NCBI RefSeq assembly: GCF_058153355.1 | Contig: NZ_CM177019.1 | Reading direction: 5' to 3' (one strand) | DNA: 64,000 nucleotides | In this document: piece after piece, positions 1-64,000 of the stretch | How positions within the stretch are numbered: the first letter of the stretch is position 1 | How the letters are laid out: every line of letters begins with the position of its first letter | Program-made: the position numbers and the translations under genes | Notes under the pieces: generated by a model | What the model was told of the DNA's origin: nothing | The model's input: the letters and a program-made list of their open reading frames with translations, nothing else | Databases searched by the model: none

Positions 1-358
1 CTTCAGAGTCATTAATCTGGGCGTAATGGTCAGCCAGGACGAATATATTGATGCTGCCATTGAAACTGGCGCTGACGCGATTGTCGTCTCCTCTATCTAT
101 GGGCATGGCGATATCGATTGTCTGGGCATGCGCGAACGCTGCATCGAGCGTGGGCTGGGTAACATCATGCTCTATGTGGGCGGTAACCTGGTGGTCGGAA
201 AACATGACTTCGCTGACGTGGAAACCAAGTTCAAAGAGATGGGATTTGATCGCGTCTTTTCCCCAAGTCATGACTTAGAAGATGTTTGTCAGCTGATGGC
301 CCACGATATCACCCAACGTCATGACGTTGATACTCGCATTCTTGAAGAGGCAATCTGA
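1..358 (+). CDS. Glutamate mutase small (sigma, B12-binding) subunit, 5'-truncated by window edge
   Basis: Frame continues open to position 2 (FRVINLGV upstream of the first Met). Translation resembles clostridial GlmS/MutS B12-binding subunit (AIETGAD..VSS.YG.G.IDC, VGGN.VVGK). Sits first in a glmS-glmL-glmE-mal gene order. Confidence 0.8.
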
Positions 359-1746
359 TGCAAATCGTCTCTGTCGATATTGGATCGACGTGGACCAAAG
401 CAGCCCTCTTCACCCGGGAGGGGGACGCGTTAACGTTGGTTAACCACGTTCTGACCCCAACCACCACCCATCATCTGGCGAAAGGGTTTTTCTCCAGCCT
501 GGACCAGGTGTTAAACGTAGATGATGCCCTCCCCCTGTTAAACAGTGGTGAGGTTGCATTGAAGTATTCCTCCTCTGCCGAAGGTGGGCTGGCGGTTGCC
601 GCAATGGGATTGGTGCCTTCTATCACCCTGGAAACCGCGAAAGTAACCGCTCACTCTGCGGGTGCTAAAATTGCGCAATATTACGCCTACAAGCTGAACC
701 GCCGTGATATCCAGGCACTGGAAGAAACGCAGCCCGATATTCTCTTGTTCACCGGCGGCACCGACGGCGGAGAAGAAAGCTACGGACTGAATAACGCCCG
801 TGTGCTGGCAGAATCCAAACTCGACTGCGCCATTATTTATGCCGGAAACCGGGATATTCAGGATAAGGTGCAGGAGATCCTCGGGCATAAAGACCTGACC
901 ATCGTCGACAACGTTCTGCCCGATCTTGACCATCCGAACCCTTTAGCTGCACGCCAGGCTATCTGCGACATATTCCTTAAACGCATCGTTAAAGGGAAAG
1001 GGCTGGATGTCATTGTTGATAAAACAGGCGAAGAACCAATGCCGACACCATGGACGGTCTTTGAACTGGTTAAGGCAATCAGTAACGTCGATCACAGCTG
1101 GAAAGAGTTCATGCTGATCGACATGGGCGGCGCAACCACCGATGTCTATTCCGCCTGTGCCAACACGCTCTCGCCCGACACTGTTTTACATGGCGTACCG
1201 GAACCCTTCGTAAAACGGACGGTGGAAGGCGATCTGGGAATGCGCGTCTCGGCAATGGTTGTTGGTGAAAGTGCGAAAGAGTTAGTCAGTGTGAATTTTG
1301 CTCAGCAACCCGCACAGTTGGACGCTTTTTATCATTACCTCCGTCATCTAGTCGCTCATCCCGACTACTTACCCGCGAATGCAGATGAAAAATATTTCGA
1401 TACCGTCCTGGCCGGACTGTGTGTGGGTTATGCCACCGAAAGACATGCGGGCACCAAAAAAGAGGTCTGCACCTGCGTCGGCAATGTCGATTTACAGATG
1501 GGACGTGATCTGACAACCGTGCGTAAAGTCGTGGGTTCCGGCGGATGGCTCTCACGTGCCAGTCAGTTCGATATGCATCACTGGTTGAAATACCGCGAGT
1601 TAAACGACGACGGTAAACGCATTCTCTTACCGACCGAATTTGAATATTACCGCGATTACCGGGGGCTATTACCACTGCTGGCAAACGTCGCCAGAGTCGA
1701 TCCGCTGGCCGCCGCGCGCACCAGTATTCAATGCTTAACCCTATAA
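358..1746 (+). CDS. glmL: Glutamate mutase-associated protein L (MutL/GlmL-like, putative reactivase/chaperone)
   Basis: 462-aa ORF lying between the mutase S and E subunit genes, as in clostridial glm/mut operons. Start overlaps the upstream stop (ATGA). Confidence 0.7.
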   Translation: MQIVSVDIGSTWTKAALFTREGDALTLVNHVLTPTTTHHLAKGFFSSLDQVLNVDDALPLLNSGEVALKYSSSAEGGLAVAAMGLVPSITLETAKVTAHSAGAKIAQYYAYKLNRRDIQALEETQPDILLFTGGTDGGEESYGLNNARVLAESKLDCAIIYAGNRDIQDKVQEILGHKDLTIVDNVLPDLDHPNPLAARQAICDIFLKRIVKGKGLDVIVDKTGEEPMPTPWTVFELVKAISNVDHSWKEFMLIDMGGATTDVYSACANTLSPDTVLHGVPEPFVKRTVEGDLGMRVSAMVVGESAKELVSVNFAQQPAQLDAFYHYLRHLVAHPDYLPANADEKYFDTVLAGLCVGYATERHAGTKKEVCTCVGNVDLQMGRDLTTVRKVVGSGGWLSRASQFDMHHWLKYRELNDDGKRILLPTEFEYYRDYRGLLPLLANVARVDPLAAARTSIQCLTL

Positions 1747-1764
1747 CAATTAAGGCTGCAATCA

Positions 1765-3210
1765 ATGGAACTTCGAAATAAGAAATTAACCCATGACGAA
1801 TTCATGACCGAGCGGCAACAGGTATTGAAAACCTGGGAAACCGGCAAGGATGTTGAAAACTTTGAAGATGGCGTTAAATACCAACAAACCATTCCTGAGC
1901 ATAAACGCTTCTCTCATGCCCTGCTGAAAGCAGACAAGGAAGGTAAAACCCTTAGCCAACCGCGCGCAGGCGTGGCGCTGATGGACGAACACATCGAACT
2001 ACTGAAAACACTACAAGAAGAGTGCGATCTGCTGCCGAGCACTATCGATGCATATACCCGTCTGAATCGGTACGAAGAAGCGGCTGTAGGGATTAAAAAA
2101 TCCATCGAAGCCAGAACCTCTAAACTGAACGGTTTACCGGTAGTTAACCACGGCGTCGCAGCTTGCCGTCGCCTCACCGAAACTCTGCAAAAACCGCTAC
2201 AGATCCGCCACGGCACGCCAGATGCGCGTCTGCTGGCTGAAATCTCGATGGCCAGCGGCTTTACCAGTTATGAAGGCGGCGGCATTTCCTACAATATTCC
2301 GTATGCCAAGCGCGTAACGCTGGAAAAATCGATCCGCGACTGGCAGTACTGCGACCGTTTAATGGGGATGTATGAAGAACACGGGATCCGCATCAACCGC
2401 GAACCGTTTGGCCCACTAACGGGTACGCTGATCCCGCCGTTTATCTCGCACTCTATCGCGATAATCGAAGGCTTGCTGGCACTGGAACAGGGTGTGAAAT
2501 CTATTACCGTTGGTTATGGACAGGTCGGCAGCCTGACGCAGGATGTCGCGGCGATCCAGTCTCTGCGTGAACTTGCACACGAATACTTTCAGAGCTATGG
2601 CTATACCGACTATGAATTAAGTACCGTATTTCACCAGTGGATGGGCGGCTTTCCGGAGGACGAATCGAAAGCGTTCGCCATTATCTCCTGGGGTGCTGCC
2701 GTCGCGGGGATGTCTGGTGCTACCAAAGTCATCACCAAAAGTCCGCACGAAGCCTGGGGCATCCCGACTGCTGCTGCCAACATTCAGGGGCTAAAAGCCT
2801 CCCGCCAGATGCTCAACATGGTCAACGAGCAGAAATTCCCGCCGTGCCCGGCGGTTGAACTGGAAATTGAACTGATTAAGAGCGAGGTTCGCGCTGTACT
2901 GAACAAAGTGTTCGAACTGGGTAATGGTGATATTGCGCGCGGTACGGTGCTGGCATTTGAAGCGGGCGTACTGGATGTACCGTTTGCCCCAGCCGCCTGC
3001 AACGCAGGCAAAATTCTTCCGGTCCGTGACAACACCGGCGCGATACGCGTACTGGAAGCCGGAGCCGTTCCATTGCCAAAAGATATTCTCGACCTCCACC
3101 ACGATTACGTTGCTGAACGCGCACGCTTTGAAGGACGCCAACCGACATTCCAGATGGTTGTAGATGACATCAATGCTGTATCCCACAGTAAATTAATAGG
3201 AAGACCATAA
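1765..3210 (+). CDS. glmE: Glutamate mutase large (epsilon) subunit / methylaspartate mutase E
   Basis: 481-aa ORF of the expected size and operon position between glmL and methylaspartase. Confidence 0.8.
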   Translation: MELRNKKLTHDEFMTERQQVLKTWETGKDVENFEDGVKYQQTIPEHKRFSHALLKADKEGKTLSQPRAGVALMDEHIELLKTLQEECDLLPSTIDAYTRLNRYEEAAVGIKKSIEARTSKLNGLPVVNHGVAACRRLTETLQKPLQIRHGTPDARLLAEISMASGFTSYEGGGISYNIPYAKRVTLEKSIRDWQYCDRLMGMYEEHGIRINREPFGPLTGTLIPPFISHSIAIIEGLLALEQGVKSITVGYGQVGSLTQDVAAIQSLRELAHEYFQSYGYTDYELSTVFHQWMGGFPEDESKAFAIISWGAAVAGMSGATKVITKSPHEAWGIPTAAANIQGLKASRQMLNMVNEQKFPPCPAVELEIELIKSEVRAVLNKVFELGNGDIARGTVLAFEAGVLDVPFAPAACNAGKILPVRDNTGAIRVLEAGAVPLPKDILDLHHDYVAERARFEGRQPTFQMVVDDINAVSHSKLIGRP

Positions 3211-4451
3211 TGAAAATAAAACAGGCCCTTTTCACCGCTGGCTACTCTTCATTCTATTTCGATGACCAGCAGGCGATAAAAAACGGAGCGGGTCACGACG
3301 GCTTTTTTTATACCGGAGAGCCGGTAACACAGGGGTTTAACGCCGTACGTCAGGCCGGGGAGTGCGTTTCGGTTCAGTTGATTCTGGAAAACGGTGCGGT
3401 CGCCGTAGGCGACTGTGCTGCCGTACAGTATTCCGGGGCAGGCGGTCGCGATCCACTGTTCCTCGCAGAGCACTTTATTCCGTTCCTCAACGACCATATC
3501 AAGCCATTACTGGTAGGCCGCGATGTGGATGCTTTCCTGCCGAATGCCCGTTTCTTCGACAAATTGCGTATTGACGGAAACTTGCTGCATACCGCCGTAC
3601 GTTACGGATTATCACAGGCGCTGCTTGATGCTACCGCGCTGGCAACCGGCCGTCTAAAAACTGAAGTGGTCTGTGATGAATGGCAGTTGCCACGCGTGGC
3701 GGAATCCATTCCATTATTTGGTCAGAGCGGCGACGATCGATATATCGCTGTCGATAAGATGATCCTTAAGGGCATCGACGTGCTACCTCATGCGCTGATT
3801 AATAACGTCGAAGAGAAACTGGGCTTTAAAGGAGAAAAACTGCGCGAATATGTCCGTTGGCTATCCGATCGGATTCTAAGCAAACGCACCAGCGCACGCT
3901 ACCACCCTACCCTGCACATCGATGTATACGGCACTATTGGTCTGATCTTCGATATGGATCCGCTTCGCTGTGCGCAATACATCGCCAGTCTGGAAAAAGA
4001 GGCGCAAGGCCTGCCGCTCTACATTGAGGGGCCGGTCGATGCCGGTAACAAGCCCGATCAAATTCGCCTGCTGACCGCGATTACCAAAGAGCTGACGCGC
4101 CTCGGTTCCGGCGTGAAAATTGTGGCCGATGAATGGTGTAACACCTACCAGGATATTGTTGATTTCACTGATGCCGCCAGTTGCCACATGGTGCAAATCA
4201 AAACCCCGGATCTGGGCAGTATTCACAACATCGTCGATGCAGTTCTTTATTGCAACAGCCACAGCATGGAAGCGTACCAGGGCGGCACCTGCAATGAAAC
4301 CGATGTCAGCGCCCGCACGTGTGTCCACGTCGCCCTTGCCGCTCGCCCTATGCGTATGCTGGTAAAACCGGGGATGGGCTTTGACGAAGGCCTCGATATC
4401 GTCTTCAACGAAATGAATCGTACTATCGCGCTGTTGCAGGCTAAGGATTAA
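3210..4451 (+). CDS. mal: 3-Methylaspartate ammonia-lyase (beta-methylaspartase)
   Basis: 413-aa ORF, same length as clostridial methylaspartase, enolase-superfamily-like. Start overlaps the glmE stop. Confidence 0.8.
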   Translation: MKIKQALFTAGYSSFYFDDQQAIKNGAGHDGFFYTGEPVTQGFNAVRQAGECVSVQLILENGAVAVGDCAAVQYSGAGGRDPLFLAEHFIPFLNDHIKPLLVGRDVDAFLPNARFFDKLRIDGNLLHTAVRYGLSQALLDATALATGRLKTEVVCDEWQLPRVAESIPLFGQSGDDRYIAVDKMILKGIDVLPHALINNVEEKLGFKGEKLREYVRWLSDRILSKRTSARYHPTLHIDVYGTIGLIFDMDPLRCAQYIASLEKEAQGLPLYIEGPVDAGNKPDQIRLLTAITKELTRLGSGVKIVADEWCNTYQDIVDFTDAASCHMVQIKTPDLGSIHNIVDAVLYCNSHSMEAYQGGTCNETDVSARTCVHVALAARPMRMLVKPGMGFDEGLDIVFNEMNRTIALLQAKD

Positions 4452-4454
4452 CAA

Positions 4455-5825
4455 ATGGCTCGTTCTTTTAAAGTCTTATCGCCAACGGCAATCCTCGGGT
4501 ATGGATTCCCGGAAGAGAGCTTCCGCAAAGCGATGGCAGAATCGCCCGATCTGATCGCCGTTGATGCAGGCTCTTCCGATCCTGGCCCCCACTACCTCGG
4601 GGCGGGCAAACCGTTTACCGATCGCGCAGGGGTCAAACGCGATCTACGCTATATGATCACCGCAGGCGTGCAAAATAATATACCGGTGGTGATCGGAACG
4701 GCCGGCGGTTCTGGTGCAGCTCCACACCTGGAGTGGTGCCGAGAAATAATTCATGAGATTGCCCGGGAAGAGCACCTCGCGTTCTCGATGGCGCTGATCC
4801 CGGCAGACGTTGACAAAGCCATCGTCCACCAGGCGCTGGATAACGGCAAAATCACGGCGCTGGATTTTGTCCCGCCGTTAACCCACGACGCGATTGACGA
4901 AAGTACGTATATCGTCGCGCAAATGGGCGTCGAACCCTTCCAGCAGGCGCTGAAAGAAGGCGCGCAAGTGGTGCTGGGCGGGCGCGCTTACGACCCGGCC
5001 TGCTTTGCTGCGCTACCGATCATGCAAGGCTTTGATGAAGGTCTGGCGCTGCATTGTGGGAAAATCCTTGAATGCGCGGCAATCGCCGCAACGCCCGGCT
5101 CAGGCTCTGACTGTGCGATGGGCATCATTGATGACAACGGCTTTACGCTGAAGACATTTAATCCGAAGCGTAAATTTACCGAAACGTCAGCGGCTGCACA
5201 CACACTGTATGAGAAATCCGATCCCTACTTCCTGCCAGGACCTGGCGGCGTGTTGAACCTGAAAGGTTGCACATTTAAAGCGATCAATGATGGCGAAGTT
5301 TACGTCAGCGGTTCTAAGCATGAAGAAACGCCCTATGCCCTGAAACTGGAAGGTGCGCGGCGGGTGGGTTTCCGCTGTTTGACCATCGCCGGAACGCGCG
5401 ACCCGATCATGATCGCCGGGATCGATAACATCATCGATGAAGTCAAAACCAGCGTTTCGCGTAATCTGTCCTTAGACGATGACAGCATTCGCATCAATTT
5501 CCACCTGTACGGCAAAAACGGGGTGATGGGTAACCATGAACCGATGCAAACTGCCGGGCATGAGCTGGGGATTGTCCTTGATGTAGTTGCACCGACCCAG
5601 GAAATTGCCAACAGCGTTTGCTCGCTGGTGCGCTCTACCATGCTGCACTACGGCTATGAAAACCGCATCGCTACCGCAGGCAACCTGGCGTTCCCGTTCT
5701 CCCCTTCTGATATCCAGGGCGGGCCGGTATACGAATTTTCCATATATCACCTGATTGAAGCCAACGACGCTCTGCGTTTTGATTTCCATATTGAACAGGT
5801 GACGCCAGAAGGAGTTCAGGCATGA
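4455..5825 (+). CDS. DUF1446 (AtuA-like) family protein, function unknown
   Basis: 456-aa ORF tightly packed in the operon; family assignment from recollection of AtuA-like sequence features. Confidence 0.6.
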   Translation: MARSFKVLSPTAILGYGFPEESFRKAMAESPDLIAVDAGSSDPGPHYLGAGKPFTDRAGVKRDLRYMITAGVQNNIPVVIGTAGGSGAAPHLEWCREIIHEIAREEHLAFSMALIPADVDKAIVHQALDNGKITALDFVPPLTHDAIDESTYIVAQMGVEPFQQALKEGAQVVLGGRAYDPACFAALPIMQGFDEGLALHCGKILECAAIAATPGSGSDCAMGIIDDNGFTLKTFNPKRKFTETSAAAHTLYEKSDPYFLPGPGGVLNLKGCTFKAINDGEVYVSGSKHEETPYALKLEGARRVGFRCLTIAGTRDPIMIAGIDNIIDEVKTSVSRNLSLDDDSIRINFHLYGKNGVMGNHEPMQTAGHELGIVLDVVAPTQEIANSVCSLVRSTMLHYGYENRIATAGNLAFPFSPSDIQGGPVYEFSIYHLIEANDALRFDFHIEQVTPEGVQA

Positions 5826-6139
5826 AACAGTCAATTGTCTCACTGGCGCAAGTCATTCGTTCGAAAAATGCCGGACCTTACGAACTGGTTTTAGATATTT
5901 TATTTAAAACGAAAGAAAACTATGAGCGAGTAAAATCATCAGGGCAATTAACCCCAGAACTGATTGCGCGCTTATATCATGTTGAACCTGACTTTATTCA
6001 TCGTATTGTCTGGTTTGATCCTTCTAACGCAGTAAAAATTGTCATGCCACGAGATATTATCTCCGGGAATGTAGGTGACAATGATGTCTATGGCGCACAG
6101 CAACATGCACCTTTATTAAATATGAGTTTCGATTTGTAA
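5822..6139 (+). CDS. Small DUF4387-like protein (usual partner of DUF1446 proteins)
   Basis: 105-aa ORF overlapping the upstream stop by 4 nt, indicating translational coupling. Confidence 0.55.
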   Translation: MKQSIVSLAQVIRSKNAGPYELVLDILFKTKENYERVKSSGQLTPELIARLYHVEPDFIHRIVWFDPSNAVKIVMPRDIISGNVGDNDVYGAQQHAPLLNMSFDL

Positions 6140-6299
6140 AAATCCGAACACTTTTAGCCAACTGACATCCCGTCACTTATTGCAGCTCAACACTTCAGCT
6201 ATTTGTAAGGTTGTTATAGCAGGTAGATGCCTGAATCTCTATTCAGGCATCCACTTCTCCTGATTCTGATTTATCGCCGTGCACCTGATGGAGGAAAAA

Positions 6300-7580
6300 A
6301 TGAAGAAAATAAGTTTAACCACGATGATTCTTTTGGCGCTGGTACTTGGAATGATTATCGGCGTAGTGCTCAATAACACTGCTTCACCGGAAACAGCAAA
6401 ACTCTATGCGCAAGAAATATCGATATTCACGACGATTTTCTTACGACTGATAAAAATGATTATCGCTCCGTTAGTGGTCTCTACCCTGGTGGTAGGTATT
6501 GCTAAAATGGGCGATGCCAAAGCCCTTGGTCGTATTTTTTCTAAAACACTCTTTTTATTTATTTGCGCCTCATTGCTGTCAATTGCCTTAGGCTTGATAA
6601 CGGTAAATTTCTTCATGCCAGGCACAGGAATTAATTTTGTTGCACACGGTGCCGAAACCACCGGAGTGGTCGCGTCAGAACCCTTTACACTAAAAGTATT
6701 TATTTCGCATGCTTTCCCCACCAGCATTGTCGATGCCATGGCGCACAATGAAATTTTGCAAATCGTGGTGTTCTCAATTTTCCTCGGCTGTAGCCTGACG
6801 GCGATTGGTGAGAAAGGCAGCGCCATCGTTCACGCCTTAGATTCGCTGGCACATGCCATGTTAAAGCTCACTGGCTACGTCATGCTCTTCGCTCCCCTGA
6901 CCGTATTCGCCGCTATTTCAGCATTGATTGCTGAACGAGGACTGGCAGTTATGGTGAGCGCCGGGATCTTTATGGGTGAATTTTATTTCACCATGTTATT
7001 ACTTTGGGTGCTGCTTATCGGTCTGGCCATCGTTTATGTCGGCCCCTGCATCAGACGCCTGACCCGCGCCCTTTCAGAACCCGCCCTGCTGGCATTTACC
7101 ACATCCAGTTCTGAAGCTGCTTTTCCGGGAACGCTTGAAAAACTGGAGCAATTTGGCGTTTCCCCCAAAATTGCCAGCTTTGTCTTACCCATTGGCTACT
7201 CATTTAATCTCGTTGGATCAATGGCCTACTGCTCCTTCGCCACAGTTTTCATCGCCCAGGCCTGCAATATCCATTTATCCATCGGTGAGCAAATCACCAT
7301 GCTGTTGATCCTGATGTTGACCTCGAAAGGAATGGCTGGCGTACCACGCGCCTCAATGGTGGTTATCGCCGCCACGCTCAACCAGTTCAATATTCCGGAA
7401 GCGGGGCTGATCTTGCTGATGGGCGTTGATCCGTTCCTTGATATGGGGCGTTCCGCGACAAACGTCATGAGCAACGCAATGGGCGCTGCGATGGTGAGTC
7501 GGTGGGAAGGCGAACATTTCGGCGAGGGTTGTCGGGGTAAAGCATTAAAACCCAATGAATCGAACGTTGCTCTGCCCTGA
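6300..7580 (+). CDS. Dicarboxylate/amino acid:cation symporter (DAACS family), likely glutamate/aspartate uptake
   Basis: Multi-pass membrane protein with GltP/GltT-like sequence. Start chosen at the ATG (6300) preceded by a GGAGGA ribosome-binding site. Confidence 0.8.
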   Translation: MKKISLTTMILLALVLGMIIGVVLNNTASPETAKLYAQEISIFTTIFLRLIKMIIAPLVVSTLVVGIAKMGDAKALGRIFSKTLFLFICASLLSIALGLITVNFFMPGTGINFVAHGAETTGVVASEPFTLKVFISHAFPTSIVDAMAHNEILQIVVFSIFLGCSLTAIGEKGSAIVHALDSLAHAMLKLTGYVMLFAPLTVFAAISALIAERGLAVMVSAGIFMGEFYFTMLLLWVLLIGLAIVYVGPCIRRLTRALSEPALLAFTTSSSEAAFPGTLEKLEQFGVSPKIASFVLPIGYSFNLVGSMAYCSFATVFIAQACNIHLSIGEQITMLLILMLTSKGMAGVPRASMVVIAATLNQFNIPEAGLILLMGVDPFLDMGRSATNVMSNAMGAAMVSRWEGEHFGEGCRGKALKPNESNVALP

Positions 7581-7687
7581 GGGAGATCTTAAGCAATCAG
7601 AAGCCAATGACTACGCATTTTTATAAGCCGGATCATGAAGTTAGACGGCAATTAAGTAACACTAACGTTTAAGGTGAAAAGTGAAAT

Positions 7688-9340
7688 ATGTCCAAACCAT
7701 TTATCTGGCAAGAACCGTTTCTACAAAATAAAGACGGTACAGAATATACATTAATTAGCGATCAACATATTACAGTAACGGAATTAGACGGCGAAGAAGT
7801 AATAAAAATCGCTCCTGAAGCATTAACGCTGCTTGCCCGGCAGGCATTTTATGAAGCCTCTTTTTTCTTACGTTCCGCTCATTTGCAACAGGTCGCCAGC
7901 ATTCTTAACGATCCGCAGGCCAGCAGTAATGATAAATACGTTGCGTTGCAGTTATTACGTAATGCTGAAGTCTCAGCAAAAGGGGTATTACCCAACTGTC
8001 AGGATACCGGCACCGCAACTATTGTTGCCAGTAAAGGGCAACAGATATGGACCGGAGGCAACGACGCCGAAGCCTTAAGCAAAGGCATTTACACCACTTT
8101 TCAGGAAAATAATTTGCGCTTTTCACAAAATGCGCCGCTGGATATGTATACCGAAGTCAATACGTACACCAATCTACCGGCGCAGATTGATATCAGCGCC
8201 GTCGCTGGTGATGAGTACCATTTTCTCTGTATTAATAAAGGGGGCGGCTCCGCCAATAAAGCCGCACTTTATCAGGAAACCAAATCCTTATTGCAACCAG
8301 AAAAACTGACCGCATTTTTAATCGAAAAAATGAAATCGCTGGGCACCGCTGCCTGCCCGCCTTACCACATCGCCTTTGTCGTCGGAGGGCTTTCAGCCGA
8401 TCAAACCTTAAAAGTTGCCAAGCTGGCCTCTACGAAATATTACGACAATTTGCCCACCAGCGGAAACGAGCAGGGACAAGCATTCCGTGATATTGAGCTG
8501 GAAAAAGCGTTGCTCGAAGCCAGTCAGCAATTTGGTATTGGTGCGCAATTTGGGGGTAAATATTTCGCTCATGATATTCGCGTCATTCGTCTGCCGCGTC
8601 ACGGTGGCTCCTGCCCGATAGCTATGGCGCTCTCCTGTTCTGCCGATCGCAATATCAAAGCAAAAATTAACAAGCATGGTATCTGGCTGGAAAAACTCGA
8701 ACACAATCCGGGGCAATATATTCCAGCCTCACTGCGGGAAGAAAATCACGCGCAACATGTACAGCTGGATCTAAACCGTCCGTTGCGTGACGTGATGCAG
8801 GATCTCGCCAGATTACCGGTAGGCACCCGCGTGTCGTTAAGTGGTCCCATCGTAGTGGCGCGCGATATCGCCCACGCCAAAATAAAAGCGCGGCTGGATA
8901 GCGGCGAATCGATGCCGGATTATCTGAAGCATCATATTGTCTATTACGCTGGCCCGGCGAAAACACCGGAGAACATGGCCTGCGGTTCACTGGGTCCAAC
9001 CACGGGCGGTCGAATGGACGGTTATGTCGAAACCTTCCAGGCGGCTGGCGGCAGTCTGGTAATGTTATCGAAAGGTAACCGCAGCCAGCAGGTCACCGAT
9101 GCCTGTCACAAACATGGCGGCTTCAATCTGGGAAGTATTGGCGGTGCAGCTGCGTTACTGGCGCAAGAATATGTCAAAAGTCTGCGTTGCCTGGAATACC
9201 CGGAGCTGGGTATGGAAGCGGTGTGGATGATGGAAGTGGAAAATCTGCCCGCATTCATCCTGGTCGATGATAAAGGCAATAATTTCTTTAGTCAGTTTGA
9301 GCAGCAACACCGCTGCGCCAGTTGCCCTGCGGGACATTAA
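7688..9340 (+). CDS. fumD: Class I fumarate hydratase paralog, probable mesaconase (FumD-type)
   Basis: 550-aa ORF closely resembling FumA/FumB (CQDTGTA, GGGSANK, CPPYH, SCSADRN). Genomic context is the methylaspartate pathway. Confidence 0.85.
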
Positions 9341-9349
9341 GGAAAATGA

Positions 9350-9952
9350 ATGGAAGCGCGAATTTCAACTGAACGGCATGTGCAGCGCCAGCAGAAATTG
9401 AAGGAACAGGTCGATACGCGCGTCGCGGCGGCGATAGAGAAAAAAGGGATCTTGATTGTTTTCACCGGCAACGGCAAAGGGAAATCCACTGCCGCGTTTG
9501 GTACTGTGACGCGCGCGGTGGGTCATGGCAAAACGGTGGGGGTTGCGCAGTACATCAAGGGGCAATGGGACAACGGCGAATACAACCTTCTCCAGCCGCT
9601 GGGGGTTGAGTTTCATATTATGGGAACCGGTTTTACCTGGGAGACTCAGAACCGGCAAGCGGATATCGACGCGGCGAAAGAGGTCTGGTCGGAAAGCAAA
9701 CGGATGCTGGCTGACAAGCGTTACGACTTAGTGGTGCTTGATGAGCTGACCTATATGCTGGCTTACCATTATCTGGACACCGAAGAAGTGATCACTTCTC
9801 TGCAAAACCGCCCGGCACAACAAAGTGTCATTGTCACCGGACGCAGTTGCCACAGTCAGATATTAAAAATGGCGGATACGGTCAGCGAAATCCGCCCCGT
9901 CAAACATGCTTTTGATAACGGCATTCAGGCGCAGCCGGGTATCGACTGGTAA
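9350..9952 (+). CDS. Cob(I)alamin adenosyltransferase (BtuR/CobO family)
   Basis: 200-aa ORF with P-loop-like GNGKGKSTAA, characteristic of CobA/BtuR-type ATP:corrinoid adenosyltransferases. Confidence 0.8.
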   Translation: MEARISTERHVQRQQKLKEQVDTRVAAAIEKKGILIVFTGNGKGKSTAAFGTVTRAVGHGKTVGVAQYIKGQWDNGEYNLLQPLGVEFHIMGTGFTWETQNRQADIDAAKEVWSESKRMLADKRYDLVVLDELTYMLAYHYLDTEEVITSLQNRPAQQSVIVTGRSCHSQILKMADTVSEIRPVKHAFDNGIQAQPGIDW

Positions 9953-9955
9953 TAA

Positions 9956-9990
9956 CTGCGCCTGGCATCCCGCCAGGCGCAGGTTTTACA
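9956..9990. terminator. Bidirectional intrinsic terminator between the adenosyltransferase gene and the convergent LysR gene
   Basis: Perfect 10-bp inverted repeat ctgcgcctgg/ccaggcgcag with a 7-nt loop, followed by a T-run. Confidence 0.6.
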
Positions 9991-10891
9991 TCTCCTGCGG
10001 TACGACCGATTTCGCCAGCAACCATTCACGAAATTGCTGCAAGTGCGGCGAGTCAGACTTCTCTTCCTGCCACGTCATAATAAAACGATTACCGGTACGA
10101 ATAGGCACATCACAGGGAATCACCATATCGCCACTATCCAAATCATGTTGAATAGCGAACCGTGGTAACAGCGCCACGCCGAGATTAGAGCGCACGGCGG
10201 CAATCAGCATTGAAAGCAAATCGAAACGTGGTCCGTTATTGACCAGCGGACTGCTAACGCCAGATAAAGCAAACCACTCTTCCCAGCCAGTAATACGGGT
10301 GCTTTGATGCAGAAGTGGTAACTCAGTAAGCAGTTCTGCCACTGAAAGTTTTTGATCGGACATTGCAAGCAAACTGCCGCTGCATACCGGCAAAATCTCC
10401 TCTTCAAAGAGATATTCTACTTCCGCCCAGGGCGCGCAAAAATTTTCGCGCATAATGACAGCATCGTACTCCCGATTAAGAAAATCGCCGTTATTAGCTA
10501 AAGAATGAATATTAACAATAATATCGGGATGTAACTTTGTGAATTCATGTAAATTTGGGATTAACCAGTGGGTACTAAACGTAGGATTAACGGCAAGTTC
10601 AATAACCTGAACCGTAGGCTGCCAGGTCATAATCGTATTGGTATCGCGTTCCAGCTTATTTAATGTTTCTTTTACTATCCCCAGGTAATACTTCCCTGCA
10701 TCATTAAGAAAAATGCGTTTTTTAGAGTGTGAAAATAGCGGAGTATGTAAAAATTCCTCCAGCGCACTTACTTGTCTGAATACAGCACTTTGGGTTAACG
10801 CTAACTCCTCTGCCGCTCTGGTATAGCTTTCATGACGTGCGACGACCTCAAAAGTCACCAGCAGCTCCGTTTTAGGTATTTTTCCTCGCAT
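9986..10891 (-). CDS. LysR-family transcriptional regulator
   Basis: N-terminal helix-turn-helix typical of LysR regulators (TFEVVARHESYTRAAEELALTQSAVFRQV). Start could instead be the upstream ATG at 10921. Confidence 0.85.
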   Translation of the reverse strand: MRGKIPKTELLVTFEVVARHESYTRAAEELALTQSAVFRQVSALEEFLHTPLFSHSKKRIFLNDAGKYYLGIVKETLNKLERDTNTIMTWQPTVQVIELAVNPTFSTHWLIPNLHEFTKLHPDIIVNIHSLANNGDFLNREYDAVIMRENFCAPWAEVEYLFEEEILPVCSGSLLAMSDQKLSVAELLTELPLLHQSTRITGWEEWFALSGVSSPLVNNGPRFDLLSMLIAAVRSNLGVALLPRFAIQHDLDSGDMVIPCDVPIRTGNRFIMTWQEEKSDSPHLQQFREWLLAKSVVPQEM

Positions 10892-11480
10892 AATGCCGTC
10901 CGTGAAAAAATAACAATTCAAAAATTATTTTATAAAAAACAGTAGCACTAATGAATATCATAATTCAAATAAACAAACCAGTCAGCTATATGTCTAACCA
11001 GGAAAATAAAGTGACAATAATCCTAAAACAGGAATTTCACCTCAGTTATCCGCATGCAATACTTTAAAGCTATTATTGCAAGAATATTATTCATATACAT
11101 GAATATACTCTAAATAAGTCAAGTTGCAGGAAGGGAACAAATAATGAATTTCCAGAAGCTTACATAAGTAAGTGACCTGGGTGAGCGAACATCGATGCAG
11201 CACATGCAACTTGAATTATGACAAGTATACAATGATAAATTTATATACCCTATGTTATATATTATCTATGTCCGGTTAGATTGAATGAGTCATAGCCTTA
11301 AAAGACTTCACAAAAGATAATTCCTCTTTAACAATAAGCCAGATTTACCACTTGTAAAACTTGCTATCGCCACATACACTACGCGCGTTTTCTTTCCCTT
11401 TTGCTGGCTGCTGACCGGAAAGACAAAATTACCCTCGCAATACAGGGGGTTGATTAACGTCTATATTTCAGGACAGCGTT
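10892..11480. promoter_or_regulatory. AT-rich divergent intergenic region between the LysR gene and the RtcB-like gene
   Basis: About 590 bp of strongly AT-rich non-coding DNA between divergently oriented genes. Confidence 0.5.
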
Positions 11481-12878
11481 ATGCATCATCTTTCAAGGCT
11501 TGATAAAGCCTTTCTGCGCAAAGGGATCCAACTTTCCCGCGCCAACAATATTGTTTCATTATGTCGTCCATCAGGAGCCAGTGCCCGCGTACTGCTGCCG
11601 GACGAACTGCCGCTGGAAGAAAAAGCAGTAACACAACTGCTTGATTTTGCAGAAGTGAAGCTACCAGACCACCCAGGTTATGTGCGCCAGACGTGCGCGA
11701 CGCCAGATTTTCATCCCGGCAATGGCGTCCCCGTTGGCGCGGTGGTGGCCTCAACGCCGGATTTAGTCATTCCCGCCGCCATCGGCACCGATATTTCTTG
11801 TGGCATGCGGCTGCTGACGACCGGATTAACACTTGAGCAAGCCGAAGCGCATAAAGACGTCATCGCTCAGCGGTTAACGCAAGTGCTACTGCAAAATGAG
11901 CGCGATGTTCCGTTATCCGCACAGGCGTTCACCGCGCTTTTTGATGGCGGACCGGCAGATTGCGTGTCGACCTTGCCATCAGCAGGTCTCTGGACACGCA
12001 CGAATATCCCCCGAATGGTACAAGAGATTGACCGCTGCATTGGGCTTAACGAGCATAACAGTCATTCGCGTTATGCCCCACCCGCCCTGCTGGCAACGGA
12101 CCGCGCATTACTCCGCGATCCTTGTCTTGGTACGCCGGGTTCAGGTAATCATTTTATTGAACTTCAGGTCGTTGATAGCGTGGTTGATCGCCATGTAGCC
12201 TGGCAACAAGGGCTGAAAACAGGCGATATTGTGGTGATGATCCACAGTGGATCGCGAGATGTTGGCTTTTACGTCGGAAGACGCTGGATGGATCGCGCCC
12301 GTGCTGAATGGCCCACCGGACATAAACATCCACAAAGCGGGTTATATGGTCTGGCAGGCGGACTGGCGGAGGAATATCTACAAGCGATAGGAATGGCGGC
12401 GCGTTACGCGTGGTTAAATCGCGTGACAATTGCCGAAATGGTGCGCGTATGTCTTGCCAATCTCTTTCATCAGGACAATTCGCATCTGGTGGTGGATGTG
12501 CCACATAACATCATCCTTCGCGAGCATGAAATGAATATTCATCGCAAAGGCGCAACACCGGCACGAGTGGGCAATCTGGCGTTAATCCCCGGTTCAATGG
12601 GCGATTATTCGTGGCTTGCGGTAGGTTGCGGCAACCCGGAGTGGCTGTGGTCTTGCAGTCACGGAGCAGGACGCAGCCAGCGTCGGCAGGCCATGCGCTC
12701 ACGCGCGACTGAAGAGTCAACGTTGCCGTGGCAATGCGTCACATTGCGCGAAGAACGGCGTATTGAAGAAGCGCCAGCTGCTTATAAAGATATTGGTCCG
12801 GTTATCGAAGCCCAACAAGAGGCCGGATTAATTCATCCAGCGGTTAGATTCCGACCGTGGTTAACGTTTAAAGCATAA
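11481..12878 (+). CDS. RtcB-family RNA ligase-like protein (orphan paralog)
   Basis: 465-aa ORF with RtcB hallmark motifs (DISCGMR, GSGNHFIE, HSGSRDVG, CSHGAGR). No rtcA or rtcR gene adjacent. Confidence 0.75.
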   Translation: MHHLSRLDKAFLRKGIQLSRANNIVSLCRPSGASARVLLPDELPLEEKAVTQLLDFAEVKLPDHPGYVRQTCATPDFHPGNGVPVGAVVASTPDLVIPAAIGTDISCGMRLLTTGLTLEQAEAHKDVIAQRLTQVLLQNERDVPLSAQAFTALFDGGPADCVSTLPSAGLWTRTNIPRMVQEIDRCIGLNEHNSHSRYAPPALLATDRALLRDPCLGTPGSGNHFIELQVVDSVVDRHVAWQQGLKTGDIVVMIHSGSRDVGFYVGRRWMDRARAEWPTGHKHPQSGLYGLAGGLAEEYLQAIGMAARYAWLNRVTIAEMVRVCLANLFHQDNSHLVVDVPHNIILREHEMNIHRKGATPARVGNLALIPGSMGDYSWLAVGCGNPEWLWSCSHGAGRSQRRQAMRSRATEESTLPWQCVTLREERRIEEAPAAYKDIGPVIEAQQEAGLIHPAVRFRPWLTFKA

Positions 12879-12975
12879 AAAAGGCCATCATACGATGGCC
12901 AACCATGTCGAAACCGACAGCCCTTCGCCATTCCTGTAGAGGGAAGCGGCGAGGGCTATTTCTTATTACAGATAT
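12875..12975 (-). ncRNA. sdhX: sucD 3' UTR ending in an intrinsic terminator; expected position of the SdhX (RybD) sRNA
   Basis: Hairpin ggccatc-gtatg-gatggcc followed by a U-tract on the minus strand immediately after the sucD stop. The sRNA identity is from position only; its sequence was not verified. Confidence 0.5.
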
Positions 12976-13845
12976 TTATTTCAGAACAGTTTTCAGTGCT
13001 TCACCGATATCCGCCAGGCTGCGAACGGTTTTCACGCCTGCGGCTTCCAGAGCAGCAAATTTCTCATCCGCAGTCCCTTTCCCACCGGCAATGATGGCAC
13101 CCGCGTGGCCCATACGTTTGCCTTTCGGCGCAGTTACACCAGCGATGTAACCTACAACTGGCTTGGTAACGTGCTCTTTGATGTACGCAGCCGCTTCTTC
13201 TTCAGCGCTACCGCCGATCTCACCGATCATCACGATCGCTTCGGTCTGCGGATCTTTTTCGAACATTTCGAGGATGTCGATAAAGTTAGAGCCTGGGATC
13301 GGGTCGCCGCCGATACCGACACAGGTCGACTGACCGAAACCGTAATCCGTGGTCTGTTTAACCGCTTCATAGGTCAGTGTACCGGAACGGGAAACGATAC
13401 CCACTTTACCCGGTTTGTGAATGTGACCAGGCTGGATGCCGATTTTACATTCACCCGGAGTGATAACGCCTGGGCAGTTCGGGCCGATCATGCGTACGCC
13501 AGCTTCGTCCAGTTTCACTTTCACCGTCAGCATATCCAGCGTCGGGATGCCTTCAGTGATGGTGATAATCAGTTTGATACCTGCGTCGATGGCTTCCAGA
13601 ATGGAGTCTTTGCAGAACGGAGCCGGTACGTAGATAACAGAAGCGGTAGCGCCAGTGGCAGCAACGGCTTCACGCACAGTGTTGAACACCGGCAGACCGA
13701 GGTGGGTAGTACCGCCTTTACCAGGGGTTACGCCGCCAACCATTTTAGTGCCGTATGCAATGGCCTGTTCAGAGTGGAAAGTCCCCTGGCTACCAGTAAA
13801 GCCCTGGCAGATAACCTTGGTGTTTTTATCAATTAAAATGGACAT
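12976..13845 (-). CDS. sucD: Succinyl-CoA synthetase alpha subunit
   Basis: 289-aa ORF matching SucD. Confidence 0.97.
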
Positions 13846-15011
13846 TATTTCCCCTCCACTGCGGCAACAACCTGCTGAGCTGCATCCGTCAGACCTTTTG
13901 CTGCAATAATATTCAGGCCGCTGTCAGCCAGTTTCTTCGCGCCGAGTTCGGCGTTGTTACCTTCCAGACGTACCACGACCGGTACGTTAACACCCACTTC
14001 CGCTACCGCGCCGATGATACCGTCAGCGATCAGGTCGCAACGAACGATACCGCCGAAGATGTTAACCAGAACGGCTTTCACTTTGTCGTCAGAGAGGATG
14101 ATTTTGAATGCTTCGGTTACACGTTCTTTGGTTGCGCCACCGCCAACGTCCAGGAAGTTAGCCGGTTCGCCGCCGTGCAGTTTAACGATGTCCATGGTGC
14201 CCATCGCCAGACCTGCGCCGTTAACCATACAACCGATGTTACCGTCCAGCGCAACGTAGTTCAGTTCCCACTGTGCAGCCTGTGCTTCACGTGGATCTTC
14301 CTGCGACTGGTCGCGCATTTCACGCAGATCAGGCTGGCGGAACAGTGCGTTGCCATCAGCACCCAGTTTACCGTCGAGGCAGATCAGATCGCCCTGTTTG
14401 GTAATAACCAGCGGGTTAATTTCGATAAGAGCAAGGTCGCGCTCAAGGAAAATGGTCGCCAGACCCATGAAAATTTTGGTGAACTGTTGAACCAGTTTAC
14501 CTTCCAGGCCCAGTTTGAACGCCAGCTCACGCCCCTGATACGGCATCGGGCCAGTCAGCGGATCAAGCGCAACTTTGTGGATCAGGTGCGGAGTTTCTTC
14601 CGCCACTTTTTCGATTTCCACGCCGCCTTCAGTGGAGGCCATAAAGACCACGCGACGGGAACTACGGTCTACAACGGCACCAAGATACAGCTCTTTAGCG
14701 ATATCGGTCGCTGCTTCAACCAGAATCTGGTTAACCGGTTGGCCATTAGCATCTGTTTGATACGTTACCAGACGCTTGCCCAGCCAGTTTTCTGCAAAAG
14801 CACGGATGTCTTCTTTGCTGTTTACAACTTTCACACCGCCCGCTTTACCGCGGCCACCAGCGTGAACCTGACATTTCACTACCCACGGACCGGCACCGAT
14901 TTTTGAAGCGGCTTCTTCTGCTTCGCGTGGAGTAGTACAGGCATAACCCACCGGTGCTGGTAAGCCATAGCGGGCAAAAAGTTGTTTTGCCTGATATTCA
15001 TGTAAGTTCAT
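13845..15011 (-). CDS. sucC: Succinyl-CoA synthetase beta subunit
   Basis: 388-aa ORF starting [16 protein letters not shown]; stop overlaps the sucD start. Confidence 0.97.
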
Positions 15012-15089
15012 GTGTTCTGTCCATCCTTCAGTAATCGTTATCTTTTAAACCGTAGACCGAATATTTCGTATCGCTTCCGGGTATTGTCG

Positions 15090-15275
15090 GTCACCCGTAG
15101 GCCTGATAAGACGCGCAAGCGTCGCATCAGGCATCGCGTGTCGGATGCGGCGCGAGCGCCTTATCCGACCTACATTGATGGTCCCCGTAGGCCTGATAAG
15201 ACGCGTCAGCGTCGCATCAGGCTTCAATTGCCGGAGAAAGCGATAATGCCTCATCCGGTCTACAGTGCAGGTGAA
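15090..15275. repeat. REP/BIME palindromic elements in the sucB-sucC intergenic region
   Basis: Repeated gcctgataagacgcg...cgtcgcatcaggc and ggatgcggcg palindromic units. Confidence 0.8.
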
Positions 15276-15285
15276 ACTTAAACTA

Positions 15286-16503
15286 CTACACGTCCAGCAG
15301 CAGACGCGTCGGATCTTCCAGCAACTCTTTGATCGTTACCAGGAAGCCCACGGACTCGCGACCATCGATCAGACGGTGATCGTAGGACAGCGCCAGGTAC
15401 ATCATCGGCAGGATCTCAACCTGACCATTCACTGCCATCGGACGATCTTTGATAGCGTGCATACCCAGAATTGCGCTCTGCGGCGGGTTGATGATAGGCG
15501 TAGACATCAGGGAACCGAACACACCACCGTTGGTGATGGTGAAGTTACCACCGGTCAGATCCTCAACCGTCAGCTTGCCGTCACGGCCTTTAACTGCCAG
15601 CTCTTTAATTTTCTTCTCGATGTCTGCCATGCCGAGGGTATCGACATCACGCAGAACCGGCGTCACCAGGCCGCGCGGGGTCGATACCGCCATGCTGACG
15701 TCGAAATAGTTGTGGTAAACCACATCATCGCCGTCGATAGAAGCATTCACTTCCGGGTAACGTTTCAGGGCTTCAACCACCGCTTTCACGTAGAAGGACA
15801 TAAAGCCCAGACGGATGCCGTGACGTTTTTCAAACGCTTCACCATACTGCTTACGCAGATCCATAATCGGCTTCATGTTGACTTCGTTGAACGTGGTCAG
15901 CATGGCAGTAGAGTTTTTCGCTTCCAGCAGACGCTCTGCCACACGCTTACGCAGGCGAGTCATCGGAACACGTTTTTCGCTACGTGCAGCCAGAGCCGGT
16001 TGCGCCGCCGTAGTAGCTGCTGCCGGTGCAGACTCTTTCGCCGGGGCTTTCGCCAGATGTTTTTCCACATCTTCACGGGTCAGACGACCACCTACACCGG
16101 TGCCTTTAATGGCGCTGGCATCAAGATTGTGTTCAGCCAGCAGGCGACGGATCGCCGGGCTTAAGGCATCGTTGTTTTGCTCTTCCAGAGACGCCTGTTG
16201 GCGTTGTGCCGGAGTGGACGCTTTCTCTTCAGATTTGGCGCTGGTTTCTTTACCGGCGCTGTTGCCTTCACGCAGGCGACCAAGGATCTGACGAGACGTT
16301 ACGGTTGTACCTTCATCTTCCAGAACCGCATCCAGAATGCCGTCTGCTGATGCCGGTACTTCCAGTACCACTTTGTCAGTTTCGATTTCTACCAGCACTT
16401 CATCACGTACGACTGCGTCGCCGGGTTTTTTATGCCAGGTTGCGACGGTGGCATCGGCTACGGATTCAGGCAGGTCAGGGACCAGAATATCTACGCTACT
16501 CAT
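15286..16503 (-). CDS. sucB: Dihydrolipoyllysine succinyltransferase (2-oxoglutarate dehydrogenase E2)
   Basis: 405-aa ORF with lipoyl domain and Ala/Pro-rich linkers. Confidence 0.97.
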
Positions 16504-16517
16504 TGTGTATCCTTTAT

Positions 16518-19319
16518 TTATTCGACGTTCAGCGCGTCATTAACCAGATCTTGTTGCTGTTTCTGGTGAACGGACATATACCCTACCGCCGGAGAGGCGG
16601 AGGCCGGGCGGCCTGCATAACGCAGAGAAGCCCCAAACGGAATCACTTCACGGAAATGATGCTGGCTGCAGTACCATGCGCCCTGGTTGAGCGGCTCTTC
16701 CTGGCACCAGACAAAATCCTTGACGTGAGCAAACTGCTGCAACACTTCCTGCATCGCTTTATGCGGGAACGGGTAGAGTTGCTCGATACGCACAATGGCG
16801 ACATCGTGTTGATTGTTCTTACGACGTTGTTCCAGCAGGTCGTAATAAACCTTACCAGAACACATCACTACACGCTTAACGCCCTTCGGATCAAGCTCGT
16901 CGATTTCACCGATGGCTGGCAGGAAGGTGCCGTTCGCCAGTTCTTCGAGGCTGGAAACCGCCAGCGGATGACGCAGCAGGGATTTCGGCGACATCACGAC
17001 CAGCGGACGACGCATCCCGCGCAGCGCCTGACGACGCAGCATGTGGTAAACCTGTGCCGGGGTAGACGGTACGCACACCTGCATGTTTTGCTCAGCGCAA
17101 AGTTGCAGATAACGTTCCAGACGCGCGGAGGAGTGCTCCGGCCCCTGCCCTTCATACCCGTGCGGCAGCAGCATTACCAGACCACACATCCGGCCCCATT
17201 TCTGTTCGCCAGAGGAGATGAACTGGTCGATAACCACCTGCGCACCGTTGGCAAAGTCACCAAACTGCGCTTCCCAGATGGTCAGCGTGCGCGGCTCTGC
17301 GGTGGCATAACCGTATTCAAACGCCAGCACTGCTTCTTCAGACAGTACGGAGTCCCAGACGCGGAACGCGCCCTGACCATTATGGATATGTTGCAGGGGC
17401 GTGTAAGTGGAACCGTTGGACTGGTTGTGGATCACCGCATGGCGATGGAAGAAGGTACCGCGACCGGAGTCTTCACCCGACAGGCGGACCGGAATGCCTT
17501 CATCAACCAGCGTGGCGTAAGCGAGGTTTTCCGCGCCGCCCCAGTCGAACAGTTTCTCACCGGCAGCCATTGCCTGGCGATCGCCATAAATTTTGGCAAC
17601 GCGAGACTGCATTTCAACCGCTTCCGGCACCGTACTGATACGTTTAGCCAGTTCCTGCAGGCGCTTCATCTCAACTTTGTTCGGGTACTCTTCGTCCCAT
17701 TCGTGGTTGAGGTACGGCGACCAGGTGAAAGAGTGCATGTTCATCGGACGCCACTCTGCTACCACGCAATCGCCAGCATCCAGCGCATCACGGTACAGGT
17801 TAACCATCTCGGTGGCATCTTCCAGCGTCACGACTTTTTCCTGCTCCAGCTTGTCAGCGTAGATTTTGCGCGGCGTCGGATGTTTTTTGATTTTCTGATA
17901 CATCAGCGGCTGAGTTGCACTCGGCTCGTCGGCTTCGTTGTGGCCGTGACGGCGGTAGCACACCAGGTCGATGAAGACATCACGTTTAAAGGTGTTACGG
18001 AAATCGAGCGCCAGACGGGTCACAAAGGCAACGGCTTCCGGATCATCCGCATTAACGTGGAAAATCGGTGCCTGTACCATCTTGCCGATATCAGTACAGT
18101 ACGGCGTAGAACGGGCATCCAGCGGGTTAGAGGTAGTGAAACCAACCTGGTTGTTGATAACGATACGTACCGTACCGCCAACTTCATAACCACGCGCTTT
18201 CGACATGTTCAGGGTTTCCTGAACCACGCCCTGCCCGGTCACTGCGGCATCACCGTGGATGGTGATTGGCAGCACTTTGTTGCTGCTCGGCTCATCGAGT
18301 CTGTCCAGACGGGCGCGAACAGAACCGATAACTACCGGGCTTACAATCTCAAGGTGAGACGGGTTAAACGCCAGCGCCAGGTGAACCAGGCCGCCATCGG
18401 TCTGGAAGTCAGACGAGAAGCCCATGTGGTATTTCACGTCGCCCGTGCCGAGGTGTTCTTTATGTTTACCGGCAAACTCGTCGAACAAGTCTTGCGGTTT
18501 TTTACCCAGCACGTTAACCAGCACGTTCAGACGACCACGGTGCGCCATCCCGAGAACCACTTCACGGGTGCCGCTATTGCCAGCATGGCGGATCATCTCT
18601 TTAAGCATCGGGATTAACGCGTCACCGCCTTCCAGCGAGAAGCGTTTTGCGCCAGGGAATTTTGCGCCGAGGTAACGTTCAAGGCCTTCAGCGGCGGTCA
18701 GTTCGCTTAAGAAGCGTTTTTTCTCTTCGCTATTGAAAGTCGCGCGACCAGACTCGATACGCTGTTGGATCCAGCGTTTTTCTTCGGTGCTGGTAATGTG
18801 CATGTACTCGGCACCAATCGGGCCGCAGTAGGTTTGCTTGAGGGCTTCCAGCAGCTCGCCGAGTTTCATGGTTTCTTTGCCGCTGGCAAATGAACCGACG
18901 TTGAAGGTCTCCTGGAAGTCTGCTTCGGTCAGATCGTGGAAAGACGGATCCAGATCGGCCACTTTATCTTGCTGCCACAGTCCCAGCGGATCGAGATTCG
19001 CATGCTGGTGACCGCGGAAGCGGTATGCGTTAATGAGCTGCAGGACTTTAACCTGCTTCACATTGGTGTCAGGGTCGGAGATCGTTGAAGAGTAACGTGA
19101 AGCGTCTTTCGCCAGGCGGCGGAAATATTCACGCGTTTGAGAGTGGAATTGATCCGGTTTGACTCCCGTACCAGGTAACTGCTGGAACGTCGAACGCCAG
19201 TTAGCGTCAACCGAGTCAGGATCGGTTAAGAAGTCTTCATAGAGCTGTTCTATCCAGCTCTGGTTTGCGCCAGAGAGGTAAGAAGAGTCCAACCAGGCTT
19301 TCAAAGCGCTGTTCTGCAT
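16518..19319 (-). CDS. sucA: 2-Oxoglutarate dehydrogenase E1 component
   Basis: 933-aa ORF starting [17 protein letters not shown]. Confidence 0.97.
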
Positions 19320-19476
19320 CGTGATCCCTTAAGCATCTTTTTTATGCTTACTTCGCCGTGGATACTACCACGCACAGTGATGTGCGTGCCGGGGTTCACT
19401 TGCGAGCTCTTGTCTACGTAGTGGCTCGCGAAGGAACCTTTAAAAACTGTCTTAGTGTCAGGGGCAGTTTTTAAAG

Positions 19477-19762
19477 ATTTCCTGCATTTCTTTTGTAGGC
19501 CGGATAAGGCGTTCACGCCGCATCCGGCGCTGTTTGCCTGATGCGACGCTTGCGCGTCTTATCAGGCCTACGATTCCTGCATTTCTTTTGTAGGCCGGAT
19601 AACGCATTCACGCCGCATCCGGCACTGGTTGCCTGATGCGACGCTTGCGCGTCTTATCAGGCCTACGATTTCTGCATTTCTTTTGTAGGCCGGATAAGGC
19701 GTTCACGCCGCATCCGGCACTGGTTGCCTGATGCGACGCTTGTGCGTCTTATCAGGCCTGGG
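19477..19762. repeat. Three tandem copies of a ~95-bp REP/BIME unit in the sdhB-sucA intergenic region
   Basis: Unit tctgcatttcttttgtaggccggataaggcgttcacgccgcatccggc...gcctgatgcgacgcttgcgcgtcttatcaggcctac repeated head-to-tail three times with a few substitutions. Confidence 0.85.
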
Positions 19763-19763
19763 T

Positions 19764-20480
19764 TTACGCATTACGCTGCAACAACATCGACTTGATATGG
19801 CCGATGGCGCGCGTCGGGTTCAGCCCCTTCGGACATACACTGACGCAGTTCATGATGCTGTGACAGCGGAATACGCTGAATGCATCGCTCAAACCGTCGA
19901 GGCGGCTGTCAGTCTCGGTATCACGGCTATCGATCAGGAAACGATATGCCGCTAACAAGCCTGCCGGGCCGATAAACTTATCGGGATTCCACCAGAAAGA
20001 CGGACAAGAGGTTGAACAACATGCGCAGAGAATACATTCATACAGCCCGTCGATTTTTTCGCGCTGCTCTGGCATCTGTAAATGCTCGCGAGCTGGCGGA
20101 TTTTGTCCATTATTCAACAGGTAAGGCTTAATTTTCTCATATTGCGCATAGAATTGTCCCATGTCTACCACCAAATCGCGGATCACCGGTAAACCTGGCA
20201 GCGGGCGAATCACAATCTTCTTGCCCGGCTGGTTGAGTGCCGAAATCGGGGTAATACAGGCCAGACCATTCTTACCGTTCATGTTCAGACCGTCGGAACC
20301 GCACACACCTTCACGGCAGGAGCGGCGGAACGACAGGCTGGGATCTTTCTCTTTCAACTGGATAAGCGCATCCAGCAGCATCATGTCGCGACCTTCTTCC
20401 GCTTCCAGGGTGTAATCCTGCATACGCGGAGCATCATCAACATCCGGGTTATAGCGATAAATTGAAAACTCGAGTCTCAT
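19764..20480 (-). CDS. sdhB: Succinate dehydrogenase iron-sulfur subunit
   Basis: 238-aa ORF with cysteine clusters for the Fe-S centres. Confidence 0.97.
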   Translation of the reverse strand: MRLEFSIYRYNPDVDDAPRMQDYTLEAEEGRDMMLLDALIQLKEKDPSLSFRRSCREGVCGSDGLNMNGKNGLACITPISALNQPGKKIVIRPLPGLPVIRDLVVDMGQFYAQYEKIKPYLLNNGQNPPAREHLQMPEQREKIDGLYECILCACCSTSCPSFWWNPDKFIGPAGLLAAYRFLIDSRDTETDSRLDGLSDAFSVFRCHSIMNCVSVCPKGLNPTRAIGHIKSMLLQRNA

Positions 20481-20495
20481 TTTCCTGTCTCCGCA

Positions 20496-22262
20496 TTAGT
20501 AAGTACGAATCTTCGGCGGGAATGCCGGGCGCAGTTTCGGTTCCATGTTGACGCTTCGGCGCGTCATGGATTCCGACTCTGGCAGATACAGGGAGTGGCA
20601 CAGCCAGTTTTCATCATCACGATCCGGGAAGTCGAAGCGGCTATGCGCGCCACGGCTTTCGGTACGGAAGTTGGCAGAAACAGCCGTTGCATACGCCGTT
20701 TCCATCAGGTTATCCAGTTCCAGGCATTCAACGCGCTGGGTGTTGAACTCGCTGGAAGTGTCATCCAGACGGGCATTTTTCAAACGCTCGCGGATCACTT
20801 TCAACTGCTCAAGCCCTTTTGCCATCGCATCACCTTCACGGAAGACCGAGAAGTTATGCTGCATACATTCTTGCAGTGCTTTACGAATCGCCACCGGATC
20901 TTCACCATTACGGTTGTTGTTCCAGCGATTCAGACGCTCCAGAGACGCTTCAACATCAGACTCGCTGGCATCGCGCAGTGCACCCTGCTCGGCAATAGAC
21001 TCTTGCAGATGCAGGCCCGCTGCGCGACCAAAGACCACCAGATCCAGCAGCGAGTTGCCGCCAAGACGGTTAGCGCCGTGTACCGATACACAAGCGATTT
21101 CACCTACCGCGAACAGCCCCGGAACAACCACATCTTCGCCTTTCTCGTTCACCGTCAGCGCCTGACCGGTCACTTTGGTCGGAATACCGCCCATCATGTA
21201 GTGACAGGTTGGGATAACCGGAATCGGCTCTTTCACCGGATCGACGTGTGCGAAGGTACGGGAGAGTTCAAGGATACCCGGCAGACGGGATTCGAGAACT
21301 TCTTTACCCAGGTGGTCGAGTTTCAGTTTTGCATGTGGCCCCCACGGACCATCACAGCCGCGACCTTCACGGATTTCGATCATGATGGAACGCGCCACCA
21401 CGTCACGGCCCGCCAGGTCTTTGGCGTTCGGCGCATAACGCTCCATAAAGCGTTCGCCATGTTTGTTCAGCAGGTAACCGCCTTCACCACGGCAACCTTC
21501 GGTGACCAGTACGCCCGCACCTGCTATACCGGTCGGGTGGAACTGCCACATTTCCATATCCTGCACAGGTACACCTGCACGGATAGCCATGCCGACGCCA
21601 TCGCCGGTGTTAATGTGCGCGTTGGTGGTGGACTGATAAATACGCCCTGCCCCGCCGGTTGCCAGCACAGTCGCACGGGCTTTGAAGTAAACCACTTCAC
21701 CGGTTTCGATGCACAGTGCGGTACAACCAACTACCGCGCCATCCTGGTTCTTCACCAGATCCAGCGCATACCACTCGGAGAAAATGGTGGTGTGGTTTTT
21801 CAGGTTCTGCTGATAAAGCGTGTGCAACAGTGCGTGACCAGTACGGTCAGCTGCCGCCGCAGTACGTGCCGCCTGCTCGCCACCGAAGTTTTTCGACTGG
21901 CCGCCAAACGGACGTTGATAGATACGACCATCATCAAGACGCGAGAACGGTAGCCCCATGTGTTCCAGTTCCAGAATCGCTTCCGGCCCGGTTTTACACA
22001 TATATTCAATCGCGTCCTGGTCACCGATATAGTCCGACCCTTTTACGGTGTCGTACATATGCCATTCCCAGTTATCTTCATGGGTATTACCCAGCGCAAC
22101 AGTAATGCCGCCTTGCGCAGAAACGGTATGGGAACGGGTCGGGAAGACTTTGGAGAGCAGCGCACAGGTTTGGCCGCTCTGGGAAATTTGCAGCGCCGCG
22201 CGCATACCTGCGCCACCGGCACCAATCACAACTGCATCAAATTCTCTGACTGGCAATTTCAT
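20496..22262 (-). CDS. sdhA: Succinate dehydrogenase flavoprotein subunit
   Basis: Start placed at [19 protein letters not shown] (FAD-binding motif); the ORF track extends 4 codons further upstream. Confidence 0.97.
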
Positions 22263-22609
22263 CACACACCCCACACCACAACGAATCCATAAATCACGTA
22301 AACCACCAGTGCAACGACAATCACCAGTTGCAGCATCAGGCGCAAGGCCAGCGGTTTAACGTAGTCGGTCAACACCTGCCACATGCCGATCCAGGCATGG
22401 ATCAAGATAGAAAACAGCGCCAGCAGGGTGAACACTTTGGTGAACGCAGAGGCGAAGAAACCAATCCAGACTTCATATGTCAGCTCGCCACTGGTAGCGA
22501 AAAAACCGACCATATAAATGATGTAAAGCGTCAGGACGATAGCGGTAGCGCGAACGAGGATGAAATCATGTACGCCATTGCGTCCTAATGCGGAGGCGTT
22601 GCTTACCAT
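22262..22609 (-). CDS. sdhD: Succinate dehydrogenase membrane anchor subunit
   Basis: 115-aa hydrophobic protein. Confidence 0.95.
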
Positions 22610-22992
22610 ACGAGGACTCCTGCGAGAAGTGAAAGCACGACAGTAATAACAAAGGAGATTTTGGCGGAGCGTTTACCCGCTTCGAATGTTTCTTCCAGAT
22701 AGCCAAAATCCATCATCATGTGGCGAATACCTACGACGACGTGATATGCCAGAGCGGTAAGAATGCCCCACATGATAAATTTGACGAAGAAGCTGCCCAT
22801 AATCGCGGAAGCTTGCTCGAAACCTTCAGGGGAAGAGAGGCTGGTACCCAGAAGCCACAGCAGGATGCCCACTGCAACAAAGGTGATCACACCGGAAACG
22901 CGATGGAGAATGGACGCTATCGCCGTGACGGGGAACCGGATGGTCTGTAGGTCCAGATTAACAGGTCTTTGTTTTTTCACATTTCTTATCAT
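22603..22992 (-). CDS. sdhC: Succinate dehydrogenase cytochrome b556 subunit
   Basis: Start placed at [15 protein letters not shown], giving 129 aa. Confidence 0.95.
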
Positions 22993-23701
22993 GAATAACG
23001 CCCACATGCTGTTCTTATTATTCCCTTTGGACTACAGGCACAGATGTTAATGTTCTGTTACCAGGAGACATTGGGATTTCCTTTCTCCGGTCTGCTTGCG
23101 GGTCAGACAGCGTCCTTATCTATAACCACGAGTCATATAAAACACTGCTTCCAGATGTTAAAACGACACGCCAAAACGCTGGGTGGCTCGGGATTGCAGG
23201 GGATTCCGAAGACCTGGCGGCAGTATAGGCTGTTCACAAAATCATTACAATTAACCTACATATAGTTTGTCGGGTTTTATCCCGAACAGTGATCTGGGTC
23301 ACGATAACAACATTTATTTAATTTTTAATCATCTAATTTGACAATCATTCAACAAAGTTGTTACAAACATCACTAGGAAAAGCATATAATGCGTAAAAGT
23401 TATGAAGTCAGTATTTCACCTAAGATTAACTTATGTAACAGTGTGGAAGTATTGACCAATTCATTCGGGACAGTTATTAGTGGTAGACAAGTTTAATAAT
23501 TCGGATTGCTAAGTACTTGATTCGCCATTTATTCGTCATCAATGGATCCTTTACCTGCAAGCGCCCAGAGCTCTGTACCCAGGTTTTCCCCTCTTTCACA
23601 GAGCGGCGAGCCAAATAACAAACGGGTAAAGCCAGGTTGATGTGCGAAGGCAAATTTAAGTTCCGGCAGTCTTACGCAATAAGGCGCTAAGGAGACCTTA
23701 A
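22993..23701. promoter_or_regulatory. Divergent gltA / sdhCDAB-sucABCD promoter region
   Basis: About 700-bp AT-rich intergenic region between divergent gltA and sdhC. Individual regulator sites were not mapped. Confidence 0.7.
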
Positions 23702-24985
23702 ATGGCTGATACAAAAGCAAAACTCACCCTCAACGGGGATACAGCTGTTGAACTGGATGTGCTGAAAGGCACGCTGGGTCAAGACGTTATTGATATCCGT
23801 ACTCTCGGTTCAAAAGGTGTGTTCACCTTTGACCCAGGCTTCACTTCAACCGCATCCTGCGAATCTAAAATTACTTTTATTGATGGTGATGAAGGTATTT
23901 TGCTGCACCGCGGTTTCCCGATCGATCAGCTGGCGACCGATTCTAACTACCTGGAAGTTTGTTACATCCTGCTGAATGGTGAAAAACCAACTCAGGAACA
24001 GTATGACGAATTTAAAACGACGGTGACCCGTCATACCATGATCCACGAGCAGATTACCCGTCTGTTCCATGCTTTCCGTCGTGACTCGCACCCTATGGCA
24101 GTCATGTGTGGTATTACCGGCGCGCTGGCGGCGTTCTATCACGACTCGCTGGATGTTAACAATCCTCGTCATCGTGAAATTGCCGCGTTCCGCCTGCTGT
24201 CAAAAATGCCGACCATGGCCGCGATGTGTTACAAGTATTCCATTGGTCAGCCATTCGTTTACCCGCGCAACGATCTCTCCTATGCCGGTAACTTCCTGAA
24301 TATGATGTTCTCCACGCCGTGCGAACCGTATGAAGTCAACCCGATTCTGGAACGTGCTATGGACCGTATTCTGATCCTGCACGCTGACCATGAACAGAAC
24401 GCCTCTACCTCCACCGTGCGTACCGCTGGCTCTTCGGGGGCGAACCCGTTTGCCTGTATCGCAGCAGGTATTGCTTCACTGTGGGGACCTGCGCACGGTG
24501 GTGCTAACGAAGCAGCGCTGAAAATGCTGGAAGAAATCAGCTCCGTTAAACACATTCCGGAATTTGTTCGTCGTGCGAAAGACAAGAATGACTCTTTCCG
24601 CCTGATGGGCTTCGGTCACCGCGTGTACAAAAACTACGACCCGCGCGCCACCGTCATGCGTGAAACCTGCCACGAAGTCCTGAAAGAGCTGGGCACGAAG
24701 GATGACCTGCTGGAAGTAGCTATGGAGCTGGAAAATATCGCGCTGAACGATCCGTACTTTATTGAGAAAAAACTGTACCCTAACGTCGATTTCTACTCTG
24801 GTATCATCCTGAAAGCGATGGGTATTCCGTCTTCCATGTTCACCGTCATATTCGCTATGGCACGTACAGTTGGCTGGATCGCCCACTGGAGCGAAATGCA
24901 CAGTGACGGCATGAAGATTGCCCGTCCACGTCAGCTGTATACCGGCTATGAAAAACGCGATTTTAAAAGCGACATCAAACGTTAA
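23702..24985 (+). CDS. gltA: Citrate synthase
   Basis: 427-aa ORF starting [36 protein letters not shown]. Confidence 0.98.
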
Positions 24986-25014
24986 CTGCTGATTCCTAAG
25001 CAGTAAATTCTGTT

Positions 25015-25045
25015 AACCCGCCTTTAAAAGGCGGGTTAATTTTTA
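25015..25045 (+). terminator. gltA intrinsic terminator
   Basis: Hairpin aacccgcc-tttaaaa-ggcgggtt followed by a T-run. Confidence 0.75.
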
Positions 25046-25376
25046 TCTACCTGAACACAAAAAAATGTAAAAATAAAATTAATTAACCGGCTGACATTAA
25101 TATTGCAAAATAATAGAATTGTTCATTTTATCGGCAAAATAATAAGTTTTAATTAAGGTATCTGCTTTTAGTTACATTTATAACCTCATGAAAATGAGGT
25201 ATATCTCTCTCATTCCCCCGATAACATTCATTAAATTATTAATTCATCACATCAATTAGTTAACCTTGCATTTAATATAATTAATAATATTTTTAAGTAA
25301 AACTAAAAACATTCGACAATCAAATAAGATATTCTGATATCGCTATACTTTTTCTATTTCTGTAAAGGACTCAGTT

Positions 25377-25943
25377 ATGTTTAAAGGACAAAAAACATTG
25401 GCCGCATTGGCCGTATCTCTGTTATTCACTGCACCGGTTTATGCAGCTGATGAAGGTTCTGGTGAAATTCACTTTAAAGGTGAGGTTATAGAAGCACCAT
25501 GTGAAATACATCATGATGATATTGATAAAGAAATTGAGCTAGGTCAGGTGACCACCAGCCACATTAATCAGTCTCATCACAGCGATGCGGTTGCTGTCGA
25601 CCTGCGTTTAATCAACTGCGACCTGGAAAACTCTAATAACGGTTCCGGTGGCAAGATTTCTAAAGTCGCGGTCACCTTCGATAGCTCAGCGAAAACCACT
25701 GGCGCAGATCCGATACTCAACAATACCAGCACTGGCGAAGCCACCGGTGTCGGCGTGCGTTTAATGAATAAGGATCAAAGCAATATCATTTTAGGCACTG
25801 CTTCTCCGGATATCGACCTCGCACCAACGTCCAGTGAACAAACACTGAACTTCTTTGCCTGGATGGAACAAATTGATCAAGCGACACCAGTAACGGCAGG
25901 GGCTGTTACAGCGAATGCAACCTACGTACTGGATTATAAATAA
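25377..25943 (+). CDS. ybgD: Fimbrial subunit (chaperone-usher pilus)
   Basis: 188-aa ORF with signal peptide and fimbrin-like sequence. Confidence 0.9.
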   Translation: MFKGQKTLAALAVSLLFTAPVYAADEGSGEIHFKGEVIEAPCEIHHDDIDKEIELGQVTTSHINQSHHSDAVAVDLRLINCDLENSNNGSGGKISKVAVTFDSSAKTTGADPILNNTSTGEATGVGVRLMNKDQSNIILGTASPDIDLAPTSSEQTLNFFAWMEQIDQATPVTAGAVTANATYVLDYK

Positions 25944-25992
25944 GCGTTATTGGGCGGCATCACTGCCGCCTTTCTTAAAATATTTATCTGGT

Positions 25993-28452
25993 ATGGACAC
26001 CGTGAATATTTATCGACTCTCTTTTGTATCCTGCCTGGTCATGGCGATGCCTTCCGCCATGGCGGTTGAATTCAACCTGAATGTCCTCGACAAATCGATG
26101 CGTGAGCGCATTGATATTTCATTATTAAAGGAAAAAGGTGTCATTGCTCCCGGTGAATATTTTGTCAGCATTGCGGTAAATAATAACCAAATCAGTAATG
26201 GGCAAAAAATTAACTGGCAAAAAAAGGGTGACAATACCATTCCGTGCATCAATGATTTATTGGTCGATAAATTTGGCTTAAAACCTGAAGTCCGTCAGTC
26301 GTTACCCCTGATTAATCAGTGCGTCGATTTTAGCTCCCGACCAGAAATGCTCTTCAATTTTGATCAGGCCAGTCAGCAACTGAATATCACCATCCCACAG
26401 GCCTGGCTGGCGTGGCACTCAGATAACTGGACTCCACCCTCCACATGGAAAGAAGGTGTCCCCGGTGTCCTGATGGATTACAACTTGTTTGCCAGCAGCT
26501 ACCGCCCACAGGATGGCAGCAGCAGCACTAATCTTAACGCCTACGGAACAGCCGGAATTAACGCGGGGGCATGGCGCTTACGCAGTGACTATCAGTTGAA
26601 TCAAAATGATGGCGATGATAACCATGAGCAGTCAGGCGAAATATCACGTACCTATCTTTTTCGCCCGCTACCGCAATTAGGTTCAAAATTAACCCTCGGC
26701 GAAACGGATTTTAGTTCCAATATTTTCGACGGTTTTTCTTATACCGGCGCGGCACTGGCGAGTGACGACCGGATGTTACCGTGGGAACTGCGCGGCTACG
26801 CTCCACAAATTAGCGGTATTGCACAAACCAATGCCACGGTGACGATCAGTCAATCAGGCCGCGTCATCTACCAGAAAAAAGTCCCGCCAGGCCCGTTTAT
26901 CATTGATGATCTGAATCAGTCCGTCCAGGGGACGCTGGATGTCAAAGTGACGGAAGAAGATGGTCGGGTGAACAATTTCCAGGTTTCGGCAGCATCGACG
27001 CCTTTCCTTACGCGCCAGGGGCAGGTTCGCTATAAACTTGCTGCCGGTCAGCCGCGAACATCTATGTCTCATCAAACTGAAAATGAAACCTTTTTTAGCA
27101 ATGAAGTTTCCTGGGGGATGCTGTCAAATACCTCGCTGTACGGCGGCCTGCTGATTTCGGGTGACGACTACCATTCTGCCGCAATGGGTATCGGGCAAAA
27201 TATGCTCTGGCTTGGTGCATTGTCGTTTGATGTCACCTGGGCCAGTAGTCAGTTTGATACTCAGCAGGACGAGCGGGGCTTAAGTTACCGCTTTAATTAC
27301 AGCAAACAAGTGGATGCCACTAACAGCACGATTTCGCTCGCCGCTTATCGCTTCTCAGATCGTCATTTTCACAGCTACGCCAACTATCTGGATCACAAAT
27401 ACAACGACAACGATGCGCAGGACGAAAAACAGACGATCAGCTTATCCGTGGGGCAACCGATTACCCCACTGAACCTCAATCTGTACGCCAACCTGCTGCA
27501 TCAAACCTGGTGGAATGCAGACGCCTCCACGACCGCCAACATCACGGCGGGTTTTAATGTTGATATTGGTAACTGGAGAGATATCTCGATCTCGACGTCA
27601 TTCAATACAACCCATTACGAAGATAAAGATCGCGACAACCAGATTTACCTGTCGATTTCGCTTCCCTTCGGTAACGGTGGTCGGGTCGGTTATGACATGC
27701 AAAACAGTAGCCACAGCACCACACACCGCATGTCGTGGAACGATACGCTGGATGAACGAAATAGCTGGGGGATGTCTGCTGGACTACAATCCGACCGTCC
27801 GGACAATGGAGCCCAGGTGAGCGGTAACTATCAGCACCTGAGTACAGCGGGTGAGTGGGATCTTTCTGGTACTTATGCTGCCAATGACTACAGTTCTGTT
27901 AGCAGCAGCTGGAGTGGTTCTTTCACGGCGACGCAATATGGTGCAGCCTTCCATCGCCGCAGCTCCACCAATGAACCACGCCTGATGGTCAGCACCGATG
28001 GCGTGGCAGATATTCCGGTTCAGGGCAATCTCGACTACACCAACCATTTTGGCATTGCAGTGGTACCGCTGGTTTCCAGTTATCAACCTTCCACCGTGGC
28101 CGTGAACATGAACGACTTACCCGACGGCGTGACGGTGACAGAAAACGTCATCAAAGAAACGTGGATTGAAGGCGCAATAGGTTACAAATCACTGGCATCC
28201 CGTTCCGGTAAAGACATTAACGTCATCATTCGCAACGCCAGCGGTCAGTTCCCTCCCCTCGGTGCGGATATCCGTCAGGATGGCAGCAGCATTAGCGTGG
28301 GGATGGTTGGCGAGGAAGGACACGCCTGGTTAAGCGGAGTCGCTGAAAATCAAAAGTTTACCGTGATCTGGGGTGATAGTCAGCGTTGCTCGATCCATCT
28401 TCCTGAACATATGGAAGACACCGCAAATCGCCTGATTTTACCTTGTCATTAA
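25993..28452 (+). CDS. ybgQ: Fimbrial outer-membrane usher
   Basis: About 820-aa usher-family protein. Start is uncertain: ATG at 25993 or GTG at 26002. Confidence 0.9.
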   Translation: MDTVNIYRLSFVSCLVMAMPSAMAVEFNLNVLDKSMRERIDISLLKEKGVIAPGEYFVSIAVNNNQISNGQKINWQKKGDNTIPCINDLLVDKFGLKPEVRQSLPLINQCVDFSSRPEMLFNFDQASQQLNITIPQAWLAWHSDNWTPPSTWKEGVPGVLMDYNLFASSYRPQDGSSSTNLNAYGTAGINAGAWRLRSDYQLNQNDGDDNHEQSGEISRTYLFRPLPQLGSKLTLGETDFSSNIFDGFSYTGAALASDDRMLPWELRGYAPQISGIAQTNATVTISQSGRVIYQKKVPPGPFIIDDLNQSVQGTLDVKVTEEDGRVNNFQVSAASTPFLTRQGQVRYKLAAGQPRTSMSHQTENETFFSNEVSWGMLSNTSLYGGLLISGDDYHSAAMGIGQNMLWLGALSFDVTWASSQFDTQQDERGLSYRFNYSKQVDATNSTISLAAYRFSDRHFHSYANYLDHKYNDNDAQDEKQTISLSVGQPITPLNLNLYANLLHQTWWNADASTTANITAGFNVDIGNWRDISISTSFNTTHYEDKDRDNQIYLSISLPFGNGGRVGYDMQNSSHSTTHRMSWNDTLDERNSWGMSAGLQSDRPDNGAQVSGNYQHLSTAGEWDLSGTYAANDYSSVSSSWSGSFTATQYGAAFHRRSSTNEPRLMVSTDGVADIPVQGNLDYTNHFGIAVVPLVSSYQPSTVAVNMNDLPDGVTVTENVIKETWIEGAIGYKSLASRSGKDINVIIRNASGQFPPLGADIRQDGSSISVGMVGEEGHAWLSGVAENQKFTVIWGDSQRCSIHLPEHMEDTANRLILPCH

Positions 28453-28466
28453 TTAAGGAAATGAAA

Positions 28467-29198
28467 ATGACATTTATGAAAGGACTTCCCCTTTTGTTGT
28501 TGGTTACCAGTCTGTGTAGCCACGCTGCACTACAACCCGACCGCACTCGCATTGTGTTTAACGCTAATGATAAAGCTACCAGTCTGCGAGTAGATAATCG
28601 TAGCGATAAACTCCCCTACCTCGCTTATTCCTGGCTCGAAAATGAAAAAGGGGAGAAAAGCGACGATCTTCTGGTCGCCCTGCCACCGATACAACGTCTG
28701 GAACCGAAAGCAACAACGCAGGTGCGGATAGTCAAGCAAGCCTCGACCGCGAAATTACCGGGCGATCGCGAAACGCTATTTTTCTACAATATGCGTGAAA
28801 TTCCTCCCGCCCCGGAAAAAAACAGCGACCATGCCGTTCTGCAAGTCGCCATCCAGAGCCGTATCAAGGTGTTCTGGCGACCGTCTGCATTACGCAAGAA
28901 AACAGGAGAAAAGGTCGAACTGCAGTTACAGGTCAGCCAGCAGGGCAATCAGCTTAGCTTAAAAAACCCTACTGGCTATTATCTGACCATCGCGTATCTT
29001 GGGCGAAATGAGCAAAGCGTTCTCCCGGGCTTCAAAACTGTGATGATTGCGCCTTTTAGTACAGTAAGCACAACCACTGGAAATTATAGTGGCAGCCAGT
29101 TTTATCTCGGTTATATGGATGATTATGGCGCATTACGCATGACAACGCTCAACTGTAACGGGCAATGCCGTTTACAGGCTGTGGAGGCGAAGAAATGA
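28467..29198 (+). CDS. ybgP: Fimbrial periplasmic chaperone
   Basis: PapD-like chaperone; start placed at [12 protein letters not shown] (signal peptide). Confidence 0.9.
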
Positions 29199-30256
29199 GT
29201 GCTGGCAAGGGATTGTTGCTCATCATCTGTCTGTTATTTCTACCGTTAAAATCTGCGCTTGCCCTGAACTGTTACTTTGGTTCATCCGGTGGTTCGGTAG
29301 AAAAATCGGAATCTATTCAACCATTTGCTGTACCAGGGAATGCCAAACCCGGCGATAAGATCTGGGAGTCTGACGATATTAAAATTCCCGTCTATTGTGA
29401 CAACAATACCAACGGCAACTTTGAGAGCGAGCATGTCTACGCCTGGGTAAACCCGTACCCGGGAATTCAGGATCGCTATTATCAACTCGGCGTAACTTAC
29501 AATGGTGTTGATTATGATGCTAACCAGGGAAAAAGCCGCATCGACACTAACCAGTGCATCGACAGCAAAAACATTAATATTTATACCCCTGAGCAGATCA
29601 TCGCGATGGGATGGCAGAACAAAATTTGCTCTGGTGATCCCAATAATATTCATATGTCGCGTACGTTTCTCGCTCGCATGCGGTTATACGTCAAGATACG
29701 AGAGATACCGCCGCATGATTATCAAAGCACGCTCAGCGATTACATTGTGGTGCAATTTGATGGCGAAGGAAGCGTTAATGAGGACCCAACCGCCCAAAAC
29801 CTGAAATATCATATTACCGGTCTGGAAAACATTCGGGTATTGGATTGCAGCGTCAATTTTTCTATTACCCCAGCCAACCAGGTCATTGATTTTGGTAAAT
29901 TTAATGTACTGGATATCCGGCGACACAACATGACAAAAACATTCGGTATTAAAACGACAAAATCACAAAACGATCAATGTACCGACGGATTCAAAGTCAG
30001 CTCCTCGTTTTATACCGAAGAAACGTTGGTTGAAGAAGATAAAGCATTGCTGATTGGTAATGGTCTGAAGCTACGTTTACTGGATGAAAACGCCTCGCCC
30101 TATACCTTCAACAAATACAGCGAATATGCCGACTTCACCAGTGACATGCTGATCTACGAAAAAACCTATACGGCTGAACTTTCGTCTATTCCCGGCACTC
30201 CCATTGAGGCTGGCTCCTTCGATACCGTGGTGCTTTTTAAGATTAACTATAACTAA
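29195..30256 (+). CDS. ybgO: Fimbrial adhesin-like subunit
   Basis: 353-aa ORF with signal peptide, last gene of the ybgDQPO operon. Start overlaps the ybgP stop. Confidence 0.85.
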
Positions 30257-30265
30257 TTTCCCATG

Positions 30266-30298
30266 ATGCCCTTTGCAACCGAAAGGGCATCTCTTTCA
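30266..30298 (+). terminator. ybgO intrinsic terminator
   Basis: Hairpin atgcccttt-gcaaccg-aaagggcat followed by a T-rich tract. Confidence 0.6.
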
Positions 30299-30406
30299 GA
30301 AAATTGCTGATTTTCCCCTTTTCCTTGATTGCTGTTATTTTTTCCTGGCCCGGCTTTCTTTATGCTGTATCGATACACCAAAGAGAAAATAATGAGGAAG
30401 CGAAGG

Positions 30407-31453
30407 ATGCCAGTTTTGCAGTGGGGAATGTTATGTGTGCTTTCACTTCTCCTTTCTATTGGCTTCCTCGCGGTACATCTTCCGGCGGCACTATTACTTG
30501 GGCCAATGATCGCCGGAATCATCTTTAGTATGCGCGGAATTACTCTGCAACTTCCCCGATCCGCTTTTCTCGCCGCGCAGGCCATTCTTGGCTGCATGAT
30601 TGCGCAAAACCTGACCGGTTCGATCCTGACCACGCTAGCGGTGAACTGGCCGATTGTGTTAGCTATTTTACTGGTGACGTTACTTTCCAGCGCCGTCGTG
30701 GGTTGGTTATTGGTGCGCTATAGCTCACTGCCTGGAAATACCGGTGCCTGGGGTTCTTCTCCTGGCGGCGCGGCGGCAATGGTCGCTATGGCGCAAGATT
30801 ACGGCGCAGATATTCGCCTGGTGGCATTTATGCAATATCTGCGAGTGCTGTTCGTCGCGGGGGCCGCTGTTCTGGTCACCCGCATGATGCTGGGCGATAA
30901 CGCTGAAGCGGTTAACCAGCAGATCGTCTGGTTCCCGCCAGTGAGCATTAATCTCCTGCTTACGATTTTGCTCGCGGTCGCTGCCGGTACGGCGGGATGC
31001 TTGCTACGTCTTCCTTCCGGCACGATGCTCATCCCGATGCTGGCGGGCGCGCTGCTCCAGTCTGGTGAGTACATAACCATCGAACTACCGGAATGGCTTC
31101 TGGCGATAGCCTATATGGCAATTGGCTGGCGGATTGGTCTTGGTTTCGATAAACAAATATTACTGCGAGCATTGCGTCCACTGCCACAAATCCTGCTGTC
31201 GATTTTTGCTCTGCTGGCTATTTGTGCGGGTATGGCGTGGGGGCTGACCCGGTTTATGCATATTGATTTTATGACTGCCTACCTCGCCACCAGTCCCGGC
31301 GGGCTTGATACCGTGGCGGTCATCGCCGCAGGGAGCAATGCCGATATGGCGCTTATTATGGCGATGCAAACCCTACGCCTGTTCAGTATTTTGCTGACGG
31401 GGCCAGCCATTGCGCGGTTTATTTCAACCTATGCGCCGAAGCGGTCGGCCTAG
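30407..31453 (+). CDS. abrB: AbrB-family membrane protein (putative regulator/transporter)
   Basis: Start placed at [11 protein letters not shown], giving 348 aa; highly hydrophobic. Confidence 0.9.
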
Positions 31454-32241
31454 TGCTGGCAGCCTGGACACCAGTAAAACGGGCGCGAGGACAACGTGGT
31501 TTTCTCAATGATGCTGCCACAACGTTCGCACGGTTCGCCATCACGATGAAAAACCTTAAAGCGAAACAGCGCCCCATGATGTTTATTCTCATCCACCTGC
31601 CCCCGCGTAGCGTAAGAAAGTCGAGGAATCTCCAGTAACGCGTGTGCGAGTGCATCCAGTTGCGCCGCATTGAGATCTTTCGCTTTATGATTGCCGGTTA
31701 ACCCCACCTGCCAGAGGATCTCCACCCGCAAATAATTGCCAAGCCCAGCCAGAAACGCCTGATCGAGTAGTAATCCAGCAAACTGACGGTTACGAAAGCG
31801 CGGCGACAATAACCGTTCTTTCACCATTTCCGGCGTCAGATTCGGGTCGAGTACATCGGGGCCAACGCGTTGTAAAAACGGATGCGTGGTCAGTTGTTCC
31901 GGAGTCAACATCTCAATATCCGAGGCGCTATAAAGTAGAATGGTTTTGTCGACAGTTTGCAGTTTTACCCGCAATACTCGCGTGGTCTGCGGCTCTTCGC
32001 CGGTATCAACCACGCGCCAGACGCCGTAAAGCTGATTATGGCTGTAGAGCGTTAACCCGTTGGAAAAATGAGTTAACAACGCCTTACCTCGCGTTTCCAC
32101 ATGGGTAACGTGTTGACCGATAAGTTGTGATTGATAAGGTTTTAACTGCGGGAAGGCAAACCAGACATCAGTTAGAGGTTTGCCTTTGATCGCCGCCTCC
32201 AGGTTATCCGCTGCACGGCGGATCTCCGGGCCTTCAGGCAT
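31450..32241 (-). CDS. nei: Endonuclease VIII (DNA glycosylase/AP lyase)
   Basis: 263-aa ORF with the [10 protein letters not shown]-terminus typical of the Fpg/Nei family and a C-terminal zinc finger (CERCG..CPGCQ). Confidence 0.95.
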
Positions 32242-32276
32242 GGTGATATCCTTTTTTCATTCTTTATTAAGCGGGG

Positions 32277-33011
32277 TTATGCTGCGACAACAATCCCCTT
32301 TTCGGCAAATGTAGAGCGTAGTCGGCGGGCGAACGCCAGTGCGTGTTCTCCATCGCCATGCAGGCAGACCGTTTGCGCCGTGACCGTTGCCCATTCGCCG
32401 TTGATACTTTTGACTCTGCCGTGTTGCACCATCTCCAGCGTCTGCGCCAGCGCCTGTTCTTCGTTTTCAATCAACGCGCCAGGCTGACTTCGCGGTACCA
32501 GTGAGCCGTCAGCCTGATATCCGCGATCGGCAAATACTTCCTCGCGCGTTGTCAGGCCATATTGCTTGCCTGCACGAATCAGCTCGCTTCCCGCCAGCCC
32601 AACGAGAATCAACGCCGGATCGCAAGCGTAAACTGCTCTGGCAATGGCGTCTGCCAGTTGTGCCTCTTTCGCCGCCTGGTTGTATAACATGCCGTGCGGT
32701 TTGACGTGACGCATCACGCCGCCTTGCGCGCGAGCAATAGCGGCCAGCGCACCAATTTGATACAGCGTTTGGGCGTAAACGGTTTCCGGCGGCAATTGCA
32801 TGGCGCTACGGCCAAAATGTTCCCTGTCCGGAAAGCTCGGGTGAGCGCCAATGGCGACACCATTTTGTATGGCGTCACGCACACAAGCCTGCATGGTTTG
32901 TGCATCGCCTGCATGAAATCCACAGGCAATATTGGCTGAGGAAACCAGCGTTAATAGCTCTGCATCACTCGCGCAGCCTTCGCCCAGATCGGCGTTCAGG
33001 TCAATTTTCAT
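32277..33011 (-). CDS. pxpA: 5-Oxoprolinase subunit A (LamB/YcsF family)
   Basis: 244-aa ORF starting [12 protein letters not shown] (ybgL). Confidence 0.92.
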
Positions 33012-33933
33012 TGTGCAGCCGCCACGCTAATTGTTCGAAATAACGTTGCTGATCTTGCCGCGCTTTCAGTGCCTCTTCCAGTGAACACTGGACAAAATGA
33101 ATCGGCTGACCGAGCGGAATTTGCGCCAGATGATACATATCAGCCTCAATGATACAGGCAATACGCGGGTACCCACCGGTGGTTTGCGCGTCGTTCATCA
33201 ACACAATCGGCTGCCCGTTATGCGGCACCTGCACCACGCCCGGCAACAAACCATGAGATAACAGTTCGCGATCGGTGGTGCGTTTTAAAATTTGCCCCTG
33301 TAAGCGATAACCCATGCGGTTACTTTGCGGGCTAAGTTGCCAGGGCGAACGCCAGAATGCATCCTGCGAGGCACGATCGAACTCATGATATTCCGGCCCT
33401 GGCAAGGCGCGAATGCGGTTGCCCCACAGCAGCTGTTTAACGCCCTGCGCTTCCATAAAATCACGCTTCGATTTACCCATCGGGAGTCGGTCACCATCCT
33501 TCAGTAAACGGCCTTCCAGCCCACCAATCCCCACTTTGAGATCGGTACTGCATGACCCCATTACCGGCGGAACATCAATACCACCCGCGACCGCCAGATA
33601 ACTGCGCATCCCGTGCTGCGGGCGTTTAAGCGTTAAACGCTGGCCTGCTTTCATCGGCAATCGCCAGCCAGTCCAGACGGCATTATCATCCAGCCGCGCT
33701 TCGCAACCTGCCCCCGTCAGGGCAAACCAACCATCAGTTTCGAACTCTACCGTTAACTGACCGAGCGTGATTTCCAGCGCCGGAGCGTTGGCATCATTAC
33801 CCACCAGCAGGTTAGCAATGCGTAACGCAGGCATATCCAGTGCGCCGCAGTGGCTGATACCCGACTGGCGAAAACCGTGACGACCGCCATCCTGCACAGT
33901 AGTATACATGCCCGCACGAATAATCTTCAGCAT
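33001..33933 (-). CDS. pxpC: 5-Oxoprolinase subunit C
   Basis: 310-aa ORF (ybgK), overlapping its neighbours in the operon. Confidence 0.92.
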
Positions 33934-34583
33934 ACTCCCTCCTTCTGCGGTACAAAGCGCACGCTGTCTCCCGGACGTAATAAGATGGGTTCGTCACGCG
34001 CCGGATCAAACAGGCTGAGTGAGGTATGACCAATCAACTGCCAGCCGCCCGGCGTTGCCAGCGGATAAACACCGGTCTGCGGCCCGCCGATCCCGACAGA
34101 ACCTGCCGGAACGAGCAAGCGCGGTTCAGCGCGCCGTGGCGTGTGTAGTTGTTCCGGCAAACTCCCGAGATACGGGAAGCCCGGTTGAAAACCTAAAAAC
34201 CAGACCACGTATTCCACAGAGGAGTGCAATTCAACAACCTGTTTTTCGCTCAATCCACAATGCGCCGCGACCACCGCCAAATCCGGTCCGCCTGCGCCAC
34301 CGTAAACCACCGGAATTTCAATAAAACGAGACTCCGGCTCCAGCGCCTCACTCTCCTCCCACCAGCGTTGCAAACGCTCTATGGCATCCAGCGCCAGCGA
34401 CTCAGGATTACGTAAAATCACCGTGATATTGTTCATGCCGGGAATGGCTTCAACCACATTCGGCATATCCACCAGACGCTGCGCCAGTCGCCAGATCCGT
34501 TTCTGGCTAGCCAGCGTCACCGGCGGTTCCAGCTCCAGCACTACCGCCGTTTCACCTATCAGATAACAACGCGCTCGTTGCAC
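33927..34583 (-). CDS. pxpB: 5-Oxoprolinase subunit B
   Basis: 218-aa ORF (ybgJ). Confidence 0.92.
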
Positions 34584-34605
34584 TTTCGATCCCTCTGATT
34601 ATTCG

Positions 34606-35349
34606 TTATGCAGGATTAGGAATATCAATAAAGGTCACATCAAGATCGGTATTTTCATTCAGCCACTCGCTCAATGCGCGAATACCACCGCGTTCAGTGG
34701 CATGGTGACCCGCAGCATAAAAATGCAATCCCTGCTCGCGGGCTGAATGAATGGTCTGTTCAGAAACTTCGCCAGTAATAAAAGCATCCACGCCAAAACG
34801 CGCGGCGCTATCGATAAAACTCTGCCCGCCGCCCGTGCACCAGGCAACGCGCTGAACCACCTCAGGTCCGGTATCGCCACACCATAACGGCTTACGACCC
34901 AGACGCGCTTCAATCCAGGAAGCCAGCTCCAGTCCCGGCACAGGCATGGTCAGTTCGCCCCACGGCACCAACGGCTCAATTTCGCCCAAGACCGTAATCC
35001 CAAGTAACGCCGCCAGCTGTGCGTTATTGCCCAGCTCTGGATGTGCGTCAAGCGGCAAATGCCAGCCATACAGGTTGATATCATTCGCCAGCAACGTTTT
35101 TAAACGGTTACGCTTCATGCCGCGAATTACCGGGGATTCGCCTTTCCAGAAGTAGCCATGATGCACAATGACCGCATCCGCGCCCAGACGCACCGCTTCA
35201 TCGAGCAAAGCCTGGCTGGCGGTGACACCGGTAACAATTTTTTGCACCGTCTCTTTGCCTTCCACCTGCAAACCATTCGGCGCGTAATCACTAATCGCCG
35301 CGCTGTTCAGTTTTTCGTTAATCAGTTGTTCCAGTTCGATGTTTTTCAT
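34606..35349 (-). CDS. ybgI: NIF3-family metal-binding protein (GTP cyclohydrolase 1 type 2 homolog)
   Basis: 247-aa ORF with NIF3-like sequence. Confidence 0.92.
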   Translation of the reverse strand: MKNIELEQLINEKLNSAAISDYAPNGLQVEGKETVQKIVTGVTASQALLDEAVRLGADAVIVHHGYFWKGESPVIRGMKRNRLKTLLANDINLYGWHLPLDAHPELGNNAQLAALLGITVLGEIEPLVPWGELTMPVPGLELASWIEARLGRKPLWCGDTGPEVVQRVAWCTGGGQSFIDSAARFGVDAFITGEVSEQTIHSAREQGLHFYAAGHHATERGGIRALSEWLNENTDLDVTFIDIPNPA

Positions 35350-35436
35350 CTTCGCGCCTTCCGTATTCTGATAGCTACACCGTTAACATAGCGTTACCTC
35401 GCCTGTTCGTCGATAGCCAATCTTTTGACATATTAA

Positions 35437-37101
<1,665 letters not shown>

Positions 37102-37143
37102 CAGGTCAGCACCGATGCCTGATAAGACGCTCGCTGCGTTTTA

Positions 37144-38562
37144 TCAGGCTCCTTTCCTCGCTTCTTCGTACGCTGCCAGCGTTCGCAGCCTTGCCTCTTT
37201 GTGATCAACTATCGGTTGCGGATAATCCAGCGTCACACCTGCTTTCTGCGCCCACTTCCACGGTTCATGCACCGCTTTCCCTGGTACATCACGCAACTCT
37301 GGTAACCACTGGCGGATAAACTCACCTTCGTGGTCAAATTTCTCGCCCTGAGTTGTCGGGTTGAAAATACGGAAATACGGTGCAGCATCAGTTCCAGTAG
37401 AAGCCGCCCATTGCCAGCCACCGTTATTGGCTGCCAAATCACCATCAATCAGTTGCGACATGAAATATCGCTCGCCTTCCCGCCAGTCGATCAGCAAATC
37501 TTTCACCAGAAAACTGGCAGTAATCATCCGCAGGCGATTATGCATCCAGCCAGCGCTGTTAAGCTGACGCATGGCCGCATCAACAATCGGGTATCCCGTT
37601 TTGCCTTCCTGCCAGGCCTTTAAATGCGCGGGATTGCTTTGCCACTGTACGCGATCGGTCCAGGCAATAAAGGGGCGATGCTTACACAGTGACGGGTGAT
37701 ACGTCATCAAATGACGGTAGAACTCGCGCCAGATCAGCTCATTAAGCCAGACGCTACCCGGTCCGCCTTCCAGCGCCTGCGGCTGTTCCGCCAACAGGCG
37801 ATGCAGACACTGGCGAGGCGATAACCTACCCGTTGCAAGGCTTGCAGACAAACGGCTGGTGCCTTCCACTGCCGGAAAATCACGCTGCTGATCGTACTGA
37901 CTCGCACCGTTCTGGCAAAACTGGCGTAATTGCGCAATCGCCGCTTTTTCTTCCACCGGGAAATGCGCGGTATCGAAAGACTGACGAGGGTAATTCAGCG
38001 TAATAGATGGCGCGGGATCTAATGATCCGCTACTCCGAACTTTTGGCGCAGCGACGCACTCCGGCATCCCTTCCCGCAGCCGTTTCAGCCAGGCATTCTT
38101 AAAAGGCGTAAAGACTTTGTACATCTCATGATTGCCAGTCATCACCGCCCCCGGCGGCAGGATCACGCTGTCATCGAACCCTTCACACACCACGTTACTC
38201 AGCGCTCTTTCAACTTCCACATCCCGCGCCCGCTCATTCACCTCATACTGATAGTTATAAAACAGATGGGTAACACGATTTTCCGCGCACACCTGTTTAA
38301 CTATTTCGACGCTGGCGGCAAAGTCATCCACTTCATGAAACAGCAAAGGAATGCCTTTTTCCGCCAGCGCGATTTGTAGCCCGTTCAGTTGTGCATTGAT
38401 AAATTCAGCCTGACGCGGCGACATATTATGCGCCGCCCACTGGCGTGGTGTAGCGATATACAACGCCAGCACGCGTGCAGACGAATAGCGGCAAGCGGCC
38501 GCCAGCGCGAGATTATCATGCAGACGTAAATCCTGGCGAAACCAGACCAGATGGGTAGTCAT
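37144..38562 (-). CDS. phr: Deoxyribodipyrimidine photolyase
   Basis: 472-aa ORF starting MTTHLVWFRQDLRLHDNLALAAA. Confidence 0.95.
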   Translation of the reverse strand: MTTHLVWFRQDLRLHDNLALAAACRYSSARVLALYIATPRQWAAHNMSPRQAEFINAQLNGLQIALAEKGIPLLFHEVDDFAASVEIVKQVCAENRVTHLFYNYQYEVNERARDVEVERALSNVVCEGFDDSVILPPGAVMTGNHEMYKVFTPFKNAWLKRLREGMPECVAAPKVRSSGSLDPAPSITLNYPRQSFDTAHFPVEEKAAIAQLRQFCQNGASQYDQQRDFPAVEGTSRLSASLATGRLSPRQCLHRLLAEQPQALEGGPGSVWLNELIWREFYRHLMTYHPSLCKHRPFIAWTDRVQWQSNPAHLKAWQEGKTGYPIVDAAMRQLNSAGWMHNRLRMITASFLVKDLLIDWREGERYFMSQLIDGDLAANNGGWQWAASTGTDAAPYFRIFNPTTQGEKFDHEGEFIRQWLPELRDVPGKAVHEPWKWAQKAGVTLDYPQPIVDHKEARLRTLAAYEEARKGA

Positions 38563-39068
38563 AAAACTCCTGCATGGCGCAAGTTAATCACCCGCGGCCA
38601 AAGTTCGAAATAACGCTGCTCTGAAAGCCAGGCGTCAGGATAAAGCGCCATATAGTGTTTGATACGCATCAGCGGCGCAAGAAGCGGTTGCTCGCCACGG
38701 CGATAACTGTCGATAAGCGCCGCCAGCTGCTGGCGTTCTGTGGAATCAATATGTGGGCGAAAATAACCCTGAACGTGCATCAAAACGTTGGTGTGATCGC
38801 GCGGGTTGGCGGGATGAGAAAGCAAAACAATGACGCGTTGGCGGTACTGGTTGTAATAGTCATCCAGATTTTGCCACTGGTGAATATCAGCCACAAACGG
38901 GCCAAGTTTGCGGTATTCCGGCTGGGAATGAGCCAGAAAGACGAGTTTATAGCGGCTGTGATAATCGTTGAGCGCCCCGCGCGTTAAGCCATGTTCTTTC
39001 AGTCGATGTAACTCATAAAGCGCGAAGATACGGATTAAAGTGCTTTCATCAAATCGTTGCTGATTCAT
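38559..39068 (-). CDS. ybgA: DUF1722-family protein
   Basis: Start placed at MNQQRFDESTLIRIFALYEL, giving 169 aa; overlaps the phr start. Confidence 0.9.
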   Translation of the reverse strand: MNQQRFDESTLIRIFALYELHRLKEHGLTRGALNDYHSRYKLVFLAHSQPEYRKLGPFVADIHQWQNLDDYYNQYRQRVIVLLSHPANPRDHTNVLMHVQGYFRPHIDSTERQQLAALIDSYRRGEQPLLAPLMRIKHYMALYPDAWLSEQRYFELWPRVINLRHAGVL

Positions 39069-39153
39069 TACTGCTCCTGAACGGTTTACAGGAGTAAGTG
39101 TAGACGTTGGCAAATGATGTTTGTGAAGTTAATCCTGTTGTAGCAGGGCAAGA

Positions 39154-39977
39154 TTACGAAAGCACGCTCCCCGCAAGGACTGACGCCAGGTAGTTTCTGT
39201 CCATGGCTGCCCTTTCCATTCACACGTGAAATCAATAAGTTCATCAGGGACATCGCAAACAATGTGAAGACGGATTTCTTCTCTGCCGTGACTCTTTTCA
39301 CTAATTGCGTAACTGTCATGCTCTGGATTATTTAATTCTTTCAGTGAGAATTTTTCCTCAAAGGCTTTATTTAGCCGCCCCTGGTTTCCTTTTACAGCGA
39401 ATAAATAATCACCTCCCTGTTTTTGTATCTTCTCTGCAATATCTTTCTGGCAACCCATCGCATCAGTTGTGATGATTTTTCCTTTAATATCCAGCATGTT
39501 AAGAAGTTCAGGGATAGCTGTAATTTCATTTGATTTCTCATCCGTCCTGATCTGTCCGATGACCAGACTGTGCATTGTTGAGAACGCACTAATGACATGA
39601 ATCGCTCCCCTGCAGCGACTCTTGTCATAAGAATGCCGGAGCTTTTTTCCATCAATTGCAATGACGTCTTTATCATCTGAAGAATGGCAGTCACGCATCC
39701 AGTTAATAAAGCACTCGTGAAATTTTGCAGGACTGATACAGGATACAACTCTGGCAATGGTATCGTGAACAGGAATACCATTTTCAAAATCACCCTATTG
39801 CTTCAAAAAATCGAGATGTGTTTCCCCAAAATCCTCTATATCTTCTCAACCTTCTGCACCCGAAATAACGGCGCAAATAGTCAACAGTAGAATATCCGAT
39901 AATTTATGTTCCACTTTCCAGGCTTGTCTGTAATCGGGGATAATAGAAATATGTTCCATCAATTTTTTAAGTACCAT
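39154..39977 (-). pseudogene. H-repeat-associated (ISAs1-family) transposase pseudogene
   Basis: N-terminus [43 protein letters not shown] hits an in-frame TGA. Downstream frames carry [20 protein letters not shown]...[18 protein letters not shown] and the terminal [16 protein letters not shown], requiring a frameshift and an internal deletion after ...EWKG. Confidence 0.85.
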
Positions 39978-40370
39978 TTTGTTCTCCTTAATTATGTAAG
40001 GAGTATTTGATCATGTATAAGCAATAAAAAACAGCTTCAGGTAATGAGGAATATCTCAATTTTTAAACATAAAATGCGAATTGTTTAGTACAAAAAAGCA
40101 GCGTTACGTGATCTTTTCCTGCCATGGGTCTTTACCACAGCAGCTGGGGTTGTTTGGGACCGACTTCCGACAGCAGATCCCGGTGAGCCTGCCACCATCT
40201 CTTCACAAGCTTATGCTTATTACATGCAAAACGTCCCGTTTTGCATCTTTGTGCCTACGGCACACGATGATCTTTCCCTGAGGAGTCATACTTTGTTAGG
40301 ATAAAAAACCTTTAAATAGCTTTCCTACCTTCCAATAAAAACCACAGAATCAGCAATGTTTAAATTTCAA

Positions 40371-41192
40371 TCAGTATTGAGTTTCATTTGTGATCTCTAC
40401 ATTCACTCCTGATGGCTTCTCGCTAAATAAATATCTCATACTCTCATTCTCCATAATCACGGATATATTTAACCCTCCATGAATCCATTGATATGTAATA
40501 TTTTTATCATCAATCTTATAACTAAAATTCCCAATTGGTAACTTTTCCTTCAGATAATTATTCTCCTCATAACTAAGTGCTAGTAATTTATCATAGGCAC
40601 CTTTTAAATCAAAACCCTCAAAATAGCAATGTTCTTTTGATGAACCATCAAATTCTTTTCTGGGATTAGCATCATGACACCAAGTCGACCATTTTTCTTT
40701 TTTTTCCTCAGAAGTATGTTTTTTTTCATTGAAAAACAGCACATAATATTTCTCTGGGATTATTATCTGATCATTAATTTTTAAGATATCTCTATATGGC
40801 CCAGGACATTTATGAACAGAATCCATAATGGATATTTCTTCAGGAAAAAGTTTGCCTTCATGTTTAAATAATTTCCTGTACATACCAACTGTTGTTTGTG
40901 ATAAGTAATATGACAAGGGCTTTTTTTTAACTTCAACATAGTCAGTCGAGCATACGAGACTATTTTCCAATGAATAATCATTTATCGTTAGCTTTCGCCC
41001 ATCCATATTTATCACTACCTTACTGTATGTTTCATCAAGGGCACTTATTATAAGCGAATCATGTTTACCAAAAACATCGATATCTGAAACATTATGATAA
41101 ATCCATACGGTATTTTTAGTATTATCATTAGAATATGCGATACCATGAATAAAAAAAATCATTAGAAAGCCCATAAAAAATTTACCGCGCAT
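40371..41192 (-). CDS. Putative periplasmic immunity protein for the adjacent T6SS cell-wall-lytic effector
   Basis: 273-aa ORF with Sec-type signal peptide (MRGKFFMGFLMIFFIHGIAYS), Lys/Asn-rich, AT-rich codon usage, 19 bp downstream of the effector gene. No recognisable homology, so function is inferred from position. Confidence 0.6.
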   Translation of the reverse strand: MRGKFFMGFLMIFFIHGIAYSNDNTKNTVWIYHNVSDIDVFGKHDSLIISALDETYSKVVINMDGRKLTINDYSLENSLVCSTDYVEVKKKPLSYYLSQTTVGMYRKLFKHEGKLFPEEISIMDSVHKCPGPYRDILKINDQIIIPEKYYVLFFNEKKHTSEEKKEKWSTWCHDANPRKEFDGSSKEHCYFEGFDLKGAYDKLLALSYEENNYLKEKLPIGNFSYKIDDKNITYQWIHGGLNISVIMENESMRYLFSEKPSGVNVEITNETQY

Positions 41193-41211
41193 ACAAATTC
41201 CTTAATGTAAA

Positions 41212-43977
41212 TCAATGTGATGAATCATAAACATTATTCAAAAATAGATTTTGTTCTTTTCGGCGTCGTATAACAAGGCCAGCAACTCCGCCATTTGTAA
41301 TATCAAGAAATTCATTGGAGGCACCTATATAATCCTTTTGATTAAGTTTAGAATTCAAATTCGGTGCCTTACTCATGCTCCCCATATTAAACAATAAACT
41401 TATTAACGCATCAAATTCGTACTGATATAAATCCACACTCACTGTTCTTTTAAGCTCACTAACAAAACCAGATAAACGCTCTTCAAATAACTCATCAGCT
41501 TTAGCAATTGTTATTCCATGCTGAAATTCTTCTGGTAAAACTATATCATTGCAACGTTGTGTAGCAATTAAATGTCCATAACCTATAGTACAGTAACCTT
41601 CTGAATCATTATATGCTGTTAGTTGTAAATATTCCCATTCTTTTATAAAACCCTTACCTTTATTTGATACATTCAAATCTGCAATGGCGATCCTTTCAGC
41701 AGTTTGTTCTTCGTTAAAACTATTGATGTACCCCTCCATCAATATATCAATTGGATCATGTAAATCATCCCGTCTATAAAATGGAGGTATTTGTGTATTA
41801 TTCGGCGGAGGCGCTCCATTGTTTCCTGGATAGTATTCAAAATGCAACATATAAACCACTTCTTCCCCAGGGATTATAACTGGAGGCCTCCCTGTATCAG
41901 GTTTAATCATCAACCCTGTTTTGGCAATTATTGCCCCTTGCATAATATGATCATTAATCTTTACTAAAATACTTGATGGATCAACTTCACCATACCGCAC
42001 ATAGAAATGCCGACCATCTCTAGTCGAGTGCTCAATCGTAACTTGCCAAGTACCGTAATAGTATCGAGAAATAGCTCTTACTATTCCGTTGCAAACCGAA
42101 ACAATATCAGACTTCGGTTCCGTATATAGATCACGCGCTCCATGTTTTCTATTACCATTATTACGATTTCGTCCAAATATAGCTTGAGAGGCATTTCGAT
42201 CTGTCAAGGCAGCAGCCCAAAAATAATTTTTCCACTTTCCATTTTTGTCATTATTAGGTTTTACTTTTAAAGGAAAAATAATTTGATTTGATTTTTTCTG
42301 AGATAATGAATCTAAAAACACAACCGGATGAAAATGCCACACAGCATCATCACTATTAAACGGAGATACCCCGCTCATCCACTCCAGATCCAGCTGCCAC
42401 TTCTCACAGTATGCCACTTCCTCTGTATCCAGATCTTTATAAAATCCTTCCCACCGCCCTGTCGAGCGCCCTCCGTACCATTCGCTGTGGTGTTTAACTA
42501 TCAGATGATTCACCACATTTCTCACCAGTGGTTCACGCACGATCAGCGCCTGTCTGATCTCTTCCTCCGTCACTTTTCCATCACCGTCCTGATCCATACC
42601 CGCCATCAGCTCACGATAAAAGGGCGGTACCTGCTCATACAGCCACTCATCTCCCTGTTCTGCGGCACGGCTTATTGAGTCAAACGCTTCCGGCACCCAT
42701 CCTTCGTACGGGCTGTACGTCATGTCACCGCTGCTGTTCTCCTCCAGCGGTTGAAAACCCAGCTTCAGTAAATCATACTGTCCGGCCTCTTCAACATCCT
42801 TTTGTGGCAGCCAGCCGGTTCCGGTGATATTAAACCACCACTGCTGCGATTCATCCGTGACTGGTGTCGTGGCTTCCCGCGGAAGAACGCGCTGAGCACC
42901 CAGCGTGGCTGCGGTTGCGGTAAATACCTCCTGTCCCGGAACGGCCTGCCGGGTGTATAAAATTATCCCTTTTGGTGCCAGAACAGTCCGTTTTTCTCCC
43001 TTAACGCCTGCCGGGTTGGATAAGAACTTTGGCATATTCGGGTCTGTACTCAGAACCTCCAGATGGACGAACCACTCGCGCTCAATCTCACCGCTTCCCT
43101 CGCCAGGATAATCCTCGCATCCCATAAATCCGACCGGTGTTCCGGCACTGACTTTCCACTCTTCCGTTTCGTCGACCGTCTGTACCGAGTCAAAAATGCC
43201 TTTTGCCTTCGCCTTCTGCATCCACTCAGGCATCAGCATCTGTATTTCGCCATCTGACTCCATCAGATCCGGATCCAGGGTCACCCAGTACTGCTCATTC
43301 CCCGGTTTATTGCCTTCCAGCAGGCGAACCAGTCCGAATGTCGTCAGGACCGGCTGGCCGTTATTGGTCACGTAAAAACGTCCGGTCCGGGATGACACAA
43401 ACCGATCTCCCGCATTAAGTGTCCTGTTTCCGCTGATTTTCGGGGGTATCCAGTACGTGGCATGATCTCCGCTTTCCTGCCCCTCGGGAAGGCCGTTCTT
43501 TCCCGGGATGTATCGGTGCAGCAATATGCCACCATGCCCGGTTTTAACTTTATAGCAGGGGGAGCCGGGATAATCGTTCACCGGGGCCAGATGCATATAG
43601 AGACAGTAAAATTCCAGCCAGCTTTCTTTTTTTTGCGGGTCTGGCTGGCACTGCGATTTCACCAGAACAAATGTGCTGCTGTAACGGAGTTGCTGCCCTT
43701 TGTAGGGGCCTTTCAGGTAATCATTATTTATCCGGTACGCCGCAATGGTGCCATCGGCCATAAACTGAAGAGGAACCGGTTCTCCGGTAGCGGCGGTATC
43801 CGGTTTCAGGGCTGATAACGGATTAGACACGTCACTGATATGTATCCCGCCGTGCCACAGCCCGTTTCCACCCAGCAGCCAGGTTCCGTGCGCTTCTTTG
43901 TCAATAAGCCGCATTATCTCATCCAGTGAGCGAAACTCTTTGCCTTCTTTATCCCTGATGGGATGGCTGATTTTCAT
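41212..43977 (-). CDS. VgrG-linked T6SS effector with C-terminal T4-lysozyme-like (GH24) muramidase domain and internal M23-peptidase-like domain
   Basis: 921 aa. Residues ~770-915 align motif-for-motif with T4 lysozyme (KEWEYLQLTAYNDSEGYCTIGYGHL vs ...[24 protein letters not shown]; Glu/Asp/Thr triad positions present). Residues ~605-716 carry HGARD...MLHFEYY, resembling M23 HxxxD...HxH. EF-hand-like loop DQDGDGKVTEEE at residues 462-473. Start lies 9 nt after the vgrG stop with an AGGA ribosome-binding site. Confidence 0.75.
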   Translation of the reverse strand: MKISHPIRDKEGKEFRSLDEIMRLIDKEAHGTWLLGGNGLWHGGIHISDVSNPLSALKPDTAATGEPVPLQFMADGTIAAYRINNDYLKGPYKGQQLRYSSTFVLVKSQCQPDPQKKESWLEFYCLYMHLAPVNDYPGSPCYKVKTGHGGILLHRYIPGKNGLPEGQESGDHATYWIPPKISGNRTLNAGDRFVSSRTGRFYVTNNGQPVLTTFGLVRLLEGNKPGNEQYWVTLDPDLMESDGEIQMLMPEWMQKAKAKGIFDSVQTVDETEEWKVSAGTPVGFMGCEDYPGEGSGEIEREWFVHLEVLSTDPNMPKFLSNPAGVKGEKRTVLAPKGIILYTRQAVPGQEVFTATAATLGAQRVLPREATTPVTDESQQWWFNITGTGWLPQKDVEEAGQYDLLKLGFQPLEENSSGDMTYSPYEGWVPEAFDSISRAAEQGDEWLYEQVPPFYRELMAGMDQDGDGKVTEEEIRQALIVREPLVRNVVNHLIVKHHSEWYGGRSTGRWEGFYKDLDTEEVAYCEKWQLDLEWMSGVSPFNSDDAVWHFHPVVFLDSLSQKKSNQIIFPLKVKPNNDKNGKWKNYFWAAALTDRNASQAIFGRNRNNGNRKHGARDLYTEPKSDIVSVCNGIVRAISRYYYGTWQVTIEHSTRDGRHFYVRYGEVDPSSILVKINDHIMQGAIIAKTGLMIKPDTGRPPVIIPGEEVVYMLHFEYYPGNNGAPPPNNTQIPPFYRRDDLHDPIDILMEGYINSFNEEQTAERIAIADLNVSNKGKGFIKEWEYLQLTAYNDSEGYCTIGYGHLIATQRCNDIVLPEEFQHGITIAKADELFEERLSGFVSELKRTVSVDLYQYEFDALISLLFNMGSMSKAPNLNSKLNQKDYIGASNEFLDITNGGVAGLVIRRRKEQNLFLNNVYDSSH

Positions 43978-43986
43978 GTTCAGTCC

Positions 43987-46185
43987 TTATCGTGAGAATC
44001 TTCCCGGCCGTTGTGGCGGTACCTTATCCTGCTGGGGAGGATCAAAGGCTTCCTGTACACTTTTCCGTGGTGGCTCCGCCCCTTCAGTTCCAGGTCCGCC
44101 ATTGTCATAATCTGCCAGCGCTTTCAAAACCGCCGGTCGTAGCGTCGGCACCGGCGTTCCCGGACTACCGCCGCTATTGAGATTGATTTTCGGCCCGACG
44201 ATGTCCACGCCCCCTGAATGGATGACCACAAACGAACCACCCACCTTTAGGGTGATTTTACCGCCACTCTCCAGTACGATTTCATTCCGGACCTTCATTC
44301 CCAGCGCACCGGTAATCTTCCTCGCCAGGTCGCCCTTCACCTCCAGACTGTGCTTTCCCTCCACCAGGCTGATATGGTTCCCCGTCGTCTTATGCTCCTG
44401 CTTCCCTTCCACCGTCACTTTACGGTCGTTTCTGACATACAGGCCGTCATCGTGACTCACGCTCACCGTCCGGTCATTCGTCACCTTCAGCGTCTGGTCA
44501 TTACGTACCGTTATGCGCCGGTCGTTCGCCACCGTGATACTCTGGTCGTGACCCCCTTCTTTTCTGGTGCCGACCTCAACCGTCTGCCCCTTCACCACCC
44601 TTATCTTCTGGTCGTTACCGATGGTCTCCGTATGGTCATGCTTCACGTCCGTCGTCCGGTCGTTAAGCACCTCCGTGTCCATGTTCTTCTGCGCGTGGAT
44701 ATACACCTGCTCACTGTCCGTCGCATCCTCGAAACGCAGTTCATTAAAGCCGCTTCCTTTATAGGTCTTCGAGCGGATGGTCATCTGCGTCCGCGTGCCC
44801 GGTAAATCCCCCGGTGAACGGTTATCTTCATGGTAGGTCCGCCCCGTCACAATGGGCTGGTCCGGGTCGCCGTTCAGAAAGTCCACTATCACTTCCTGAC
44901 CCACACGCGGTATCGCCAGATTGCCGAACCCCGGTCCCGCCCATGCCTGCGACACCCGTATCCAGCACGAACTCTCCTCCGTCATCCCGTGATAACGGTC
45001 CCAGTGAAACTTCACCCGTACCCGGCCATGCTCGTCGCAGAATATCTCCTCACCCTTCGGCCCGGTCACGATGGCACTCTGCGGGCCGTCCACCTTCGGC
45101 TTCGGCAGCGGCGCGTGACGCCACGTCCTGTCTGCCGGTATCACCTCAAACTGATTGCTCAGTGTCGTCCCTTCACCGTGACTCCCGTGCAGCGCCTGCG
45201 GCTGTTCTCCCCGCAGTGTGCTTCCCACAACCTGCCATTCCCGGTTCAGCGTCTCTGAGGGATGGCCCGTCAGCCGGAACCGCGTTCCCGGCCACAGCCG
45301 CGCCGTGTTACACACCCCGCTCGCCGTCTCCGCCCCGTTCCGCCACCCTTCCGTCTGGTAACGCGCAAAATCCTGGCCATGCTGCTCATCCTTGAAACGC
45401 CCCGGATAATCAAATATCTCGTACTGCGTTCCCTGCCCGTTCAGGCTCTCCCCGTCATGGCTGTAGTACCCCGGCCACCCCGGCGTTTTGAACGTATAAT
45501 CCTGCGTCTCCACCGACGCCACGCTTATCTGCGCACGGTAACGAAACTCACTGATGTACTCCGTCGTTCCCCCGGTCGTGGTATTCGGGTTAAACGCCAG
45601 CGCCCCCATTCCCGTCAGCCCCGCCACGTCATCACACACCGCCAGCTTCTGCTCCGGCCCTTCCTGACCGCAGCGCTCATAAAAGAAGATACCTTCCTCC
45701 GCCCACAGCCGGGTCAGGAATGCCAGGTCGCTCTCCCCGTACTGCACGCAGAACTCCCGCGCCGGGTGCGCCTCATAGAACAGCGGCATCCACGCCGTCA
45801 CCCCGTTCTCTCTCAGAAGCTGTGCTGATATCGTCTGAATGTCCTGCTGCTGGAAGATACGGAAGTTCTGCCGTAACCCTGCCCGCCACAGCGGCGGGCT
45901 GATGCTCAGGGAATAACGCATCTGCCAGTCGTTGTTCTCACCGAGCTGCACCTCCGTCACGATACCGCTGACGTAACGCTGCGGGATATCACCCTGCCAG
46001 ACCGTCAGCACCGCGCTCTTCTCCAGAAAATCCTCCGCCATCAGGTCGGACAGCCCGCTGGCGATATCCACATCCAGGATGAACGACGTGCAGTGGTGCT
46101 GGTACAGACGGAAGCTCACCACCGCCGTCGCCATCTCCACGATACCGTCCACCGACAGCGTGAAACGTAATCCTTCTGAGGACAT
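43987..46185 (-). CDS. vgrG: Type VI secretion system spike protein VgrG
   Basis: N-terminus MSSEGLRFTLSVDGI and gp27/gp5-like VgrG sequence (FRLYQ..., ISPPLWRAGLRQNFRIFQ, EGIFFYE). The ORF track offers an upstream ATG at 46218; 46185 is preferred by comparison with typical VgrG N-termini. Confidence 0.9.
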   Translation of the reverse strand: MSSEGLRFTLSVDGIVEMATAVVSFRLYQHHCTSFILDVDIASGLSDLMAEDFLEKSAVLTVWQGDIPQRYVSGIVTEVQLGENNDWQMRYSLSISPPLWRAGLRQNFRIFQQQDIQTISAQLLRENGVTAWMPLFYEAHPAREFCVQYGESDLAFLTRLWAEEGIFFYERCGQEGPEQKLAVCDDVAGLTGMGALAFNPNTTTGGTTEYISEFRYRAQISVASVETQDYTFKTPGWPGYYSHDGESLNGQGTQYEIFDYPGRFKDEQHGQDFARYQTEGWRNGAETASGVCNTARLWPGTRFRLTGHPSETLNREWQVVGSTLRGEQPQALHGSHGEGTTLSNQFEVIPADRTWRHAPLPKPKVDGPQSAIVTGPKGEEIFCDEHGRVRVKFHWDRYHGMTEESSCWIRVSQAWAGPGFGNLAIPRVGQEVIVDFLNGDPDQPIVTGRTYHEDNRSPGDLPGTRTQMTIRSKTYKGSGFNELRFEDATDSEQVYIHAQKNMDTEVLNDRTTDVKHDHTETIGNDQKIRVVKGQTVEVGTRKEGGHDQSITVANDRRITVRNDQTLKVTNDRTVSVSHDDGLYVRNDRKVTVEGKQEHKTTGNHISLVEGKHSLEVKGDLARKITGALGMKVRNEIVLESGGKITLKVGGSFVVIHSGGVDIVGPKINLNSGGSPGTPVPTLRPAVLKALADYDNGGPGTEGAEPPRKSVQEAFDPPQQDKVPPQRPGRFSR

Positions 46186-46360
46186 ATAAACCCCATAGCT
46201 ACCGCACTCATGGTGCAAACCATACGGGCTTATAAGAAAGGCTTAAGTGAGATATCTGCCAGATAGCAACTATTAGGAAAATATTTATATATATTTCATG
46301 AATATATATTTCGGTTGGTATAACGGTGTCTAAATATTCCTCTGAACATCTTCCTGATAC

Positions 46361-46397
46361 AAAAAAACCGCCAGCGTCTCCGCTGGCGGTTTTCTTT
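46361..46397. terminator. Bidirectional intrinsic terminator downstream of ybfA
   Basis: A6-accgccagcg-tctc-cgctggcggt-T4 hairpin flanked by A- and T-runs. Confidence 0.8.
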
Positions 46398-46415
46398 GAA
46401 CGTCATGTTTAGCAA

Positions 46416-46622
46416 TCAGTAAAAATCACCGGTTGCCTTTTCGGCCTGATCCATCCACACCGGTTTATCGCTGGTTTTCGACCAGACGCGATGCAGGTAG
46501 CTGTAAAAGCGGGCGCGGTCTTTCCAGAAAAGCATGAAAGGCAGCGCCAGGACGCCCGCTGCAACCGCATAAGTACGGCGTAAAAAGATAAGCCATGCAG
46601 GATATTCTCTGTAGAGTTCCAT
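46416..46622 (-). CDS. ybfA: DUF2517-family small protein
   Basis: 68-aa [46 protein letters not shown]. Confidence 0.9.
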
Positions 46623-46829
46623 ACTTTTCTCCCCCTTTTGTATCTACCCGGTGAATGGCACCGGAAAAATGAATTTGTTTATCTGATGAAAATAGTACCG
46701 CCTTTTGTGTAATTTTACTACTCATCCGACCACTTATTTTTGCTTATTGATGGTTTATTTACATTCACTCTGTAATTAAGTTACACAAAAGTTAAATTAA
46801 TACTAAACATTAGTTAAATCATGGCTTTT

Positions 46830-46865
46830 GCCATTTTTATACTTTTTTTACACCCCGTCCGCAGA
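46830..46865 (+). promoter_or_regulatory. kdpFABC promoter with KdpE-binding box
   Basis: T-rich direct-repeat sequence ttttatacttttttttacaccccgtcc about 70-100 bp upstream of kdpF, matching the remembered KdpE operator. Confidence 0.7.
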
Positions 46866-46934
46866 TTTTTGCGAAATCTTTGCAGCCAGAATTCTACCCT
46901 TCCGGTATCACTTTTAGGCCACTGGAGGTGCACT

Positions 46935-47024
46935 GTGAGTGCAGGCGTGATAACCGGCGTATTGCTGGTGTTTTTATTACTGGGTTATCTGGTTTATGCC
47001 CTGATCAATGCGGAGGCGTTCTGA
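46935..47024 (+). CDS. kdpF: Potassium-transporting ATPase small subunit KdpF
   Basis: GTG-initiated 29-codon [32 protein letters not shown]; its stop overlaps the kdpA ATG. Confidence 0.9.
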
Positions 47025-48697
47025 TGGCTGCGCAAGGGTTCTTACTGATTGCCACGTTTTTACTGGTATTAATGGTACTGTCGCGTCCTTTAGGCAGCGG
47101 GCTGGCGCGGCTGATTAATGACATACCTCTTCCCGGTACAGCGGGCGTTGAGCGCGTACTTTTTCGTTTACCTGGCGTCTCTGACCGTGAGATGAACTGG
47201 AAGCAGTATCTCTGTGCCATTCTCGGCCTGAACATGCTGGGGCTGGCAGTGCTGTTTTTTATGTTGCTCGGTCAGCACTATCTGCCGCTTAACCCGCAGC
47301 AACTGCCGGGGCTGTCGTGGGATCTGGCGCTGAATACCGCCGTCAGCTTTGTCACGAATACCAACTGGCAATCTTACAGCGGTGAAACCACATTAAGCTA
47401 TTTCAGCCAGATGGTGGGCTTAACGGTACAAAACTTTCTTTCTGCCGCCAGCGGGATTGCGGTGATTTTTGCCCTCATCCGTGCATTTACCCGCCAGAGC
47501 ATGAGCACACTCGGGAATGCCTGGGTCGATCTGCTACGCATCACGTTATGGGTGCTAGTCCCTGTGGCGTTGTTGATCGCACTGTTTTTTATTCAACAAG
47601 GTGCGCTGCAAAACTTTCTGCCCTATCAGGCGGTGAATACCGTTGAAGGAGCGCAACAGCTGTTACCCATGGGGCCTGTAGCTTCTCAGGAAGCGATCAA
47701 GATGCTCGGTACTAACGGCGGTGGCTTCTTTAATGCCAACTCGTCGCATCCGTTTGAAAACCCAACCGCACTGACCAACTTCGTGCAGATGCTGGCGATT
47801 TTCTTGATCCCAACAGCGCTGTGCTTTGCCTTTGGTGAAGTGGCAGGCGATCGCCGCCAGGGGCGCATGTTGCTGTGGGCGATGTCAGTGATTTTTGTCA
47901 TCTGCGTAGGCGTGGTGATGTGGGCAGAAGTTCAGGGTAATCCTCATCTGCTGGCGCTGGGTGCGGACAGCAGCATCAATATGGAAGGTAAAGAGAGCCG
48001 TTTCGGCGTGCTGGTCAGTAGCCTGTTTGCGGTCGTGACTACAGCGGCTTCCTGTGGCGCGGTGATTGCGATGCATGATTCGTTTACCGCTCTCGGCGGC
48101 ATGGTGCCGATGTGGCTGATGCAAATTGGTGAAGTGGTGTTCGGCGGTGTCGGTTCTGGTCTTTACGGCATGATGCTGTTTGTCCTGCTGGCGGTGTTTA
48201 TTGCTGGGCTGATGATTGGTCGTACGCCGGAATATCTGGGTAAAAAAATCGACGTACGCGAGATGAAACTGACCGCACTGGCGATTCTGGTCACTCCAAC
48301 GCTGGTACTGATGGGCGCAGCACTGGCGATGATGACCGACGCCGGACGTAGCGCCATGCTCAACCCTGGCCCGCATGGTTTTAGCGAAGTGCTGTACGCC
48401 GTGTCATCCGCCGCTAACAACAACGGCAGCGCCTTTGCCGGATTAAGCGCCAACTCTCCGTTCTGGAACTGTTTACTGGCGTTCTGCATGTTTGTCGGTC
48501 GCTTCGGGGTGATTATCCCGGTAATGGCAATTGCCGGTTCGCTGGTGAGTAAAAAGAGCCAACCCGCCAGCTCCGGCACGCTGCCAACGCACGGCCCGCT
48601 GTTTGTTGGCCTGTTAATCGGCACCGTGTTGCTGGTTGGCGCACTGACCTTTATCCCTGCCCTGGCGCTTGGTCCGGTGGCGGAATATCTCTCCTGA
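47024..48697 (+). CDS. kdpA: Potassium-transporting ATPase K+-binding subunit A
   Basis: Start placed at [16 protein letters not shown], giving 557 aa. Confidence 0.97.
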
Positions 48698-48719
48698 TGA
48701 TATTGAGTGAGCACTGAAT

Positions 48720-50768
48720 ATGAGTCGTAAACAACTGGCGCTATTCGAACCAACACTTGTCGTTCAGGCGCTGAAAGAAGCGGTGAAAAAATTAAACCCG
48801 CAGGCGCAATGGCGCAATCCGGTGATGTTTATCGTCTGGATCGGCAGTCTGCTGACCACCTGTATTAGCATCGCGATGGCAAGCGGCGTGATGCCTGGCA
48901 ATGCGCTGTTTAGCGCGGCAATTAGCGGCTGGCTGTGGGTCACCGTACTGTTCGCTAATTTCGCCGAGGCGCTGGCAGAAGGCCGCAGTAAAGCGCAGGC
49001 CAACAGTCTGAAAGGGGTGAAAAAAACTGCCTTTGCCCGCAAGCTGCGTGAGCCGAAATATGGCGCTGTGGCAGACAAAGTTCCTGCCGATCAACTGCGT
49101 AAAGGCGATATCGTACTAGTAGAAGCTGGCGATATTATCCCCTGCGATGGTGAAGTCATTGAAGGGGGTGCATCGGTCGATGAAAGCGCCATCACTGGGG
49201 AATCGGCACCGGTGATCCGTGAATCCGGTGGCGATTTTGCCTCCGTCACTGGCGGCACGCGTATTCTTTCTGACTGGCTGGTGATTGAGTGCAGCGTTAA
49301 CCCCGGTGAGACATTTCTGGATCGGATGATCGCGATGGTGGAAGGCGCGCAGCGACGTAAAACGCCGAACGAGATTGCCCTGACCATTCTGCTGATTGCC
49401 CTGACTATCGTCTTTTTACTGGCAACCGCCACGCTGTGGCCGTTTTCCGCGTGGGGCGGTAATGCAGTCAGCGTAACGGTACTGGTGGCGCTGTTGGTCT
49501 GTCTGATCCCAACCACTATTGGCGGCCTGTTGTCAGCGATCGGCGTCGCCGGAATGAGTCGGATGCTGGGCGCGAATGTGATTGCCACCAGCGGACGTGC
49601 AGTTGAAGCGGCGGGCGACGTGGACGTCCTGCTGCTGGATAAAACCGGCACCATCACACTCGGTAACCGTCAGGCATCAGAGTTTATCCCTGCGCAGGGC
49701 GTAGAGGAAAAAACGCTGGCCGACGCAGCACAACTGGCTTCGCTGGCCGACGAAACGCCGGAAGGCCGCAGTATTGTGATCCTCGCCAAGCAGCGTTTTA
49801 ACCTGCGCGAGCGCGATGTGCAGTCGCTTCACGCCACTTTTGTACCGTTTACTGCGCAAAGTCGAATGAGCGGGATCAATATCGACAACCGTATGATCCG
49901 TAAAGGTTCTGTCGATGCCATTCGCCGCCATATTGAAGCTAACGGTGGTCACTTCCCTGCCGATGTCGATCAAAAAGTCGATCAGGTTGCGCGTCAGGGG
50001 GCCACGCCTCTGGTAGTGGTGGAAGGTTCCCGCGTGCTGGGCGTTATTGGGCTGAAAGATATCGTCAAAGGCGGCATTAAAGAGCGCTTCGCCCAACTGC
50101 GCAAAATGGGCATTAAAACGGTGATGATTACCGGTGATAACCGTCTGACTGCCGCCGCGATAGCTGCGGAAGCGGGTGTCGATGATTTTCTCGCCGAAGC
50201 GACACCGGAGGCCAAGCTGGCATTGATTCGTCAGTATCAGGCGGAAGGCCGTTTGGTGGCGATGACCGGCGACGGCACCAACGATGCTCCGGCGCTGGCG
50301 CAGGCAGATGTCGCGGTAGCGATGAACTCCGGCACTCAGGCGGCGAAAGAAGCGGGCAATATGGTGGATCTCGACTCTAACCCGACCAAGTTGATCGAGG
50401 TGGTGCATATTGGCAAACAGATGCTGATGACCCGTGGCTCGCTCACTACCTTCAGCATCGCCAACGATGTGGCGAAATACTTCGCCATTATTCCGGCGGC
50501 GTTCGCGGCAACGTATCCGCAGTTAAATGCGCTGAACATCATGCGCCTGCATTCGCCCGACTCCGCCATTCTCAGTGCGGTCATTTTCAACGCCTTGATT
50601 ATCGTCTTTTTGATTCCCCTGGCGTTAAAAGGCGTGAGTTATAAACCGCTTACCGCTTCTGCCATGTTGCGCCGTAACTTATGGATTTACGGTCTGGGTG
50701 GGCTGCTGGTGCCGTTTATTGGTATCAAAGTCATTGATTTACTGCTGACCGTTTGCGGTCTGGTGTGA
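48720..50768 (+). CDS. kdpB: Potassium-transporting P-type ATPase catalytic subunit B
   Basis: 682-aa ORF with P-type ATPase motifs DKTGT and [10 protein letters not shown]. Confidence 0.98.
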
Positions 50769-50776
50769 GGTTTACC

Positions 50777-51349
50777 ATGAGTGGATTACGTCCGGCATTA
50801 TCAACATTTCTCTTTTTGTTACTGATTACTGGCGGTGTTTACCCGCTGCTGACCACCGCGCTGGGGCAATGGTGGTTTCCCTGGCAGGCCAATGGTTCGT
50901 TGATTCGCGAAGGTGATACGGTGCGCGGCTCGGCATTAATCGGGCAGAATTTTACCGGCAACGGCTATTTTCATGGTCGCCCGTCGGCAACGGCAGAAAT
51001 GCCCTATAATCCACAGGCTTCTGGCGGGAGCAATCTGGCGGTCAGTAACCCTGAGCTGGATAAACAAATCGCTGCACGCGTTGCCGCATTACGGGCCGCT
51101 AACCCGGACGCCAGCACGAGCGTTCCGGTTGAACTGGTGACGGCGTCAGCAAGCGGGCTGGACAATAACATTACCCCGCAAGCGGCGGCCTGGCAGATTC
51201 CTCGCGTGGCGAAAGCGCGTAATCTCAGCGTTGAACAGCTCACGCAGCTGATCGCAAAATATAGCCAACAACCGCTGGTGAAATATATCGGCCAGCCGGT
51301 CGTCAACATTGTCGAACTCAATCTGGCGCTGGATAAGCTTGATGAATAA
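50777..51349 (+). CDS. kdpC: Potassium-transporting ATPase subunit C
   Basis: Start placed at [27 protein letters not shown], giving 190 aa. Confidence 0.95.
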
Positions 51350-54026
51350 CGAACCCTTACGTCCCGACCCCGATCGTCTGCTGGAACAAACTGCCGCGCC
51401 GCACCGGGGGAAGCTGAAAGTTTTTTTCGGTGCCTGTGCAGGCGTCGGGAAGACCTGGGCGATGCTGGCAGAAGCCCAACGACTGCGGGCGCAAGGGCTG
51501 GATATTGTGGTTGGCGTGGTTGAAACTCACGGACGGAAAGATACCGCCGCAATGCTGGAAGGGCTGGCTGTTCTGCCGCTAAAACGCCAGGCGTACCGTG
51601 GGCGGCATATCAGCGAGTTTGATCTCGATGCCGCCCTCGCCCGCCGTCCGGCGCTGATCTTAATGGACGAACTGGCGCACAGTAATGCGCCAGGTTCTCG
51701 TCATCCTAAACGCTGGCAGGACATTGAAGAGCTGCTGGAAGCAGGCATTGATGTTTTCACTACCGTCAACGTTCAGCATCTGGAAAGTCTGAATGATGTG
51801 GTCAGTGGCGTCACCGGAATTCAGGTACGGGAAACCGTGCCCGATCCTTTTTTTGATGCTGCCGACGACGTGGTGCTGGTGGACTTGCCCCCGGACGATC
51901 TGCGCCAGCGGCTGAAAGAAGGCAAAGTCTATATTGCCGGGCAGGCGGAGCGCGCCATTGAACACTTTTTCCGCAAAGGCAATCTGATCGCCCTGCGCGA
52001 ACTGGCACTGCGCCGTACTGCCGATCGCGTAGATGAGCAAATGCGCGCCTGGCGGGGGCATCCTGGCAAAGAGAAAGTCTGGCACACGCGCGACGCGATC
52101 CTTTTATGTATTGGGCATAACACCGGCAGCGAAAAACTGGTCCGCGCGGCGGCGCGGTTGGCGTCACGGCTGGGGAGCATCTGGCACGCGGTGTATGTTG
52201 AAACCCCTGCCCTGCACCGCTTACCGGAGAAAAAACGTCGGGCAATTCTCAGCGCCTTACGTCTGGCGCAGGAGCTGGGCGCGGAGACGGCAACACTTTC
52301 TGATCCAGCGGAAGAGAAAGCGGTAGTGCGTTATGCCCGTGAACATAATCTCGGCAAGATTATTCTCGGTCGCCCGGCCTCGCGCCGCTGGTGGCGTCGG
52401 GAAACGTTTGCTGACCGACTGGCGCGAATCGCCCCCGATCTCGATCAGGTGCTGGTCGCGCTTGATGAACCACCCGCCCGCACGATTAACAACGCGCCGG
52501 ATAGCCGCTCTTTTAAAGACAAGTGGCGGGTACAGATTCAGGGATGCGTGGTTGCCGCCGCGTTATGCGCCGTTATCACCTTAATTGCCATGCAGTGGCT
52601 GATGGCGTTTGATGCCGCCAACCTAGTGATGCTGTATCTGCTTGGCGTGGTGGTGGTGGCGCTATTTTATGGACGCTGGCCTTCGGTGCTTGCTACCGTC
52701 ATTAATGTGGTGAGTTTCGATCTCTTTTTTATCGCCCCACGCGGCACGCTCGCCGTCTCTGATGTGCAGTATCTGCTGACTTTCGCGGTGATGTTAACCG
52801 TCGGGCTGGTGATCGGGAATCTTACTGCTGGCGTACGTTATCAGGCGCGGGTAGCCCGTTACCGCGAGCAACGCACACGACACTTATATGAAATGTCGAA
52901 AGCTCTGGCTGTGGGACGCAGTCCGCAGGACATCGCCGCCACCAGCGAACAATTTATTGCTTCCACGTTTCATGCCCGCAGTCAGGTGTTGTTGCCCGAT
53001 GACAACGGCAAATTGCAGCCGTTGACACATCCGCAAGGAATGACGCCGTGGGACGATGCCATCGCGCAATGGAGTTTTGATAAAGGCCTGCCTGCGGGCG
53101 CGGGCACCGACACGTTACCCGGTGTGCCATACCAGATTTTGCCGTTAAAAAGCGGCGAGAAAACCTACGGACTGGTGGTGGTGGAACCGGGGAATCTGCG
53201 CCAGTTGATGATCCCGGAACAGCAACGCCTGCTGGAGACGTTCACGCTGTTAGTTGCCAATGCCCTGGAACGCCTGGCACTGACCGCCAGCGAAGAACAG
53301 GCGCGGATGGCAAGCGAACGAGAACAGATCCGCAACGCCCTGCTGGCGGCGCTTTCGCATGATTTACGCACGCCGCTTACGGTGCTGTTCGGTCAGGCAG
53401 AAATCTTAACGCTCGATCTGGCAAGCGAAGGATCGCCTCACGCCCGCCAGGCCAGCGAGATTCGTCAGCATGTGCTGAACACGACCCGACTGGTGAATAA
53501 TCTACTGGATATGGCGCGAATTCAGTCCGGCGGCTTTAATTTGAAGAAAGAGTGGTTAACGCTGGAAGAAGTGGTCGGCAGCGCGCTGCAAATGCTGGAA
53601 CCGGGTTTATCCTCGCCCATCAACCTTTCTCTGCCAGAACCGCTGACCTTAATCCACGTTGACGGGCCACTCTTTGAACGGGTGCTGATTAATCTGCTGG
53701 AGAACGCGGTGAAATACGCGGGTGCGCAGGCCGAAATTGGTATCGATGCCCACGTTGAGGGCGAAAATCTACAACTGGATGTCTGGGATAACGGCCCCGG
53801 TCTTCCACAAGGCCTGGAGCAGGCGATATTCGATAAGTTTGCTCGTGGAAATAAAGAGTCGGCGGTGCCGGGCGTTGGGCTTGGGCTGGCAATTTGTCGG
53901 GCGATTGTGGATGTACACGACGGCACCATTACCGCGTTCAACCGACCGCAAGGTGGTGCCTGTTTTCGTGTTACACTTCCCCAGCAAACTGCCCCTGAAC
54001 TTGAAGAATTTCATGAGGATATGTGA
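51342..54026 (+). CDS. kdpD: Sensor histidine kinase KdpD
   Basis: Start placed at [14 protein letters not shown], giving 894 aa; histidine-kinase H-box LSHDLRTPL; overlaps kdpC and kdpE. Confidence 0.97.
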
Positions 54027-54700
54027 CAAACGTTCTGATTGTTGAAGATGAACAGGCTATTCGTCGCTTTCTGCGCACAGCGCTGGAGGGCGATGGGATG
54101 CGCGTCTTTGAGGCCGAAACGCTGCAACGCGGCTTGCTGGAAGCGGCAACCCGTAAGCCAGATTTGATTATTCTCGATCTCGGCCTGCCAGACGGTGATG
54201 GGATTGAGTTTATCCGCGACCTGCGCCAGTGGAGCGCGGTGCCAGTAATTGTGCTTTCCGCCCGCAGCGAAGAGAGCGACAAAATCGCCGCGCTGGATGC
54301 CGGAGCGGATGATTACCTGAGTAAGCCATTTGGTATTGGCGAATTACAGGCCCGTCTGCGCGTTGCTTTACGCCGCCACTCTGCTACCACCGCGCCCGAT
54401 CCGCTGGTGAAATTTTCTGATGTTACCGTCGATTTAGCCGCCCGCGTAATCCACCGCGGCGAGGAAGAGGTGCACCTCACACCGCTTGAGTTCCGCCTGC
54501 TGGCGGTGCTGCTCAACAACGCCGGAAAAGTGCTCACCCAGCGCCAGCTCCTCAACCAGGTGTGGGGGCCAAATGCGGTCGAACACAGCCACTATTTGCG
54601 TATATATATGGGGCATCTGCGACAAAAACTGGAGCAAGATCCCGCCCGCCCTCGCCATTTTATTACTGAAACCGGTATTGGGTATCGGTTTATGCTTTGA
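54023..54700 (+). CDS. kdpE: Response regulator KdpE (OmpR family)
   Basis: 225-aa ORF starting [17 protein letters not shown], with receiver and winged-helix domains. Confidence 0.97.
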   Translation: MTNVLIVEDEQAIRRFLRTALEGDGMRVFEAETLQRGLLEAATRKPDLIILDLGLPDGDGIEFIRDLRQWSAVPVIVLSARSEESDKIAALDAGADDYLSKPFGIGELQARLRVALRRHSATTAPDPLVKFSDVTVDLAARVIHRGEEEVHLTPLEFRLLAVLLNNAGKVLTQRQLLNQVWGPNAVEHSHYLRIYMGHLRQKLEQDPARPRHFITETGIGYRFML

Positions 54701-54736
54701 ATGTTAATTTTAATATATCCTGTCTTTTATTAATTA

Positions 54737-54766
54737 AAGCCGTAATAATAAATACGGCTTTTTATC
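54737..54766 (+). terminator. kdpE intrinsic terminator
   Basis: Hairpin aagccgta-ataataaa-tacggctt followed by a T-run. Confidence 0.7.
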
Positions 54767-54933
54767 TTAAACAACACACAAAAATAACAATTCAATATTT
54801 TATATTACTGAGTGAAAAACTCATCATTAAATAAATTAAGGTTGATCATTTTTTATTGATCACCTTCACAGTTCAACCGTATTTTCTGGATAGAATACCT
54901 TCACCTTCATTCACATCAGGAAAGGTAAATCAA

Positions 54934-55038
54934 ATGGAAAACAACAGCCGCACTATGCCCCATATAAGGCGGACAACCCATATTATGAAGTTTGCTCATC
55001 GTAATAGCTTCGACTTTCACTTCTTCAATGCCCGTTAG
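54934..55038 (+). CDS. speFL: speF leader / ornithine-sensing ribosome arrest peptide SpeFL
   Basis: 34-codon ORF MENNSRTMPHIRRTTHIMKFAHRNSFDFHFFNAR about 250 bp upstream of speF, preceded by an AGGAAAGG ribosome-binding site. Confidence 0.85.
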   Translation: MENNSRTMPHIRRTTHIMKFAHRNSFDFHFFNAR

Positions 55039-55295
55039 TCTGTCGACTAAGGGCACTTCAGCGTACAGGTCTTCCTGACTCTCTGTATTACAGGCATACG
55101 CCTGTATTCCGCAGTGCTCATTCTCTGTTAACCCTTATATTATCAGCCACCGGACTGGTAAGGGTTTCTGCATTCTGAAAAAAGCAATCTACTGATTTAT
55201 TTATCAGCGGGGTAACTTTGCTTTTTTTCCGGCACGATCGATTTCTCATTCGAGAAATTGAGGACCTGCTATTACCTAAACTAAAGAGATGAAAA

Positions 55296-57494
55296 ATGTC
55301 AAAATTAAAAATTGCGGTTAGTGATTCTTGCCCGGACTGTTTTACCACGCAGCGAGAATGTATCTATATTAATGAAAACAGTAATATCGATGTGGCGGCA
55401 ATAGTTTTATCGATCAACGATGTTGCACGAGGAAAACTCGATGAAATCGATGCCACGGGTTATGGCATCCCGGTATTTATTGCTACTGAAGATAAAGAAC
55501 GTGTACCCGCAGAGTATTTGCCCCGTATTTCGGGTGTATTTGAGAATTGCGAATCACGACGAGAATTTTATGGTCGTCAGTTAGAAACCGCAGCCAGCCA
55601 TTATGAAACTCAACTGCGCCCGCCCTTCTTCCGCGCACTGGTCGATTATGTCAATCAGGGCAATAGCGCTTTTGACTGCCCGGGTCATCAGGGGGGTGAG
55701 TTTTTCCGTCGCCATCCGGCAGGCAATCAGTTCGTGGAATATTTTGGCGAAATGCTCTTCCGCTCCGACTTGTGTAATGCCGACGTAGCAATGGGCGATC
55801 TACTGATTCATGAAGGTGCGCCATGCATTGCACAGCAACATGCGGCTAAAGTGTTTAATGCCGATAAAACGTACTTTGTTTTAAACGGCACCTCCTCTTC
55901 CAACAAAGTGGTTTTAAACGCCCTGCTAACACCGGGTGATCTGGTGCTGTTTGACCGCAATAACCATAAGTCTAACCACCACGGGGCCTTGCTACAGGCT
56001 GGTGCAACACCGGTTTATCTGGAAACAGCACGTAACCCGTATGGTTTTATCGGTGGTATTGATGCGCACTGCTTCGAAGAAAGTTATCTGCGTGAACTGA
56101 TTAGAGAAGTTGCACCGCAACGGGCAAAAGAGGCGCGTCCGTTCCGCCTCGCTGTGATTCAGTTAGGCACCTACGACGGTACTATTTATAACGCCCGCCA
56201 GGTGGTGGATAAAATCGGTCATCTGTGTGACTACATCCTGTTTGACTCAGCATGGGTCGGCTATGAACAGTTTATTCCGATGATGGCGGACTGTTCGCCG
56301 CTGCTACTGGAGCTTAATGAGAACGATCCGGGTATTCTGGTTACGCAATCTGTACATAAGCAGCAGGCTGGTTTTTCTCAGACTTCACAAATTCATAAAA
56401 AAGACAGCCATATCAAAGGGCAACAGCGTTATGTACCGCACAAACGCATGAACAACGCCTTTATGATGCACGCCTCCACCAGCCCGTTCTATCCGCTGTT
56501 TGCCGCACTGGATATTAACGCCAAAATGCATGAAGGTGTCAGCGGTCGTAATATGTGGATGGATTGTGTGGTTAACGGTATTAATGCCCGCAAATTGATC
56601 CTCGATAACTGCCAGCACATTCGTCCGTTCGTTCCTGAACTGGTGGATGGTAAACCCTGGCAATCGTATGAAACAGCGCAAATTGCGGTTGATCTGCGCT
56701 TCTTTAAATTTGTACCCGGTGAGCACTGGCATTCTTTTGAAGGTTACGCAGAGAATCAATACTTTGTCGATCCGTGCAAACTGTTGCTGACAACCCCAGG
56801 TATTGATGCACGTAACGGCGAATACGAAGCGTTCGGTGTACCCGCGACGATTCTTGCTAACTTCCTGCGCGAAAATGGCGTAGTGCCGGAAAAATGCGAT
56901 CTTAACTCCATCCTCTTCCTGCTGACTCCGGCAGAAGATATGGCCAAACTGCAGCAACTTGTTGCCCTGCTGGTACGCTTCGAAAAACTACTGGAAGCTG
57001 ATGCGCCTCTGGCGGAAGTATTGCCTTCCATCTACAAACAGCATGAAGAGCGCTACGCCGGTTATACCCTGCGTCAGTTGTGCCAGGAAATGCATGATTT
57101 GTATGCCCGTCACAACGTGAAACAACTGCAAAAAGAGATGTTCCGTAAGGAACACTTCCCACGCGTCAGCATGAATCCACAGGAAGCCAACTATGCCTAC
57201 TTACGCGGTGAAGTGGAATTGGTTCGTCTGCCGGATGCAGAAGGCCGTATCGCAGCCGAAGGTGCGCTTCCTTATCCTCCGGGTGTGCTGTGTGTTGTTC
57301 CGGGTGAAATCTGGGGTGGTGCTGTTCTGCGTTACTTCAGCGCTCTGGAAGAAGGGATCAATCTGCTGCCAGGTTTTGCACCGGAGCTGCAGGGTGTCTA
57401 TATCGAAGAACATGATGGTCGTAAGCAAGTTTGGTGCTATGTCATCAAGCCTCGTGATGCGCAAAGCACCCTGTTGAAAGGGGAAAAATTATGA
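55296..57494 (+). CDS. speF: Inducible ornithine decarboxylase
   Basis: 732-aa ORF with PLP-dependent decarboxylase sequence (SVHKQQAG). Confidence 0.97.
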   Translation: MSKLKIAVSDSCPDCFTTQRECIYINENSNIDVAAIVLSINDVARGKLDEIDATGYGIPVFIATEDKERVPAEYLPRISGVFENCESRREFYGRQLETAASHYETQLRPPFFRALVDYVNQGNSAFDCPGHQGGEFFRRHPAGNQFVEYFGEMLFRSDLCNADVAMGDLLIHEGAPCIAQQHAAKVFNADKTYFVLNGTSSSNKVVLNALLTPGDLVLFDRNNHKSNHHGALLQAGATPVYLETARNPYGFIGGIDAHCFEESYLRELIREVAPQRAKEARPFRLAVIQLGTYDGTIYNARQVVDKIGHLCDYILFDSAWVGYEQFIPMMADCSPLLLELNENDPGILVTQSVHKQQAGFSQTSQIHKKDSHIKGQQRYVPHKRMNNAFMMHASTSPFYPLFAALDINAKMHEGVSGRNMWMDCVVNGINARKLILDNCQHIRPFVPELVDGKPWQSYETAQIAVDLRFFKFVPGEHWHSFEGYAENQYFVDPCKLLLTTPGIDARNGEYEAFGVPATILANFLRENGVVPEKCDLNSILFLLTPAEDMAKLQQLVALLVRFEKLLEADAPLAEVLPSIYKQHEERYAGYTLRQLCQEMHDLYARHNVKQLQKEMFRKEHFPRVSMNPQEANYAYLRGEVELVRLPDAEGRIAAEGALPYPPGVLCVVPGEIWGGAVLRYFSALEEGINLLPGFAPELQGVYIEEHDGRKQVWCYVIKPRDAQSTLLKGEKL

Positions 57495-58810
57495 GTCAGG
57501 CTAAATCGAACAAAATGGGCGTCGTTCAGTTAACCATACTGACGATGGTCAACATGATGGGCTCCGGCATCATCATGCTGCCGACAAAGCTTGCCGAAGT
57601 TGGGACAATCTCAATAATCTCCTGGTTGGTGACAGCCGTAGGCTCAATGGCGCTGGCATGGGCATTCGCAAAATGCGGTATGTTCAGCCGTAAATCAGGC
57701 GGTATGGGCGGTTATGCCGAGTATGCTTTCGGTAAATCCGGTAACTTTATGGCGAACTATACCTACGGCGTCTCGCTGCTGATTGCTAACGTGGCGATTG
57801 CTATTTCGGCAGTTGGTTACGGCACCGAACTGCTCGGCGCGAGTTTGTCACCAGTGCAGATTGGTCTGGCAACCATCGGAGTGCTGTGGATTTGTACCGT
57901 GGCTAACTTTGGTGGTGCGCGCATTACCGGGCAAATCAGTAGCATTACCGTGTGGGGGGGCATTATTCCGGTGGTAGGCTTGTGCGTTATCGGCTGGTTC
58001 TGGTTTAGCCCGACACTTTACGTTGATTCCTGGAATCCGCATCATGCACCGTTCTTCAGTGCGGTAGGTTCTTCCATCGCCATGACGCTGTGGGCTTTTC
58101 TTGGTCTGGAGTCTGCGTGTGCGAATACTGATGTAGTGGAAAACCCGGAACGTAATGTGCCAATCGCGGTACTCGGCGGTACGTTAGGTGCGGCGGTGAT
58201 TTATATCGTCTCCACCAACGTGATTGCCGGGATTGTGCCCAATATGGAGCTGGCAAATTCAACGGCACCATTTGGTCTGGCCTTCGCGCAAATGTTCACA
58301 CCGGAAGTGGGTAAAGTCATTATGGCGCTGATGGTGATGTCCTGCTGCGGTTCGCTACTTGGCTGGCAGTTCACCATTGCCCAGGTGTTTAAATCTTCAT
58401 CTGATGAAGGCTACTTCCCTAAAATTTTCTCCCGTGTAACCAAAGTGGATGCACCGGTTCAGGGGATGTTGACCATTGTGATTATTCAGAGTGGATTGGC
58501 ACTGATGACCATTAGCCCGTCACTGAACAGCCAGTTCAACGTGCTGGTTAACCTGGCCGTGGTGACCAATATCATCCCATATATTCTGTCGATGGCGGCA
58601 TTAGTCATTATTCAGAAGGTCGCCAATGTGCCACCATCAAAAGCGAAAGTAGCAAACTTTGTTGCCTTTGTTGGTGCGATGTACAGTTTCTATGCGCTGT
58701 ACTCATCCGGGGAAGAAGCCATGCTGTACGGTTCCATCGTGACTTTCCTTGGTTGGACACTGTATGGTCTGGTATCACCACGCTTTGAACTGAAAAACAA
58801 ACACGGTTAA
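57491..58810 (+). CDS. potE: Putrescine:ornithine antiporter
   Basis: 439-aa APC-family transporter; start overlaps the speF stop. Confidence 0.97.
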   Translation: MSQAKSNKMGVVQLTILTMVNMMGSGIIMLPTKLAEVGTISIISWLVTAVGSMALAWAFAKCGMFSRKSGGMGGYAEYAFGKSGNFMANYTYGVSLLIANVAIAISAVGYGTELLGASLSPVQIGLATIGVLWICTVANFGGARITGQISSITVWGGIIPVVGLCVIGWFWFSPTLYVDSWNPHHAPFFSAVGSSIAMTLWAFLGLESACANTDVVENPERNVPIAVLGGTLGAAVIYIVSTNVIAGIVPNMELANSTAPFGLAFAQMFTPEVGKVIMALMVMSCCGSLLGWQFTIAQVFKSSSDEGYFPKIFSRVTKVDAPVQGMLTIVIIQSGLALMTISPSLNSQFNVLVNLAVVTNIIPYILSMAALVIIQKVANVPPSKAKVANFVAFVGAMYSFYALYSSGEEAMLYGSIVTFLGWTLYGLVSPRFELKNKHG

Positions 58811-58825
58811 TAAAGCGAAATAAAA

Positions 58826-58860
58826 AAGGGCGATTGAATGATCGCCCTTTCTGTTTGTTG
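58826..58860 (+). terminator. potE intrinsic terminator
   Basis: Hairpin aagggcgat-tgaatg-atcgccctt followed by a T-rich tract. Confidence 0.75.
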
Positions 58861-58880
58861 ACAAAGAGTTCGTTATTTAT

Positions 58881-59024
58881 GCCGCATCCGGCAGGTGTAG
58901 GGTCCAAACGCGGTCGAACACAGCAACTATTTGCGTAATTATATGAGGCATTTGCGACAAAAACTGGAACAGGATCTCGTCCGCCCCGCCATTTCATTAC
59001 TGAAACCGGTATTGGGTATCGGTT
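58881..59024. repeat. Degenerate non-coding duplicate of the kdpE 3' end (direct repeat of 54557..54700)
   Basis: Manual alignment gives roughly 90% identity over ~144 nt (about 14 substitutions and one 1-nt indel), including the kdpE stop codon context ...ggtattgggtatcggtttatgctttga. Confidence 0.85.
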
Positions 59025-59157
59025 TATGCTTTGAAAAAAGTGGCAATGTATGGATAAAGTCATTTTTTATTCAAATATAAGGAACTTAATATTTAAAAAA
59101 TGTCCCATACAATGCCTCATCATAAATGACACCGTAGCACACAAGGAGCAAGTAGCG

Positions 59158-59808
59158 ATGCGTGAAGTGAGTCAGTTAGTAAATACTGAAGATTCAGCCT
59201 GGCCAATAATCCAGAATTGGTTAAAAGAAGCCACAAACCATGCCGAACTCTTACCGGTTAATAAAGATTTAGCCGAAACCGCGCTTTATCAATTACAGGT
59301 TACAACAAAATCACCGATGGGTGCGCTTGTCTATGGCTCCGGAGGTCTGCTGATTGATAACGGTTGGTTACGCATAGCAGGCTCTGGTCACCCCCGGTTA
59401 CCACGAGATCCAGCAAGTTGGACACAACGCCCTGAATTCGCAAGCGTGCGGGCTTTACCCATCGCCGATGATGTCGCAGGGGGAATTTTTGCTCTTAATG
59501 GTGGCGATCTTGGGGAAGATACTGGCTGCGTTTATTATTTTGCGCCAGATACGCTGAATTGGGAAAGTCTGGAGGTTGGATATTCTGAGTTTCTTCAGTG
59601 GGCATTATCCGGTGATTTAGATACCTTCTATGAAAATGTACGCTGGCCGCAATGGCAAGAAGACGTAATAAAATTATCGGCAACGGAAGCCTTCACTTTC
59701 TACCCTTTCTTATGGGTACAAAGTGAAGAAGCAAGAACAAGAAAAGTTATTTCGCTTACTGAACTCTGGGAAATGCAGTATCAAATGAAAGAAACAATCA
59801 CGCAATAA
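59158..59808 (+). CDS. ybfG: DUF2625-family protein
   Basis: Start placed at MREVSQLVNTEDSAWPIIQNWLKEA, giving 216 aa. The ORF track offers a longer version from 59050. Confidence 0.7.
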   Translation: MREVSQLVNTEDSAWPIIQNWLKEATNHAELLPVNKDLAETALYQLQVTTKSPMGALVYGSGGLLIDNGWLRIAGSGHPRLPRDPASWTQRPEFASVRALPIADDVAGGIFALNGGDLGEDTGCVYYFAPDTLNWESLEVGYSEFLQWALSGDLDTFYENVRWPQWQEDVIKLSATEAFTFYPFLWVQSEEARTRKVISLTELWEMQYQMKETITQ

Positions 59809-59848
59809 GACATGTTCAGGTCCGGGTTTCATTCCCGGACTCGCTATT

Positions 59849-60343
59849 TTAATGTGTGTTTATCGCTTTCAATTCTTGCTGGCAATTTTCTGACTGACAG
59901 CGTCGCAACTCAATAATCCCGACATGCATCATCGAGCCAAAAAATCCGCTTTCGCTGACATAATCCTCATTAACTATCGGTCGAGTGCCGGGCTTACCCT
60001 GGCAAATCCCCATAAAAAATGAGGTGTAGCATTGCCATTCAGGATTTAAACCGGTCTTTTCTTGTGCTGACATATCATGAAGATAAGTAAGTTCTTTTTC
60101 GTTCCCGCCTGACAACTGCCAGCGGCGGGTATTATCAGGTAAGTTATCGCCACGGCAATTTGTCTTACACCGGGAAGGCGCAATATTTACCGCAATGCTA
60201 CCCGTTAATCCTCTGGTTTTATCTTTAGGGGTCAGTAACCAGTCACCAGCTAATGATGATTGTTCAGGTTGGGCGCATGCTGTCAGCAGTAGTGTGGCGG
60301 TAATTAATGCCACTCTGACGACCAGACTCCTTTTGGTCTTCAT
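59849..60343 (-). CDS. ybfP: Putative lipoprotein
   Basis: Start placed at MKTKRSLVVRVALITATLLLTAC (lipoprotein signal peptide with lipobox LTAC), giving 164 aa. Confidence 0.85.
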   Translation of the reverse strand: MKTKRSLVVRVALITATLLLTACAQPEQSSLAGDWLLTPKDKTRGLTGSIAVNIAPSRCKTNCRGDNLPDNTRRWQLSGGNEKELTYLHDMSAQEKTGLNPEWQCYTSFFMGICQGKPGTRPIVNEDYVSESGFFGSMMHVGIIELRRCQSENCQQELKAINTH

Positions 60344-60399
60344 TTTGAATTCCCTTGAGCTATTCAGTTTGTTGGCAAAGTACTCGTTGTTCATGCCGG

Positions 60400-60500
60400 A
60401 TGCGGCGTGAACGCCTTATCCGTCCTACAAAATAGTGCAAATTCAATATATTGCACCATCCTCGTAGGCCTGATGAACGTAGCGTATCAGGCTATCATAA
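60400..60500. repeat. REP palindromic elements
   Basis: gccggatgcggcgtgaacgccttatccg and aggcctgat...atcaggc palindromic units. Confidence 0.7.
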
Positions 60501-60502
60501 GT

Positions 60503-60535
60503 AAAAAGGGCGATCTTCCGACCGCCCTTTTTCTT
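60503..60535 (-). terminator. pgm intrinsic terminator (bidirectional hairpin)
   Basis: aaaaagggcg-atcttccgac-cgcccttttt with A/T runs on both sides. Confidence 0.8.
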
Positions 60536-60546
60536 ATTTAATGTGT

Positions 60547-62187
60547 TTACGCGTTTTTCAGAACTTCGCTAACAATCTCAACCGCTTCTTTCTCGATCTG
60601 CTTGCGATGTTCTTCACCGAGGAAGCTTTCGCAGTAGATTTTGTATGCGTCTTCCGTGCCTGACGGACGCGCGGCGAACCAGCCGTTGTCAGTCATCACT
60701 TTCAGACCGCCAATAGAAGCACCGTTGCCCGGTGCCGCCGTCAGGCGCGCGGTGATCGGGTCACCAGCCAGGGTGCTGGCGCTCACCATTTCCGGAGACA
60801 GCTTAGACAGCGCCGCTTTTTGCGCGGAAGTCGCAGCTGCCTGCAAACGGTTATAGCTCGGCGCACCAAACCGTTTTGCCAGTTCGTTGTAGTGTTCCTG
60901 CGGGTTCTTACCGGTGACCGCGGTGATTTCTGCCGCCAGCAGACACATAATGATACCGTCTTTATCGGTGGACCACGGCGTGCCGTCGAAACGCAGGAAG
61001 GAAGCCCCTGCGCTCTCTTCGCCGCCAAAGCCGAAGCTGCCGTCGAACAGACCATCAACAAACCATTTGAAGCCTACCGGGACTTCTACCAGCTTACGGC
61101 CCAAATCATTGACCACACGGTCGATCATCGCAGATGAAACCAGCGTTTTACCGACAGCAACATCTTTGCCCCACTGCGGACGATGCTGGAACAGGTAGTT
61201 GATCGCCACTGCCAGGTAATGGTTAGGATTCATCAAACCTGCCGGAGTGACGATACCGTGACGGTCATAATCCGGGTCGTTAGCAAACGCCAGATCGAAC
61301 TTATCACGCAGTGCCAGCAGACCCGCCATCGCACACTCGGAGGAGCAGTCCATACGGATCGCGCCGTCTTTATCAAGGTGCATAAAGCGGAAGGTTTGAT
61401 CGACCTGATCGTTAACGATGGTCAGGTTGAGGTTGTAATACTCGCCAATGCGCTTCCAGTATTCAATACCGGAACCGCCCAGCGGATCAACGCCCAGCGT
61501 CAGGCCCGCTTTCTGAATCGCCGCCATATCAACTATATCGGCCAGACCTTCCACAAACGGCTGCACCAGATCCTGCTCTTTCACATGACCGGATGCCATC
61601 GCTTCGTCGAGGGAGATACGCTTCACACCTTTCAGGCCATCGGCCATCAGTGCGTTGGCCCTGTCCTCCACCACTTTGGTGACGTTAGTATCAGCCGGGC
61701 CACCATTTGGTGGATTGTACTTGATACCACCATCTTCCGGCGGGTTATGGGACGGTGTAATCACGATACCGTCTGCCAGCGGGCCACCTTTTTTATTGTG
61801 AACCAGGATGGCATTGGAAACGGCAGGCGTCGGAGTGAAGCCATTGTTTTCCTGCACAATAACATCTACGCCGTTCGCTGCCAGCACTTCCAGTACGGAA
61901 ATGAACGCAGGCTCGGACAGGGCGTGAGTATCTTTACCCACATAGCAAGGGCCAGTGATGCCGTTTTTCGCACGTTCTTCAGCAATTGCCTGAGCGATCG
62001 CCAGAATATGCGGCTCGTTAAAGCTGTGGCGCGCTGCACTGCCACGGTGACCGGAAGTACCGAATTTCACCGCGTGCTCCGCATTCCCTGCTTCTGGTTT
62101 CAGTACATAGTATTGCGCCGTCAGTTGGGCGACGTTAATCAAATCACTCTGTTGTGCAGGTTGGCCTGCACGATTGTGGATTGCCAT
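60547..62187 (-). CDS. pgm: Phosphoglucomutase
   Basis: Start placed at [16 protein letters not shown], giving 546 aa; phosphoserine-loop motif TSGHRG. Confidence 0.97.
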
Positions 62188-62212
62188 TGCTTTGTCCTTT
62201 GTCTGCAACGTT

Positions 62213-62758
62213 TTAGATAGTTCCGCAAACCTTCTCAATCAATTCCGCCGGGAATTGCATCGACTGCATGATGTGTTCGATCATGCTGCATTTACGGCCG
62301 GTGTTGGTGTTGGTGATCACCCAATACGGCGTGCCTGGCACATGTTTCGGCTTGGTCTGATTACCATTTTTCAGCAGCGTTTGTTCATCTGCCGCAAAGT
62401 AAACGCGTGTACGACCGTGCAACGATTCCGTGGCCTCGGCAAACGCCTGGGCGTCAAGAGAATATAGTGTAGACAACAGCAGCATGAAGCGATTGACCGC
62501 TCGCTTTTGCTCTGCGTATTCGTCTGAAAGCAAAAGTTCACGCATTGCGCGAACCTTGTCTTTAATCGTTTTGACCGGCTTCGCTTCGACGATAGCAGGT
62601 GACGCAACGCGAACCTCTTTCGTCACCGGAGCAGCAGGCTGTGATGCGGCGGAAAATTTCAACATACGCCGTAAAATGTCGGATGCGCTCTCGCCGATAT
62701 GCTTAGTGTGGCTGGCAATATAGCTGTAGAGTTCATCATCAACTTCAATCGTTTTCAT
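62213..62758 (-). CDS. seqA: Replication initiation negative regulator SeqA
   Basis: Start placed at [33 protein letters not shown], giving 181 aa. Confidence 0.97.
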
Positions 62759-62942
62759 CTTAATCCAGTGCAGTGTCTTAGCTGAATACAAGTCGCCAGG
62801 AGTATATGAATAAATCCCGGCAGCGGATAGCGTCAAGCCTGGCTTGCAGAAAAACTCGGATTAAACCTTATTTGTTGCAGCCCTGTGGCACAATGGTCAA
62901 CATAATACCCTAACCCGACAACGCGAAAAAAAGAACTTTGCC

Positions 62943-63707
62943 ATGAAATTGAATATCCGCGCGCAAACTGCACAAAACCAGCACAATAATTCTCCCATCG
63001 TTCTTGTCCATGGTCTGTTTGGCAGCCTCGACAACCTTGGCGTACTGGCTCGCGATCTGGTAAACGATCACAATATCATCCAGGTTGATATGCGTAACCA
63101 CGGTCTTTCCCCGAGAGATCCGGTGATGAGTTACCCGGCGATGGCCCAGGATCTTGTTGACACTCTGGATGCACAGCAGATCGATAAGGCAACATTTATT
63201 GGACACTCAATGGGCGGTAAAGCGGTGATGGCACTGACTGCACTGGCCCCCGATCGCATCGATAAACTGGTGGCGATTGACATCGCGCCGGTCGACTATC
63301 ACGTACGCCGTCATGATGAGATTTTCGCGGCCATCAACGCAGTCAGTGAATCAGACGCACAAACACGCCAGCAAGCAGCGGCAATAATGCGCCAGCATCT
63401 TAATGAAGAAGGGGTGATTCAGTTTCTGTTGAAATCTTTTGTTGACGGGGAGTGGCGCTTTAACGTGCCAGTATTGTGGGATCAGTATCCGCATATTGTG
63501 GGTTGGGAGAAAATCCCGGCATGGGATCACCCTGCCCTGTTTATCCCAGGCGGCAATTCTCCGTATGTTAGCGAGCAGTATCGTGATGATTTACTGACAC
63601 AATTTCCACAGGCACGAGCGCATGTGATTGCTGGCGCGGGTCACTGGGTCCATGCTGAAAAACCGGATGCGGTATTACGCGCTATCCGTCGCTATCTCAA
63701 TGATTAA
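62943..63707 (+). CDS. ybfF: Alpha/beta-hydrolase esterase
   Basis: 254-aa ORF with GHSMGG nucleophile elbow. Confidence 0.95.
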   Translation: MKLNIRAQTAQNQHNNSPIVLVHGLFGSLDNLGVLARDLVNDHNIIQVDMRNHGLSPRDPVMSYPAMAQDLVDTLDAQQIDKATFIGHSMGGKAVMALTALAPDRIDKLVAIDIAPVDYHVRRHDEIFAAINAVSESDAQTRQQAAAIMRQHLNEEGVIQFLLKSFVDGEWRFNVPVLWDQYPHIVGWEKIPAWDHPALFIPGGNSPYVSEQYRDDLLTQFPQARAHVIAGAGHWVHAEKPDAVLRAIRRYLND

Positions 63708-63846
63708 CGTAACTGATTAAAAACCCAGCGTCCGCGTCGCTTTCCGCGCGTGGGCGTTGGCGTGACTCATCGCGCTGATGTATTATGGCGCGCTATCCAT
63801 CCGGGCAGAGGCCTGGCTGATTGTTTCCCCCGAAGTCACCAAGATC

Positions 63847-64000
63847 ATGGCCAAAGAACAAACGGACCGTACGACATTAGATCTGTTCGCGCACGAGCGT
63901 CGACCGGGACGACCGAAAACTAATCCGCTTTCGCGCGATGAACAGCTGCGTATTAATAAACGCAACCAGCTAAAACGCGACAAAGTACGTGGCCTTAAGC
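63847..64000 (+). CDS. ybfE: YbfE (ribbon-helix-helix-like small protein), 3'-truncated by window edge
   Basis: ATG at 63847, translation MAKEQTDRTTLDLFAHERRPGRPKTNPLSRDEQLRINKRNQLKRDKVRGLK..., open to the end of the window. Confidence 0.75.
   Translation, partial: MAKEQTDRTTLDLFAHERRPGRPKTNPLSRDEQLRINKRNQLKRDKVRGLK

Follow-up and report, generated by a model that had tools for sequence, protein, structure and literature searches.

Organization of the kdpE–pgm interval

The analyzed window is a 64-kb stretch of DNA that carries, between kdpE and pgm, a speFL-speF-potE module followed by a second copy of the kdpE 3′ end and by the genes ybfG and ybfP (Table 1). It is collinear with K-12 across 11.2 kb at 95.9% identity, and the KdpE protein it encodes is 100% identical to that of K-12. 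The kdpE 3′ end (copy A) comprises codon 179 to the TGA stop codon plus one nucleotide (kdpE nucleotides 535–678 + 1). Pairwise alignment with the kdpE-derived copy B gives 90.3% identity over 145 columns, with 13 mismatches, a 1-nt deletion in copy B and a longest identity run of 29 nt. In a blastn search of the 64-kb window, this similarity has an E value of 4.4e-52, while the second-best kdpE match is 17 nt long (E = 0.011), and no second copy of kdpE nucleotides 1–534 was found there.

Table 1. Features of the kdpE–pgm interval, in window coordinates
Feature	Position	Strand	Description	Evidence
kdpE	54023..54700	+	Intact response regulator, 225 aa	ORF; syntenic annotation
Copy A	54557..54701	+	kdpE 3′ end	Repeat search, alignment, blastn
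speFL	54934..55038	+	Leader peptide ORF, 34 aa, MENNSRTMPHIRRTTHIMKFAHRNSFDFHFFNAR	Read from sequence; position as annotated speFL in K-12-like genomes
speF	55296..57494	+	Inducible ornithine decarboxylase	ORF; 98% aa identity to K-12 SpeF; annotation
potE	57491..58810	+	Putrescine-ornithine antiporter	ORF; 100% aa identity to K-12 PotE; annotation
T_L	58822..58850	.	Terminator-like hairpin after potE, GGGCGAT-TGAATG-ATCGCCC	Terminator scan matches on both strands; cross-allele/species comparison
ybfP leader duplicate	58850..58880	-	31-nt duplicate of ybfP 5′ leader	Alignment to original 60364-60394
REP-like 12-mer	58881..58892	.	GCCGCATCCGGC, at join	Exact reverse complement of first 12 nt of REP consensus
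Copy B (ybfI equivalent)	58892..59035	+	TGG→TAG, H→N, I→N; 1-nt deletion in window	Alignment, blastn
ybfG	59158..59808	+	DUF2625 (PF10946), 216 aa; intact here, pseudogene in K-12	Translation, PF10946 homologs, annotation
ybfP	59849..60343	-	Lipoprotein gene (PGAP-equivalent start; ORF can reach 60394)	ORF; tblastn and annotation in L001/L084
Original ybfP leader	60364..60394	-	5′ leader segment, duplicated at 58850-58880	Alignment, direct comparison
REP pair (BIME)	60395..60495	.	Between ybfP and pgm	REP consensus 60395-60428; Rfam ES036/CssrF match 60429-60471
T_R	60503..60532	.	pgm-side terminator hairpin, GGGCGATCTTCCGACCGCCC	Cross-allele comparison
pgm	60547..62187	-	Phosphoglucomutase, conserved right anchor of locus	ORF, homology, annotation

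A preliminary description of this DNA had reported a direct repeat of the kdpE tail at about 90% identity, and these values bear it out. Copy B, which it had put at 58881–59024, lies 11 nt further right. It had also described the second copy as non-coding, and copy B indeed does not code, with an in-frame TGG→TAG change at fragment codon 3 and, in the window version, a frameshift as well. The speFL-speF-potE unit lies between the two copies, as had been stated, and the potE terminator hairpin is likewise inside. No genes other than these three are annotated between copies A and B, and neither a transposase nor convincing terminal inverted repeats were found in that interval.

Relationship of copy B to ybfI

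In MG1655, a pseudogene, ybfI (b4636, 716721–716870), is annotated between potE and ybfG. Copy B has the same position and orientation, and its equivalents are labeled by PGAP as “winged HTH domain-containing protein, missing N-terminus” (partial pseudogene). Its homology is to the 3′ end of kdpE, which encodes the winged-helix DNA-binding part; in K-12, a tblastn search with KdpE residues 177–225 matches ybfI at 84%. The fragment is disabled by the loss of kdpE nucleotides 1–534, by the TAG at codon 3 in all copies and, in the window, by the 1-nt deletion. Copy B and K-12 ybfI thus share locus, orientation, kdpE-derived sequence and the TAG, H→N and I→N decay, but they differ at 11 of 144 nucleotides, the deletion is an extra of the window copy, and the neighboring ybfG is intact in the window and a pseudogene in K-12. 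Judged by sequence and position, the window carries, as copy B, the ybfI orthologue of another E. coli lineage; the genomes closest to it are IAI39, SMS-3-5 and CE10. The repeat is therefore an already annotated relic and not new, and its population history is modestly interesting. A literature search on the E. coli ybfI locus, on ybfG/ybfP/speF and on REP join points there returned nothing, the ybfI matches concerning an unrelated B. subtilis gene.

Four changes (W→*, one synonymous Gly change, H→N and I→N) occur in every version of copy B and in none of the 14 Escherichia kdpE alleles examined, which argues for a single origin followed by decay. Copy B differs from E. coli TGA-type kdpE alleles at 12–15 of 144 sites, four of them the shared decay, and from the kdpE of E. 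albertii and E. whittamii at 19–21 of 144 by one count and 16–21 by another; its identity to Citrobacter kdpE is at most 85%. It falls within E. coli kdpE allele diversity, and its similarity to kdpE breaks off precisely at the stop codon, the point at which kdpE-downstream alleles diverge. Copy B, hereafter also the remnant, is best read as a dead 3′ fragment (codons 179–225) of an E. coli-type kdpE allele, very probably devoid of a function of its own.

Distribution of the module and of the remnant

We surveyed 5,426 complete E. coli genomes, with counts defined by megablast coverage thresholds and not by a curated pangenome. The order kdpE-speF-potE-pgm without a second kdpE fragment occurs in 3,168 of them; in O157:H7 and B2 genomes, for instance, kdpE-speFL-speF-potE is followed by pgm 56 bp further on, with no remnant. 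The remnant together with ybfG and ybfP was found in 1,830–1,847 genomes (about 34%, or one third). Roughly 400 genomes (about 7–8%) lack speF-potE, and 305 have a kdpE-REP-pgm arrangement. At least five arrangements of the kdpE–pgm spacer exist in E. coli: kdpE-pgm, kdpE-ybfP-pgm, kdpE-ybfG-ybfP-pgm, kdpE-speF-potE-pgm and the remnant-bearing form.

For other species, we considered the best 80 loci of one contig scan, among which Salmonella, E. fergusonii and Shigella are not represented. Among these loci, the module lies between kdpE and pgm with a single kdpE 3′ end in E. albertii and more than 30 species, including members of Citrobacter, Enterobacter, Kluyvera, Lelliottia, Leclercia, Cedecea, Atlantibacter and other genera. 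A second kdpE fragment, ybfG or ybfP was present at none of the 77 other-species loci among the best 80 listed. SpeF and PotE identities track species relationships, at 94/96% for E. albertii, 90–95% for Citrobacter and about 85/92% for Enterobacter. Because of this tracking, and because copy B sits inside E. coli kdpE diversity, the module is much older than copy B, which in turn is far younger than the arrival of the module at the locus.

The remnant was found only alongside the low-GC ybfG (DUF2625)-ybfP segment, and on this distribution copy B is taken to travel with ybfG-ybfP and not with speF-potE. The segment spans roughly 1.7 kb between the potE terminator and pgm and consists of the ybfP-leader fragment, the REP-like 12-mer, the truncated 'kdpE, ybfG, ybfP, the REP pair and a second terminator. 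Its GC content is 0.40–0.48, compared with 0.54–0.59 in the flanks, and the nearest YbfG homologs outside E. coli are only about 50–57% identical. Presence in about 34% of genomes and atypical GC are features of a horizontally acquired genomic islet. The annotation of the segment shows neither an integrase nor a tRNA target nor att repeats; the repeats at its flanks are the terminator copies and not att sites.

A composite left junction and the origin of the remnant

The left edge of the segment is a mosaic that runs from an E. albertii-type potE terminator through the 31-nt ybfP leader duplicate and the REP-like 12-mer into kdpE from codon 179 onward. T_L has the form of the sole potE/pgm terminator found in E. 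albertii (one E. albertii genome compared). The stretch 58849–58892 matches positions 4772–4815 of locus L086 at 84% across 44 nt (blastn). The 12-mer occupies the same position relative to the leader duplicate as the true REP does after the original leader, at 60395; the REP match at the join is limited to these 12 nt, while the full consensus at 60395–60428 matches with one mismatch. T_R is common to all E. coli alleles and E. whittamii and shares a 13–15-nt identity run with T_L; a stem mismatch caused it to be missed by a simple terminator scan. In remnant-free E. coli, the terminator is chimeric, with the potE left flank fused to the T_R loop.

This composite edge points to a merger of two haplotypes, one carrying speF-potE and the other kdpE-ybfG-ybfP. 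We consider it probable that the ybfI remnant arose by such a merger through a REP-associated join and then decayed. In this model, the Escherichia ancestor would already have had speF-potE in the kdpE–pgm interval, together with an E. albertii-type T_L. A haplotype of the order kdpE-ybfG-ybfP-REP-T_R-pgm would then have undergone a REP-associated illegitimate join, in its simplest form a tandem duplication joining the ybfP-adjacent REP to kdpE codon 179, after which the interior of the left copy would have been replaced by kdpE-speFL-speF-potE-T_L. The outcome would be a doubling, in direct orientation, of the kdpE 3′ end, the ybfP leader and the terminator. This second step is the weakest and stands as a reconstruction, since a synthetic junction query for the duplication intermediate (full ybfP 5′ region, REP and 'kdpE) matched none of the 5,426 genomes. 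REP sequences reportedly lie at tandem-duplication join points in Salmonella; the present locus resembles those cases in the REP-like sequence at the illegitimate join to codon 179 and differs from them in that the intermediate was not observed. Subsequent neutral decay of copy B is seen in the four fixed changes, including the nonsense codon, that phylogroup A-type and window-type copies have in common, and in the lineage-specific changes added to them.

Recombination between the terminator copies (13–15 nt), or with a kdpE-pgm allele, may have produced the majority potE-T-pgm arrangement. Given its chimeric terminator, the prevailing remnant-free allele of E. coli has the look of a secondary product of deletion between terminator copies. 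A more far-reaching proposal is that the remnant arrangement is a fossil merger of two ancient kdpE-pgm spacer haplotypes, ancestral to the “clean” majority made by terminator-copy deletion, and that three repeat sets still generate polymorphism of the module; we put this forward tentatively. In the three-step model, the case for T_L as ancestral comes from one E. albertii genome, in a sample that does not include Salmonella, E. fergusonii or Shigella. Among the genomes surveyed, we found no unambiguous ancient kdpE-ybfG-ybfP parent allele: the CUWW10 allele described below looks derived, and that of GF4-3 cannot be polarized. The kdpE-REP-ybfP-pgm alleles of A_5, LP5-1 and 042 were rejected as parents of copy B, their kdpE ending in TAG and running into the REP pair, not into ybfG-upstream sequence.

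Alternatively, 'kdpE-ybfG-ybfP could have been imported whole from another species with a natural kdpE-ybfG-ybfP order, by an illegitimate join on the left and a homologous exchange in pgm on the right, so that copy B would be foreign. The low GC of the segment, the distance of YbfG from its next-best homologs and the unusual divergence of the locus between E. coli lineages (95.9%, window versus K-12) fit such an import, as does the end of the copy B homology at the kdpE stop codon, expected from a contiguous kdpE-ybfG donor. However, copy B is nearest to E. coli TGA-type kdpE and farther from that of E. albertii, E. whittamii and Citrobacter, neither kdpE-ybfG nor ybfP occurs at any of the 77 other-species loci among the best 80 listed, and T_R and the REP pair on the right are ordinary E. 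coli pgm-side sequences. Import would also leave the ybfP-leader duplicate unexplained, and we regard it as unlikely.

Deletion of the module between the two copies

A synthetic query joining the left side of copy A to the right side of copy B had full-length matches in only two of the 5,426 E. coli genomes, CUWW10 and GF4-3. CUWW10 has lost speFL-speF-potE and kept kdpE intact. To the left of the junction, CUWW10 and a circulating remnant-bearing allele (L092) agree at 100% for 2,165 nt; to the right, it agrees at 100% with ST540-type alleles for 1,548 nt; and its KdpD, KdpE, DUF2625 and YbfP proteins are identical to those of the remnant-bearing genome L092. At every site that distinguishes A from B, CUWW10 has the copy A state, and it then continues into B-downstream sequence, which places the crossover inside the last 19-nt identity run. 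By these sequence comparisons, CUWW10 is shown to be an exact recombinant between copies A and B. GF4-3 has the same structure, which cannot be polarized as ancestral or derived.

Both alleles might instead be surviving ancestral parents, in which case repeat-mediated deletion would be unproven. The kdpE 3′ end of each is free of the copy B decay mutations, and GF4-3 has flanks about 2% diverged from the K-12 type and a ybfG-ybfP flank whose best match is 99.1%. Against this, a parent that predates the roughly 6–8% decay of copy B could not equal today's copy A everywhere, the CUWW10 flanks and proteins are identical to circulating ones, and crossovers at the 3′ end are those that preserve wild-type KdpE. 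Ancestry of this kind is distinctly unlikely.

Recombination between copies A and B occasionally deletes speFL-speF-potE and spares kdpE, as CUWW10 shows. The preliminary description had proposed that the repeats can mediate deletion and had suggested looking for precise excision between them; CUWW10 provides such a strain, and GF4-3 agrees in structure. The event is rare (1–2 of 5,426 genomes). As in other deletions between dispersed direct repeats, a dispensable segment is flanked and a natural one-copy product exists, but identity between the repeats here is just about 90%, and no identical run exceeds 29 nt. An identity run of 19 nt is shorter than the length usually deemed efficient for RecA-dependent exchange, and with the CUWW10 crossover in so short a run, the mechanism may be either homologous recombination or slippage/annealing. 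KL53 was rejected as a further excision of this type, as its kdpE retains the native downstream sequence and lies directly against IS1, which indicates an IS1-associated deletion.

Comparison with insertion models

The preliminary description had read the two copies as the footprint of an ancient insertion of speFL-speF-potE into the kdpE-ybfG junction, by target duplication or recombination. Taken strictly, this means target duplication or integration by a single crossover, with all carriers of the module at this site descending from that event. The module and its own regulatory region do lie exactly between the direct copies, the kdpE-ybfG junction is present in two genomes, and, as had been anticipated, just one copy is present where speF-potE is missing (in the kdpE-pgm, kdpE-ybfP-pgm and kdpE-ybfG alleles and in every module-free species sampled). 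However, lineages with the module at this site should then show both copies or their decay, and many have a single kdpE 3′ end: the 3,168 remnant-free E. coli genomes, E. albertii and more than 30 species carry the module with neither a second copy nor ybfG. The age of the module, set by SpeF/PotE identities against kdpE diversity, also speaks against a common event, and the kdpE-ybfG junction of CUWW10 is derived, not ancestral. A simple insertion would leave the ybfP-leader and terminator duplicates unexplained and would not account for the REP-like 12-mer. The insertion reading is largely refuted and very unlikely to be correct. Recombination survives in the weaker form given above, the joining of a speF-potE allele to a kdpE-ybfG allele, which is the best origin model.

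Target-site duplications of transposons and IS elements are exact and 2–14 bp long. The present repeats likewise bracket a gene module directly, but they are 144 bp long and diverged to 90% identity, and with neither a transposase nor terminal inverted repeats, target-site duplication by a mobile element was rejected. IS1 occurs near the locus only in the unrelated variants KL53 and H25. Campbell-type integration also places cargo between direct homologous copies, and its reverse reaction restores a single copy, as in CUWW10. In contrast to that system, an integrase, an att site and a free circular form are all lacking here, the cargo is chromosomal and ancestrally resident at the locus in many genera, and the ybfP-leader, REP and terminator duplicates would need further events.

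Selection for a functional copy B (a small winged-helix protein, a KdpE decoy, a regulatory RNA or a ybfG promoter) is extremely improbable: its retention by about 1,840 genomes from deep branches of E. coli and the weak promoter-like hexamers at 59031–59060, which overlap its 3′ end upstream of ybfG, are set against the TAG in all copies, the absent start codon and the window frameshift, changes in neutral nonsynonymous and synonymous proportions, divergence between the two lineages that is faster than in neighboring genes, its traceless absence from most E. coli, a number of promoter-like matches within expectation (6 versus 3.5 ± 2.0 in shuffles), and an Rfam search that found no family covering copy B, on which ground a functional RNA was rejected.

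Implications for the kdpE–pgm locus

In E. coli, the spacer between kdpE and pgm is a multi-allelic hotspot. Copy B itself, already annotated as a pseudogene, gives no indication of a function, and its value is modest and evolutionary; for annotation pipelines, it offers a clean case of a partial response-regulator match to keep as a pseudogene. The ybfI repeat is a documented, rare route to precise loss of speF-potE with kdpE intact. If the haplotype merger is true, the direct repeats of the kdpE 3′ end, the ybfP leader and the terminator would keep making the acid-stress polyamine module polymorphic.

The kdpE direct repeat corresponds to ybfI

The window runs opposite to the K-12 map of this E. 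coli chromosome segment. The end of kdpE (nt 535–678 plus 1 base; copy A) is present again downstream of potE (copy B), at 90.3% identity; the alignment contains 13 mismatches, and copy B lacks 1 nt (blastn within the window, E=4.4e-52). This bears out the direct repeat reported in the preliminary description, which placed copy B 11 nt too far to the left. In the window, kdpE nt 1–534 are single-copy, and no other kdpE match in the 64 kb is longer than 17–27 nt.

Coordinates of features at the kdp–pgm locus of the window
Feature	Position	Strand	Remark
kdpD	51309–54026
kdpE	54023–54700
Copy A	54557–54701		kdpE 3′ end
speFL	54934–55038
speF	55296–57494
potE	57491–58810
T_L	58822–58850		terminator hairpin, GGGCGAT-TGAATG-ATCGCCC
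31-nt duplicate of ybfP 5′ leader	58850–58880
REP-like 12-mer	58881–58892
Copy B	58892–59035		from kdpE codon 179 onward
ybfG (DUF2625)	59158–59808
ybfP	59849–60343	minus
Original of the 31-nt leader	60364–60394		directly adjoins REP
REP	60395–60428
T_R	60503–60532		second terminator, loop CTTCCGAC, adjoins pgm
pgm	60547–62187	minus

Because its third codon is TAG replacing TGG and the window copy is additionally frameshifted, copy B is non-coding. The orthologous fragment in MG1655 (NC_000913.3) is annotated as pseudogene ybfI (b4636), between potE and pseudogene ybfG (b0691); in other genomes PGAP labels it ‘winged helix-turn-helix domain-containing protein, incomplete, missing N-terminus’. 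Copy B is ybfI, every defining feature of which was found on testing, and is thereby a known, annotated feature; a literature search returned nothing on E. coli ybfI, ybfG or ybfP. No function is indicated for this remnant, which has a nonsense codon in all copies, diverges fast and neutrally and is lost in most strains; it matches no Rfam family.

Over the 11-kb kdpD–fldA region, the window and K-12 are only 95.9% identical, and the kdpE 3′ end (54557–54700) is hypervariable within E. coli (compared with L001–L004 and L085–L092): 9 of 144 sites differ between the window and K-12, all synonymously, with KdpE proteins 100% identical. TGA and TAG stop-codon classes of kdpE go with different downstream haplotypes. 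The kdpE–speFL spacer has two unrelated versions, a K-12/window type and an O157/B2 type. In O157-type spacers a 135-nt PGAP ORF overlaps the speFL start (L002 8306–8440, L003 8306–8440, L091 2232–2366); labeled ‘hypothetical protein’ in some genomes and ‘TonB-dependent receptor’ in ST540, it is probably a spurious call. The ybfG reading frame (216 aa) is intact in the window and many E. coli, and has an internal stop in K-12 (L001 6380–7030).

Origin and decay of copy B

Copy B differs from E. coli TGA-stop kdpE alleles at 12–15 of 144 sites and from those of E. albertii and E. whittamii at 16–21, and is at most 85% identical to Citrobacter kdpE; these comparisons assign it to an E. coli-type kdpE end. 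All versions of copy B that were examined (those of the window, K-12, ST540 and ER02-39) share four changes, W to stop, one synonymous, H to N and I to N, that are absent from 14/14 Escherichia kdpE alleles; this points to one origin and neutral decay thereafter. A further 11 sites separate the window copy from the K-12-type copy, so the event is old, preceding the split of these lineages. Homology between copies A and B stops exactly 1 nt after the kdpE stop codon, the same point at which alternative kdpE-downstream alleles part from one another, indicating that the fragment was once the end of a kdpE running directly into ybfG-upstream sequence.

Arrangements of the kdpE–pgm spacer

The preliminary description took the repeats as the footprint of an ancient speF-potE insertion by target duplication or recombination. 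Transposon target-site duplication was rejected, as the repeat is 144 bp long and diverged, and neither a transposase nor terminal inverted repeats are present. The insertion reading itself conflicts with the distribution of the module. Among 5,426 complete E. coli genomes, 3,168 have kdpE-speF-potE-pgm without the remnant, and 1,830–1,847 share the window arrangement (remnant, ybfG and ybfP). Another 305 have kdpE-REP-pgm without speF-potE, and most of the remainder have kdpE-REP-ybfP-REP-pgm (e.g. A_5, LP5-1 and 042). In the annotated genomes of O157:H7 and a B2 strain, pgm follows kdpE-speFL-speF-potE after 56 bp, with no kdpE fragment, ybfG or ybfP at the locus.

We also compared the best 80 Enterobacterales loci, one genome per species, 77 of them from other species. 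The common ground plan is kdpE adjoining convergent pgm, and speF-potE lies between them in >30 species, including E. albertii, Citrobacter, Enterobacter, Kluyvera, Lelliottia, Leclercia, Cedecea, Trabulsiella and Atlantibacter, with SpeF/PotE identities declining in parallel with species relatedness. Among these best 80 loci, ybfG, ybfP and a repeated kdpE 3′ fragment are all absent from the 77 that belong to other species. Together with the E. coli counts, this shows that speF-potE has resided at the locus for far longer than copy B, which is linked to the ybfG–ybfP segment. That segment has a GC content of 0.40–0.48 versus 0.54–0.59 in kdp and pgm, and the next-best homologs of its DUF2625 gene outside E. 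coli are only ~50–57% identical.

The module speFL-speF-potE is absent from ~7–8% of complete E. coli genomes (the 305 kdpE-REP-pgm genomes and the kdpE-REP-ybfP-pgm class including strain 042; examples L004, L085, L086 and L087), which means that the inducible ornithine decarboxylase/antiporter does not belong to the E. coli core genome. E. whittamii (L005) also lacks it. In Klebsiella indica (L018), a potE 3′ fragment (10638–10751; residues 402–439, 68% identity) abuts or overlaps the kdpE end, with pgm next, and looks like an independent speF-potE deletion scar in another genus.

A composite scar at the left junction

The left junction of copy B is a composite scar. Three sequences occur as direct repeats: the terminator, the 3′ end of kdpE, and the ybfP leader together with the beginning of the REP. 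The single potE/pgm terminator of E. albertii is of T_L type. On the pgm side, all E. coli alleles and E. whittamii have a T_R-type terminator; the terminator of remnant-free E. coli fuses the left flank of potE to the T_R loop. Judging from this distribution and the chimeric terminator, the remnant-bearing allele apparently cannot derive from the present remnant-free E. coli allele, and the reverse derivation is plausible, either by deletion across the 13–15 nt common to T_L and T_R or by recombination with a kdpE-pgm allele.

The doubled sequences and terminator types suggest that two haplotypes were joined to give the remnant-bearing allele, one carrying speF-potE and T_L, the other a truncated kdpE-ybfG-ybfP-REP-T_R. 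The kdpE repeat resembles the product of a Campbell-type or unequal recombination. The simplest path would be a REP-associated tandem duplication of truncated kdpE-ybfG-ybfP-REP, followed by replacement of the interior of the left copy by kdpE-speF-potE-T_L. This path is a reconstruction, as the tandem-duplication intermediate was found in no complete E. coli genome.

An Rfam ES036/CssrF sRNA match in the ybfP–pgm REP pair (60429–60471, plus strand; 45.5 bits, gathering 37.6) probably just reflects REP/BIME sequence. At 19495–19758 and 15100–15170, three tandem REP units (consensus matches at 19495, 19590 and 19685) and a fourth unit in the opposite orientation match naRNA4/CssrE (RF02564, 75–87 bits). 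A group II catalytic intron D1-D4-2 match (RF01999; 40079–40196, minus strand; 42.9 bits, gathering 36) appears to mark an intron or intron fragment ~15 kb upstream of the kdp operon.

Repeat-mediated loss of speF-potE

For excision, we searched with a synthetic query that joins kdpE upstream sequence with copy B and the beginning of ybfG. Only two complete E. coli genomes, CUWW10 and GF4-3, matched over the full length. CUWW10 has the order kdpD-kdpE-ybfG-ybfP-pgm with a single kdpE. Its KdpD, KdpE, DUF2625 and YbfP protein accessions are identical to those of the remnant-bearing Res13-Lact-ER02-39, and CUWW10 also shares 2,165 nt of left flank with that genome at 100% identity. On the right, 1,548 nt of its flank match ST540-type remnant-bearing genomes at 100%. 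As CUWW10 is of copy A type at all distinguishing sites and then continues into B-downstream sequence, the crossover lies within the final 19-nt identity run, TATCGGTTTATGCTTTGAA. The suggestion that the repeats can delete the module is thus borne out by a precise excision of the predicted kind, which could have arisen by homologous exchange or short-homology slippage. GF4-3 has the same structure and, with its diverged flanks, cannot be polarized.

A third match, KL53 (L090; 79%), was rejected as repeat-mediated excision: kdpE there still has its native downstream sequence and borders on IS1, making KL53 an IS1-associated deletion. In KL53, IS1 goes with loss of speFL-speF-potE-ybfI, and IS1 insertions recur in or beside the ybfG–ybfP segment (Res13-Lact-PEB20-37-A, H25; the further genomes H101/H102; KL53).

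Of the earlier interpretation, a recombination origin and the potential for deletion stand; the module-insertion footprint and target duplication do not. The kdpE repeat behaves as a weak deletion substrate, and the modestly new content lies in the multi-allelic history of the kdpE–pgm spacer and in a natural example of repeat-mediated speF-potE loss.

Follow-up and report, generated by a model that had tools for sequence, protein, structure and literature searches.

Results

The speFL-speF-potE operon leader

The stretch of DNA analysed here, referred to as the window, comprises 64,000 nucleotides of contig NZ_CM177019.1 (NCBI RefSeq assembly GCF_058153355.1). It carries the speFL-speF-potE operon leader of an Escherichia coli-group chromosome, a locus that is already known and annotated and is ordinary in this group. 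All features described below lie on the plus strand unless stated otherwise. The first gene, speFL, is a short upstream open reading frame (ORF) of 34 codons (54934..55038), which runs from an ATG at 54934 to a TAG at 55036..55038 and encodes MENNSRTMPHIRRTTHIMKFAHRNSFDFHFFNAR; it is intact, as the original prediction had claimed. This ORF lies directly upstream of speF (55296..57494) on the same strand. The spacer between the two, predicted at about 250 bp, measures 257 nt (55039..55295). Inducible ornithine decarboxylase is encoded by speF (732 amino acids) and the putrescine-ornithine antiporter by potE (57491..58810, 439 amino acids), both of them intact in the ORF list and named after the E. 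coli annotation. The gene order kdpE-speFL-speF-potE agrees with the RefSeq annotation of E. coli, whose complete genomes list the ORF at the homologous place, between kdpE and speF, as 'leader peptide SpeFL'.

The ORF listing shows speFL only as the 3' part of a 60-amino-acid ORF started by TTG (54856..55038). A mechanical ORF list would therefore give speFL the wrong start, or miss it at higher length cut-offs, which bears out the prediction that length filters would overlook this small gene. We rejected the TTG extension as a gene, as it is unannotated in E. coli and 1-nt indels occur across the stretch in close relatives. A 76-amino-acid ORF on the minus strand (55118..55348) was rejected on the same two grounds. 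The profile of Pfam family PF10940 (SpeFL, formerly DUF2618) matches the peptide with E = 4e-5 and 23.8 bits against a gathering score of 25. The shortfall reflects the cut-off as applied to a protein of just 34 residues, and the founding member in the PDB is identical. A search of NCBIfam with the SpeFL peptide returned no model.

The SpeFL peptide retains the ornithine-sensing residues

Aligned with the published sequence, as the original prediction had suggested, the peptide is 34/34 identical (E = 7.6e-20) to the SpeFL chain of PDB entries 6TBV and 6TC3, the structures of ornithine-stalled ribosomes with E. coli K-12 SpeFL (Herrero del Valle et al., bioRxiv 10.1101/604074). Stalling requires residues 1-7, H10, I11, R12, R13, H16, F26, F28, F30 and F31, and the ornithine pocket is lined by P9, R12 and R13 (10.1101/604074). 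In the window, residues 1-7 are the same as in the solved chain, and P9-H10-I11-R12-R13-T14-T15-H16 is present. The predicted HIRRXXH region corresponds to residues 10-16, the HIRRTTH ornithine-recognition motif (54961..54981; roles from 10.1101/604074 and PMC6386406), and the predicted C-terminal FDFHFFNAR to residues 26-34. The latter belongs to the effector domain (codons 20-34, 54991..55035), in which all five core phenylalanines (F20, F26, F28, F30 and F31) are present and N32-A33-R34 directly abuts the UAG. None of the published required residues differs, and the ornithine-sensing residues are thus intact. The UAG stop, the rare arginine codons 12-13 (AGG, 54967..54969, and CGG, 54970..54972) and the 257-nt intergenic length are all as described in 10.1101/604074. 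Peptide identity, operon context, required residues, rare codons, UAG and spacer length together agree with the earlier assignment of the locus to the described ornithine-sensing and Rho-dependent system.

Conservation of the ORF follows a coding pattern. Compared with E. coli strain 104, the speFL ORF has three nucleotide differences, all synonymous. In an alignment of 37 enterobacterial leaders (A2), variable columns at codon positions 1, 2 and 3 number 9, 7 and 27, each out of 34. Homologues were surveyed by a degenerate DNA pattern scan with one genome per species, which gave 95 matching stretches. About 67 of these are true speFL ORFs in Enterobacterales, from genera that include Escherichia, Salmonella, Citrobacter, Kluyvera, Enterobacter, Pluralibacter, Kosakonia, Serratia and others; about 25 are chance matches in unrelated phyla. 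At most of the approximately 67 speFL loci a speF homologue lies 197-381 nt downstream. A downstream speF was not detected at a dozen, at some of which the fetched contig ends before it.

The scan pattern and a MENN filter force residues 1-4, 10, 12, 13, 16, 26, 28, 30 and 31, so the conservation of these residues is circular. Residues M8, T14, T15, M18, R23 and N32 were not forced by the search, yet are invariant or nearly so in A2. Codon 12 is AGG in nearly all 37 leaders. At residue 19, lysine is specific to Escherichia, whereas other genera carry methionine; the peptides from two Salmonella subspecies (L035 and L042) have M19 in place of K19 and also differ at residues 5 and 7.

Structured elements of the leader RNA

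A putative -10 hexamer of the speFL-speF-potE promoter, TAGAAT, lies at 54891..54896. In Salmonella, transcription starts 31 nt upstream of the AUG of orf34, the speFL homologue (PMC6386406), and alignment to this start places the probable start here at A54903, 6 nt past TAGAAT. A sigma-70 consensus scan called no promoter at the TAGAAT site. From A54903 onwards, the minimum free energy (MFE) fold of the full leader contains a 5' stem-loop (54903..54926), whose 3' arm holds the speFL Shine-Dalgarno sequence AGGAAAGG (54918..54925). This stem-loop is helix 1 of A2, where 74% of cells are paired and 4/8 pairs are changed on both sides.

The end of the ORF lies within the counterpart of the published RNA-polymerase pause hairpin (55029..55055), which covers codons 33-34 and the UAG and has a folding energy of -15.2 kcal/mol (z = -4.70). 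In A2 this stop-codon hairpin (helices 2-3) is 84-92% paired, with compensatory changes present. Since the hairpin overlaps the end of the leader ORF, is stable and is conserved with compensatory changes, it is an element shared with the published system. A pattern match at 55052..55063 to the consensus pause element (G-11 G-10 ... Y-1 G+1), an element named in Supplementary Fig. 4 of 10.1101/604074, suggests a pause with its predicted 3' end at C55062. The 157-nt terminated transcript of Salmonella (+157; PMC6386406) maps to about 55059 here.

Immediately downstream is the counterpart of the Salmonella 'DS' hairpin, TACAG-GUC...GAC...CUGUA (55064..55087), which is weak (-7.0 kcal/mol, z = -1.58). 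It is paired in about 75% of cells (A2 helices 4-5) and competes with a long-range helix formed by 55060-55072 and 55262-55277. A deletion of the DS region, C154-U189, has been described in Salmonella (PMC6386406). Beyond the palindrome considered below, a two-tier hairpin (55130..55166, -12.7 kcal/mol) combines an outer stem AACCCU/AGGGUU with an inner stem that closes a nearly invariant loop, ACCGGAC. Both-side changes affect 4/4 of its pairs in A2 helix 8 and 3/6 in helix 7. It is followed by a long A/U-rich hairpin (55177..55229, -14.7 kcal/mol, z = -3.16) with an inner stem CUGA/UCAG and a 3' U-run. This hairpin is 90-100% paired (A2 helices 9-10), its inner four pairs are without variation in 37 sequences, and a weak terminator-like call falls inside it at 55206..55222. 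The last local hairpin, UCGAUUUCUC-AUUC-GAGAAAUUGA (55238..55261, -11.1 kcal/mol, z = -3.24), stands just upstream of the speF ribosome-binding site; here A2 helix 12 is 97.6% paired, with 6/10 pairs changed on both sides.

The full-leader fold also predicts two long-range helices. In the first, helix A, speFL codons 27-31 (55012..55025) pair with 55284..55300, which spans the speF Shine-Dalgarno sequence AAGAGA (55284..55289) and the AUG at 55296. In the second, helix B, 55060..55072 pairs with 55262..55277. Helix A is helix 7 of the long-range model on A2 and is 92% paired with no compensatory change, so that its support here is of conservation only. Its counterpart was validated in Salmonella by compensatory mutation (PMC6386406).

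The fold of the whole 418-nt leader has an energy of -112.9 kcal/mol (z = -3.84 against shuffles). Across the 37 leaders of A2, the local-hairpin model is 87.8% paired, compared with 36-51% when the partners are slid, and contains 32 pairs changed on both sides compared with 13-19 in these slid controls. No shuffle equals it on four of five measures. The long-range model is 82.8% paired on the same alignment. An Rfam search of 54600..55500 gave sub-threshold noise only, and no curated RNA family covers the leader. In base composition, the first ~250 nt of the leader are richer in C than in G, with C/G ratios of 1.1-1.9 across 54903..55157. This bias is compatible with a rut region but is no proof of one.

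A conserved palindrome hairpin separate from the pause hairpin

The original prediction placed a palindrome upstream of speF at about 55086..55103. The palindrome exists, 3 nt away from that position: TACAGGCATACGCCTGTA occupies 55089..55106, with 7-nt arms and a 4-nt loop in the RNA (TACAGGC-AUAC-GCCUGUA). It occurs once in the window and had no match in 100 shuffles. As RNA it folds with -10.6 kcal/mol (z = -5.45), and none of 200 shuffles is as stable. The palindrome is helix 6 of A2 and is 90% paired, with a CAGG/CCUG core that is nearly invariant in the 37 leaders. Its apical base pair varies: the window has C-G, E. albertii (L002) has U.G, and U-A is found in leader L030, in the type-B leaders of E. 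coli and in the O157:H7-type E. coli leader, which reads TACAGGT-TAAT-ACCTGTA at this site.

A stable hairpin within the leader could itself play the part of Rho-dependent terminator or pause hairpin in the published model, and a second match to the pause consensus does end at 55103, inside the palindrome. Both 10.1101/604074 and PMC6386406, however, describe a pause hairpin that spans the stop codon of speFL, which corresponds to 55029..55055 here, and the Salmonella +157 end at about 55059 falls 30 nt upstream of the palindrome. We consider this assignment very improbable. With the pause hairpin at the end of speFL and termination, as mapped in Salmonella, occurring before the palindrome is reached, the palindrome is a conserved RNA hairpin separate from the published Rho and pause hairpin.

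The same symmetry would also suit a DNA operator bound by a dimeric transcription factor. The site reads as a perfect 18-bp palindrome, TACAGGCATATGCCTGTA, in E. coli strain 104 and an E. coli-like contig (L064), and its CAGG/CCTG cores are almost invariant, as is often the case in protein-binding sites. Against an operator, the palindrome is part of the transcribed leader, about 190 nt past the inferred start, and its apical pair shifts from C-G to U.G to U-A with pairing retained. Moreover, the arms are kept in seven genomes despite 121-135 nt inserted between them. Such an insert would destroy an operator, whereas an RNA stem would survive it, so the conservation of the arms around the long insert favours an RNA stem and leaves a DNA operator with very little probability.

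Repeat insertions in the palindrome loop

In each of these seven genomes the insert is placed exactly between the palindrome arms. The RNA hairpin would thus carry the additional sequence in its loop. In two Citrobacter (L069 and L063), two Kluyvera (L006 and L076) and one Pluralibacter (L072) leader, the insert of about 125 nt is ERIC-like. ERIC elements are imperfect palindromes of ~127 bp that share a conserved core, GTGAATCCCCAGGAGCTTACAT-AAGTAAGTGACTGGGGTGAGCG. The inserts of L069, L006 and L076 match the ERIC1R/ERIC2 primer core with 6-9 mismatches in 44, and those of L006 and L076 align with 72-74% identity (E = 1e-9 to 1e-14) to an ERIC copy at 11097..11231 of the window, where a core match lies at 11144..11187. 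Unlike these leaders, the speF leader of the window contains no ERIC element: neither a core match nor an nhmmer match was found in it, and the palindrome site has the empty form, a 7-bp stem with a 4-nt loop. Filled and empty alleles both occur in Citrobacter and in Kluyvera.

The two Salmonella leaders (L035 and L042) carry an insert of ~121 nt at the same place between the palindrome arms. These ~121 nt account for their longer spacer, which is 378-379 nt compared with 257 nt here. An nhmmer search for ERIC in the two Salmonella inserts found nothing, and local alignment to ERIC is marginal, with an 18-nt terminal match and a score that 0-28 of 500 shuffles reach in the best cases.

Coordinates suggest that the palindrome and the Salmonella insert together correspond to 'hairpin a' of the 'ring' described by Ben-Zvi et al., whose ring deletions cover nt 170-313 and 319-454 (PMC6386406). 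The homologous Salmonella hairpins form this ring, which controls RNase G-dependent decay in response to arginine (PMC6386406); ERIC is nowhere mentioned in that paper. Counterparts of ring hairpins b and c are present here and co-vary, whereas the counterpart of hairpin a would consist of just the 7-bp palindrome, as the ~121-nt insert is missing.

Divergence of the leader from E. coli

Compared with 5,426 complete E. coli genomes, the leader of the window reaches a best identity of 97.4% and is about 2.6-3% different from all of them; from the closest complete genomes its DNA is ~3% diverged. Complete E. coli genomes match the neighbouring kdpDE stretch with at most 97.7% identity, and a segment within speF with up to 100%. 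The differences from the leader of E. coli strain 104 are synonymous, affect hairpin loops or preserve base pairing. In the loops, the stop-codon hairpin has UGUC here and UACC in strain 104, and the palindrome has AUAC here and AUAU there. Pair-preserving differences occur in the hairpin at 55130..55166, with A-U in place of G.U and U.G in place of U-A.

A megablast match to the leader was found in 1,727 of the 5,426 complete E. coli genomes, and speF was found in 5,125. We rejected a reading of the first number as presence or absence of the operon, since speF is in 5,125 genomes and the remaining leaders are only 72-75% identical, which megablast missed.

As a separate observation, two leader haplotypes that have diverged deeply from each other exist in E. 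coli, a K-12-like type in ~1,700 genomes and another type in ~3,300. The leader of the ~3,300-genome type exceeds the K-12-like one by ~53 nt, and a hairpin other than the palindrome carries an ERIC-terminus-like insert in it.

Discussion

Model of speF regulation

Our analysis establishes the identity of the sequence, the anatomy of the leader, and the conservation and co-variation of its structures. The locus is almost certainly a speFL leader that would act by ornithine-dependent stalling, Rho antitermination and translational coupling to speF, to judge from its sequence. Stalling, Rho dependence, translational coupling and decay are taken from published work on the identical K-12 peptide and the Salmonella homologue and would apply here by analogy. 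For the identical peptide, ornithine-dependent, puromycin-resistant stalling at codons 33/34 was shown in 10.1101/604074.

Transcription would start near 54903, and ribosomes would translate the 34 codons of speFL. When free L-ornithine is high, it would be captured between the wall of the 23S rRNA tunnel and the loop that HIRRTTH (residues 10-16) forms in the nascent peptide. Compaction of the Phe-rich C-terminal domain would follow and block the action of RF1 at the UAG, holding the ribosome with codon 34 in the P site. Stalled and queued ribosomes would mask the C-rich rut region overlapping speFL, Rho would fail to load, and RNA polymerase would read into speF-potE. At low ornithine, the ribosome would terminate and leave, Rho would load, and transcription would probably end within a few nucleotides of passing the stop-codon hairpin (about 55059..55062). 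As a second layer, translation of speFL would open the helix between codons 27-31 and the speF Shine-Dalgarno sequence and AUG, permitting translation of speF. The remainder of the 257-nt leader is a set of conserved hairpins that includes the palindrome.

This arrangement resembles the Salmonella orf34/speF leader (PMC6386406). Common to both are a homologous 34-codon upstream ORF, Rho-dependent attenuation after the stop hairpin (predicted here), the DS region, a long-range helix that engages the speF ribosome-binding site, and the hairpins further downstream. The stop codons differ: orf34 ends in UGA in the Salmonella strain of PMC6386406, whereas speFL ends in UAG here. The leader also parallels TnaC of tnaCAB, another ligand-dependent arrest peptide that blocks a release factor at its own stop, with the stalled ribosome hiding the rut site from Rho (10.1101/604074). 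TnaC, unlike SpeFL, responds to tryptophan rather than ornithine and uses another binding site in the tunnel, and the two peptides have no sequence relationship.

In the Salmonella model of Ben-Zvi et al., arginine has a prominent part. A pause at low arginine lets the DS hairpin form and gives an RNase G-resistant mRNA, whereas uninterrupted translation at high arginine leads to the 'ring' fold, which RNase G degrades (PMC6386406). Arginine could likewise be the main signal here, with ribosomes pausing at the rare codons 12-13 when it is scarce; this would be an added layer more than a true alternative to ornithine sensing. The AGG-CGG codons are present (54967..54972), the window retains conserved counterparts of the DS hairpin, the long-range helices and hairpins b and c, and such a layer also has the Salmonella experiments reported in PMC6386406 behind it. 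Yet the later structural work found direct contacts of both R12 and R13 with ornithine, and a stall that is due to the peptide and not to the mRNA (10.1101/604074). The window, moreover, lacks the ~121-nt insert that would form most of the Salmonella hairpin a and much of the ring, and its DS hairpin is thermodynamically weak (z = -1.58). With the DS hairpin weak and the large insert absent, the arginine and RNase G layer may not work the same way here, and we regard arginine as a possible but rather doubtful main signal. Ornithine-dependent stalling at the speFL stop codon remains the preferred explanation, and no finding speaks against it.

Implications

The palindrome hairpin lends itself to a tentative proposal. 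It may be a functional, conserved stem of the speF leader that is also a recurrent docking site for ERIC-type repeats. Leader alleles may on this proposal differ in the ornithine, arginine or RNase G control of speF, and much of the Salmonella 'ring' may be an ancient repeat insertion. We consider this proposal possible but less likely than not.

The locus contains a functional 34-codon gene that is recognisable by careful reading, which length filters miss or start wrongly and which narrowly misses the Pfam cut-off. SpeFL is a textbook-grade ribosomal sensor of a small molecule, linking ornithine to putrescine synthesis and to acid-stress and virulence physiology, all of which is published. 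A modest new angle comes from the natural variation of the leader, which takes the form of repeat insertions inside conserved hairpins and of two E. coli haplotypes. These natural variants are ready-made 'mutants' for testing which RNA elements matter.

Results and discussion

By sequence identity, the speFL leader of E. coli exists as two deeply divergent haplotypes. In the E. coli genome collection, ~1,700 genomes carry a K-12-like type that is 95-99% identical to the window and has a 257-nt speFL-speF spacer, and ~3,305 carry a second type with an identity of just 72-75%, wholly undetected by megablast. We read this second type in one example, L097 (O157:H7 F8797, positions 434..848, against window 54903..55320), in which SpeFL begins MENNNRLMPH and the spacer spans 310 nt. 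The ~53 extra nucleotides of this example lie in the 5′ arm of the hairpin at window 55130..55166 and show a weak nhmmer match to the termini of the ERIC repeat (E = 3e-4). The window itself holds a full-length ERIC copy at 11097..11231, with a core (11144..11187) that differs at 6 of 44 positions from the ERIC1R/ERIC2 primer sequences.

Repeats also occupy the palindrome hairpin (window 55089..55106) of other leaders. Some species of Citrobacter (L069, L063), Kluyvera (L006, L076) and Pluralibacter (L072) carry an ERIC-like repeat of ~125-135 nt in its loop, flanked by arms homologous to window 55095/55100, and the site is empty in their sister species. At the identical insertion point, Salmonella (L035, L042) carries a 121-nt insert, for which kinship with ERIC was looked for and could not be shown. 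Repeats go unmentioned in the Salmonella paper on the speF leader (PMC6386406).

The E. coli-type speFL-speF leader also appears, at 97% identity to the window, on a 2.2-kb contig labelled as a Collinsella sp. MAG (Actinomycetota; L064); this is almost certainly an Escherichia contig that was mis-binned.

Around the operon, ~145 nt at the 3′ end of kdpE (window 54557..54701) recur directly 3′ of potE (58892..59035) with 87-96% identity; the speFL-speF-potE module therefore sits between two direct repeats with a spacing of 4,335 nt, which suggests that it was formerly inserted into the kdpE end. The copy 3′ of potE resembles ybfI, a kdpE-like pseudogene remnant that lies downstream of potE in K-12. 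Between kdpE and the speFL promoter, 35 nt past the kdpE stop, a hairpin resembling a terminator, AAAGCCGTA...TACGGCTTT with a T-rich tail after it (54736..54761), is probably the kdp operon terminator. Approximately 30-50 nt 5′ of the putative -10 element of the speFL promoter lies a direct repeat, TTGATCA-N7-TTGATCA (54842..54862), each copy containing the palindrome TGATCA. Also kept in E. coli strain 104, this repeat could bind a regulator that mediates acid or anaerobic induction.

Within the hairpin at 55177..55229, the CUGA/UCAG inner stem (55192..55207) shows zero variation across 37 enterobacterial leaders, in which the surrounding pairs co-vary, and the UUUUUUUCCGG that comes after it is near-invariant too. 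This pattern of conservation points to sequence-specific recognition or a terminator/antiterminator role, for which neither published model accounts.
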